From positions 1,053,224-1,117,223 of the forward strand of contig ML996694.1 of the NCBI GenBank assembly GCA_010356995.1: DNA of 64,000 nt. The letters are read 5' to 3'. Made by a program: the position numbers and the translations under genes. The notes beneath the pieces are model-generated. The model searched no databases. It saw nothing but the letters and a program-made list of their open reading frames with translations, and was not told the origin of the DNA. Positions 1 to 64,000 of this stretch are shown here, piece by piece (within the stretch, counting starts at the first letter, position 1; every line of letters begins with the position of its first letter). The stretch is from Trichodelitschia bisporula (lineage: Eukaryota).

Positions 1-183
1 AGATCGAGCATCCGGCTCCCGCTATAAACTTGGCGTGTCCACCAGAAAGGTCTGACCATCAGCCTTATCACCAACCTCTCCCAACGCTATAAAGCTCGGC
101 GCCTTCCCCACCTCCTCCCCCTCCTTTCTCTGTGCAACAACCGTCTCTCCCCTCCCCCTCACCACCCCCCACCCCCTCCAACC

Positions 184-990
184 ATGCCCCGCGTATCCCC
201 CGACCGCGCCTCCTTCAACGCCCTCAACCTCCCCTCCGCCGCAATCCCCGAATGGATGGGCTCCTTCATCCTCTCCGCCCCACCAAACACAGACCTCTGG
301 CGCAAGCCCCCCGCAGCCGACACCTCCACCGCTCCCATCCTCTACACCGCCCTCCGCAACCCCTTCGTCTCCGCCGAAGTCACCGTCTCCGCCGACTGGC
401 GTCTAGAATGGGACCAGGCAGGCCTCGTCATCTTCGCAGGTAATCCGCCCGGCCGCACGCCTTCCCCTCCCACCGCTGCCCAGCAGCAACACGCCGCCCA
501 GCAACAAGCCACAAACCCCAGCGCCGTCCCACCGCCCGCCTACAACCACGCCCCCGCCGCGAAATGGGTCAAGCTCGGCCTGGAATTCACAAACTCAACC
601 TGCCACGCCAGCTCCGTCGTCGCCACCGCCGACGGCGCCGACTGGTGCGTGACCACGCTTCCGCGCTCGCAGGCCAGCCGCGCAGAGCTCCGTGTCAAAA
701 TGGAACGCATCGGCCACGCCCTCTGGCTCTACTACAAGGAAGAAACAACCTCCTCCGGGTCCGACACCGCGTCCTCGACCCCCCCTCCGCCGGGCTCCAA
801 CGGCGGCTGGAAGAAGCTGCGCGAGGTGACGTGGTTCTTCTACGGCGTTGAGGACAAGAATGTGCGCGTGGGCGTGTATGCGAGCAGGCCTGCGAACTTT
901 GCGCCGTCTATGTGGGAGAGCCGGAATGGGGGACAGAGCATCACGCAGTCGAATCTGCGCGTTGAGTTCGAGGACTTGGAGATTTTTTAA
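184..990 (+). CDS. DUF1349 / REE1-like concanavalin-fold protein (intronless)
   Basis: 268-aa ORF with motifs TDLWRKPP, EWDQAGLVIF, WVKLGLEF, ADW and LREVTWFF typical of fungal DUF1349 proteins. TATA-like GCTATAAA occurs twice upstream. Confidence 0.8.
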   Translation: MPRVSPDRASFNALNLPSAAIPEWMGSFILSAPPNTDLWRKPPAADTSTAPILYTALRNPFVSAEVTVSADWRLEWDQAGLVIFAGNPPGRTPSPPTAAQQQHAAQQQATNPSAVPPPAYNHAPAAKWVKLGLEFTNSTCHASSVVATADGADWCVTTLPRSQASRAELRVKMERIGHALWLYYKEETTSSGSDTASSTPPPPGSNGGWKKLREVTWFFYGVEDKNVRVGVYASRPANFAPSMWESRNGGQSITQSNLRVEFEDLEIF

Positions 991-2394
991 AGATGAGGAG
1001 ATGGGTTGAGGGGCGAGGGGCCCGGCTTGCGGCTGAGGTGTGCCGATGCTCGCGATGCTGCTCACCGCCCTCAGCGGGTCGCCTCCTGGCGCGGGGCGCG
1101 GAGTCAGCGCCGGCGCGACCCGCGCCACAGTCGGTACCGCACGTCGCGGCGGGCGCGTCGCATCGCTAGCGGGGCGCCACGCCGTTGGGACCCTGGTTTC
1201 CTTCCCTTTTTGGGTGCTTTTTTGCTTATGGCGGGCGGGCATGGCATGGGGGCGTTTGTTGGATATGGATTTCGATTGACGGCGCTTGTTTTGCGATGCT
1301 CTGCGCGGGTCGGTGATGGGTGAAGTGGTTATGCGCTCTCCTGTCTGCCCCCGGCAGATACCACGCCGCCTCTGATGCTTGCGAGGCAGAAGGCACGTGC
1401 CAGGTCGCAGGGCTGAGGACGTGTGGCGCGAGAGGCCTTGGGCAGTCGCGGGACGGGGCGCGTGGCGCGGAAGGACTGAAACACAAATACACCATCAGCC
1501 ATGGGATCGCCCTTTTTGTCATCCCTTTTTCGGCGTTTTTGACACGGGCATGTGGCGTTTATAGGCTGTGGGGGGCTTGGGGTCTGGACCCCCCGTTTGG
1601 GCTATTTGCATTGACGGTTCGTTTTTTTTGGTTGCTTGTGAGTTTTCTTGATCATTGGGGCGCGGAGTCGGTAGATGCTGCTTTGTTGGGCTGGCTGGTT
1701 GTTATGACTTCAGTGCTAGGGGTGGAGAGGGGGATGTGTGCTCTCTGTTTTTGGGCGGTAGGCGCGGTGCAGCGAGCATGGAAGAGAATGGTCATATCGG
1801 TGCTGCGTTGGTGGCTGGCGGATCGCGAACAAGCAGCGATAAAAAAAAGTTTCTATCCTAATAACCCTCACGAGTCCTCCGAAATCCACCTTGCATAGTA
1901 TTGGCCGCGCCGTTGTGAACCCCACCCCCCCTCCCCTCCACCCAACCAATCCCTCGCCCGCCCTCGCGGGACCAACATCCAACACCCAATACTCCGTACT
2001 CCGCGATTGTCAGCCCCCTATCCCGTACCGTTCACCGCTCGCGGGGCGAGACACATATCGGGTTTTAAATGGTAACTCCAGAGGCATGACACGATTTAAG
2101 GTCTACCGGTGGGTATACGGTAGCAGCGGGTAAGGCGAGCGATCGCATGGGTAGGGCGGGGGCTCTGATGACGCGCAGGCCGCGGCGGGTGCTCGTTGGT
2201 CGGATGCGACACAGGGTCTACGGAGTACTTGGGGCCGATGACATCTGACAAGCCGCGACACGCGCGCGGGGCTAATTCCGGCGTATGGTAGACATATACG
2301 GATACAGCTACATGCACCTCCGCAGCCCAGCTCCGACCCGTCACGCCGGGCCTTCGCCATTTCCTTCCCCGTACCGTGGGCCAGCTACAGCGCG

Positions 2395-3506
2395 CTACAG
2401 CACCTTCCTCCTGCGGGTCCAGGCCTTCACGAACTCGAGCTTGTCCGCCGCGCCCAGGCCCACGCGCTTCACGCGGCCCAGGCGCGCGAGATCCTCCTCC
2501 ACCTTATCCAGGACCTTTTGCTCGTCGGGGGAGGGCGACTCGTCGCCGTCTTCGACGATCGTGTCGTCGCTGTTGATGGAGTGGAGGAGGTCGTCCAGGG
2601 CCTGCGTCTGGGTCTTGGGGCGCCGCTTGCTGCTGGAGTCGCCGGCTGTGTTGTAGGCGGCTTCGGCGATGCGCACGCGGATGGTGTGTGTGGGCGCTGA
2701 GCAGAGGTTCCAGAGGAAGGAGAGGTAAGCCCCAGGGACCGGGGTTGTGATGTCCGCGGCGGTGTAGCGCAGGCTGACGGGGAAGATTTTGGTTTCACGG
2801 GGGGCGGTCAGGAGACATGGGCTGAAGGGGAGGATGCCGCGGCCGTTGGTGGCAGTGCATTCGGGTTGCACTACTATTGCGGAGTCGGGGTGCTCTTTGA
2901 GGAGAGTGCTTAGGGGCACGAGGCGGGCTGAGGGGGGGGGGGTAGCTTGGGGGGGGAGGAGGGCGCGGAGGATGGCTTGGAGGAGGGAGATGCGGTGGAC
3001 GAGGCGGGTGGAGGGGTAGGAAGCTGTGAAGATGGGATCGAAGATGGCGGCGAGGTAGAGGCAGTCGATCGGGGATGTGAAGGAGGAGGCGATGATGGTG
3101 CCCGGTTGCGGGAGACGGTTCCGGTGCTTTGCCAGAGAGCTGGAGTTCAATTAGCTGGAGGCGACTACCGATTTGCAGTAGGCCTTACCCTCGCTTTACT
3201 CCATCAATCTGTAGGTCTATCCACCAGACCCCAGGTACTCCAAGCAGTATCCATAGTCCGGCTTTCTTCACTAGCGAGCCCACGGGAAGCCATGAGCACA
3301 GGACGGTGTACGTCACAGAGACCACGATCAGTAGTGGCACTCGGCATATGAAAAGAAAGATGTGAATCGGCAGATATACGCCCGACGGCTGGGCAGGCAC
3401 AGGGAAGAAAGGCGCAATGCCAGAGCCTATGATGGAGTGAGCATTACAAAGACTAGCAATAAGGGATGCACTCACCTCTGTCCCTGAACTGCGAATATTT
3501 CTCCAT
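2395..3506 (-). CDS. LOA1: Lysophosphatidic acid:oleoyl-CoA acyltransferase LOA1/VPS66 homolog, 3 exons (3506-3476, 3426-3189, 3139-2395)
   Basis: Spliced N-terminus MEKYSQFRDRGSGIAPFFP; acyltransferase-type motifs SFTSPID and PECTATNGRGILPF; GT..AG introns keep the frame. Confidence 0.8.
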
Positions 3507-3704
3507 TATGAATGGATAGTCGGTTGCCTTATACGCGGATTAGAGCACCTCAATCATCTTGTCACCAAACACACGAGACCAGACAGCAAAATGTGAGTCG
3601 AGATGCTAAAGACAGAGGAGAAAAGAAGTTCGGCCAGTGGCGTGGTCTGCTCGTCGTCATGGTGGTTGGCGCGACTCGCAGCATGTGACTTTTCTGCTCA
3701 AGGC

Positions 3705-3755
3705 ATCACGTGATTTACTAGGAACCCCAGTCGCGGAGCGAATTGTTTACAAACA
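3705..3755. promoter_or_regulatory. Candidate sites in the LOA1/klpA divergent promoter: palindromic E-box ATCACGTGAT (3705-3714) and forkhead TTGTTTAC (3743-3750)
   Basis: Exact consensus matches in a 460-bp intergenic region between divergent ATGs; forkhead sites are typical of mitotic genes. Confidence 0.4.
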
Positions 3756-3965
3756 GTGGCTCTGGCTCCAGCAGTGGACCCGTCCTTGAACCATATTCGA
3801 TGCAATGCCTTCTTCTCTCGTTTAAGTGACATCAGAATCAAATCGCCCAACTCCACCGCCCTACTCCACCTCCTACTACCCGCTACTGCTATGGTCTACG
3901 CTGCGACCACCTGATCTCCTACTCCCTGGTACGCAATTAGCCCAGTCTTCAGCGTGTTCGCCGCA

Positions 3966-6900
3966 ATGGAGGTGCACGATAACCCGGTAAGCTGTGGCCC
4001 CGATCCACCGACTCCCCTTTGCGCAGCACTGACTCCTATTCAACCACTAGTCCGTCAAACCCTCTGGCCTTCGCCCTCCAAGCAAGGTACAGACATCGCT
4101 GCCTCTGCCAACGACCAAAGGCCTCGTCGAAATGACCGCGTCCGACAACAACGTTCGCATCGCGCCCTCAACTGGAACCACTTCGTCGACGATGGGTCCA
4201 CCACCAGGAAGCCTCAAGCACAGGCCGTATGGCCGTAAGCCTGCCGATACCTCTGGACAAATCCAAGCTGACCCCCTCCGAGTGCCTGAGTCGCAGCCTA
4301 AACAACGAAAGACTCTGAAAGACCGCGCAGCCGAGCCAATCCGTCCGCCTTCTGCAACGTCTACCTACAAAGAGTCTATTAGTGGCAGAGGCCCCGTCGC
4401 GCGCAATGGCTTCTCATCATCGACGCGTGTGCCACCGCCGACGCGCACTACATCTAACTCGTCTTACGGACAGTCTACATTCAGAGCGTCCGCGATGCCC
4501 CGACCAAACACGGCTCTAGGCCACTCGCGCACCAACTCATACGGTGGAAGTCTGAAGCAGGGCCACGCGCAAGATCGCCGTGGATTCAGCAACTCGTCCC
4601 AGCCCGCTGCTGCTCCGGCCGGTACGGCCCCATTTCTTATATCTCCCAATGTTACGCAGAGAAAGAATACTGTCATTGTCCCTAAAACGCGCGTTCAGCA
4701 CAGATGGAGCTCAGCGAGCTCGTCGTCGCGTAACAGTGGACAGGGACATGAGATCTCTGGCTTTCAAGCTCATGACTCGGTCGCGTCGTACAGAGTGTCT
4801 TCTCTCAGCTCGGCTCTGGAGCGTCTGGATATCCAAAACGAACCAGGTATTTCCAGAGCCGATCTGCCATTGAAGCACCACGATCGACCTCCGTCGCCGT
4901 CACGCATTCCCAAGGCGCTGTCTCCGCAGAAGCAGACGCCTGGGAAGCTGACTCTGACGGATCCCCCTTCTTTCACCCCCTCCGATGCCCTGCGGGGCGG
5001 CAAGAGCCCTACCAAACCCCTTAAGTCTCCTGCGAAGCATGTTTTCTTGAGTAAAGATTCTAACACATCAGTCTCAGCTCTGGAGGACACGTCGGAGACG
5101 CAATTCAAGGACTTCCAGAACATGTTCACCAAAATGCAAGCTCAAATGACCGGCACCACCTTTGCGCAGAATGCTCTAAAAGAGCTGGTCGAGATGCTCA
5201 AAGCACGAGGTAAGCGGGAATCCAGCTTAGGCGAAACCGCACTACGCGCTACTCCCCTCTGCTGGTGGGTCTTGTCTACTAACACGATTTAGTGACGGAG
5301 CTGGAGGGCCTCAAGTCTCAGATGGCTACCACCATCGACTCTCTGCGCGGTGATCTGGAGACAGCCAAGGCCGAGCGTGCTGAAGCTGAGCGTGCCCTTG
5401 AAGATGCGCGTCGGGCTCTTGAGATTGAGATTGACGATGTAGAGCGTAAGAATCGCTATGAAATGGAGGATCTGCGCGAAGAGCACCGGCGGGAGCTGGA
5501 GCGCATCCGGAGGGCAGCGACTGATGACCAAGAACATGAGCGTAAGAAGGCCCAGGAGGAGATCGATCGTCTCTTGCGGAACCACCGCGAAGAGTTGGCG
5601 AGCCTCGAACGCCAGCTCAAAACGCAGCTCGAAGCTGAACAGGTTGGTGTTCCCGCGAGAGTGCACTCTACGAAGAACGGCAATTGACACGGCACAGGAG
5701 CGCCGTATACGCGAAGTGGCGGACATGGCAAGTCAGCGGGACATGCAGTTGCAAAGCATCGCGGGCGACATTGGCAAGAAGGAGCGCGAAACCGAAACCA
5801 TCCGCCACGAGCTTGACCTCAAGGCCTCTGAGATTGAGCGCGAGAAGAGCCTCCGCTCCACTCTCGAAACGAAGATCGCTGAGGTTTCGGCCAGCATGCT
5901 CACCCTTGAGGGCGCCAACCGTGCCATGAAGGCTAAGATCGACTTCCTGGAGTCCGATAACCAGGCGCAGTCGCAAGCCTTTGCGGACCTGCATAAGCGC
6001 ATGCAAGAGGCCATTGAAGCGGCCGAGGAGTCTAATGCCAAGTTGAGGGCGGAAGAGACGCTGCGCCGGAAGTTGCATAATCAGATCCAGGAACTCAAGG
6101 GCAACATCCGCGTGTTTTGCCGTGTCCGTCCCCCGCTTGGGAGTGAGGTAGACGAAGCGGCAAAGATCAACTTCCCGGACCAGCAGGAAGAGAGCAAGGA
6201 AGTCGTTGTGACGGGTCCGGAGCAGAAGAGCGCGCTCGGAAACGTCACCGCGCAGAACCATGCGTTCTCCTTCGATCGCGTCTTCGGACCCGGTAGCGCC
6301 AACGGACAGGTGTTTGAGGAGATCAGCCAGCTGGTGCAAAGCGCGTTGGACGGATACAATGTGTGCATATTCTGTTACGGCCAGACGGGGTCCGGTAAGA
6401 CCCATACCATGAGCTCGCCCGATGGAATGATCCCACTCGCCGTAAAACAAATCTACGATACAGCCAAGACACTGGGAGACAAGGGCTGGACCTACCGCAT
6501 GGAAGGGAGCTTCATCGAAGTGTACAATGAGAACCTGAACGATCTGCTCGGGACGGCGGACGACATCGACAAGAAGAAGCATGAGATCCGCCACGACCCC
6601 GCCAAGTGCAAGACTACGGTCACGGATATCACAAAGGTCGAGCTCGACTCGCCTGAGCGTGTTCAGGAGGTGCTCAAGCGCGCGGACGGCAATCGCAGCG
6701 TTGCGGCGACTAAGGCGAACATGCGCTCGTCGCGCAGCCACTCTGTCTTCATCCTGTCGCTCGTGGGCGAGAACTCAATCACCGGCGAGCGCAGCGAGGG
6801 CACGCTGAACCTCGTTGATCTGGCGGGCAGCGAGCGGCTCAGCCATTCTCAGGCCGAAGGGCAGCGTTTGAAGGAGACGCAGAATATCAACAAGAGCCTG

Positions 6901-7197
6901 AGCTGCTTGGGAGATGTGATTGCGGCGCTGGGGAAGGGTGATGGGGGCCACGTGCCGTATCGGAACAGCAAGGTATGTCTTACTGGAGCGTCTTATATGT
7001 GCATTGCTAACTATCTCTCGCAGTTGACGTACTTGCTGCAGTTCTCGCTGGGCGGCAACTCCAAGACGCTCATGTTCGTCATGATCAGTCCGCTGCAGGC
7101 GCATCTGAGCGAGACGTTGACGAGCCTGAAATTCGCGACCAAGGTCCACAACACACATATCGGTACGGCGAAGCGACAAGTCAAGACCAAGGACTGA
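3966..7197 (+). CDS. klpA: Kinesin-14 (Kar3/KlpA), C-terminal motor; exons 3966-3986, 4051-5209, 5293-5642, 5698-6972, 7024-7197 (possible extra intron 4622-5071)
   Basis: Neck ELKGNIRVFCRVRP, P-loop GQTGSGKT, switch motifs SSRSH and LVDLAGSE, HVPYRNSK|LTYLLQ. A coiled-coil stalk precedes the motor, and the intron phases check out. Confidence 0.95.
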
Positions 7198-7932
7198 GGT
7201 ACCATGTCCACGGTCTTTCTCGTACAAAAAACGAAAACATCTGAACTACACAGTTCATTTTGGATTTAGCGCAGCAGACCGAAGACTTGGGTTCTCGGTT
7301 TCGGAGGCGTTAAATGTGTGCACTTTTTTTATGGTTGGCTCGGGTTTTGGCACCGGCGGTTCTTCTTGGGGAGTTGTGGCGAATTGTTGGCTAACTGGTT
7401 GTGAATGAAGTGCGCAAGCGGGGTCGCAGAATCATGCAAATGCTGCCTGCTGCGGATGGGGAGCGTCGCGGCGTCCGACTCAGCTCGGGATCTTCGTCCT
7501 GATGCGTCGTGAAGGGCCCGGCGAGCCGTGAGTCCGCCATAAGTGGTTGTAACAAGTGGAAAACCATGGGCTTCTGGCGAGCAATGTAATGTTATGCATT
7601 GAGTGGGCCTGTCTGCTAGCCTGTCTGGTAGCATAGCGGAATGCACTGGATGCCATGGACGTGGCGTTAGTGTGATAATGTATCGTCTGATATGAGCGCA
7701 CCGTGCCTGGCATCGAGGCTAGCAGCAGCAGCGCGCCTACCTTTATCGAATTCAGCATCGAATGTACCTGAAATGACAGGGCGTTGACATCAGCGGGGCG
7801 GATTGATGTCATTCGTGCCGCAGTCATCCGCGTCAAAGGGGTAGAAAAATGGGCGTTGCCCTGCAGCATCGAGTTTCCCATCTGCGACTTCCCTTTTCAG
7901 ACACCACCACATAATCTAATCGGAGCTCGAAC

Positions 7933-8458
7933 ATGTCGAACGCAACAGATGCATACGAGACCGCGTATTCCCGCGAGGGCAGAAGGGGGGTGAGTGTGCT
8001 TCAGCCTTGCGCACCCTTCGTTAACGCCGAGGTCTACGATGGTCTGACTGACACTACCTACTCTAGTCCTGGACTTCCAAATTCGAAAACCTCGAAAACC
8101 AAAAACGCGACACGTCCAGCCCTGGGTCCGAAGAGCGCCGCGCGAGCATCACCGAGCAGCGCGTCGGGAAGCCGGGGTACATCGAGCAGATGTGGAACAG
8201 GTATGCACCACCCCCTTCCCCCCTCTTATCCCTCCCACCTTCCATACCTCCCTCCTCCCTCCCCGCATTACCCCTTTGGGCGACATGCGATTCCGGATTT
8301 GAGCCGTGGCGCTGATGCAGTTTGTACTTCATGATAGCCTGACGCGGGGTACGACCCACCCACCCGCGAGCCGCGACCCGGACGCCTCGCGCAACACGGC
8401 AATTGAGCCGGGGCCTAAGCAGCATATTACGCGAACGGGGGCGGGGACGCTGGGTTAG
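7933..8458 (+). CDS. Small 103-aa protein resembling short conidiation/stress-associated ascomycete proteins; exons 7933-7989, 8067-8200, 8338-8458
   Basis: Introns GTGAGT..CTGAC..TAG and GTATGC..CTGAT..TAG join into MSNATDAYETAYSREGRRGSWTSKFENLENQKRDTSSPGSEERRASITEQRVGKPGYIEQMWNSLTRG... Confidence 0.65.
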
Positions 8459-9099
8459 ACCGCTGGGCGGTGGGCGCAAGATTGAGCGTAGGCGGGCCGA
8501 GCGTGTGTGCACCGCCTTGGGCGGGATAGTGCTAGTACAGAAATCCGATGACGTACTCCGTTCCACTGGGTTGCGTTATCGATATTTGCGGTGCGTTGAG
8601 GCAAGCTTGGAGGCGGGGGTTCTGCGTGTCAGCATTGTGCGTCGCCCTGCGGCCAATGGCGCGGCGCGAGGCTGAGGGGCTGGGGCGTGAGTGGTCGGGG
8701 CGAGTTCGACGTGAACTGGTGGGGCGTGTAGGGGTGTGTTCCGTGCTGTATGCGGAGGGTATATATGCTTGAGAAAGAGAATGCCGTAAAGTCTTGAACG
8801 GAAGTGGAGTGCACGCAGTGTTCCCAGAATGGTGCTTGTGCGCTTGCCGTGACAAGACAGGGTGGGCTCTAGCGAGATATACCCCCTAGGAAGCTGTGAG
8901 GAGGGGGATATGACGGCTCTGAGAGGTCTGAGGTGCAGGGAGTGAAGTACTAGCAGGTCATGAAAGCTGTGAATACCATGTTGTCATGTTCCGTATATGC
9001 CGCTTGAGTCTACAACCGTCATTCGCGTGAATGTACCGCAAGGCTAGGTTCACATGACTTAGGACGTCCTCCAGACACTGGAGATATGCCATAGGAGTG

Positions 9100-10030
9100 A
9101 TGAAGAGATTGCCTACCAGTGAATGCGGTACGGACTTTCCACGTACAGCGAGCCCCAGGACGCTAACCTCCAGCTCAAGAGATCTCAGAAGCTGGGTACC
9201 GCGTATCAAGGATATATACAGAAGAGACCAGCTGCTCGCCGTCTTGCCGGTATGCTTTCCCTAAGCTAACTCTGGCAAGGGGGATGGATAGACACTCGAT
9301 ACCTAGTGAAGATGGCACAGTTCATAATTTATGCTGTGAGTAGTGGAAGCATATTGTGATAAAAAGATCGTGTATGAACTACGGTACAATGATGATGCTA
9401 AGTATTTTCCAATCGCCCGCCATTAGCCGGCCATTGACGATACCCCCACCAGTGTTGACACTGGTAGGGGTATATGCCGATGTAGAGTCACGATCGGCAA
9501 CATCCCCTCTGATGACCGCAGTGGGCTTACCATCTGGCATGACGGACACGCTGCGCAGTACTTGGCGATATCTGTTGCACGGTTCGGCCAGAAGACCTTG
9601 CCAACCGCTTGCTTGGTTGCGATATGGGCTGCAAAGTGACCGTGAGCGTCGTGGATATCGCTGATGGTGTCGTGGACCGCATCCACTCTGATGCATCGGC
9701 CCAGTCCGCCGTCTCGCTCCATAACGACGCAGGAAGTGACACTAAGTGCGAAAAACTGGTCGCTCCGCCATTGTCGTCGTCCTGGAAGTGTCGACAGAAC
9801 GCGTTCGGATCGCACGGGTCGAGCGCGGGTTCATTGTTCGGAGCCGGAATCAGCCCGAAGGCTATGTCTTTCATCAGCGAGTAGGTTCCGGGCGAGCCTG
9901 TCAGGCCCAATACCCCCACAGCGTGATACGCTGGAAACAATGCGGAGTAATTCTGCCACATTTGTGACATACAAAGATCCACCAGTGAGCGACAAGACAG
10001 AATGTCTAAAGTACATGCCCATTCAACAAA
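9100..10030 (-). mobile_element. Degenerate Ty3/Gypsy retrotransposon relic (integrase HHCC zinc-binding region); boundaries approximate
   Basis: ORF 9423-9815 contains HDAHGHF...FWPNRATDIAKYCAACPSCQ, a Gypsy-type integrase H2C2 motif; flanking frames are broken. Confidence 0.75.
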
Positions 10031-10199
10031 TGTCCTGTAGATCTGATGAGACTAGGGATAACGATGCACCGGTACTCGATCTGATCAGGCGGGAAAAGAG
10101 GCATGGGACGTCATTCTGGTCTGGCGGTTGTCGCAGTGTATGCGGATCGAAGCGTCGAGGCACAGACAAGAGCGACGTTGGCCTTTGACATGTTGGTCC

Positions 10200-10559
10200 A
10201 GGTGGTTCCATTCGTAGAATCGAGTAGCCATTGTTGTTCCTTCTTGCCGCCCATACCTGTGAGAACCATCCACAAAACCTGTGATCGACGTACCAGAATT
10301 CGTTTTCTTCGCTTCGCGAAATGGCGAAGGATGACAATCGAAGCCGCAAGGACGTTGCTTTGTTGAGATTAAAGCGATGGTCGTATTCATGAAGGAGTTT
10401 CCACAAAAACTTGAGTTCCGGCGCTCCCAGGTTGATCTTCATGTTCACACGACAAGTGTTGCGAGTGCCGCCGAGCAACTTCACGGCAAAGCCGCCAATA
10501 AAAGCGTGTTCACCGCCCGGTCCTGGAGGACCGAAGAGACTGCCTCGGCGGCCTCGCAC
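10200..10559 (-). pseudogene. Fragment resembling the N-terminus of a fungal nucleotidyltransferase-like protein
   Basis: HAFIGGFAVKLLGGTRNT resembles the hhhGGhA..hhG..R.T.DhD signature, but the DxD is lost and the similarity fades after about 45 aa. Confidence 0.4.
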
Positions 10560-10799
10560 ATCGCTCGCCAGTATCAGGCAGTTGCCATGTCTCGCGGACG
10601 GTACGCTCTGCTATATGTTAGCAGGAGCTGCTGCTCGCAACCTCCATTGAACGGAAAGGTTGGGAGCTCAGCAAGCCATGTCGTCAGATCTTCGGCTCCA
10701 ACTATATTACATTGGTCTCCTAGGCGATAGAAAATGGAAATAAACTTACCCTCTCTAGGTACTTGAAGCTTGATAAGCATAATGCATGCTTTAAAAATC

Positions 10800-11444
10800 C
10801 CTACCGCGAGTTAGCTAGCTGGATAAGTCGCGTTCAAATAACCGTTAGAGGCTCACTTTCTGTGATAGGCTTCCGTTGTCTGACCAGAGGTGGTTGGAGC
10901 AGTTCCTTCACAGCTCATGTGTCGAGTGGGACTTGCAGAATAAGCTTCCGCAATCTCGGTGATGTACGACAGTTGTGAGAGAGCAATCGTTTTCGTGGAT
11001 ATGACCCACGAAATGCGGATTCCGGGGAACCATGTGGGTGGTCCCAACTCTCTCATCTTGAATGTGGACGTCAGGAGCAGGCGTACTTTGTGGCGGATTC
11101 TCTTTGCAACCCATGATGAAGAAGTCGTCAACGTAGAAAAACAATGCGACCGGAAAGGAGACATTGTCCTTGAGGGGGGTCTCCGCGATCAGGGAGAAAC
11201 TGGCCTTGTGAAGGGCTTGCGTGAACGTGGCCATCCACAGTTTCGGCGCCTTTCGAAGTCTATAAACTGCCTCGTTGAACCGATAGACTTGGCCTAGCGA
11301 TGGGAAGCATTGGGAAGGATAGCTGAATATGACCTCTGACTGAATCAGGGACATCGGGGACAAGTTAGCAAGAAACACTGCCATCGTTGCGCCAACTTTC
11401 TCACCTCTGATATCCCAAAAAACAGCTTCCATAGACAGCAACAT
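10800..11444 (-). mobile_element. Degenerate Ty1/Copia reverse transcriptase (RVT_2) relic, frameshifted
   Basis: VYRFNEAVYRLRKAPKLW, FFYVDDFFI and, in another frame, FKMRELGPPTWFPGIRI...LSQLSYI match Copia RT motifs (LYGLKQAPRxW, YVDD, FxMKDLG..FLGI, LSQxxYI). Confidence 0.8.
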
Positions 11445-11446
11445 GT

Positions 11447-11524
11447 TGTGAAGGATGCTCGATGTAGAAACGAGCTTGAATGATGTGTGAAGGATGCTCG
11501 GTGGAGCAACGGGTTTGAATGATG
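11447..11524. repeat. Tandem duplication, 2 x 39 bp
   Basis: TGTGAAGGATGCTCGATGTAGAAACGAGCTTGAATGATG is followed by TGTGAAGGATGCTCGGTGGAGCAACGGGTTTGAATGATG. Confidence 0.85.
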
Positions 11525-12829
11525 TGCCGATGGTGAGAGCGTTAGCAAGAAAATGGGTTCATCGGGGGAGAGGTGCTTTCCACACAGCAGAGCGTGCGGT
11601 ATATATGTGTCAATACTCTCTAGGCCCTCTCCGTTATCTGTCCGGAACGGTGGCAGATGGTACCTGCTTCCACGGTTCGGAATGGCCATGAAGACCCACT
11701 GGTTGACGGCAGTTGCTTCAACTGCAAGCAGACGAGCTTTAGGTCCGGGCAACCGCCTTCCCCGCTCCTGAATTCGCAGACAGCCCCATCATTCACGGGA
11801 TCCTCCGTTGAGCCAGAAGGAGCTGCGCGCGCCCAACAATCCTGCCTTGTGGTAGGTGGAAGGAGGTCCCGCTGAGTGCTTATGTACATCTGTCAGAAGG
11901 CAGGCCCGGCCCCTCCTTCTCGTATGATGTGAGGTAATGACGTGTGAGCAGCTATCACTTGCCGTCTCGCGCCAGGTGCGGGTGCACTCCATCAGATCGC
12001 CGTTATCGGCGGTGGTTAGGAAGATACGATTCTGGGGTAAACGATGTGCCGAGACCGAAGGCCCCCCACCCTCCTACTCCGAGGAAACGATCATGTTCCT
12101 CAATCTATCCCATCCATCCCAACTTCCCTCTTATGCATCATAGGTTGTTCAAATCACACATCGACTCCCATCCTTTGCATTCGAGGATGAAGCTCCGATG
12201 AATCTCCCGGTCATGCAGGCCAGCAACCCGCGTGGCTAAATTCTTCTCTATGCCAGAGCCAAAGTGCCCAGAAATATCAATGAATGGCTCACCGTTGCCC
12301 CCTGAGTGCTTCAGCAAGCACCTATGCTCTGGACTCCATCTAGACAGGCAGAGGTCAGTTGTTTTCCACTCCCCTTCCGGCCTGTCATGAGAGAAAGTTG
12401 TAGATGCAAGGGCTTCGGCTAATAATCTTAGCAGCAGAAAAGCGCGGGACGCTTTTCGAAGTTCATAATGAAGAGATTCCATAATGACATCGTCCAATGT
12501 TCAACCGGCTATCTGTGACGGGCGTCGATTCACTGAAAGGCGAACGCATGTCGTCAGCCTAAGCCCAGCCCTAACACGCCCTAACACGAAGTCACGGGAA
12601 CACTGCCCTTGATCGCACTTTCATTCCTTGTTTGCCACAATGAAGCCGGAGAGGAAGCCGTCAATCGCATTGCGAGAAGCATTTGCCCCGCGCCGGCAAA
12701 ATGACGCCGCCTGCCTGTCATATCTGACTCACAAACTCTTGCAAGTGGCCCTGCGCTCCCACATCGTCTCGCCATCTCCACGCCGCTTATTTTCCATGCG
12801 ACTATGCGCACCAAGCGCCCCGCAGCGCA

Positions 12830-14973
12830 ATGCCCCCCAGCACCCCCTCCCCCTCCCCTTCGACACCACAGCGCTCCTCCATACCATCCACGCCATCGAC
12901 GCTTGTTAGCCCACGCTACCCCGCACCAGACCTCTCCTCCCTCCCGACAGTCTTCATCCTCGCGGCGAAGCTCGCCAGCGACAGACGCGATGCGCTCGCG
13001 AAGTGGCTAGTGGAGCACCGCGCGCCGGTGACGTATGATGTCCACAAGGCACGCATTGTGCTGGCTAATGTAGAGAGATTTGCCCGGGCGAGGTTGGAGC
13101 TTAGGGGATTGGGATTGTGGACAGAGAAGGCTGAGGCTGAGGGGGAGGTTAGTGGCGTAGTCAAGAGTGTGGGCGGTGTCAAGGAGGAGAGAGGGACGTC
13201 GCCGCGGAAGAGGATGCGGGTAGGTGAGGGGGCTGTTCGATCCGGTAAAGCTGGGAGAGAGGGTAAGAGGCGGAGAGTAAATGAAGACCTAGAGAACGAC
13301 CTTGAAGGTGACTATCGCACACCGTACCGATGTTAGGCTCCTATGGCTAACTGCTATTAGCAGCATCACCACGGCCCCCGGCAAGCACAGTTACAGCCGG
13401 CAGCGACGGCGAGACAACCGCGTCAGACAACTCCATATCGCCGAAACCACCACCGAACATCAAAGTCATCAAACTCCACTGGCTCAACCAAGTAATGGCA
13501 ACCAGCGCCCTCCTCCCCTACACCCCCTACCTCATCTACGAAGCGCGCCCCGTCTCCCGCCCCTCCACCCCCACCCCCGCCATCCCCTCCACCACGCCCT
13601 CAACCCCAATACCCTCCTCCCCCGCCCCCCAACCAGGCCTCGCCATCCTCCAGCGCGCCCGCGAAGACGCCCTCCCAGTAAAAACCAGCACCTTCGCCCC
13701 GCACGGCTCCCGCCGCTTCCACACCTTCCATCCCACCAAACACACGCCCAAGCTCCCCGCCCGCGTCACAACCGAGTACGAAGGCGAAGACACGGACATC
13801 CCGCCCGCGCCCGCCTGGGTGCGCGACAAACTGCTCTTCTCCTGCCAGCGCCGCACGCCGCCCAACCCGCCCAACGCCGAATTCATCGCCCAACTCGGGA
13901 AGATAAAACACGCGCGGCTGCTGACGGACGACGAGATCGGCGTCCGCGCGTACAGCACTTGCATCGCTGCGATAGCGGCGTACGAGTATCCCCTCCGGCA
14001 CCCGGCTGAGATACTCCGGCTACCGGGCTGCGATACTAAGATTGCGAATTTGTGGATTGAGTGGCGGAATACGGGGCGTGTGGCTGAGGCTGATGCTGCG
14101 GACTCGGACCCGGATTTGCAGATCGTGAATACGTTTTATAATATTTGGGGCGTGGGCGCGACGACGGCGCGGGACTTTTTCTACCGTCGCGGCTGGCGGG
14201 ACCTTGATGATATTGTTGAGGAGGGATGGAGCTCTCTACCCCGTGTTCAGCAGATTGGCCTCAAGTACTACGACGAGTTTTTGGACGGGATTCCAAGGGC
14301 TGAAGTCGAGGCCATTGCGGAGACGATCCGTGCGGCGGCGGTCCGGGTGCGCGATCCTGGGATTGAGATTTTGGTGGTCGGGGGGTATAGGCGGGGGAAG
14401 GAGTACAGTGGTGATGTCGATGTCATTGTGAGCCATCGCGAGTTAGCGATGACGCATAACTTAGTCGTGGATGTGGTCGGTGCGCTCGAGGACGAGGGCT
14501 GGGTCACGCACACGTTATTGTTGAGTCTGGCGGCCAGCGAGCGCGGCCAGGCGACACTCCCGTTCAAGGCTAGGGTTCCGGGGGGTCGGCGCACGGGATT
14601 CGACACGCTGGACAAAGCGCTGCTAGTATGGCAAGATTCGGTATGGGAGGGGATGGAGGAAGGGGGTAAGAAGGCGAAGAATCCGAATCCGCATCGCAGG
14701 GTTGATATTATTGTTTCCCCGTGGCGGACGGTGGGGTGTGCGGTCTTGGGCTGGAGTGGGGGGACGACTTTTCAGCGTGATATACGTAGGTATGCGAATA
14801 AGGTTAGGGGGTGGAAGTTTGATAGTAGTGGGATTAGGGATCGGAGGACGGGGGAGGTGGTTGCGTTGGAGGGGGAGAGGGGGGTGAGGGGGGGGATTGG
14901 GGACGCGGAGAGGGCTGTTTTTGAGGGGTTGGGGTTGTTTTATCGGGAGCCTTGGGAGCGGTGTACTGGTTAG
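12830..14973 (+). CDS. POL4: DNA polymerase X family (Pol4/Pol mu-like) with N-terminal BRCT-like region; exons 12830-13307 and 13361-14973
   Basis: HhH motifs LPGCDTKIA and IWGVGATTA; catalytic GGYRRGKEYSGDVDV and RRVDII; GWSG; C-terminal LGLFYREPWERCTG. The intron restores IKVIKLHWL. Confidence 0.9.
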
Positions 14974-15255
14974 GGGGTTTGGAGGGGGTTTGGAAGGTGG
15001 GTTAGATGATGGGATGATGGATGATGAGAGATACCCTTTGATGACGGTGTACGGACTGATGGTGGGGTTGGAATGAGGATTTGGATGATGGACGGCGGTG
15101 ATGACTCTGTGTACTTTTTGAATGATGCTATGTAGTTTCTATGGTATCATATCCGCCAAATCAGCCTTTCCTCGGACTGATATACCCGTGCCTGACGCCC
15201 ACAAATGCACACCAGCGCGCTATGGACACTCCCGCCACACCCACAACGTGACCCT

Positions 15256-17154
15256 CTACTTCCTCTTCCCAAGCAAAACTAACAGCGCAACATTCATAAC
15301 AACAATAACCCCCCAAATAACAACCGCAACCGCACTCGTCACCCAATGATTCCGCAGCACAACCACGCGGCCCCCATCCACCCCCTGCGTCCCACTCCCA
15401 TCCCCTCCATCATCCACATCACTAGTCCAAACCCTCATCACGCTCGCCCGGCACGTAAACCAAATCAAAGGCGCTGACACAAAGGGTAGTACGACGGACA
15501 GCGCAACCTGACTCGCTTCCAGCGCCGTGCCGAGCCCCTCCCGTCCCACCGCCCCCGCGATGATGATCGAGGGCGTTATGGATATGGAGCGGGTTATGAG
15601 GCGCCGGACCCACGGCTTTACGGTCCAGCGCAATTGTCCCTCTGAGACCATTTGGCCGGCGATGGTGCACACTATGCCCGCTGACGTACCACTCAGCAAC
15701 AGCGCTAAAGCGAACATAGTCCCGGCCACCGGAGCCAGTGTCCGTGCCAGGAGATCGTGTATGGTGAATAGGTCCGCGGCTTCTATTTCTTCGGCGGGGA
15801 GATGCGAGAGGGAACTGCCGGCGACGATGAGGATTGCGGAGTTGACGAAGAGGGCGAAGGTTATGAGCGATATTGCGAGTTCGAGGGTGGAGTATGTTAG
15901 GCAGGCGTTTATGGCTGCCAGGCTGGGGCGGTATTTTTCGCTCAGGACGGAAGTGAGGGATGCGGAGGAGGGGAGAAGCGAGGTTGGGTCTATGGGTTCG
16001 GTGGGGGGGGTTGTGGGGGGTGTGCCGGAGGTGTTATGCCTGTCGTCGAAGTCGCGGAGGCGGGATTGGACTATCCCGCTGCCTAGGTAGAGGCTGTGCG
16101 GCATGACGGTAGCGCCGAGGATGCCGCAGGACTGGTAGAGCCCTTTACTCGTCACCAGCGCCTTGCTGGGCAAATACCCTTGGAATACTTCCGCGACGGA
16201 TGTATCCCGGATCATGCTGAGCTCGAAGCAAAAGCTGACGACCACGCCGAGGACGAGCAACATAACGCACATTTCGAAGATGCGTAAAGCGCGCATGGAC
16301 ATGCCGGATGGGTTGTAGAAGATGAGGATTATGAGGACGTCGAGGATAGAGATTGCGCACCCCGCCACGAGGGGGACTTTGAGGAGGAGGTTTAGGGCGA
16401 TGGCGGTGCCGATGACCTTTGCTCGTTAGTACTCAGGAAGGGAGGGGAGGGGCTGGGAAGCGTACTTCGGCAATATCCGTCGCGATAATAGCCGCTTCAG
16501 CAAACGCATACAGCACGTAATTGAGCCACGGCGGAAGGTGCGCCTTACAATTCTCAGCCAAATTCATACCCGTCACGGTGCCGAGCTTGACGCATAGCGT
16601 CTGCAGGAACACGGCGAAGATATTCGAGAGCAGAATCATAAACAGGAGGCGGAAGCGGAACGTGGCACCGGCTGCGACGTCCGTGGCATAGTTACCTGTA
16701 TCGCGTTAGTATCACTCGGCTGATATCCGAAAGATGGAGACTCACCGGGATCGATATACGCCACGCTGACCATGAACCCCGGCCCCACAAACTTGAAGTA
16801 CTTGACGACGGCCTTCCGCGTCTTCATCCACATCCCCACAACTCCCCCGGGGGGAGACCCATCTCCACCCCCAACCCCACCTCCCCCCTCCCCGACGGTC
16901 CGCACCGCGGCAACCGCCCCCCCTTTCTCCCCCACCAGCACCTCCCCATCCGGAATCTTCTCATCCCTCCACACCCCTGCACCGTCATTCCCATCTCCCA
17001 GCAACGCTCGTGCCGACCTCCCCATCCCCTCCCCAGCATCCGCATTCGCCCGTCCATTAAGCGTATTCCTCGTCGTAATCTCGGGCGCCAACTCGGGGGG
17101 ATTCTGATTATGTCCCTCATCGGGGAGGGGGTCCGTTCTCACAGGGCAATTCAT
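15256..17154 (-). CDS. SMF1: NRAMP-family manganese transporter, 3 exons
   Basis: FVGPGFMVSVAYIDPG|NY, AIIATDIAEV, GATVMPHSLYLGS, TIAGQMVSEG; likely start MNCPVRTD at 17154. Confidence 0.93.
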
Positions 17155-19310
17155 CGTGAAGTCGTTGGGTAGCGTTGCGTAGCCGTTGTGCAGCAACACA
17201 CTTAGGGTATATCGAGTCGTAAAAAAAAGAGTATCTCAGGAAAAACTGAAAAAAAAGCTTCAATGGCGCCGGGAAAAACTGTGGTCGTATATCCCCACGA
17301 AGCGGTGACGTCGAACTCGCGCGCGTGCCCCTTGCGGCCCGTCCTCTTAAGGCTGGGCGCTTCGCCGGCCTAGACCCCAAGCACTGCACCTTGGATAAAA
17401 ATTCAACTCCGCGGACGAATGGGCTTGCATGGAAACCAGCGTATTTCAGCCTTGGCCCAGCAACACAAACCGCTTGGCGAGAACGTGGAGAGGAGCGGGA
17501 GAAAGAAAGCGGGGGATCGACGCTCCGCGAGAACAGCGATCCGATCGAAGAGTGAGAATTCGTGTGTTGTGGAGAATGGGGACTTGATGTCTCGGCGGGT
17601 GCTTGCGGGCTATATATCCCCTTCGAGGAACGTCTTGACGTCGTTTGTAATTTCTGCACCGGAAGCGCGACCCGGCCTCAGGCGAAAGGTGCGCGAGCGA
17701 GGCAGGTGCTGACGATGAGGCGGGAGATGTCGGGCGGAGGCGGGAAGGGCGGTTGCGGGGACGGGAATGCCTGCTTTGCCTCGCTTTACGGATACCGTGC
17801 TGCTTGATACAAGATTTGTACCTGGTCTTTTTCTCCGGGGTAAAGCTCTTCTCTACAAAGGCAAAGAGCTGCAAGGCAACGCGCGACCAGCCGGCCGCCT
17901 ATATTCACGCACCCGATCCCTCGTGAAACCCACGGGAACAGGACAGCGCACCTAACCAAAGCGGCGCGGAGGGTGCGCCGCCAGATACTCACCTGTAAAA
18001 TTCCAGAATAGTCGCCCCGTCTTACCTAAGACCAAGCCCATGATCTTGCATTCTCACACCTCACCTCAGCCAGGCGTCCAGAACCCAAACATCTTCAACC
18101 CCGCATCCACGCCAAACCCATGTCTTTGTCTGCCCCGTTCGACCTTCGCCGTAAACAAAGGCAGCGGTGTACGACCACCGCAGGCTTATGTCAAAATATT
18201 CAGAGCAAACGGTAGCGGCCCGTGGCGTTCAACGGCTCGGCGCTATGCCGAGGCTCAAATCGCGATGAGCCAATGGAGCAAGGATCGCATCGGGCTTGTC
18301 AGGAACCGTCAACGATACCGGCCTGCAGGGCGGGATCAGGGCCATGCAGCTGGGCTAATGGAAGCGTGGGCTTGAAACGTGCGATGGCTACGGTGTGAAG
18401 TGAAGAGTTGAAAAAAGACGAAGAAGAGGAGACAGTCGGAGACTCTTGAGACTTTTGATAGCCGAGTATCTTCCTATGCTCCTTCCCTCCACTATGTGCA
18501 AATTACATCATGTTCCTTCTCTCATACAAGTGCATGATGGGCTTCGAGAGTCACGGGAGGGTGCGAGGGCGATGTGAAGGGACGTCGATGGAGTAAGGCA
18601 TGCAATTTCTTACTGTCGCGGCTTGATCCCTTGATTCCTCTATCAATCATCATCAATCAGCATTCTACTACGGCGGAGGAGAATGACGCCCACCGCCTCA
18701 CGTCATCCATTGCGCAGGTAGGTAAACACTGATCTGCATTCCCGTTCAACCACCTCAAGTCGAACAAATCCCCTAAGCCGACGAAGCTACGTAAAAGCCC
18801 GTAGAAGACAAAGACACAAAACGCCCATTGCCCGCCAGAACTACCCCCGTGCCCACCCAACAAGCAATAAAGCGGCCAAAAACACAACAGTCACCCCAAC
18901 ATCCCTATACAAGAAAGGAAATGGCAAGAAGAAATCTCACACTCCATAAACTCCATGTGCTCAAAGTATTTCCCCCGCCCACTGCAAAATATGGTGAGCT
19001 ATGCCCGAATGAACAACTGTATCCACCGAACATGACCCAAATAACCGAACAATCGTCTCCAAACCCCAGCCCGCGTGCTGACTTGAGATGGAACACATGA
19101 ACAAGCAGAAAAAACAGGCCTATGATTCGACCTACAACGCCCATATCTCGTGACCCGATCCCATCCCTAAGCAGAAGCAGTACCCAGATGACGCGGGGCG
19201 TACGCATGCCGAACGCCGTCCGTTGCAGAATATAGCTCTTTCACCCATGCAGAATCGATACCCGAACTCCAGCCCATGATGACTTGTCGAACCCAGTCCG
19301 TTGGAAACTA

Positions 19311-22300
19311 CTACTGAACAAACAACTCAATCTCGCCGATCTGCCCCCCCACCCCTGAGTGCTGCTCTTTCCAGTTCTCAAACGCCATCTGCACATCCTC
19401 ATCCGACTGGATATTGACGTAGTCTTCCTCATCCAGGTACTTGAGCTTGACGTGCCCCGAGCTCAGCGACATGTTCGTGGAGCGCTGCAGCTTGGCATCA
19501 ATCCGGTCCTTCAGCAACTGGTACGAGATGTTCGTGGGAATAACCAGTGTCATGGAACTACCAGCGGCCGGACAGTGTACCTTGACCTTCAGCTGAGTCG
19601 GTATACCCAGGTCCGGGTCAGAGACCATAGGCGTCATGTTGGGCGGCGCCAGACCACGCGGATCATACGGATTCGGTGTCATCAACCGGGCATCCAGAGA
19701 GCTGGCAGGCGTCACGGCGCGCATTTCAGGACGGTCGGTAACAGCCCGTGGCATTGGCGGCATATGAGCAGCAGGTCCTCCAGCAGAGTACTCTTGGTGA
19801 AGCTGAGAAGACATGCCGCGTGATCCCAGACGCTCGCGTTGAAGCTGGACGCCCGGCGACTGTGTAGCGGACCGCACGGGGGCATTCGGGGGTGGTCCCA
19901 TGAGCTGAGACGGCGAGTTGTTGGCCGCACGGTTCAGTATAGCAGGGCTATATGCGTAGTGCGTAGGGAACGGCGGGAGATCTGGGACACCGGGCTGTGA
20001 AGGATCCGCAATGCGACGGGCCGCTCCAGGGTTCTGAATATCGGGGCTACTGGCCGAGCGGAGCCGGTTCTGAGCCAGGCTGCTTTGTGATGGATTGGGT
20101 GGCAACGACGGGCGCTGCATGGCATTGCGGCCGGCTGCCGGGTACCCATTCAAAGGGCCATCGCGGGAACCTTGCCGAGGCATAGCAGGTGCGGTGTAAC
20201 GGTTTTGGTCGTCAGTGTTCCATCCGTTGGGCATAGGAGGAACAGGCTGGCGGGGAAATGGAAACATGCCGTTACTTAACTGCCCACTACTCCGGGTGGA
20301 GAGCGGCGATTCGGCGGTTGGCGAAAAGTATGAGTCCATGATCTGCTCGTTTGGCCCAATCGCGGCAACTTGCTGGTAAGATCCCGGCGTCTGCGTCCGG
20401 ACCGCCAGAACGGGCGCCTGGGCACCCATAGGGAACTGCCGGGGCGGAACTCGGTTTGCACCCATGGGGCCGAGACTCTCGTTCGTCGCAGAGCGTGACC
20501 GCATCTGTAGGCTGTTTGTCGAGCTATTCCAACCGCTGCCGTACTCGCCGGATTGTGTGGCAGAGTAGTCGTGCGAGAGAAGAGCGTTGGTATCGGCGTC
20601 ATCTTCGTCATCATCCTGTTCAGCGTACGGGTTCGGCATGTGCGGTTGGTCTTTCATCCATGGGAAGTCAATCGCCGAACCCTGTTTAGCGTTGCTGATG
20701 CGAGCCTGCTCCCGGAAATCGCGGCGCTGCGCGTCAACCTGTCGCGCCCATTTCTTCATGGTCTCCTCAGATGTGAACCTGATAGTGAAGGATTCGATGC
20801 TGGGATCACCCTTCCAGTAGATCTGGCAGGTATATGATGTTCCTAGGACCCAGTTAAGACCCGAACCATTGGGACTGGGAGATGTCCTACCTGGCTTCGA
20901 CTGCATGACCACATCCGTGACGTTTTGCATAAAAATGCGCCCCTTCAGCTGCAGCCTCGTAGGCCCCCTCTTGTCCTTGCCAGCTGCCTTGGCCTTCTGT
21001 TTGGCGGGATTCAGCTCCTTGCAGCAGAGCAAGATCATCTGGAAAAGATATATCCTGTACTCGCGCTCGGGGTCCTTTGAGCTTCCAGTCTCGCCTTTGA
21101 TCACAGAGAAGGTACCGTAGAGGAGGAGGTTGCCAAAACTGTCGAGCTTATGGCCCTTCCAGTCCTCGACGCGATCGCGGAGCTCTGCGACAGCAAGGAC
21201 ACGCTCTTCTTCATCAACAGCTTCATTTGTCCGCTGGAGCACGGCAGAAGCAGCCTCAATGCCTGCATCAATTCGCATTTTGAGTTCCTCGCTCAAATTA
21301 CCTTTATCGCGAAGTTCCTTAGATCCTATTAGTCACAGAGCTTTGCCCTTGGTAGGAAACATACCTTGAGTAGGAGGGGGTATTTAGAGAGGCGTTGAAA
21401 TGGTTTGAGGAGAAATGAGGAGAAAACCGAAGGCGACTCCACCATCTGCCGTAGCTCTTCCTCACCCTCCATTTTCTTCAGGACCTCGAAGTGAGCAAGT
21501 GCGATCTCCTCGCACTTCTTCGTGTTTGCAATGTATGACTCGTATACGAAGAAGGCGTCTTTATACAGAACAAACAGACCACCCCAGTCCTGCTGATCTT
21601 CTGGCATGGCATTTATCTGCTCCACCCGGATCAGGAAACGGCGCTGAAAATCTAGGAGTGTGTTAAGGTTCAGGAATATGCTGTGAATAACATCGCCGCC
21701 GACAAGTCCCTTCTCTTCCGCCTTGTTCCTGAACCGCTGGAGCATCTCAAGATGCTGGACATATGTCCGCTCGGTCTTGACAATCTCGTCGACAATGTGC
21801 TGGCGTTGAGTGCGCTTCCCTTGGACAACAGGTTCGGCAACTTCTGCATCGCCGAGCGTGGGGTCCAGACGGCCCTCTTGAACCAAAATGTCAAGAATTC
21901 GGTTGATGACAGTGATAACCTGTGTACAAAGTCAGTAGGTGGCGAGCTCCGCTAGCGCAATGTCGAGGGTTTACCTTGACGATGCCTGTGGTGTCATTGC
22001 CGTAGAGATCAGTAACAAAGAAGCATTCGTCCGACGACAGCTGGAGTTCGCGCAGGCAGGTGTTCATAAACTGCATAACCGCCTGCTGCTCACGTTTGCC
22101 TTCTTTCCGCTTCATGTCGAGCTCCAGCCGAGGCGGCCGTTCAAGCGCGTTCCAAATGAGGAGAAGAGGGTATCCTTGTCGAAAGGTTCGCCACAGAAGC
22201 GTGACGGGATCGGTGTCGCCTTCCGCGGCCACTTCAACCGTCTGGAGCGCCTGCTCGAAGCCAGGGACTCCGCGCAGGCGCCGCCGCAGATGCACACATT

Positions 22301-22622
22301 TCTGGTAGAGGGATGACTCTTTGTCGGCGCGCTTGTTCAAGACATTATTACTCTGTACCGGCGCACCGTTAGCGGGTGTTTGCGAAGGCGAGGGCACACT
22401 CGGTGTCGGGAGTGGCGGTGGAGGGGAGAAGAGGGTCGATGACGATGTGAGCTGCGTCGTGTTGGAGGAGCGAATCGAGGATGATTGAGAGTATGACGAA
22501 AAGTGCGCAGTAGAGGAGCCCTGAGGGTTCCCCATCAGTGATACTGAGCCGTTGGCCGGATGAACTCGACCAGGCATGTCGTTCGCGGTACGAACAAGAT
22601 GGCTGGATGAAATTACCTCCAT
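19311..22622 (-). CDS. CDC24: Cdc42 guanine-nucleotide exchange factor (CH-DH-PH-PB1); introns 21974-21920, 21364-21326, 20890-20843
   Basis: DPVTLLWRTFRQGYPL (CDC24 domain), EIVKTERTYV and KPFQRLSKYPLLL (DH), LKGRIFM (PH), KLKYLDEEDYVNIQSDEDV (PB1). The start codon is uncertain. Confidence 0.95.
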
Positions 22623-23768
22623 CGTCGTCGCTGCGAGGGGTGCGCAGAGGAGCGTTCCCGCTCAGGAGTCGTAGTGGTTGTGGGGATATTCGAGGAGGGG
22701 GGTGTGGGGGGTAGATGACCAGTGTGTGGTGGTGAGTTGGTGTTGTTGAGCTTTCGAGGTTGTCGAGGGGTATGCGCACACAAAGCCGTTTGCGTGGGCT
22801 GCAGAGTAGTAGGCGCCGTTGCCTGTGAATGCGTGGTGGGGTTCGTCGCAACTCGCAATCGGGGGCGCGAGCAATAGGCAATAGGGGGGTGCGGTGGATG
22901 GGATGGGTTGTCGTTTCAGTGGTGGTTGGCGTTACTCGTTAGGTTGCGTGTGGAGGGTTGGTCCGTGGACTCGCAGGCGGAAGAGGAGTGCTGGGACGGG
23001 TGCCAAGCCATTACTAACCATTTTTGGCGCCTAGTTGAAACACAAAGCCCGCCAGGCGCCGAGGCGCTCTATCATTAATGCCTTATTTTGGCCTGATCTG
23101 TAACCATTATTGGGGAATATCAGCCTTGAAGCCTGAGTGGATAACATTTGCCTCATCGCCTTGCGGGTTTGTGAACGGTAGAATAGCACGGACCACTCTC
23201 ATTTGTCCCGATCGCCGACAGTTTTTGCCTAAAGTGCCTTACATGCCTTATTTTCCCTTTGATTATGTTTTGGCTTTGATGCCTTTTGGCTGATCGTTGA
23301 TCGATCAGGACCCGCAAGTGCAAGAGGATTTGCTGCAAGCGCCGAGATATGATGCGTTGAGACATAGAAATAAATATAAACAGTCGTCCAGACAATCCAG
23401 TATGATGATGCGTTCGTATAGGTGAATAGGATATACTGTGGTAGATGTGCGCTGTTGTTGACGTTGAACCTGCGAAAGCCTGACTTCACCATTGGTGACA
23501 AGGATGCCGCACAGGTGCCGCGAGCGTTCCCCCTCTTCCCTGTGAGTGAACACTGTCTGAGGGCGGTCAGGCCTGCTCCCTTGCTAGGCATCATCCTCCC
23601 TCCTCCCGTGCAAGACGCTCGACACCATCCGCACTACTGTACCGTGCGCCCCATCTCTTAGGTCACGCCTGACAATATTCAACCTCTGACCTCAAAGACG
23701 GGAAACAACATAGCCTCCGTCTGTTCAACGGCTATTCATTCGCAATCTCTCACTACAACTCCGTCACC

Positions 23769-26478
23769 ATGACTCTGCGCGATAGTAGCGTCCCGTCGCC
23801 ATTTCCTCCAGGCTTCCTTGCCGCTTACAAGTCCGCCGCGTCCATGAACAACACCTTTCGCTTGGATGAGGGATACTCGGACGACACCAGGAGCCAGGCT
23901 GGCAGCGAAATGCGTGTAGAGTCGCGCTTGGCCGAGCTGGATGTGGATACTAACCTCTCGTTGCTCCCTCAATGGGTTCTCGGTCTAAACGAGGCTGATC
24001 GTAGCGGTGCGCATCTCTCTTATTCTTGACTCTACTCGCTATGCAGGGACTAAGTGTACCGTAGAATTCGCTTACGCCATCCTCCGCTCGTTGCGTACCT
24101 CTTCCATCGCTGCAATTGTCGAGCGGCTCAACCCCCTGCTCCACATCGATCCCGTATCATACCTCCCTCCAGAACTCACATTTGAGATATTCTCGTACCT
24201 CGACACTCCGACACTGCTCCGGGCTTCCACTCTCTCAAAGTCTTGGAGGGGTCGCGCACTTGATGGTCGCCTGTGGCGTCAACTCCTGGAACGCGAAGGC
24301 TGGGACGCCAGCATACGCCGCGTGAGAGAGTTTGAAGATAAAAGTCGCGCCGCAATCACCTCCCGGAAGGAGAGCAAATCACGAGTACGGTCATCCGAAG
24401 ATACGGGCGATGCCGAGCGGTCGCCCAAGAAACGCGCCCGAGAACAACTCTTTGGCGATCGCTCGACAGAGTTCCCGCGTCTATGGGGAGAACAGCATGG
24501 AGCAATCGAGGCAGACGACGATGTGACAATGGAAGACCCTAGCCCCAAGATTGAGGATCCTTGGACGAGTAACGACGAGAATACCCCTCCCCAGACGCCT
24601 CCGGAGGCTTCCGCCGACTCGCTTGACCCACCAATTCGACCTTCGCTTATCCTATACGATAACAAACTAGACCCCCGCGTCAACTGGCAGTACCTTTACA
24701 AGCAAAAACGCAGGTTAGAAGAGAACTGGCAAGCTGGCCGCTTCACAAACTTCCAGCTCCCTCATGTGGACCACCCCGAGGAAGCGCATGCCGAATGTGT
24801 TTATACCCTCCAATACTCCGGCAAGTTTCTCGTCAGTGGAAGCAGGGATAAAACCCTTCGTATCTGGAATCTCGAAACTCAGCGTCTCGCCGTTCCGCCG
24901 CTCAAGGGGCACGAGGCTTCTGTTCTTTGTCTTCAGTTCGACAGTCGGCCCGAGCAAGATATAGTCATATCGGGCGGAAGCGACTGTCACGTCATATTAT
25001 GGCGCTTCTCCACGGGCAAGATTATAAACAAGTTGAGAAACGTTCACTCCGAACCGGTTCTCAACCTTCGGTTTGATGACCGCTACCTAATCACATGCTC
25101 CAAGGATAAGACGATCAAGGTGTGGAATCGGACCAAGCTCCTTCCCACCGATGATGCCTACCCGGTTCCGATGAACTCTTCGTCATCAAAATTTCCCGCT
25201 TACATCATCAACGCCGCAAATCTTCTTGACGGCGAGCTTCAAAGGGTCAACCCCTTGAAAGAGTATTCTCTTCTAATGACTCTGTCCGGTCATTCAGCCG
25301 CCGTCAATGCTATCCAGATCCTCGACAACCAGATCGTTTCAGCTTCAGGAGATCGCCTAGTAAAAATCTGGGACGTGAAAACCGGCATCTGCCTAAAGAC
25401 CATCTCAGGCCACGCAAAGGGTATAGCCTGCGTACAATTCGACGGCCGACGCATAGTCAGCGGTAGCAGCGACGAAACAGTCCGCATCTTCGACCGCGTA
25501 ACCGGCGTCGAAGTAGCCTGTCTCCGCGGCCACACCAACCTCGTCCGCACCGTCCAAGCCCGCTTCGGTGACGTCCCCGGCGGCCAAGCCGACGACGAAG
25601 CCGAAGCCCGTGCCGTAGACCGCAAGTTCCTCGCCGCTAACATCAACGGCGCGCTATCCCGGAAGCGCATGACCCGCGAGGAGCGCCACAACCGCAATGC
25701 CGGCTCCCGCGACCCGAAGGACATTTTCGCGCTCGGCGCTAAGTTACCCCCTGGTGGCGGCGGCTCCCGCTGGGCCCGCATCGTCTCGGGGAGTTATGAC
25801 GAAACGGTCATTATCTGGAAGCGCAACCCGGATGGCAAGTGGACGCCCGCACACCAGCTCTACCAATGCGACGCGGTGCAGGGCGCCGGCGGCCAGCCAC
25901 GGCATATCCCCGCGCACCACCCGCTCAACGCCGCGCAGGCCGCCATTCAACTCAACCAGCAACTCCAATCCCAACTCCAGCAGCAATTCCAGCAGCTACA
26001 GAACGCAGCCGCGGGCCCCCAGGCCGGAACCCAGGCCCAAGCTGCGAACCCGCCCACGATCGCGGGACCCAGTACCGCGCCCCAGAACCCACCTCCTGCT
26101 CCGGCACCCCAGGCCCAAGCCGCGGGCCCCGCTGGCCCACCGCTGATCTTCGGCAACCCGCTGCCGCATCACCCTGTGCACGCGCACGCGTACCCGCAAC
26201 TCCCGCCGCCGCCGGCTTTCACGGCGGCGCAACTTGCGGCGCATAATGGAGCGGCGGTGGGACATCACCACGCTCCTGCCATGGGGGCCCATCACGTGCA
26301 GCACGCGCCACATGCCCCTGGCACTGGGGCAAATAGCCGAGTCTTCAAGCTGCAGTTTGATAGCCGAAGGATTATCTGCTGCTCACAGGACCCGACGATT
26401 GTGGGGTGGGATTTTGCGAATGCGGATCGGGAGATTGTTGAGGCGAGTCAGTTCTTTGGGGATGAGTATGGTGCCTAG
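23769..26478 (+). CDS. fwd-1: F-box/WD40 SCF substrate receptor, beta-TrCP/FWD-1-like; exons 23769-24006 and 24065-26478
   Basis: F-box LPPELTFEIFSYLD; WD repeats HAECVYTLQY, GHEASVLCLQFD, GHSAAVNAIQI, GHAKGIACVQFDG; terminal RVFKLQFDSRRIICCSQD. Confidence 0.88.
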
Positions 26479-26876
26479 GTGAGGGGCGTGGGTGCATGTT
26501 GTGAGGATCTGGCGTGGGCATGGTGTTTGAGTGTTTAATGGTGTTTTGGCATAGCATGGCGATTGTCGTTGGACGCGTGTTGATGTTAGTTTATCTCTTT
26601 CGCGCACATTCGAGTATGGGTGGTATGGTGATGAATCTCTAGTCGTTGAGCTAATAATTTTCGAAGTCTATCACTGAAGAAACCTTATGACACAATCTTA
26701 CTTGCTGGTGAGATCTTACCACACCGTACATTTGTTGGACTCTTTCATTTACAATTCAGGCACGCTTCAACTCTCGGTAAAGCTTTAACGCACCGTCCCA
26801 ACCTGATCAATAGTTAACCATGATCCATATCCGATGAACCACGCCCCTTGTCGTGGGATATCAAAAAGCAACGGCC

Positions 26877-29800
26877 TCACCCCATCTGCCCAATCTGCCT
26901 CCTCTGTCTCCTCTGCCTCCACCGATACGCCCCCCTCATCCACCCCTTAAAACTCCCCAAATACACCAACCAAATCATAATCCCAATCACACTCATCGGC
27001 CCCGCCGTAACCCAAAACACCCACTGCCCCTCATTCAAATTGCGTATATCCTTCGTATTCATCCCAAAGAGGCTCGCCAACATAGTCAGCGGCAGGAAGA
27101 GCACGCTGACGGTCGTGAATGCCAGCGCGGCCTTTTCCTGCCGGTCTTTGTTCGACTCGACCATGCGGAAGTGCTGAGTCGTCAGCCTGAACACGGAAAG
27201 GGAAGGCTCAACTTACCCAAGCTTCTAGCTCCCCCACCCGCCGCGCCATCTCGACAAAGTTCGCGAGCGTGACATCCGCGCTCTGCAGACTCAGCTCTAT
27301 AACCGCCGTCTCGCGCGCCGGCGTCTTCGTCCCCGCCGCTCCCTCCCCAATAACACTCTTCGCCTCGCTCGCCCTTACACTATCATCCAACGCAACCAGC
27401 ACCCTCTGCTCGTCCTCCAGGATCCCGGCAATAGTATCCAGCTCCCCCTTCAAGCTCAGGAAGGTCTCCTGATGCCTACGGCTCAGCGGCGTGGCATGCA
27501 CTTCCGCAGTCTACCCCATTAGCTCTACCCGAGCGAAAACCGGTCACACGTTACTCACCACCGCCTGAATATCCCGCCAATACAACGTCGCAAGCCGATG
27601 TCTATCCGCAAACATCGGCGCCCCCCTCGCATCCTGCACCAACTGCGCAACCAGCACCGCCGCCGCCCCCGTCGTTGTCGCCGCCTCCCGCTCCCTCAAA
27701 CTCACCGTCTGTAACCGCCGCACAATCTTCATTTTCCCAGCCGCAAGCAGCGCCTTTGCCCGTCGGGCGTAGTCCGCCGTGCGCCCCGCCTCCCCCGTGA
27801 CCGCGAGGACGGCGAACATAAGCACCAGGAGCCAGGCCTGGATGAATTCGTGCGGTACGTTGGTTTGGTTGTAGAGTGCCGGCGGGGACGCACCATGCCG
27901 CCCGAAGATCTCATGCTTGACATCGCTCGCCGCGTGTGCTAAGCTGCGCACCCTCCGCGCGGTCGCCGCAAGGGTAGTGGCGCTGGGCGGGGAGCGCAGG
28001 AGCCGATCGAGCGCGCCCCAGTACTTGCCAGCTACGGGGTGGGCGTAGGCAAGCGGGTAAAAGAGCGTGAAGATAGCGCGAGCGGCGCGGAAGAGGGCCT
28101 GGCGCTGCGAGTTTAGGCCCGTCCCGTCGTCCGGTGGGAGCGAGGCTATGTAATTTTTGACTTCCGTGTAGGTTTTTTGCGGGCAGGTGTGCCAGGCTGC
28201 GGCTTCGCCGCGGCGCCGGTTGGTGGTTGTGAGGTAGGCGTCTATTTCGTCGGAGTCGGCGCGGAGGCGGCCTTGGTCCACTACGAGTTTGGGGGGGGCG
28301 GCGGGGGTGGTATCTGAGATTGGCGGGGAGGGGGCGTCGGCGCGTGTGGCCATTAGGGTGAAGACGTACCAATTGTCTTTGGTGGAGCTTTTTTCTTCGT
28401 CGGTTGGGATGGGGGTTAGGGGGCGCATGGCGGGATCGTCCGCGTTACCGGTCTCGTCTGAAGTTTGGATTTCGGGGAGGTCGGCGTCGGAATCGGAGTC
28501 GTCGTAGGAACTGTCGTCGTCGTCACTGTAAAGTTTTAGTTCGTATCAATTGGTCATAGATATGCTTCTCCCACTCACTTTTTCTGTAAGGTTAGCCTGA
28601 TTGAGACCTTTGCCGCAAGCGCCATAATTTTGGGCCAGTCCTGTCGGGTAATCCGGGCTCCCTGATAAACAACATCCCACCCCTCGAAGAGATCGACTCC
28701 AAGTTCGGCGAAGTTCGAAGCAAATTCCTGGCAATTAGCCGAAGCCGGATGATGGAGCATATGTGCCTTACCGGCCATGTCACACAAGTATCAGCTGGAA
28801 TGAGCCACGTCCGGATGCCGCCGTCTGATACGATTATAACCGGGGCACGGTCTCCAGAGTTACGGCGGTGAGGGTCGGCTGGCGGGAGGGTCTTGATGTT
28901 TATAAACTGGCCTGGCATATCCTCGATCGCTCTTCGGGCGCAAGTGATCATGAGGCCTGTTTCTGTCAGCGCTGACACAAGGCGTCCATCCGGAGACTTA
29001 CTGTCGCCCACCATAAGACACCACAGCTGTGCAACTTGAAAATAGTTTCCCTCCAGCACATATCCGGAATTGAGAAACGGATACTCCACCGGTTCCGAGG
29101 CTGTAAACCGCCTTTTCACCTTACCCACCGGCTGATCGCTCGTCACAAAGTACGGGATACACATCCACTTGACTGTCTCCACCTTCTGGCGCCTGGACCT
29201 GAACCCCTGGAAAACCGTTTGCTGAACCGTTTCCTCATAGAACTCCGGCTCAACATAGCTGCCCTGCTTCCCCGGCGGCATACGCAGCGATTTCTCGGAA
29301 TTCTGTCGCGCAACCCGCAGAATGCTGCCCACGTTCTCGCGCTGCCCCGCGTCGAGCCACGGACATTCCAGCACCACCTGTACAAAGGTTCCAAACACCA
29401 TCCCCGGATTCTCAACATGCATCCAGCGATATAGCGGACGCGACAACTCGCGCTGCTGCACACGCCGATTCGTCCCCGTCAACAACTCAGCGCTGAGATC
29501 GCCCCCACGGAACAAATCACCCACATATCGCGAGCGATACACGCGATACACAGTGGTGAGCCGATCCTTCTCATCGCCCTTAAAACTCGTCGAACTCGTC
29601 AAGCGGCGGTCATCCCCCTCCTCAGGTAGCCCCAAGCCCTCATCATCATCCTCCAAAAGCATCTTCTTCTGCAACCCCAAATTGAAGCTATTGTAGCTAG
29701 AATCCGAGTCTCCGTCTTCGAGAACCATGTCGTCGGTTCCCACGCGCGAGAAGTCCTTGGATGCGATCATGTCCCCCTCGTCCGACGAACTCGCGCTGCT

Positions 29801-30019
29801 GGTGCTCCCGCTGCGCATGCGCCGCCTTCGCACGGTCCGGCCATCAGGTACAATCGCCGCGTCCATGCCGCGCTTGTGGGTGTGTTTGCGCACTGCATGA
29901 CGCTGGCGCGAGTCCTGCGCGTTGCCGGCGAGGGGCATGGCGTAGGAGTTCGAAAGACGCGCTGGAGCGCTGCGACGCGCTTCGCGGGTGAAGTTGCGGG
30001 GAGTGGAGGATGGGGCCAT
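26877..30019 (-). CDS. Large multi-exon protein with C-terminal CorA-like Mg2+ transporter TM hairpin
   Basis: The last exon has FTTVSVLFLPLTMLASLFGMNTKDIR...FWVTAGP (GMN motif plus two TM helices). Upstream ORFs link through GT..AG introns near 29001-28957, 28771-28727, 28578-28527, 27557-27511 and 27216-27174 (approximate). Confidence 0.8.
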
Positions 30020-30600
30020 TGCGGGTTAGCGATGGAGATGTGTCTGGAGGCATATATGAGGGTGCTTGGTTTTGAATTGGAGAGAATGACGGAGGGCAAG
30101 ACGTCCGGTTTGATGTGCGGGGAATGAGGCTGGGCTGGCTGAGGAGATGCAAGCCTCGCGCGCGAGGGTGCCGGGGGCTCTTTCCATGACTAACGGGGCT
30201 GGAAGGGGAAGGTGCATGGGGGACGAATTGGGATTAAGCAGTGACACTACTGTCAGGGTAGAACGGCTTTGTAGATGAACTTCAGCGGGTATCACCGATT
30301 ACTTGCATCCATCATCTAACGTCGGGTAGTAGATGGTCCAGCCGAATCGGGTTCGGCCCGCTCAAACTTGGCACGTCGTCCAGTCTCGGCAGCGGGGGTT
30401 TCCTCTGGATCAGGTCGAGGCCTTGCTTGGCGTTTGTTTGAGCATCTTTGTTTGTTGCAACACTGTGACGAAACATCTCCAGTTCACCAGACAACACCTT
30501 CCCATCGTCCACCTCCATCACCCTCTCCACAGCCACCCGTCTGCCATCGCGACATCGCCTTCTCCCACACACTTAGCACCTCTATCCCACATCTAGCAAA

Positions 30601-31391
30601 ATGGTACGCTCCTCCCTCGCAGCTCTCCTCCCATCTAACATCCCCAGGCGCGCAACTCCGAAAAAGCGCAATCCATGCTCTTCCGCTTCCGCGCCGCCCA
30701 AGCCGCCGACCTCGGCATCCTCGACATAAGCCGCACAAAGCGTCCCAAAGCCATAACAAGCATCGACTCCATCCCCGTGTGCGAAAAGTGGCGCGGCCAA
30801 GTCCTCAAGGAGGTCTCGCGCAAAGTGACCAAGATCCAAGACCCCGCGCTATCGGATTACCAGATCCGCGACCTCAACGATGAGATCAATAAGCTCATGC
30901 GCGAGAAATTTGTCTGGGAACTGAGGATTCGAGAACTCGGGGGCCCGAATTATAGTCGAGGGGGCAGGGTGGTGGATGAGGATGGGCGAGAGGTGCCCGG
31001 GGGTGGGAAGGGGTATCGGTATTATGGGCGAGCGCGCGAGTTGCCGGGCGTCAAGGAGCTGTTTGAGGCGGCAAGGCAGCAGGGCAGGCCGCCTGAGGAG
31101 CAGGCGGGCCCCACACGCGCGGAGCTTTCGCGCAATGTCGATGCCTCGTACTACGGGTACAATCTGGATGAAGAGGACGGAACACTGCTGGAGTACGAGA
31201 CAAAGCGGGAGGCGGAAGCGAGACAGGCGCTGTTGGAGCAAGATGACGGGGCGCAGGACAAGGGGTGGGAGCCCATACCTGGAGATGAGGGTGATGGGGT
31301 AGGGTGGAGGGTGCCTACGGTTGACGAGGTTCAGGAGGAGCTGATGGAGCGCCGACGCAAGAGGCTTCTGGACAAGATTGGTCCTGTTTGA
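30601..31391 (+). CDS. ISY1: Pre-mRNA splicing factor Isy1; first coding exon is the ATG only, intron 30604-30647
   Basis: Spliced MARNSEKAQSMLFRFR; IRDLNDEINKLMREK; GYRYYGRARELPGVKELF. Confidence 0.95.
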
Positions 31392-31652
31392 ACGAAGCCT
31401 ATCTTCCGCCCCTGTTGTGGGGACAGGTCTTCCGTCCATTCATCCCATCACACACTCTGTACCAAAAGTATCTCCTTGGAGTCCGGCGTTGCATGCAAGA
31501 GAAAGGCTCGGGCATGGTCATCCCGCTGAAATTTCAGCAAAAAAATTGCGCCAACCACCATCCAATCTAGTGTATGTAGGATACATCGGGGCAGTCCCAA
31601 ACGTATCCCTTTTGATTTCTTCATTACACATCATGTCCCCACGTTCATGCCA

Positions 31653-33415
31653 CTAGTCCTCATCCCAATTCGGGTTCGGGCCCGGCGGCTTCGGCCCGCC
31701 AGCCTGCCTCGCAACGATGATCTGGTCGACACTCAGGATCGTGCGCGCCGAGTCCGTCGCCAGCTTGATAGCCCATTGCTTGCTGACGAGCAGATCCAGA
31801 ATGCCCTCCTCCTCGGCATCCAGCACACCAGACCCATCGTTGTTGTCAATGTCCACACCCGTGCACCACCAGTACTTAGCCTTGTCCTTGCGGTCTTTCT
31901 GCGACGCATGCGCGCTGTATAGCCGCGAGAGCACCTCCGTCGCGTTCAGGCCCGCCGACTCGGCGAGTGTACGGGGGATAACCTCGAACGCCTCGCCGAA
32001 CTTGCGGATCACGTACTGTCCGAGACCGGGCGTCTTGTCTGCGTACTCAGTGATACGCTCAATGAGCTGCATCTCAGTTGCACCAGCGCCGGGCACTAGA
32101 CGAGCATCCTTGGTAATGGCCTTGATAACGTTTACGCCGTCATCGACAGCGCGCTCCACGTCATCGAGGTGATTCTGGGTGGCACCGCGCAAGACGAGAG
32201 TCGCCGTGCGGGTGGCATCATTTTCCTGACGGAAGACGGTGACGCGGTCTCCTCCGATCTCGAGCGTCTCGACGACGTCCACCTGGCCCATCTCGTCGGG
32301 CATGGGAGCGCCGAGGCGAGCAAGGGGAGAGGCATCGACCACCCGGCAGAGGCGGCGCAGCTCGAACTTGGAGAGGATCTTGATGACCAGGATGTTATGG
32401 CGGTTGAGGTAGTGCATAGCCAGTTCGCCAACCGTGGAGCCAGCAACCACAACGCGCACACCCGAGTCATGCAGCTCCTTTATGACGGCCTCGATTTGGT
32501 TCTCCTCGCCCTTTGTGAAGTCGAGCATCTCCTTTGCGTTCTTCAAAAGGACTGTACCCTTGGTTTCAGTCTGGCTGATATCCACTGCGCAGGTGAAGAC
32601 GGCAACCTTGGCCTTGGTGGCCTTCTTAACAGAGCCCTCAGGTTCGCGACCGAATACCATGCCCTTGACGACTTTGCTCTGCTCCAGGGCACCACCCAGG
32701 ATCTTTACCACACGGACGTTGTCGACGTTAAAGTTAACCGGATTCTTAGGGAGCACGGCGAGCGTGGCTTCGGCGACGAGCTCCGCGAGGAAGTCTTCGT
32801 TCTCGTTCTGCTTAGCCGAGATGACGGTGCGAAGGGCCTTGCTGAGCTCCTCAGTCGAGCGGGTGTTCTCGACCCTGTCGATTTCCAAATCTACGCCCGT
32901 TAGCTAGCTCAAGCAGAGCGAGTAGGCAAATATACCATCAAGCGCCTTCAACGCAAAGTCCAACGCCTTTTCGTAGCCTTGCACGATGTCGCTTGTCTTC
33001 AGTCCCATCCGCAGCAACTCCTCCGCCTTTTTCAGCAACTCGCCCGCAAAGACAATCACCATGTTCGTTGCATCACCGATCTCCGCCTCTTGCTGCTGGC
33101 TAGCCATGACGAGCAGCTTTGCTGCCGGGTGCACGACCTCGAGCTCGCGCAATATGGTGGCGGCATCAGACGTCAGGATCATCTTCTGCAGATGGTTGAC
33201 GACGATCTTATTGCGGCCATACGGGCCGAGCGACGTTTGCACCGTCGAAGCGATGGTGCGGCAGGCATCGATGTTGCGCAACACAGCGGCATCTTCGGCG
33301 TCGTAGCTGCGGCGGTGGTTAGCGGAGGGGGCCGGTGTGGGGTTGAACGACCGTACGATTGATAGCCCGCCTTGAACAGCCCGGCGTTGGGAGCCTGGGG
33401 TATTGAGAGCGACAT
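31653..33415 (-). CDS. CCT8: Chaperonin CCT/TRiC subunit theta, 3 exons
   Basis: MSLSIPQAPNAGLFKAGY, TSLGPYGRNK, EIGDATN, VPGAGATE, C-terminal AGGPKPPGPNPNWDED. Confidence 0.96.
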
Positions 33416-34242
33416 GGTACTGTCAGTATGGGGCACCGAGATTTTGGGACTTGGTTTCGAGGTGTATTATTCGCGTCTTGGAGGAGCTCGGGAATTTGGT
33501 ATGGCTTTCGTCAAAAAATCCGCGACTGGTCGCGTCAAGCGTCAAGCATCAGGCGGGGGTGCATGTTGACCCGGCCCGTGCACAAGTAGAACTAGCTTGC
33601 AGCCTGACGTCTCAGGCACTAGATATCAAGTCGGTTCAAGTCCAAACAGTAACAGTCAGGCCTGAGTATTTCAACTCTTATATTTTAAAACCATCTACAC
33701 GGGGCCGTACTCCGGACGTCTATATGTACACGCTGGTGACCACTGGTTTTCGCTGCTGCCAATGAACGACCCGATGCCCATCGACCTCAGATAAAGCGGG
33801 ATCAAGCAACTCCTTGTGTTTGCCTGAGTTCATCTCCAAAGCCAAACCCATTGGTCCCATCGCTAATGCAGAAAAAAACGAAAATTCAGACCTCGTATAG
33901 AGGCTCTACTCCATACATACACATCATCGCCGTCCATGCAGAACATGTTCATCATAGAGTCGCAAGCCCACCATGCCATCCAACTCCAGGGAAAGGATCT
34001 ACAGAGACGCCGAAAATCCGAGCAAGACACTCCTTATCGGGCCAAGGCAGTGTTGTTCGTGTTATCGCGACAGAACATCCGCAAAAGCCAACATCACAAG
34101 ATCTGATGTTGACTCACCCCTCTTGCACAGGACATCGAAGGGCACCTCGAGCAAATCTCGAGCCCCATTTTTTTGCGTTTTACATCCCTCATTCGTCGAT
34201 GCAGTCCACATTCGAAGCCACATGGTTCTGCATGTGCTTCCT

Positions 34243-37200
34243 TCATCCGCCCTTTCGCTCGCTTTCGTTGAACGGGAGAGGCTCTCCATGGCCGCGAGAG
34301 TCATAGTTCGTCTTGGACGAGGTCATGGACTTTGACCGCTTCCGACCCTTCTTTTTTGTGTTGGTTGACGTCCATGCATTTCCAGAGGACGTAAACCCCG
34401 GCTTCTGGTGCGTTTTCTCGCCGCCAGGACCTGGAGGACCTTGGTGATTCGGCAAAGGCTTCGTTACTTTGGGAACAACCGGTTCGACACGTCCCGGCAA
34501 CTTGCCGTTAATGCCATGCTGATCCCGGATATTGTTGCCATTTCCGCGTACGACATTGTCAATCGATATGTTACGCAGAGTCTCCGATAATCGTTGCACC
34601 GTGGGGGACGGGGTCCGTGTCTCCATTACCGGTGACAACCCAGGCCCGATCGCTACTTCACCTTGCTTGGGCTCAGCAGGCACCGACTTGGGAGTCTCAG
34701 GAGTCGGCGACGTGCGGATCGGATGCACAGGGCGCCACATCTGAACGTGGTTCGACTTGGGCGACAACACCGGCTCGGAGTCCTCAGACGTTATTGACGG
34801 TGCATGCGGATGGCCCTGATGGAAGTACATTCCTGATGGCGAAAAGATCGGAAGGTGTGCTGGATCGTACTGGAGACCTGTCCTACCCACAAGGCCTGCA
34901 TATTGATCATAGCCATGGAATGACTGTAGACCCGCCATGTTACTCTCGTAGGATTGCTGTCGCCTCAGCCCCGTGTTTTCGTCCGATGAATAGCCTCCAT
35001 TCGACAAGCCGAGCCCATTGAGTGGGCCATCAAAGGGGACTGGTCGGTAGCCCTCTCGCGCGATTACAGGGTGGCTATCAGGGTTCGACCCGTTGACAAC
35101 GAGCGGGGCGCTCGATCGCGCCACGTACTCGCCGGCAGATGGCGGGTGTGCAGCCTGCGTCTGTTCGATCGGCACGCTATTGACCGCATGGCTCATGGCG
35201 CCATTGTTCGGGGTATGCAACGGCGTGGAATAGGTCCTCTGATGGCCCAAGGGAGATGGTGACCGTGAGAGCTGCGAGAAGTGAGGGGGCAAGTTCAAGT
35301 CAGCTGACCCTTTACGGCTCGTATAGTCGCCGTACGCCGGAGTAGTCAAGCCGCTTGAAATTGGTGCCGGAGACACCTCATAGCCCAGATACTCTTTAGG
35401 AGATCCTTCACCGGATGTGATCACCCCCGAGTTAAGGTGAGACTCGTGGGCCACCGGCAGATCGGTATTACCGGGTGTGCTGACATCGCGAAATCCCCTA
35501 GCTGCCATCAGCCAGGGGGCTACTGGAGTTTCGATGGGCGGAGGCTGCGGATATCCGGGGAACAAAACTTGCTGAGGTACGCTCCGCGCAGGCTGTGACT
35601 GAGAGCGCAAGGACCCACTTTGCGTTCCGTTTGAAACGGATGACCGCTGCAAGCCGCGTCGGGCAGTCATCGCAGGCGTGAGCGAGGGGGAAGATGGATT
35701 GGTTCGCGACCCTTCTTGGGAAGCAGAATGACCCATCATCGACGCATCGTGGGGGAATTGCGGTAGGTAGCTCGCGTAGGGGACACTGTGGTTGCCGTTC
35801 ATGAAGTGCGGGTCGCTAGGTCCCTCTCTCGATGCGTCGCGACCGGAATTGATATCGCGCGAGCTCCCTTGCACCACCGAATGCGCGTGAGCAGTTGCAG
35901 CCGCAACGTTGCGAACCTGCTCAGCGGCTTGTACTTGCGACTGATACGCCGCCATGCCGACCATGCGCGCCCGAATCTGCTCAATCTGGAAGTTGTACAT
36001 CTGAGACTGCAAATAGATTTGGTCCTGCAACGCAGCATAGTCGGCAGACGAGTAGGGAAAGCCATTGTTTGGCACGAAGGACGCATTGCGCCATCCAGCG
36101 CTGGACGCCCGGCGGTAATTCCCGTTGCCCCGCTGACCTCCATTCATGCGCGTGTTCCGAGACGTGGGGGCACTGACGCCGTTACCACCATTACGCCGAC
36201 CGTGCGAAGGTGCAGCGGGAATAGACGACAGAACCGGCTTGGGGCCCGGGTTCGGCTTCTTGAAAAACGGCTTCTCCTCCGGCGGGAATGTGTACAGTTC
36301 GCAGCATTTCCCAAGCTTTGCCTCGGAAATGAGCTGGAAAGCGTTGCGAATTTCAAGATGAATGCCACGAAAAGCCGTGGAGTCCGCGGAGTTTCCTAGG
36401 TTCCGAGTGGTGTTGAATGGCTCTTCGACACAAAGCCGCCATTGTCCTTCCTTCGACGTGATTTCCCAACTCTTCTCTTTCCTCGAAAGCAGGCGACCGT
36501 GGCGAACCGATACCACATACTCTGCGTAGTCAATCTCGTACCCGTAGCGGCGGAAAAAGGCGAAGAGGAGCTCGCCAATAGTCTCCGTGTTCTTCGAGCC
36601 AAACCCACTCAACACTTCCAGATCGTCTGCGAATCCTGACTCTGAGCCATCCTGGGCGATGTAATTTTTGTGTGGCATCTGATGCAACGCGGGTAAAATA
36701 GGTGGATCGCGCGTTTGTAAGAAATTGAGGATCATACATATCCAAGTGTACGAACTCAGGGTACCTCCAATTCCTGAACGGTGTAAGGGGCTGATGCAGC
36801 CGTCCGAAAACAAGAAGACTAACCTGCGTCATTCAAGATGCGTTGCTTTGTCCAGTGCTTGATGATCATCGCCAAAGGTCTTACGCGCTCGTCGATCTGG
36901 ACATAAGTCTTTATCATGCGCGTATTCTCTAGGGCAAGCGTGTTGTTCACGTTCATGTCTACGGCAAGAGAGAGCTCGGGGTCCCACATCTTCACGATAG
37001 GGACCTTCGCACCGGGCACGCAATGGACGTCCTCCATGCCATCTATTCCATGTCAGATTCGCTCGCTTGGTGGTGATCTGAACGTCTTACGTTTGTGCAG
37101 GGCCTCCGCGAGCGGGTGCATGGTCTCTAGAGATTTCATAGGCGTTTGTATGCAGATGTCCACTGTCGAGTGTAAGCACTTGCCTAAGGGGGTCACAAAT

Positions 37201-38154
37201 ATATAGCCTACCGTCCGAGTCATTCGTGCAAAGAAGATTACCCGATGACCCAAATATGAGCACCGTGAAATCATTGCCGGGCCACTCGGTGTGCAGAATC
37301 TTATCCAGCTTCTTGACAAACTGGAGTCGCCGTGCCTCACTTTCGGGAGATGGCAATAACCGATCATAGAGTTCCCTCATGTCGCCCGTCAACTTTTTCT
37401 CCTCATCAGGGTCCAGTGCGGATTTAGGTTCTTCAGCGGGTGGGTCGAGCAGCGCATCGCCAATGCTGTACTGCATGCGCCGACGAGTGGACGGCGTAAC
37501 CTTTTCGAATCCACATGTTAGCTTAACTCTTGGAAGTGCAGCCATGGATCCATTGGCTTCCGAAACCACTGATCTTGGAGAGTGACTTCCAAGACCGCCG
37601 TGTGGGGATGGGGAGCGTGATCGCGAGCCGCCAAAGTCGTGCGCATGCTGGTGTGGCGTTGTCGGCACTGAGTTCGATTGCATGGAGATGAAATGTGGTC
37701 TGGGCGGTAGCCCGTGTGCTCCATTCGTACTTGCCATGTTGTTGAGGTAGCCCGACGCTACCTGCATTTTGGAGCCTGAGGGTTTGACGGGCGAGCGTCC
37801 GCTCCCATCACTCTGTTTTCTTGGAGAGGTATCACGGCCGCCGGTGGCACAAGTGGTGAGTGGCGGCGGCGCAGGCTTGCTCGCCGGTCGAGTGGCCGTG
37901 CCCGGTTGCGAAGACACGGTGACGGAGTAATGATCGCAGCCGGCGCCGACGCGCGAAGTGTGGATAAAAGAAGGTGAGACCGAGCGACGGATCGAGTGTT
38001 TATTCCTGGATGTTAGAAGACGCTGTTGGACGATTGAGGCTGTAGTGTGCTGAAGCGGTAGCACAGCTAGTGACTTCGCATAAACTGCCCGGGAGATATC
38101 ACCGCGGGTGTAAGAATGTATAAGCGCGTCGTTCACGGCTTGTATGTCGCTCAT
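34243..38154 (-). CDS. cid13: Non-canonical poly(A)/(U) RNA nucleotidyltransferase, Cid13/Cut-like, 4 exons; start uncertain (first in-frame ATG 38154, alternative ~37767)
   Basis: FGSSGNLLCTNDSD|VDIC catalytic motif, AKVPIVK, DMNVNNTLALENT, GGTLSSY, PAP-associated LCVEEPFNTTRNLG; long low-complexity C-terminus. Confidence 0.85.
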
Positions 38155-41100
38155 CAACAAATAAACGAGGGATGAAATAATATGTCGCTTCGGGGTTTGC
38201 GGTTTGGGCGTGCGGCGTTGGTTTCTCAAGGATGCGGAGATTGTCGGTGAGGGGGAACAGTGAGAAGGTTGTTGAAGGAGAGAGCGATGCGAAGGCGGAG
38301 GGCACGAGGAAGGGTCTGTGAGGAGGGTTCAGCCTCCAAACACCAATTGCGTTGTCTCCTTGGACGCGGTTGCCGCGGGGAAAGTTGTGCGCGTTTGTGG
38401 GAGGGGGCGTGTTGTCGTAATTCGGAGATGGCACTTTCCTGACCGACGTGACGGACGAGGGGCGGGCTGCGAATGTGAGCGAAAGCAACACCGGCGCTCC
38501 GGACTTTCGGGCGTAGAGGGAAGAAGAGGTGTGCGGAGGCGTGAAGTAATGCGGGAGGCAACGAAGCGACAATGTGAAAGGGTTCGAGGAGCGGGATGGG
38601 GTGGTCCAACGAAAGGGGGTTACGAACCAAGTGTACGATCCGTATTCTGGGCGAGAAGGTTGGGGAATGTTGGTAGGTATGGCGGGCCGAAGATGAGAAG
38701 ATGGTTATGGGGGGCGGAGGCAGAGGTAGAGAGAGACGTGAAGGCACTGAACAAAGGCAAAGCAAGCCGACCTGCGTCTGCGAGCTTGCTGCGCTTACTT
38801 CCGCTCGAACTGTGACGCCGGCCTTGGCGGAATAATTTAGGGGACCAAAGGAGAGATATCGAGAAATCCTGGGACAGAAACGTGTGTGTGGCTCTGTGAT
38901 TTTGGCTTTGGCTTCCAGAAACTCCAAGATGATCCGCCCCCCTCTCACAGTTCACTCCCTTTCAGCCTACAGCTCTCTTCACTACTGTACCTCTCTCGCC
39001 TGTTACCGCCACGCCAAAGCTCAAAGTGAAAGCCTATGGCGCTGTTACTGCGCGGGGGGGGGCGCTCGACTTGGGGGCTTTTTAAATTATTTGCATATAA
39101 GACAGTCGGCCGCACTTCCGCATACCCTTCCCTCTATCCAACCCTATTTAGGCTCCGGCGTATTGCTCCGAGGCTTTAAGAATGGCTGTGGATGTCGCCT
39201 GCTCAGATGAGAGCACCTGATGACTGCTAGCGGGTCGGAGAGGTTATCCTTACGGCTTGTATCCTTGATGAGCACCTGACTTAGAAGGGGGTGGTGATAT
39301 CTGATCTGGAGCGGCGTCCCCAGGACGACACCGCCTACCGTACGCGAGAAAGCGAAGCCGATACGGAGTGAGATGGACGAATAGCGCGGCCACCCCGCGA
39401 ACTCTCGAATATCTCCATGCTACGCTACTGATGCGACGGAACGTTGCACTGCCATAAACTGAGCAGGCTTTACTCAGCTCGAACCGCTGTTCCCAGTCCG
39501 CAAGGCCAGAATCAGATTCAGATTCCACACCGCGCAGCATGCGCAGTAGTCACCCATTGTCGGCCGTCGCCATCGCTGAACCGTTCCTGACTAGAGGTCC
39601 TTGAAATAGCCAGGAGTGCACAACGGCCGCAGTATTGACCCATCAGACGAGGGCTCCTCGTAGCTTGTTGGACTCCCTAAGCGCGGGAAGGTCGCCCGCC
39701 AACCCCCATTCCTGAGCCAGCACCGCTTTGGGTCTTCAGCGCTGCAATAATCTCCGCCCCAGTGCCTGCAGCTCCCTATTTGATGGTACGGTTGTTATGG
39801 TTCCCGGTCGCCGGCCACCGCCTTCATTCGCGCCAACAACAGAGGTCGCTTGGAGTGTGGCATCAGGAAATGCTCTGCCCCTTTTGCACCGCAGAACCCT
39901 AGCGCGTTGGACAGCATACCTTTACAACAAGAATTGTCGAATCACTGCATGTCTCGGCGGCAGAGTGGTCCACATTCGAGACGAGAAAGTTATTGCATGT
40001 TCATCGGCACGAAAATCACATCGATATTGCTGTACTTCCTCTTGAGCTCACACTCTAACTGCTCGTGTTAAAGACGCGACAAGGCATCTCGCATGCCACC
40101 ACCCCTGCGCCAGCGATCAAGGTTGTCATGGCGGCATCTCGCATCGCAGACGCAAGACAAAGGCGCTACATGTACTGAAGGCGAAGGACAATGCGACTTA
40201 TTCTGATTGGTCGTCACAGGTGTCGTCATCGATTCAACTTGTACGAGTAAAAGCATAAAACGAACAGAACCAGAGGGCCATTAGAGGCAAGCAGAAGGTG
40301 TGATGTCCGATGATGAATGTGAGGATTCCATGTGGGCAGGAGTGTTGTCCCTCATCAGATTGTTTCTCGTCATTGGAGATGCGAGAGACGGGAACAGGGC
40401 TGAAGCATGTCTTGGCGCACGCCCTGAGTGACTTGGCACTCGACTTGACAGGACACGGACCAATTTGGGTCTTATGCCTGAGATGTGGAGATGGCAGCCT
40501 GACTGGTGGAAGGAACGAAACGAAACGTCCACAACGTCTTACGTAGTGGTATTACATTGTGCATCCTCTACATCATAACCGCAGTGATGAAGATGCTGTG
40601 TACTGCCATATTTCAGACTTGCACAGATCACAGGTTCGCACTTCTACCGTCGTTCGGATTCTCGTCAACGAGATCCCTCCAATTGCCGCTCTCAAGACCT
40701 TCACGTCTCAGGTCGGCATATTAATGTAAAATCAGGCAATTGCACTGGTCACTGATGGACCAGTTCTTTGGAGGCTTAAGATCCGACACAAACATCGATC
40801 GTCGCCATAGAGGATGCGAATATCGTCATATACAAATGGCCATGTCTTCGTAGTCCGATCTGGCAATTTCCGGGTTGTCAGTTGAGGGCCACCATGCAAA
40901 CAGCATCCCGAAATAACCATCAATTGACCCCCTTCCAGACACCGAGCCTTGCAATTCCGAGCCCAGGATGGAGCTCAGTAAGTGCGGAATTACATTTTGG
41001 CGAGATGAGCGTCCATATGGCCGCATCTTACCCGGTTACCCGGCTATCAAATACATTCCGAGCTCCAGCAATCGTTTGGGCCGGAACTTACTACACCGTT

Positions 41101-41531
41101 AGCTTCGCAGCAGTGGCAGCTTATCTACGTACCGCAAATAGTCGTCTCGATCTCTACTAGCTTCGGCTTTCTTCTCTATGTCTTATTTGGCCTTTGAATC
41201 CGGACTTAGAACTGGTAACCTTAGCCTCAGGTGCGGATGACGGACCAGCCGCACTTCATCTCGCAACTCGCTAAACTCCGTCTCATCTCATCCACAGTTG
41301 ACTCTCACCGCTAGCCACGTTCCCCGAATGCCCCGATCCCGAAATATGCTCTCAAAATGGTGCCCCACGTGATACCGAGACCCCTCGGGCCACCCGGTCG
41401 CCCCTTCCGAAGCGGATGCGGGCCCCACCCTTTCCCGCAGCCGAAACCGCATCCCAAGGGACATCCCCGACCCTCACCAACCTGCGACAACATTCACCCG
41501 CGCACTACCCACAACCGCAATTACAGAAGCC

Positions 41532-42325
41532 ATGGCCGCCCCATTACGTAGATTGAGTACGTCCTACCCCATGTCCACGTTGTCGGACCCGAACTAATCT
41601 CCCAGCTACCCCCGTCCTCTTGTACGTACCCCCACCACGCACGCCTTCCTTCCCGAGGAACAACGGCTCGGTCCGCTAATACGAGCCCGGTAGCATCTGC
41701 GACTTGCAGGAGAAGTTCCGTCCCGCGATACATGAGTACCCGCGCGTGCTGGCGACGGCGCGGAAGATGCTGCGCACGAGTAAGTCGTCCTGGGTGGTGC
41801 TCGCTACATATCTTGGATCCTAACTCCTTAGGTCAAATACTCTCAATCCCGGTCGTTGCGACTACACAGTCTCGGGCTAAACTCGGCGAAACATGTGCGG
41901 AACTAGGACTCGATGCCCCGGGCGGCGTGAGTACCGCTGCACATGCGGATAAGACACTGTTCTCCATGTGGATCCCGGAGGTTCAGGAGGCGGTGGGTAA
42001 GATCGCGCCCGATGGCTCGAAGATCCAAGCCGTGCTGGTTGGAATTGAATCGCATATCTGCGTGACACAGACGACCTTGGACTTGCTCCGTGAAGGACAT
42101 AAAGTGTATGTGCTCGCGGACGGCGTGTCGAGCTGTAATCGAGAGGAGGTTCCGATTGCGCTGGCGAGGCTGAGGGCTGAGGGCGCGGTTGTTACGACCA
42201 GTGAGAGCTTCTTGTACGAATGTATGGGAAATGCGGGGATTGCGGAGTTTAGGGATATCTCGAAGTTGGTGAGGGACACGAAGGATGAGACTTCGGCAAC
42301 CTTGAGCGCACTGTGTAAGATCTAG
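41532..42325 (+). CDS. Isochorismatase-family hydrolase (ISOC-like); exons 41532-41556, 41606-41621, 41694-41779, 41832-42325
   Basis: Exons sum to 207 codons; FICDLQEKFR, KTLFSM, GIESHICVTQTTLDL, VLADGVSS, TTSES. Confidence 0.9.
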
Positions 42326-42444
42326 GTCTTGATAAGAGCGGCTTATCAATAATACAGTCATCTCAACAAGAGTTTTGATTGCAACCCAACGCCGTACAAT
42401 CGCCCACCCGTCTAGTCCCGATATATTACAAATGTTATCGTACC

Positions 42445-44793
42445 TCACCAGCTGCCTTGCTTCTGCGCAATATCAACCTGCGCGTTACGAAGCAATTCCT
42501 CCAATCGCCCCGTCTGAAACTGTTGTTCATAAACCATCGTCAAATACCGGCATAAGAGATCCAGCAAGTCCTTTCCATGCTTCTTCGCAAAGCGCTTATT
42601 CCACACCTCAGTTGGGTCCATCAAAGGCGGCTTCGCCATTTCCTGCCTTTCGGCCGCCCACTCGAGGTACAATTTCTCTAGCACATTCTGCGCAAGCTCA
42701 GTACAGCTCTCCAGTGATCTCCCACCAATTACATGGCCATCCGGATCTCTCTCGAGGCCACGGAACCGCACCTCGAGCGCCACATAGTGCACCAGAATCC
42801 GGACCGTCTTCGCCGAAGGCAAGAGACTCAACGTATCCCGCAGCGCGAGCATCGCCGCAACAGCACCCAGCGGATCGTTACAGGCTTCAAAAGTACCGAT
42901 GATGCGGTCGTACAGGTACTTCTGGACGGGAACACGCTCAGCCGGCTCCGCGGCCAGGTAGTTGGTTTCGATGAAGGCGAGCGTGTCGGCGAACAGCTCG
43001 CGCGCTGAGGGATAGCGGCCCTTTTGTGACCATGAGCGCTTATCGCGGAAATGGTGGATCAAGCCGCGCCAGAGGAGTCCGTAGGTATATAGGTTAGGCG
43101 GAAGGTTGTTGGCTGCTGCGTACTCTTCGAAGGCCTCCCAGGCCAGTGAGGGCTCGCCCAGATCGATGTACACGTGTAGGAGAGGTCCAAGCGACATGGG
43201 CGGGATTTTGACGCTGCTATTGCATAGGAGACGGAGAACGTGGTGTGCATCAGCTGGGCGCCGGGACTGCGCATAGAATTTGGCGAGGCGGATGAAAGTC
43301 ATAGGTCTGGCACGAGGGACCTCGCGGCGCATGAACTTAGGGATGCGGTCCATGTCTTTTTTCGAGGGGTGCTTATCGCCCTCTTCGGCCTTCAAAGCCT
43401 CCGATATCATGTTCCAGGCTAGTGATTCAGCCTTTTTGATGCGTTCCTCCTTTCCAGAGTTCAACCACGCCGTCAGGAGTCGACTCATTTCGAAGGCGCT
43501 GGGCAAGAGGCCCCGCTCGAACATCAGTTCTACGATCTGCGCAGCGCGATCGACGAGCGAGTGGTCGCGTTCGGCGGAGTCGAGCGTAAGTCCAAGCCAA
43601 CAATTGAAGATGACTTCGAACTTGAAGTTTGGCGGTAGAAACTCCATGACAATAAGGGAGACACGGGCGAGCTCCTTTGCATCGGGGCATGCCCGCTGGA
43701 GGCCCCTAATAGGGCCTGCGAGGCTTCTGTACAGAACAAGTTCTTCGGCGCAGCGAGAAGCTGCCATATCCTCAAGGATTTTCAATGCCATGTCCCGATG
43801 GGAGGAAGAGCTTTTGGATGTGAGGATGAGTGAAGACAGGATGGCCTGATAGTCATACACATTCATCGTAAAACCGGCGTGCTCGCGTAACTGTCGATAG
43901 AGAGCCCAAGCGTTGCGTGTCTCGATTTTGTCGCCCCCACCGGCGAGGATATGGTTCCGGATTAAAAAGATGATGCAACGGGGGTCAATGCCGTCGAATT
44001 CCCGCGAAAACCCCATCAAGAGGCCGCAGGCGCGTTTGAAATGGCCTGCTGATCCATACAGCCGCATTCCTAGCTCGAGCCACTCCCTTCGGGCCAGCTT
44101 CCCGGACTCTTTTGAGACTTTGGTGTCTTCCCATAAGTCCAGCGCCTCAATCTGGCGCCCACTGGCAAAGAGCTCTTCGAGAGCGAGCACGGCGGACTCC
44201 ATATGAGTGTCCATCCCAGCAGAGTCCATGGCGTCCACAAGGATATGCATAACCTCTAAGCGATCGATGTCACTGGGTCTGAGTGACGACTGCGTCCTCC
44301 ATAGCCGCCGCCAGGCGACAGTCGGCATCCGCTGCAAAAGATCGGGGGCCAAGGCGCCGATCTTGGAGTACTCTTTCCATAGTTCTTCTCGAGCCTCATC
44401 GCTATAGAGGTTCTTACACGCATTTAGGAGAGCTGCGTTGAACTGTCCGATCAAAATTTGATGTTCTGGGCCCAGTGGTAAGAACAACCCGGGAATAGGT
44501 GGCCGAACATTTTCAGTCTTAGGTTGAAGAAAGGCGGGGAGTTTGATGCTTTCCCGAACATCGTCTATGGTTTCGTTCACTTCCAGCTGCGGCAGCTCGT
44601 ACTCCACCGGTTCGGGTTCAACGACTTTGCTGGTCCCCCAAAAGAAGGGCCGAATTTGAAGGTGCCTGCCCAGTGAAGGGATGCCATCCGGAACATATCG
44701 ACAAGGGCCTGAACTCCTCGATGATAAGGTACCTCGTCCAGATGGGTACCGAGCAATTCCAGTGCCCAGAATCCGAGGAAGGCGGCGAAGCAT
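42445..44793 (-). CDS. Mitochondrial pentatricopeptide-repeat-like protein (intronless)
   Basis: Arg-rich, acid-poor N-terminus MLRRLPRILGTGIARY; PPR-like helical motifs AAQIVELMFERGLLPSAFEMSRLLTAW and LPPNLYTYGLLW. Confidence 0.7.
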   Translation of the reverse strand: MLRRLPRILGTGIARYPSGRGTLSSRSSGPCRYVPDGIPSLGRHLQIRPFFWGTSKVVEPEPVEYELPQLEVNETIDDVRESIKLPAFLQPKTENVRPPIPGLFLPLGPEHQILIGQFNAALLNACKNLYSDEAREELWKEYSKIGALAPDLLQRMPTVAWRRLWRTQSSLRPSDIDRLEVMHILVDAMDSAGMDTHMESAVLALEELFASGRQIEALDLWEDTKVSKESGKLARREWLELGMRLYGSAGHFKRACGLLMGFSREFDGIDPRCIIFLIRNHILAGGGDKIETRNAWALYRQLREHAGFTMNVYDYQAILSSLILTSKSSSSHRDMALKILEDMAASRCAEELVLYRSLAGPIRGLQRACPDAKELARVSLIVMEFLPPNFKFEVIFNCWLGLTLDSAERDHSLVDRAAQIVELMFERGLLPSAFEMSRLLTAWLNSGKEERIKKAESLAWNMISEALKAEEGDKHPSKKDMDRIPKFMRREVPRARPMTFIRLAKFYAQSRRPADAHHVLRLLCNSSVKIPPMSLGPLLHVYIDLGEPSLAWEAFEEYAAANNLPPNLYTYGLLWRGLIHHFRDKRSWSQKGRYPSARELFADTLAFIETNYLAAEPAERVPVQKYLYDRIIGTFEACNDPLGAVAAMLALRDTLSLLPSAKTVRILVHYVALEVRFRGLERDPDGHVIGGRSLESCTELAQNVLEKLYLEWAAERQEMAKPPLMDPTEVWNKRFAKKHGKDLLDLLCRYLTMVYEQQFQTGRLEELLRNAQVDIAQKQGSW

Positions 44794-45281
44794 GCGATTA
44801 AACTGTTTCCCTATTAGAATATAAAAACGCGAGATCAAATGGGGCGATTCACATGAGAAGGAACGAGGGGAAGCAAGCCGTCCAAAGCACCGAAAGATAC
44901 ACCAAGCCGGCAAACTAGTAGACTAACTCGAATCTCGTCTATGCCCCACAGACGGTTTTCGAATGAGACGCTTTCGAGAATGACGACGTTGCGCGCGATG
45001 GAGAAGCAGAAAATGTCCTTACTAAGCAGCCATGTGGTGCTCTGCAGCAGCTTGGCGCGACCAGGGTCGGCGCCGGGAGCGCAGGCCGAAAGCGCCGAGC
45101 CGCAAAGAGACAAGCCAAAGTTCTTGACATGGCGTGAAGCTCGCTCGCGTCAAAAACTTCGGAAGTCGGCAATTGAACCGCCTGTCCCGCGGTTAGCTTG
45201 CTACGGAACACGAAGCCGTCAGCTTCTCTGACTGGAAGCTCGCAAGGCTGGAGGCCTGCCGAAAATGAATGTGCGACGGGA

Positions 45282-48200
45282 ATGCTCCTAACCGCCATAC
45301 CCCGCCTCTCCAGCGGACGTCTCGCGATCCTCCGACGCTACGCCCTCTACTGCTCTGTCGGAACCGCTGCCACTGTTACTGCATTCATTCTTGAGGGACA
45401 GAGACGCCAAATATGTCAACTGCGCAAGATTGTGGAGAATGGCGAGCGATTGAAGGCGCTCGTACGCAATTCGCACTCGGACGCCTCGGTCGCATCACCG
45501 ACCCGGGATTTCGCCAGTTATGTTGCCTCCTTGGAAGCTCGCGGCCTAGTGGTGCGGGAGCCGGTGGGGGAGAATGAGGACGCATACCACTACCGTCTGG
45601 CCGATGGTGCAAAGAAGACAACCCGCACTTCGGATGCCCGTACAGCGCAAGGCATCAAGTCTAATGACCCCTTCTGGCGGCATGACTACGCTCGGCCCAC
45701 ATCACGCGTACCTATGCGTCGGATCCCTGCCAAAGGCCAGGAGTTACTCAAAGGTGTCTTTGGTTCGGATAGAGATTCGATCCCTCGACCTATCGCTGGA
45801 AATGGCTCAGCCACGGCTTCAGCCGAAAACGGCGGCTCGAAGCGCGAGGAATCCTCCCTACGGAAACAGCAGGACCTCATCGAGCTGAATGCGATCAAGA
45901 AATCCCAGCAAAACCTCCAAATTCAGCAACGGAGTGGGTCAGAGGCGGGAGACGCTAAAGTATGGAGTCCCTTCGAACCATCACAGCCGGAAGCTTCCAC
46001 ATCAACCCCGACTCCGCACGACCTCACCCCCACCGCAGAATGGACCAGCAGCGTGACATTTAAGGACCGAGGATCCGTACTGAGCATGCTGGGGCATCTA
46101 CAGAGCCAAAATGCGTCTCCCGAGGAGCTGAACGAAGCACTCCAGGAGGCCAAGCTCTTCCGCCCGCAAGAGCTCTGCGATTCATTGCTGAAAATAGACC
46201 TACAGTCCTTCTCTTCGGCTTGGCTAGGCCCATTGCTATCTGCCCTTTTGCAAAATGAAGAAGCCTTTGCGATGGTGTTGGATCGAGTCGTCGCCCATGC
46301 CTTGGAAAATGGGCTTTACGATCAGTTAATTGACGCTCACCGAAGCCTTGCGTCTACGGTCGCTTCTGAGCAGCTAGCATCTCGGCTCGCAGAGGCATAT
46401 GTCTTCACTGCCAGCGAGCTGGCGGACCGTGAGCATTTTCGAACTGTGCTTTTGGGAGTCAATGAACTACAGCATCCTGAACTTCTGGTTAGCGTCTTCC
46501 GTCGCTACGCCAGCCAGATTTCTTTGATGGCAGACCTACGTGGCCATTGCTGGAGCGCAGTGATCAATATATGGAATACGGCAACAGCTCTGCGAACAAT
46601 TCAGGAGATGCAATCCCTTCTCAACTGCCCGGATGTTGAGCTCACCAATGTCTACGCAGAGCTGATCAAGGCAGTTTGGGTCCGGACCCTAAACTTTCGC
46701 CTCGTACGCCAACTCTACTTTGAGGTTTCTCACATCAAGCAGCGCACCAACAAGGAGGTTCCAGCACCTATCGTGAACGCCATGCTTTGGGTCTGTTTTA
46801 AGAAGGGGGCCCCTGAAGAGGCAGAAGACATTGTGGCAAAGCTGCGGAATGATGGTGTGGCCCCCAACGCGTCTTGGTTTCCCTTCCTTCTGGCGGCATA
46901 CGCGAAATGTGGAGATGACGAGGGCTTCGAGAGAACTTTCAAGGCCCTGGATGCTTGTCTTAGCAGGGGAAAGTCAAAGGCCCCGCTAAAAATGGGCAAT
47001 GTCGTCCAAGCATACGCCTGGAACCACTCTCCAGAAGAGGTTGTGCAGCTTATCGACAGGTGTATGGGCCACTACGGTATGGTTCCCCAAGCCGGAGAAT
47101 TTGACCACGCCCTCCTAGCCTGCATCCATGACGGCAATGCAACACGGCGGCTGGTCGATAATTTCGAATCTCGTGGATTCAAAGCCTGCGTCTCACGGCA
47201 AACCATGACAACGGTCGTAGGTAACTACATCGAGCGTTGGAAACCCAAACCCGCTCATATCTTGCACCTCCTTAGTTATATCCACAACAACCAGCCAGAG
47301 CTTCTTACTCAGGAGCTTGTTACCAAAGCAATACGGTATTGCAAGCAGTGCTCACGCTCCATCCATCAGATGTCTTACAAAAGCGAAATCAGCGTGGCAG
47401 CGCAGCAAACCATCAGCACCGTCATCAACGGTTTGGAATGGCTACTTTCCCAGGCCATTCCCCTCAAAAACCCGCAATTCCTGGAACACCCTCTTCCCCG
47501 CCGAACTTACCTCCTCCAACTCATGAAAACGCGACGCAACGGCCTAGCGGGCACACTCTCTTACGTCACAGAAATGGGCTACTCACGGCGGGACCCCGAA
47601 ACCGTCCTCCTCATCTACGCTGAACTAACCTCGAAGCCTCTCCCCCTCTCCGTCACAGCCCTTAACCTCGCCCTCCAAGCCTGCTTCGAGCTCGGAGACT
47701 CAGAGCGCGCCTCCGCAATCCTTGATGCCGCAATCAAAGACGGCCACGACCCTACTGCCGCCCAGCGCATCTTCCTAACCGAGACCATTTCCCACCGCCA
47801 GGTCCCGCAGTACCAGCTCTGTGACGTCGTCCTCGACCACTACGCCGCCATGGAAGCTGCGCATATCCCCGTGCACCATGGTCTCGCCACCGCTGCTGCT
47901 GCGAGCCTGCTACAGGGCTACGGGCCCGTCATGCGGGCCAATCCAGGCGCTGCAGCGGATATCCTTCTCGCCGTTCTTCAGTCGCCGTACGCATTGACTG
48001 CACCGCCGAATATCGATTTCTTCACCGTGCTGCTCCGAGCATACGTTAAGGCGCGTGCTGTTTCGGGCGTGCGGTGGGTGATCCGCGAGGTTGTCCGGCG
48101 GGGCGTGCAGATTGACAACCGGTTTAAGTACGCGTTGGACGAGGGGATGATGGGAATCAGGCAGGAGTTGAAGAAGCAAGGAAACCGAGCGGAGGCTCGA

Positions 48201-48416
48201 GAGGTCTGGCATGAGTTCAAGGAGTTGAATACGGTGCTCACGAGGACTTTCATGAAGCAAAAGAACGAGGTGCATTATATGGGGTTAAAAATTGTGGCTC
48301 GAGCTTGCTGGCTCGCAAATGGGGAGAACATGAAGACGTCGTGGAGGAGGTTGAAGCTGCGCAGAAAGGAGGGAACTCGGAGTGGAAGAATGATGCCGGA
48401 GAGGCTTAACAGTTGA
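45282..48416 (+). CDS. Mitochondrial pentatricopeptide-repeat-like protein (intronless, ~1044 aa)
   Basis: PPR-like motifs NAMLWVCFKKGAPEEAEDIVAKLRNDGVAPN, FLLAAYAKCGD and PNIDFFTVLLRAY; N-terminal basic segment followed by a hydrophobic one. Confidence 0.7.
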   Translation: MLLTAIPRLSSGRLAILRRYALYCSVGTAATVTAFILEGQRRQICQLRKIVENGERLKALVRNSHSDASVASPTRDFASYVASLEARGLVVREPVGENEDAYHYRLADGAKKTTRTSDARTAQGIKSNDPFWRHDYARPTSRVPMRRIPAKGQELLKGVFGSDRDSIPRPIAGNGSATASAENGGSKREESSLRKQQDLIELNAIKKSQQNLQIQQRSGSEAGDAKVWSPFEPSQPEASTSTPTPHDLTPTAEWTSSVTFKDRGSVLSMLGHLQSQNASPEELNEALQEAKLFRPQELCDSLLKIDLQSFSSAWLGPLLSALLQNEEAFAMVLDRVVAHALENGLYDQLIDAHRSLASTVASEQLASRLAEAYVFTASELADREHFRTVLLGVNELQHPELLVSVFRRYASQISLMADLRGHCWSAVINIWNTATALRTIQEMQSLLNCPDVELTNVYAELIKAVWVRTLNFRLVRQLYFEVSHIKQRTNKEVPAPIVNAMLWVCFKKGAPEEAEDIVAKLRNDGVAPNASWFPFLLAAYAKCGDDEGFERTFKALDACLSRGKSKAPLKMGNVVQAYAWNHSPEEVVQLIDRCMGHYGMVPQAGEFDHALLACIHDGNATRRLVDNFESRGFKACVSRQTMTTVVGNYIERWKPKPAHILHLLSYIHNNQPELLTQELVTKAIRYCKQCSRSIHQMSYKSEISVAAQQTISTVINGLEWLLSQAIPLKNPQFLEHPLPRRTYLLQLMKTRRNGLAGTLSYVTEMGYSRRDPETVLLIYAELTSKPLPLSVTALNLALQACFELGDSERASAILDAAIKDGHDPTAAQRIFLTETISHRQVPQYQLCDVVLDHYAAMEAAHIPVHHGLATAAAASLLQGYGPVMRANPGAAADILLAVLQSPYALTAPPNIDFFTVLLRAYVKARAVSGVRWVIREVVRRGVQIDNRFKYALDEGMMGIRQELKKQGNRAEAREVWHEFKELNTVLTRTFMKQKNEVHYMGLKIVARACWLANGENMKTSWRRLKLRRKEGTRSGRMMPERLNS

Positions 48417-48754
48417 GGCGAGAGGTCGAGTTGTCGGTCTGACATCTCCAAATGATTGGATTGTATGTGGATCACAGGAGAACGTGCATTGACCACTGTA
48501 TTTTTCGCATAAGACCAGATCAACAAGACCGGTCGAGTATCAGATTCCTGCTGATGTAGGTAGGGACACTCAGTAGTAGCACGATGTAGGAGCAAAGGAT
48601 ATCTTAAGAACCTAAGCCAGTGGTGGCGAGGCGCGAAACCAGCAGAAAAGGAGAACAGGGCAGTATACTAGAAAGAAAAGCCTTTTCCACCGTCCGAAAG
48701 TGCACTCCACGAGCCGCCCTGATCACCCAGCCTGACAGCATCTTCTTGACCCGC

Positions 48755-49565
48755 CTACTTCTGCATCATAAGCTGAACAAACTCGTTGTCTGTGGAGTTA
48801 GTAAGTATTCTGTTACGGGATGAACTTTCTCACAATCGATCCGGCCATCGCCATCCTGGTCAGCCTCCCGAATCATCTCATCGACCTCATCATCGGTGAG
48901 CTTCTCACCGATGGAAGTCATGACATGACGAAGCTCAGCAGCAGAGATAAAGCCATTGTTATCACGGTCGAAAACCTTGAAGGCCTCGCGGATCTCCTCC
49001 TCGGAGTCCGTATCCTTCATCTTGCGGGCCATCATGGTGAGGAACTCAGGGAAGTCGATGGTGCCATTGTTGTCAGCGTCCACTTCGTTGATCATGTCCT
49101 GCAGCTCCGACTCGCTCGGGTTCTGGCCCAGCGAGCGCATCACGGTGCCCAGCTCCTTGGTTGTAATCTGGCCTATCAGGCATATGCGTCAGCGCGGATT
49201 CGTGGGTTGCGATATGATGCGTCGCATCGTGCGCCTGCTTGCAGCCTGCAGGTACAGGTATCGAGCGGATTGGTAGCGCTTCTATCGAGACTCACCATCG
49301 CCATCCTTGTCCTATAGGAGGATATCGCGATTAGCCCAGGCTCAGGTTGAGGGGTAATGGTGTTGATCTGCCCCACCATACGGAAATGCGCAGGTGGGAA
49401 TCGATGAGAATGACTTACAAACAGAGAAAAGGCTTCCTTAAACTCGGAGACTTGCTCCTCGGTAAGAGAATCGGCCTGAGATGATAATTAGCGAAGGGTT
49501 CAAGAGGATGAAGGAATGGTTATGGATGGAGAAGTGGGGAAACGGGTAACGCAGCAACACACCAT
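48755..49565 (-). CDS. cmdA: Calmodulin, 5 coding exons (ATG-only first exon)
   Basis: [70 protein letters not shown]...[14 protein letters not shown]; four EF hands. Confidence 0.98.
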
Positions 49566-50035
49566 ATTTAGGGTGAGGGGATTGCGGCAAAAAAAGCGGC
49601 AGAGATGAAGATCTGTACAAGAGTGATAGGCTCGGGAATCGACGAGACAAACTCGTACGCTGTACTTCCTTTCGTGAGGTGGTGATGCAGATGAGGGGAA
49701 GACCGTTGAACAGGTTTGCCTCAGCTGAGGGTCAATGGCGGGGCAGAGGGAGCCCCTCCCGCGGCCGTGCGTCACGGAACCTTGGCACCACTTTTCCGGT
49801 CAATGTGCTTAGTCACACAATTTTACTCCCTGTTGCCTTGCAGCCCCAGGCAGAAAGAACGCTAATGCCGGGGCCCGAGCTTCTCGTCCGATGAGCCTCA
49901 GTAGGGAGGACGTCACTCAGGCCAGCTCTCCCTATCCTCGCATTCACTCCTACTATGGTGCTGCCGACAATTCTAGCTCTCAACCCTCCCCGCACATCTC
50001 TAACCTGATTTCTCTCCTCTTTCTCGCGCTCCGCC

Positions 50036-51279
50036 ATGTGGCGAGATCGCACAAACCTGTTCGTCAGCCTCCGGACACCGTTCCCTAGCTATGCTAACAT
50101 TTTCCTAGCTACATTTCCTATCGCCAGTCGTACTCGCATCATCCCGCTAAACGGCCACAGCATGGCATCCTCGGACCGTATGGTGACTCAGGCGCCTCGG
50201 GCATCGTGCCCGAGGAGCGCCGCGGCCTCATGTCGGCGGGCGCATACGAGGACGATGGCGACGCGGTGATTGAGATGGACCTGCTTCCGCCGCGGTGGAT
50301 GGACGTGCAAGACGAGGTGACGGAGATGCTTCAGGACATCGCGTCACAGACGCGCAAGCTCGAACAGCTACACCAGAAGCACGTTTTACCCGGCTTTGAC
50401 GATGAGGACGTGAAGAAGCGCGAGGAGCGCGAGATCGAGCGTGTTACACAGGCTATCACGCGCCAGTTTCACGGGTGCCAAAAGGCCATCCAGCGCATCG
50501 ATAAGATGGTCAAGGAGAGCCGAGAAACTGGAGGCGTGAGCAAGGGCGAGGAGGCGATGGCGCGGAACTTGAAGGTTTCTCTTGCTGGGCGGGTCGGTGA
50601 TGCGAGTGCGCTCTTCCGCAAGAAGCAGTCTGCTTACTTAAAGAGTACGTCTATGCTCTAATCCTAGGGCCTTGCTAATCCCTTAGAACTGCGCTCCATG
50701 GGCGGTTTCGCATCCCCTATCCCTTCCTCTACCCCCATCCCGAACGCCTACGCCACCGACCCCTCCCTTATGGAGTCTGAAACGGATCGCTCATTCTCGC
50801 AGTCGACACTCATGCAAGCGCATCAAAGCCGGATGCATAACCCGAATGAGACTGCCATCGCGCAGCGGGAGCGGGAGATCGAAGACATCGCGCAGGGCAT
50901 CATCGAGCTGGCCAACATCTTTCAAGAGCTGCAGACCATGGTCATCGACCAAGGCAGCATGCTAGACCGCATCGACTACAACGTGGAGCGCATGGCCGTG
51001 GACGTCAAGGCTGCGGATAAGGAACTGACCGTGGCAACGGGGTACCAAAAGCGCAGCGTGAAGCGCAAGGTCCTCCTGCTGCTCATCATCCTGGTGGCTG
51101 GCATGTTCATCCTGCTTGGACTTAAGCTGAGCAGCAAATCTTCACCACCGGCGCCTGCTCCAGTTGCTCCTCCAGCCGTCGAGCAGCCGCCGCAGTTCGT
51201 GAGGAAAAGTGATACGGAGGCTGTAGCGCTAGGACTGCGGAGAAACTGGAGGCGGAGGAAGCGGCGGCTGTGGGATTAA
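50036..51279 (+). CDS. TLG2: TGN/endosomal t-SNARE (syntaxin-16 family); introns 50059-50108 and 50645-50686
   Basis: MWRDRTNL|YISYRQS, LPPRWMD, KHVLPGFDD, SNARE motif MVIDQGSMLDRIDYNVE, C-terminal TM helix. Confidence 0.93.
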
Positions 51280-51607
51280 GCAGCGACGAGGTTGCTGTGA
51301 GATGATACTGTACTATTATAGACTTAATGCAGCGGGTTTGCCTTTTGGTTTTGAGATCTATCAAATGCGTGCGAGGGCAAGGGGAGGGCAGCCTAATGTT
51401 GCTCAGTGATGAATGGCCGCTTCCTTAGTCAGAGGATCTAGATAGGCCTAAATAAGCTGATACGAGTGATCGACAAGTGCGTATTTTCCAGAAGTCAAGC
51501 CGGCTAACGGACATACTTAACCCATACAGATCAAAAGTTTAGACAACGTGTCAGAATTGCAGCAAGCGACCCCAACCCCTATGTGCCTCGCCCATGGCAC
51601 CAACCCT

Positions 51608-54600
51608 CTACTCAACCACTTGAACCACTGCCTTAATCCTATGCAACTTCATCTTACGCTCCTTCTTCCTCCCAAGCTTAGACCACGCCCTCCGCTTCTC
51701 CAACGCACTCCCCACCGGCTGCCCCTGTGCGAACACCGTGGCTCCATTGCCCGGAACCCCGAAGAACAGCTCCGCGCCGTCGATGATGCCGGCGCGCAGG
51801 GTGCCGTCGCAGTCGATGGACCACACACTGACCTGTTAGTATGCTAAAAGGTTGAGAGTGGAGTGGCTTACGTGGTAATGTAATCATCCGAATTCTGCCC
51901 GTCAGAACTGGTGGGTACGAAGCCGAGGTGCTCATCTGGGAAGATGGCGAGGACGGCGGAGCCGGAGGGTGAGTTGTACACGAGGTCGTAGACGCTGAGG
52001 CGCGGTTAGCTTCTTTCCTCTTGGGGGGTTTGGACTAGGACATACCCGCAAGGCGCATTCGGCGGCCGGCTGAAGGTGTAGAACGTGTTTGGATCCGTAC
52101 CGTTGGGCGATACTACGGCAGTGTTGTTCTGGTTTACAATTTCTAGCCCGCTGGCGGCGTCTTGGAGGACCTATGTCGTTAGGAGGGTCCGTTAGGGAGA
52201 GGAGGGGCTTACAATGCGGTCAGTTCCTGCGTCGGGGTTGGCTTTGCAACCGGTGTAGTCGGCGGGATACATTGCTTGATAGCCTGGCAAGGTTAGAGGT
52301 GGATTTACCGGGGCATGGAAGGAGAAGCATATACCTCTATTGCTCGTACTATTCGCAACACTGCGAACGCAGCTACTGCTCGCAGAAGCGGGTGTGCCAC
52401 CAGACGTCGGGCTTGGACCGGAGCTGGGGATTGATGTCACAGCCGATGGGGGCGTCGTGCCTGGAGCACCGGAGGACGAGTTGGCGGCCGCGGATGTAAC
52501 GTTCGGGGAGGTGGATGAGGGTGATACAGATGGGCCTGGGGTTGCTTCTGATGGGGCCCCAGCGGGAGTTGGTTCGACTAATGGCGAGTTCTCTGCTGTG
52601 CTATTGGGAGTCCCGCTCCCGGTAGCTAGCGAAGGGGCGGCGGATGTAACGTTCGGGAGGAGGGATGGTGCTCCTGATATCGACGATTCTGGAGTTGCTT
52701 CAGGGGACACCCCAGTGGGCTCGATGGACGGGGAGCTCAGGGCCGTGGTGTTGGGCGCCGTACCACTTCCGCTAGGTGCAGCAACTCCAACAGACGTGGC
52801 ATTTGGCAGCAATGATGGTTCTCCAGATATCGATTCTGGTGTCGGCTCTGGCGATGTGCCCGTCAGTAGAGGCGGACTTCCGGTAGGCGAAGCAATTCCG
52901 GCAGATGTCTCATTTAGCGGCGATGATGGTACTCCAGATATCGATCCCGGTGTCGGCTCTGGCGATGCACCTGTCAGCAGAGGCTCACTTCCAGTAGGCG
53001 AAGCAATTCCAGATGTGGCGTTCAGCAGCGATGAAGGCGCCCCAGATATCGATTCCGGAGTCGGCTCCGGCGATACACCCGTAGATAGAGGAGCACTACC
53101 GATTGGCGCGGCACCCCCAGTAAACGTGGTATTGAGGACCGAAGATAGGAATGCAGATAGCGATCCCGGTGTCGGCTCTGACGACACACCTGTCAGTAGC
53201 GGCGCACTTCCGGTAGGCGAAGCAATCCCGGCAGATGTGGCATTAGGGAACGAAGACGGCACTCCCGATATTGGCCCGGGTGTCGAGTCCGACACCCCTC
53301 CTATCAGTGGCGGCCCAGCTGTGGGTGTGCCCACGGCGGTGCTGTTTTCGATGCCGCTTCCTGTAGGCAAAGGGCCACTGGCTGAAGATGGCGCCTCCGC
53401 TGTGGTGAGATTGGCAGCAGCAGAGGAAGCGTTAAGGGAGGGGATCGGAGAAACTCCTGCGGGAATCGACGCATCGGGTGTTGCTAACGGTTCGACTCCC
53501 GTTGGAGATCCAATGCCGCTAGATGGAGCGGCATCACTGGCGCCCGAAGTGGCATTGGGGAAGAGAGGCGACGAGGGCGCGCCGGATACTGGCAGACCTG
53601 TGCTACCAACGGACGGCTCGGGAGTCGGCTCGACGGCTGTGTTCAGCGGGACGGCGCTTCCGGCGGATGGAGCAACGGGCGACGTGGCATTCGGGAAGAC
53701 GGGCAGCGACGAGCCACCCGATACTGACCCTAGGGTTTCAAGCGGGGCGCCCACAGACGATGGCTCAGCGAAAGGAGTCTCTGCTGTCGTGTTTGAAGGG
53801 ATACTGCTTGTAGATGAAGGGCCGGAGACGGGCGATGTGGCGTTGAGGGATGGAAGAGGTGCCCCCGATATCGAAGCCGCGGGTGTTTCTGGCGGTAGCT
53901 CAGATGAAGAAACTTCGGTGGCATTCGTGGGCACCGCCGCACTCGTTCCAGACGGAACTTCAGCTGCTGAGGTAGCATTCGGGAAGGGAGGGGATGAGGG
54001 CAAGCCAGATGGCAATACCGAGCTGGACGGTTCGACGGACGCAGGTTCAGCAGTGGCATTCGGACCAATCCCGGTTCCAAGTGCGGTAGGGGCAGATGCA
54101 GATGTCACATTTGGCGAGAACGGAGAAGACGGTGAACCCGATACTGGCGGCAATTCTGGAGCTCCACTCTCCTCGGTGGCATTGGAAGGGGCCACACCGC
54201 TTGCCGGAGATGGAAGAGACGTGGCATTCAGCGAAGTTGAAGGCGTTAGTGATGCCGGTTCAGTTGCGTTAGGGCCTGAGGGTCCGGTGGCATTTGTTGG
54301 AAGGGTAGCTTCGGGAATGCCGCTAGATGGTCCAGAAGTGAGCAGCGAAGTCGGTGTGGAACTTTCAGTTCCGTTGACGGACGGGACGCTCGTCAAGTTT
54401 GCCGGAGATGCTGTTCCAAGGGGCCCGCTGGGTGACGGTTCGGTAACATTAGAAGTTGGCGTGGCGGCACTCGTCACATTCGATGGGTTAGGAATTATGC
54501 TTGCCGAAGGCTCTGATGGCGCAGTACCCACGGCACTCGAGTTAGCTGAAAGCGAAGTAACTGGGGTTGAAGAAATATTGGCAACGGGGCTCGGAGACAG

Positions 54601-55427
54601 TCCGCTGCTGGCACCGGCAGTGGGAACGCCGCCAAACGCAGTGTTGCGCGGGAGCGTGAGGGTGACGCTGCCTGTGCCCTGCGTTGCTGGACGAGCACTT
54701 TCAGTACCGTTTGGCAAAGGAGGGACTGGGGGAATGGAAGATCCTGCCGGAGGACTGATCGTTGTGACAGAGGCTCCACACGAGCTGACTGTTATCACGT
54801 AAATGGTGTCTTCGGTCAAAGTGGTCGTTCCAAACTGAGAAGTGTAAGCAGATGGGAAGTCATAGGTAAGATACGGATGGGAAAGAGGGTTGGAAAGCTT
54901 GGGAGTTATGATGGAAGGGGGAGAGCATACTGGAACGATGGAAGTGCTCGTCCCAGGAGTGAATCCAAGGCACGAGCACACACTGGAGTAGCTCATCGGG
55001 TTGCTGCTGCATTCTGAAGTGGCATAATCCGGTACAGTTTTCGTAAGGGACGGGGAGGGACTGCTGCTCTCAGAAGTTTGCGAGACTTGTCGGCGCATAT
55101 GCTGGTTCGCATATGCCATATGCCGCCGATGTGTTGGTTGACATCCCATTGTCAAAGTGACTGTTGAAAGGGTAGAAGTTACAGTGTCTGTGGCAGAGCT
55201 AACCAGGTCAGTGAATGCAAGAGGAATGAGAGCAGGACATACGGTGTTGAACGAGTGATAGTCTCTGCAAGGAACGAGCTGCAATCAGTCTCGATCTTAG
55301 TAGCACTTTGCGGCCCGAAGCCCGCCTTTTCGACGGCAGAGGCACAGCTGTTCCATACACAGACATCCCGCTTAACGAGCGCAGCGGAGATGCTGTTCAC
55401 AAAGACGAAGAGAAAACAAGCCCTCAT
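51608..55427 (-). CDS. Large secreted mucin-like Ser/Thr/Pro glycoprotein, about 7 exons, with Cys-containing N- and C-terminal modules
   Basis: Signal-peptide-like MRACFLFVFVNSISAA, KR site, C..NSC...DCSSFL and YATSEC....YSSVCSC modules, many N-X-S/T sequons. Spliced 3' exons give ...YITTVWSIDCDGTLRAG... Confidence 0.75.
52790..53340 (-). repeat. Intragenic tandem repeat, ~111-bp (37-aa) unit, about 5 copies
   Basis: Anchor GATA(T)CGAT-like motif at 52826, 52937, 53045, 53156 and 53267 (spacing 111/108/111/111); unit approximately SISGxPSSxxNATSAGIASPTGSxPLLTGxSPEPTPx. Confidence 0.85.
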
Positions 55428-56919
55428 GATGAAAAAGGAGCGAAAGACCCTGGAACCTACTGACGAAAACATCAAGGCATGATCTCAGCATTTATACAGG
55501 AAGCTGCCGAGACCTGCTGGTTGCCGGCCAGCCGGCAAGGCCAAATCGGGAATACGTGATACAAGTAATGGCGAGCTATGTACTCAGACCTTGCAGCCTC
55601 GCGATAGCGACCTAACTGCAGGCTTTCCATTAACACGCCGAACGTTGGGTGCTTTGACAAGCCGCTGGGAGCCATGCGCGTTGTGGCTAAAGTGAGACTT
55701 GACGGTGAGCTCCTTGTTGATGTCAACTATAAAAGCGGATTGTAAATTGTGGGGCACTTCTCTGCTGAGTGGCATCTCGGATGGCTGCTTGGATGACATC
55801 GGGAAGATGCTGATACCACAAGTTTTCAAGATCCCTCGCCTTGGGGTTGCCTAACAAGAACCCATGCCCAGCCGCGTGTTGCAGCTCGAAGTAGCACTGA
55901 GGTGAAATTGTTGCCCCTCCGAGCTAACTGTGCCATCGACTTCGGCTGAGACCACAGAACAGGTTCGTATTGTGTATCGCGGAAGGAATACGGCAATGTG
56001 CCGTCGATCATAGTCTTAGGGGACCGAGGCGGCTTGTATCTCCCCTTTTGAGGGGCATTGTTCTGGCTGTGGATGCGTTTGCGTTTGCGAATGTTCAATC
56101 TGGAAATCCCTCACGCCATTGAAGCACAAGGTCAGCCTGGACGGGCATGCGGGCCTCCTTACACAAAATAGTAGTTGAGAACCTGAGATCTGAACGGGTG
56201 GCCTAAAACAGCATCACGGGGAGCGGTAGGGGAGACCTTGATCGAGTATTCTTCTAGATTTGTCCCAGCTAGTAACCTCCAGGCTGTGTAGGTGCGTCTT
56301 TTGCGAGGGTCTGTACCAAATCGAATGTAGTGGCGGAATCGTACCTGACTTGTGTAATGCTGCACCAACGCACGTCTCAGCCGTGTAAATGCAAGACGCC
56401 GCAGTTGCATTGGTTACACAATCAAGGAACTGGATGCCGCCCAGCCCGTTGGCCGTCATCGCTTTCGCACTTCACTCAGCTTCGTGTAGCCCTCATTTGC
56501 GGAGGTCCTCAGGGCGGGCATCAGTGCCATCAAAAGGAAGTTTGCTTCGAGTCGGGGAATTGGGAAGGAGGCATCACGCGATGTACCAGGAAAAACGAGG
56601 AGCATATTGGAGATCAAGGAGCATACCGCCGGGAGCATACCGGTGAGCCTTCCCGGTTGACGACACTCAAGAGTTGTAGTGCCAGTTGGGAAAAGCGGTT
56701 AGTGGCCGTGTCGAACTCGTGGGCAGACATTCAATTCGGCAATTTGACAGGAGCTGAATGAAACACAGTTCCTCGATTAATTCTACAAAGCCAGCGGCCC
56801 GGTTAGTGGCCGTACTTCGGCTTCAGACGGCCCACAATGCCGGTTCACCTGGACTGATAGTCAGTACGATGCGGGGAAGCATGACACAAAGGTCCGTTTA
56901 TAGTAGTTATTCAAGTACC

Positions 56920-57381
56920 TCAGAGCTTTGCCCGTAGACCCTGCTCGTGGATGAGCCTCTGTACCGCGTCCACACCCGCCTGCGCAACTTCCTGGTCCTG
57001 AGCAGGAGTACCGGTGGAGCAGCCTACAGCCCCGAGCACTTGGCCGCTTTTGTTCAAGATCGGAAGGCCACCACCAACAGTCATGAATTTTCCCCCATTG
57101 GAATGGTTGATGCCGAAAGCTGGGCCCCCAGGCCATACAGCTTCCTTGTAAATGTGCGTGCCAGCGCGGTGGCCAGCGGCCGTAAATGCCTTGTTGATAG
57201 CAATGTCGATTGAGGTAAGCTTCGCGCCGTCCATACGACTAAAGTGGAGAAGATGGAGGGTGGTGTCGACGACGGCAATGTTCATCACCAAGCCTATCGC
57301 GCGAGCTTTGGCTTCACAAGCCTCTCCCACTGCTTTGGCAGCCTCAAGGGTGAGGGTTTCGATGGTGGCTGTTGGCGGCAT
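56920..57381 (-). CDS. DUF336 / GlcG-PduO-HbpS-like heme-binding protein with C-terminal PTS1-like AKL
   Basis: NIAVVD...RMDGA...SIDIAINKAFTA and GGGLPI...GAVGCSTGTPAQDQEVA; ends LRAKL*. Confidence 0.88.
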   Translation of the reverse strand: MPPTATIETLTLEAAKAVGEACEAKARAIGLVMNIAVVDTTLHLLHFSRMDGAKLTSIDIAINKAFTAAGHRAGTHIYKEAVWPGGPAFGINHSNGGKFMTVGGGLPILNKSGQVLGAVGCSTGTPAQDQEVAQAGVDAVQRLIHEQGLRAKL

Positions 57382-58038
57382 CGGTCAAACGGGCAGCTCA
57401 GCTGTAACGCAGCACAGAGCAAGATGTTTGCACAAGAATTGAGAGGAACACGGAACGAGCTTTAATGCGTCTGGTGTGTGTACTTTGAGAGCGTGAGATT
57501 ACTGTTCAGCTGCACACGGCTGAAGGTCGAGAATCTGTAAGCAGTGAGCACGCTACCGATATGTGGGTCTGTATTTCCGGATATCTGATCGCGGGAATTT
57601 AAGGCGGGCATGAAGGGTGGTCATTGTGAAAAACCATGAACTCCAATTGGTGCAAGGCTATTCCGAGTCTCGAAAACCTACCGTATGTATGAGGTAACTG
57701 GGCATTGAGGTCATGGATGATCGGCAGATCGATGAGCTTTGGGCGAAATACCTGCATGTGAAAGCTGCAGGGAGGTCCAATGCTTGTTCTTCAACTGACG
57801 AACCCCTCCCCGCGCGGTAAGTGGTTGAGGGTGGAAGGCCGGACATTAAGCCGGACATTCGGAGTTGCTGTTGTCAGTGTTCTGGACGTAAGTTGAGAAC
57901 TGGATGTCATGTACGGGTATTCGTGCCCCTGCCGGTACCGCTCCGCGTCAGTCGACTGCGTCCAGCCTTGACGCTCATCTCTACCTACAACTAGTCCACT
58001 TGCGCCCCTCCTTTGGAGAGCTCAAGGCTACGCTCACA

Positions 58039-58545
58039 ATGGCTTCCGGTGGACAGCGGGTTCTCGCAATCAACAACCTTCTTGCCAACTACTGCATTGG
58101 CCTTGACACCAAGGACCTTGATCTTCTTCGGTCCGTATTCACGTCGGATGCTGAATTAGACTACTCGGGCGTCACGGCCTTCAAGGCGGTCCTCACGGGT
58201 GCCGACGACATCATCAACAAAGTAGCGCCGACCATAAAAGACAGGCATACTCAGCATGCGTTGAGCACGCAAAGACTCACATTCGAGGACGACGGGGATG
58301 TTTGCCTCGCCTTAACCTACTTCACAATGAACGGCTTCATTCCCGACGACGGGGGCGGATGGACGCACACGACCGTGTATGGGTATTATGACGACAAGCT
58401 GGACCAACTTTCCCCGGGAGAGTGGAGAATCTCCAAACGCACGATTCACACCTTTGTAGGCCTGCCATGTCCTAACTTTGCTCCCGTCTGACTCGCACCA
58501 TAGCACCCGAGGGTTACTAATGCGTCGGCAACGACGACGCCATGA
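58039..58545 (+). CDS. SnoaL-like/NTF2-fold protein; exons 58039-58455 and 58504-58545
   Basis: INNLLANYCIGLDTKDLDLLRSVFTSDAELDY, TQHALS, GYYDDKL...WRISKR; intron GTAGGC..CTGAC..TAG. Confidence 0.8.
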
Positions 58546-58661
58546 CAGTGCTCACCGCGTATCTGGACATTGCTGTGTATAGGACCCGTTGATGTATGGA
58601 TGAACTCCGTGGCTATGCTTTCCAACAATTATACACGTGATGAGGACATTGGCCGCTGTGA

Positions 58662-60813
58662 TCACCGTTTGCCTTTACCCTTTCTCTTCTTCCCAGTATC
58701 CTGTGCTTCCGCCACTGGAACTTCAATAGTTCCCTCAACGATATCGTCTCCGGCTTCTTTGAGCTTCTCGCTGCCGCTGATGAAGAAGGTCAAATCTCTG
58801 TTCTGTTCTTCCAAATCCCGTTTCTCGGCCTCCAGCTCGTCCCTCCTTCTACCCCCCTCGCTTAGCTTCTCATTTAAGAATCTTATCTTCTCCATCAGCG
58901 CCTCGTTCATCGTTTTCTCTTCTTTCCAGTCTTTGGTCAACTTTCGAGCCAGAGCGTCGGATTTCTCCGCCTTGCGGTTAGCACGCTCGAACTCCTTTTG
59001 CAAGATGGCTATGGTGCCTTGGGCTTCGGCGTGCTGAGTCTGCAGCTGATTGAGCTGCTGTGTGATTTTCTCCAGAGACGCTGCTGCAGACTCGGCGGCA
59101 GCAGATGCCTTGCTTGCTTTGCTTACCGCTCGCTCCATCTGCTCCTCGAAGTAAAGCCTTTGGCTCTCAAGTTGACTAGTGAGGAGGTAAGTGTACTCCG
59201 TGCTCATAGCATCCATCTTTTCACGTGGTACCATATCCGAGCCGGCCGATTCACCGCCAGCCCCTCTCGCCCCATTGTTGGCCCAGGCAGCCGACAAGTG
59301 GACCAATTTACCGTCAGTCTTATTTGTAATTATGCGATGCACGTATCCGTCGCCGGCGTAGTCCCACACATGTTGCGTCGTTATATCCATGGCAAAGCTA
59401 TGCCCCGTTTCCTCCCAGTGCGCGAAGGCATGGGCGCTGTCGTAACGGCCGCAGCCAACATTGCCGCAGATAAGACAGACCCATAGGTTGCCATTGCCGC
59501 CGCAGACGCTGCAAGCACATTCCGACTCATCCAGGGCGCACGTCAAGCCGGGAAAGCCTCCGGTTTGTGTGTAGCGGCAGACTGGACAGCCGCTCCCCCT
59601 CCATTTCTCCAGACAGGCGCAGTGAAAGACATGCTGGCAAAGGATAGTAAGGAGGCCGGAGCTCTCGTCATCCATGAGCTCCAGACATACGGGGCAGGTT
59701 GGCAGCTCTACTAAAGATGGCGTTGGGGGAGCTAATGGCTTCGCATTGAGAGCGGCCGCAAGGGCTGAGGGTTCCGAAACACTCGCGGTCGACTTACTTG
59801 TCGGGATGAAGGGGTCATTTGGCATGTTCGGAAAGCTGGACGGGTGTTGATGTTGGCCCTCTGTTTGAAATGTAATCGACTGCACGAAGACGACCTGGCA
59901 GGTTTCAGGCTGCGAGACTCAAGTGTTAGCTCAGTCACATAATTGATCTCATAAAGAAACAGTGTGAGCATACCTCCATAATATTGAAGAGCTTTCCGTT
60001 CCACTCCTTCTTCCATACCCTTGCCTTTTTTGCTTGCTTGAACTTCATAAGTACCATGTACTTGTTCGCCCGACCCGTGCGCAGCAGTCTGAAATGGCTG
60101 ACGTCTTCTCGAGTTTGTTCACCGAGGAAGCCAAGGATATCTGATGTCGTCATGTACGAGGGCACGGCAAGGATGCAAAGCGTCGTGCAATCCTCCTCCT
60201 TGAAAGCTCTTGGTTTGTCACTAGACTTGGAGAACTGATTATCGAGATCTGGAGTATCTTGAGCATCCCTGTACAGATGGATGACTCCCCAGCCGACTTC
60301 GGTATCCTTTGGATCTGAAGGCACAAACTTTGCTCTTGTAGATCCTTCTCTTGATGACGTTGTTGCCGGTGTGCGGTTGTGAGGCTTGTCCTCCTTCCCA
60401 TTACCGATCTGCGTCGGATCCGGCACCATATCTATGCTTTGTATGGTTACGCTGTCGTATCGCCAATCTCTAACAGCCCAGTGAAAAGGTGACGAGGAAG
60501 GCGGTGCGGCTGGAGCGCGTGTGTCGACACCGGAGGTTGCGGAGGATGAGGGTCGAAGGGGTAAGTTGGAAACTCCGGCGTGCTGCGAATGCTTCGTAAG
60601 TGCACTCGCAGGGTCTGACACAGCTTTTTCAGTAGAAGAGAGTTCCGAAGGCGGTGCTCTCCAAGGGGTGATTTTGTGAGCAGGAAGTCGGGCTGAGAAG
60701 ATGTTCACTCCAGGCGGTGGGATGTAGATTTGAGCGGGACCTGAAGGCTCAGTTGCAACAGACTTTGGAACCGGGTAGAGCTCAAGTGCGAGATGATAGA
60801 AGTAGGACGGCAT
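58662..60813 (-). CDS. ETP1: BRAP2/ETP1 RING-H2 and UBP-type zinc finger protein, 2 exons
   Basis: LCILAVPSYM, YMVLMKF, ELPTCPVCLELMD...CQHVFHCACL...CPVCR, WVCLICGNVGCGRY...HAFAH, VWDYAGDGYVHR, C-terminal coiled coil. Confidence 0.93.
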
Positions 60814-61550
60814 TAGGACAAGAGTGCCGTCAAGTGAAACCGCAGAGCATTGCTATTGAAAAACATTGAAGTTCGACGGAGGCGCGTGTAGATGTCGACG
60901 TCAAGTTCCGCGATGCAGCTTGCGCACGTGCCAGAAGCTTAGTAGGTGGCGCGGCCGCGCGGGGTCGCGCGGGGGTTAGCGGCTGCGGGCCCCGCCATGG
61001 CAGCGTCCGGTAACGAGTTGGCGAGTACGGTCTAGAACTATACACCCGTGGATACGTAGTAGATGGTAACTCTGCCTTGTGCGGGTTCGCAGTGTAACAC
61101 CAGGCGACCAGGTCCTTTCAGCAAAAGCAGGCCTCACCTCAGGAATGTCTCCTACTGCCTTCCCCTTGATTTTCCAGTGAATTCCCGCAAGTATGCCGCT
61201 TAAGGCATAGCGGCCTGACAACGGCCAGACAAGCACAGCATCCAGCCTGGTGTCTGAGAAGACATGATTTGGTGTGATTGCGACACAGGGATTACGTGGG
61301 ACTGTACAGTTGAAGAAAGGGATAAGCCAGATCACAAGTGCCAGGACAAAGAAAGCCATTTGCGAGGAGAGTATATCATCCCACGGGAAGCGTAGAGAAA
61401 GGGTATGCATAAGATTCGTCAAAGTTCACGCATAAATATCGCCCATAGGCATCAGCCTTGTCATTGCTCGTTCAGAGTAGTATCAGAGCCCCGAACACGC
61501 AGCCGACATCCCAATGCCTTCCCTGACGCCATGTCACCCGAACGAACCTC

Positions 61551-62832
61551 TTAGATCTTGATGGCAGACTCGAGGGCCTTGCGCTTCTTCTCGGTCCTTG
61601 CGTTAGCCTTGGCGCCCATGATGCCACCACCCCACCGCTTGCGAGCCTCCTCCTGAGGACCCAGATAGCCCTCCTTGATGGCCGACACGACCTTGGAGAA
61701 TTCGGACTTGTCCTCCGAGCGAACCTCGGTCAGGGCAAGAACAGCAGCGGTCTTCTTGTGCACGACAGTCCCCAGGCGCGCCTTGCCCTTGATGATGGCG
61801 TATGGAACGCCCATCTTGCGGCAGAGCGCGGGAAGGAACACGACGAGCTCGATGGGGTCAACATCGTTCGGGATCAGGACCAGCGAAGCCTTCTTGTTCT
61901 GCTTAGGGTCAGCATTCTGTCCTGAACAACTATCGGGGTTCGCTTTACCTCAATCAGGGCAACGACGTGGTTCAGACCGTACTTGACGGTGTGCGGCTTC
62001 TTAGACACATCCTCCTTCTTCTTGCCCTCGGCAATGGCGGTGGCCTCCTTGGTGAGACGCTCCTTCTTCTCAGCCTTGGTCTCAGGGCGGTACTTGTTCA
62101 GCAACTTGAAGACCTGAGCGGCCTGGTTGCGGTCGAGCACGTTCTGAAACTGAGCAATCGCAGGAGGGACCTTGAGGCGCCTGGCTCTATTAGTACTTGT
62201 GCAGAACAATTTCTTGGGAAGTCCTTACAGGTTCAAGATCTTGCGCTGGCGCTGAAGACGAACATACTCCGGCCACTTCACCATGCGAGACACTATTGAA
62301 CCGTAAGCCTATGCACTTTTGATAAGACGCTTCACTGACGGTTGCGGTGGGGCTGGATGTCCTGGCCGATGCCATAGTTGCGCGGGCGCTTCTCGATGAG
62401 CGGGTTCTTCGCATCGGTTAGCATTGACGCGCTTGGAAGCACAGATAACTTACCTTGGCCGGCTTCTTGGACGAAGTCTTCCCCTGGGGGAAAGGAGCGG
62501 GAGCCGCCTTCTTGCTCTTCGGTGCCTATGCAAGCCCAAGTTACTCCATGTTTCCTCGGCTGTCATTGAGAGAAGGGGACCAAGAGCATTCGTGCGTATT
62601 GAGTCCTCTTCATCTCTAAAGAGACAGAGCGGCGCATTGCTGCGTCGCCCCACTCAAGCCATTCTCGTCATCCACGCCGAGTGACGGCTCCGAGCGCTTG
62701 TGAGGCACCACGGAGGAGCACCTGAAAGTGTGGTGCGATTGTGGGAACAAGGCGCGAAGCAGGAGTTGGCCAGAGAGTAAAGAAGACTCAACCGTTTCGA
62801 TTCTCTGGAGCATAAATCGAGCTGCTTACCAT
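61551..62832 (-). CDS. RPL8: 60S ribosomal protein L8 (eL8/L7a), 6 coding exons, ATG-only first exon, 304-nt intron 1
   Basis: [13 protein letters not shown]...|[55 protein letters not shown]...|[33 protein letters not shown]. Confidence 0.96.
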
Positions 62833-63131
62833 TTTGTCGAGGTTGGTGATGGACGGTGTCGGTGGTCGAGGAGTGGAAAAGTTTCGTTGTGTGCGTGAGA
62901 ACTTGAAGAGTGCTCGCCAAAAGCGGCCGCTAATACAGATAGGGACTAGCGTTGGACTTCGGATGGACCGTGCACTAGGCGACTTCCTTGGCATCCATGA
63001 GCCTTGCGTGCCTTAACAACAACATCTCATTTTCCTCGCATGCCTTTCAACCCGTTGCTGCTGTTCCACACAAGAACCACTGTGCATTCCTGGGGCGCCT
63101 ATACACGCCAGTAAGTCAGTTTGGACTAGTC

Positions 63132-64000
63132 ATGGAGCAGGCAACCTCGTCCAAACGGCTTCTTGAATGGTTTACCCAACACGGTGGTTTTGTGCATCCG
63201 TCGATCAGTCTGCATCATGATACCGTCAAGGGCCGCCACTTTTGCGCCGACACAGATTTGGACATCTCACCAGATGGCATGGCTGAAGTTTGCCGATGCC
63301 CGGCAAAACTCTCTCTTTCTCATCTCAACCTTCTCCCGTCGCCTGACCTTGACGTGCGGAACTGTTCAAGTGAGAGCGACTGTGCCGCTTTGATCGGCGC
63401 AGTTGCCCACAATACTGCTAGCTACTTCTTTCTAATTGAGCAGAGGCTGAAGGGAATGGATAGCTTTTGGGAGTCATACATCAGTACATTGCCAGTGGAG
63501 CAGGACATGTCTACACCCTTGTGGTTTGAGCATGAAGACCTGAAATGGCTTATTGGGACAAATATGTACCCTCACCCCGATATACACAACTCGCCAGTGG
63601 TGTTGAGGAGGAAAATGTGGGAGAAACAATGGGAGGAAGGATGTTCTATCCTCAAAGCGAAGGGCGTTAATGAAAATGCATATACTTGGTATGTTTTATT
63701 GACCGAACATCCAGCAAGGCTGAGTTTTGGCCTCAAATCAATTTGCTCCCACCCAGAAACTTCATTAATTTGTACAGGGAACTATTCCTATGGGCAGCCA
63801 CGATATTCACATCCAGGAGTTTCACGTCCAACGTCTTGGGCTTGCGAAGCGAAGCATTCGCTCTCCTCTATCCAGTGATTGATACCTTCAATCATCGATT
63901 TGGGGCTAAGGTTATGTGGAATCTGAACGGAGGATCTTTCAGTCTCAGCCTCACGGAATCCGCCCAACGTGGCGAAGAAATTTGCAATAATTATGCGCCG
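63132..64000 (+). CDS. SET-domain protein lysine methyltransferase (Rkm1/SETD3-like), truncated by the window end; intron 63689-63777
   Basis: LLEWFTQHGG, SFWESYISTLP, TPLWF, spliced W|ELFLWAATIFTSRSF, LYPVIDTFNH, GEEICNNY. Confidence 0.85.

Follow-up and report, generated by a model that had tools for sequence, protein, structure and literature searches.

The klpA/kar3 kinesin-14 gene of Trichodelitschia bisporula contains a real, deeply conserved dual-coding intron, a 456 nt segment of the tail region that is spliced out of the transcript-like contigs and that would, if retained, extend the motor in an unbroken reading frame. A functional long isoform encoded through this intron is very probable. 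We favour, with a probability of about 60%, a reading of the sequence data in which filamentous ascomycetes switch the localisation of their kinesin-14 by retaining this conserved, in-frame intron.

Gene structure and splicing

In the window (the whole stretch of T. bisporula DNA analysed, 64 000 nt), the klpA/kar3 gene runs from the start ATG at 3966 through the stop codon ending at 7197 on the forward strand, the ATG being inferred from the open frame and from ortholog N-termini. A domain search of the product returned PF00225 (E 3.9e-86) and PF16796 (E 6e-62), and the C-terminal motor following a kinesin-14 neck and coiled coil places it in the kinesin-14 (Kar3/KlpA) family, in agreement with a tree that includes named orthologs. 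Over the part searched (coil and neck) it shows 100% identity to an NCBI protein that carries the label Trichodelitschia bisporula; the public 589 aa model for this species (P0001) begins only within the coiled coil, so that the N-terminal tail (window 3966-5321) is missing entirely. The gene and its splicing features, all on the forward strand, are as follows.

3966..7197, forward: klpA/kar3 kinesin-14 gene (PF00225, PF16796, transcript-like contigs)
3987..4050, forward: intron 1, 64 nt (transcript-like contigs)
4235..4282, forward: in-frame, stop-free intron of 48 nt, removed (transcript-like contigs)
4621..4627, forward: 5′ splice site G/GTACGG, overlapping a Gly codon (sequence and orthologs)
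4622..5077, forward: dual-coding intron, 456 nt, phase 1, 152 codons, removed in the transcript contigs (joint table)
5044..5064, forward: FLSKDSN motif, whose S-N codons TCT AAC form the branch site (sequence and orthologs)
5069..5077, forward: two in-frame CAG acceptors, 5077 used and 5071 not seen used (sequence and joint table)
5210..5292, forward: intron 4, 83 nt (transcript-like contigs)
5643..5697, forward: intron 5, 55 nt (transcript-like contigs)
6973..7023, forward: intron 6, 51 nt, whose orthologs served as the ordinary-intron control (transcript-like contigs)

With all six introns removed the predicted KlpA is 824 aa long, and with 4622-5077 retained it is 976 aa; neither form contains an internal stop. 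Two public runs of one sample, X1 and X2, each yielded one contig that skips six GT..AG segments, of 64, 48, 456, 83, 55 and 51 nt. The RNA status of these runs is a guess, although their contigs are without the six introns, and no run listed as containing klpA is on record as RNA. The 4621/5078 junction, by which the original prediction was to be checked, was found in both runs, at depths of 155 and 59. The donor GTACGG at 4622, the branch sequence TCTAAC (CTAAC at 5060-5064) and the CAG acceptors ending at 5071 and 5077 are present as first described, and the segments of 450 and 456 nt that they delimit are both phase 1 and stop-free. The length of the intron, first headlined as 450 nt with 456 nt as the other option, is 456 nt because the joint seen in X1 and X2 uses 5077; the acceptor at 5071 was dropped. 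Two details of the earlier gene model changed. The supposed single open exon of 4051-5209 contains the 48 nt intron at 4235-4282, spliced in the same contigs, and the remaining introns accordingly span 48-83 nt rather than 51-83 nt, still far below 456 nt.

Shuffles matched in length and composition gave a frame without stops in 0.25% of cases. The segment shares with coding retained introns its used splice signals, a length divisible by three, an absence of stops and the protein-coding selection described below. In the strict sense, an exitron is usually retained and only exceptionally spliced. All scorable transcript-like sequences are spliced here, so the segment, first described as an exitron, acts mainly as a spliced intron and lies outside that strict sense. 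No contig in X1 or X2 covers 4692-5063, and one contig joins across; assembled contigs drop rare forms, and the absence of a retained klpA contig from these runs has that scope.

The intron at 4235-4282 is a second in-frame, stop-free intron of the klpA tail, and several database models have a variable insert at the equivalent place; further small KlpA isoforms from it are possible. The window copy of the intron at 5210-5292 is 83 nt long and out of frame, and its orthologs are read through in frame, with a common peptide pattern, in Botryosphaeriales and some others (P0034, P0058, P0060, P0065, P0080, P0088, P0106, P0146 and P0166); these may represent a second dual-coding intron or a mere echo of the branch site. 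Elsewhere in the window, at 10900-11560 on the reverse strand, lie open-frame fragments (YRLRKAPKLW, FYVDDF) that we take to resemble a degenerate copia-type reverse transcriptase.

Protein-level selection on the intron across five fungal classes

Orthologous introns were sought in 80 metagenome loci (the best 80 of 474), retrieved by means of 16 aligned models picked for lacking the insert; the search patterns (LRRKLHNQ, QELKGNIR) belong to the neck, which makes the retrieval independent of the insert. Both intron ends could be placed in 69 of the 80 loci. Five others are cut by a contig end inside the segment and are open up to that end, four stop short, and in two (L067 and L072) the module is absent. 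Three loci were placed by hand, the donor was shifted by hand in four, and donors are uncertain in about five more (L006, L010, L018, L031, L061). Because phase 1 was required at both ends, a length divisible by three is built in and constitutes no independent test; the real tests are an unbroken frame common to both flanks and a match to transcript-like junctions, which agreed with the placed introns in the window (X1/X2), in P0017 against L001/L002, and in Botrytis (P0169). Collapsing at 97% identity left 53 distinct introns of 336-558 nt, the window's included, which are related sequences rather than independent events. In the tree, their clades group with named proteins of Dothideo-, Leotio-, Sordario-, Lecanoro- and Eurotiomycetes.

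The exon frame is stop-free in 52 of these 53 introns, where shuffling predicts 0.18, and each of the other two frames is open in none of the 53 (279 and 294 stops). The sole exception is L079, a Sordariomycete-like locus with one in-frame TAG in the module, at about 3728-3730, which aligns by eye with a Gln of its relatives. Sexual-stage A-to-I editing can remove stops; this TAG could reflect such editing, loss of the long form or an assembly error. Across 15 non-overlapping pairs, pN/pS was 0.36 for the intron, 0.28 for the constitutive tail and 0.07 for the motor, and intron differences fell on the three codon positions in the ratio 272/205/508. Twelve of 16 intron indels are multiples of three, and the remaining four make up two 1+1 pairs that compensate each other. 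As a control, the final intron of these genes is only 46-153 nt long; multiples of three make up four of its 22 indels, and three of 36 copies are both divisible by three and stop-free.

The splice signals themselves double as codons, as originally proposed. The donor lies in a GGT codon in 47 of 53 introns, and the FLxKDSN motif, which had been suggested as common to orthologs, is indeed conserved in the alignments. Its S/T-N pair is written xCT-AAY in 37 of 46 cases, compared with 12 of the 147 S/T-N pairs at other places in the genes. The other nine keep the S-N residues with different codons and have a branch-like sequence in neighbouring codons; S/T-N is absent from seven of the 53 introns. 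Where S-N is retained although its codons no longer give the branch site, protein constraint is, on codon evidence, separable from splice constraint. The codon comparison joins conserved GT donors and branch codons to an unbroken frame and to coding constraint, and shows, at the level of sequence, that the intron is under protein-level selection across five fungal classes. The long form must therefore be translated somewhere.

Motifs of the insert

The window insert is rich in Ser (17.6%), Pro (11.1%) and Lys plus Arg (13.7%), and contains the following elements.

4792..4803, forward: RxxS, a basophilic kinase-type candidate site directly 5′ of the NES-like motif (sequence; kinase use inferred)
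4804..4833, forward: class-1a NES-like motif LSSALERLDI, Phi-x3-Phi-x2-Phi-x-Phi (sequence and orthologs)
4894..5037, forward: five S/T-P-x-K/R sites, SPSR, SPQK, TPGK, SPTK and SPAK, at 4894, 4921, 4936, 5005 and 5026 (sequence)
4900..4911, forward: SxIP (SRIP), a putative EB1-binding-type motif between CDK sites (sequence)

The five CDK-type sites had been noted from the outset, and such sites are enriched in the 53 introns (112 against 28.9 expected, with eight in the upstream tails). The idea of a basic phospho-module was sound to that extent, and it missed the most conserved content, namely the NES-like and SxIP-like motifs, which suggest that the insert would alter the compartment of the motor and not merely supply such a module. 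The exact class-1a spacing is Phi-x3-Phi-x2-Phi-x-Phi, and the insert motif, a putative NES, has it. An NES-like motif occurs in 50 of 53 introns, where shuffles predict 11.1, and in four of 53 upstream tails; RxxS precedes it in 38 of the 50. Only two of the four Eurotiales-like introns carry it. A sequence of the form [ST]x[IL]P is found in 43 of 53 introns (20.0 expected) and strict SxIP in 29 (7.3 expected), in a basic Ser/Pro-rich setting that suits a putative +TIP motif; among the eight Sordariomycete-like introns, [ST]x[IL]P occurs in just one. In an alignment of 14 long forms, the only invariant columns among those spanned by all rows are the P, I and P of P-S-x-I-P.

Among hand-picked named proteins, the NES-like motif is present in 28 of 31 long tails and in none of 13 short or outgroup tails, and an N-terminal [ST]x[IL]P is already present in 10 of the 13 short tails. 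On these counts, the isoform-specific element is the export-like motif and not SxIP; EB1 binding, judged from these tails, may not be isoform-specific. A complex prediction run without controls, pairing the SRIP peptide with the species' own EB1 C-terminal fragment (L081, last exon missing), gave a score of 0.02 against a mark of 0.34 and weighs neither for nor against binding. The single match to PF03271, at L081:1441-1644 (G000:C3), is the EB1/Mal3 homolog of the genome. A set of strongly diverged kinesin-14s (P0179-P0197, from Cladosporium, Hortaea, Septoria, Zasmidium and others) shows 32-40% identity to the Aureobasidium query, yet in the eight that were checked the insert still has the NES-like motif together with S/T-K-I-P.

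Two forms of KlpA and their possible roles

Database kinesin-14 models fall into two sizes, a short one of about 810-850 aa and a long one of about 945-1010 aa, and alignment places the difference in an insert at the site equivalent to 4622-5077, with a K/R-rich stretch plus Gly on one side and a W-D motif on the other. The dual-coding intron accounts for the gap of about 150 aa that separates the two classes. For Botrytis cinerea B05.10 Bckar3, both forms have been deposited: ATZ58337.1 (1003 aa) equals ATZ58338.1 (834 aa) plus a 169 aa insert at the same site with the same motifs. With a used intron of conserved coding content and one species that lists both forms, the two proposed KlpA forms are very likely; the retained form was not seen in X1 or X2. 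Among 52 Logan proteins, 15 have the last intron spliced and are thus transcript-like; for 12 of these, from about five species, the position of the junction could be established, and all 12 are short. In each of the 11 Logan proteins with the module, translation continues across the last intron, as is expected of DNA. Because the transcript-like proteins are short and the module carriers are DNA-like, the short form is common, and the long form must be minor or limited in occurrence.

No retained-intron transcript was found among database proteins with an intron-only profile (73 matches, and 321 representatives of which 150 were listed; 189 scored); these matches, all found through the module profile, were left out of the conservation counts. 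P0368, the only one of the 189 without the next intron, was rejected as a retained transcript, since it lies on a 5.1 kb JGI contig that may be DNA. Supplements of PMC11694984 list four transcript and three to four protein isoforms of Cladosporium fulvum klpA, with the intron not specified; alternative splicing is credited to about 40% of genes in that species (PMC11694984), so the isoform count is weak evidence. A Trichoderma retained-intron row labelled klp9 (PMC12232718 supplement) was set aside: nothing ties it to kinesin-14, and its 656 nt span looks too short. Literature searches, with subscription journals mostly outside their scope, found no description of the klpA intron or its isoforms. 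In the available text of two KlpA/MoKin14 papers there was no match for isoform or splic (bioRxiv 2025.02.11.636922) or for isoform, intron or splice (bioRxiv 2021.04.07.438902), and the abstract and references of PMC2119479 do not mention an intron-encoded long form.

Our data are consistent with a model in which splicing yields a short KlpA that has no NES-like motif before the motor domain and would stay nuclear, acting at the spindle and spindle pole in the manner of Pkl1 or of KlpA-TinA. Retention would add a putative CRM1-type export signal with its adjoining RxxS, an extra SxIP and CDK sites. The long form could then leave the nucleus, travel on cytoplasmic microtubule plus ends, slide microtubules and move nuclei, a role like that of Klp2 or of mating Kar3-Cik1. 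Such an export or cytoplasmic switch is, on the motif content, somewhat favoured. More speculatively, retention would be limited by stage or cell type, and karyogamy in the ascus would be the likeliest setting; that karyogamy is the main use of the long form is less likely than not.

It is also conceivable, if rather improbable, that both forms are real and the long one is nuclear or spindle-bound, for example at the meiotic spindle or kinetochore, with the conserved amphipathic helix and FLxKDSN binding a partner (a kinase, a phosphatase, a spindle-pole protein or the motor's own stalk) instead of serving export. The coding-constraint results suit this equally well, FLxKDSN is conserved without a known function, the CDK sites suggest cell-cycle control, and matches to the NES consensus are often false: about half of the consensus-matching NESs tested failed to bind CRM1 (PMC5358978, in part, which names the class-1a type). 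Such a nuclear long form is at odds with the exact class-1a spacing, which 50 of 53 introns keep although the surrounding region aligns poorly and which none of the 13 short or outgroup tails has, and with the SxIP-like motif that follows the NES-like motif, ahead of FLxK, in 39 of the 41 introns with both.

That the intron is always spliced, its frame kept open only so that splicing failures avoid a truncated or toxic product, is very improbable. The spliced transcripts of X1/X2 and Logan, the several other klpA introns that are in frame in some species and the stop in L079 would all fit. Yet stop avoidance leaves the pN/pS of 0.36, the third-position bias and the fixed order of motifs unexplained, as it does the S-N residues kept after the branch site moved and a length of 336-558 nt against a rarely open control of 46-153 nt. 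We give hardly any credence to the long form being the main protein in most species or stages, with the segment a classical exitron only sometimes removed. Many database models do include the segment, but they are predictions favouring open frames, and splicing is seen in the window contigs and in 12 of 12 transcript-like proteins from Logan.

The dual-coding intron may have arisen from an ordinary one. Pneumocystis and Saitoella proteins run from K/R-P-A directly into W-D without an insert. L067 and L072, Pezizomycete-like by our own reading and not by a label, branch below all module-bearing loci, with support of 0.99 for the node joining them and 0.86 for the module-bearing clade. They have predicted phase-1 introns of 60 and 66 nt after a similar K-G, one with a stop, and positional homology rests on loose flanking similarity at these two loci. 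It is plausible from these sequences that an ordinary short intron grew into a coding cassette. The fuller scenario, in which this took place at the base of Dothideo-, Leotio-, Sordario-, Lecanoro- and Eurotiomycetes and sexual-stage retention exports the motor to join parental nuclei, is doubtful.

Work on motor biophysics and on fungal mitosis uses KlpA as a model kinesin-14. If the switch is real, a second, conserved isoform that carries separate targeting signals would imply a cytoplasmic role not yet separated from the spindle role, and would permit tests of how one filamentous-ascomycete gene does the work of two fission-yeast genes, including pre-karyogamy nuclear congression. Intron retention in fungi is often dismissed as noise, and this intron is an unusually old and motif-rich example there of one sequence serving both splicing and protein coding. 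With exitrons and other in-frame retained introns it shares a length divisible by three, freedom from stops, coding constraint, overlapping splice signals and a disordered, motif-rich region; unlike exitrons, its spliced form dominates in the data examined, and five fungal classes have kept both its position and its motifs.

The window gene, a KlpA ortholog by source names and tree, belongs to the same family as Aspergillus nidulans KlpA and S. cerevisiae Kar3, with the N-terminal tail, coiled coil and C-terminal motor of both. In S. pombe, two tail SxIP motifs of Klp2 bind Mal3/EB1 under the control of nearby phosphorylation (PMC3510020, in part), Klp2 drives nuclear congression, a role that Kar3 has in budding yeast (PMC4395489, in part), and Pkl1 keeps microtubule minus ends anchored at the spindle pole bodies (PMC4442821, in part). 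Klp2 and Pkl1 are two genes, whereas filamentous fungi would have one gene with a splice switch whose most conserved element is the NES-like motif. The original analogy with Kar3 partner switching (Cik1/Vik1) captures the outcome, one motor in two compartments; the short Cik1 isoform and the Klp2-Pkl1 split are closer counterparts. In S. cerevisiae, a pheromone-induced promoter shift shortens the nuclear-localisation end of Cik1 (PMC6633255, in part), so that a mating isoform switch alters an N-terminal localisation signal, as proposed for KlpA. The Cik1 switch acts through a promoter in an accessory subunit and removes a nuclear-localisation region, whereas klpA would use intron retention in the motor itself to add a putative export signal. 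If retention in the sexual stage does export the motor, the klpA intron would be a splice-encoded counterpart of both the Klp2/Pkl1 pair and Cik1 isoform switching, and its long form a candidate karyogamy motor for these fungi.
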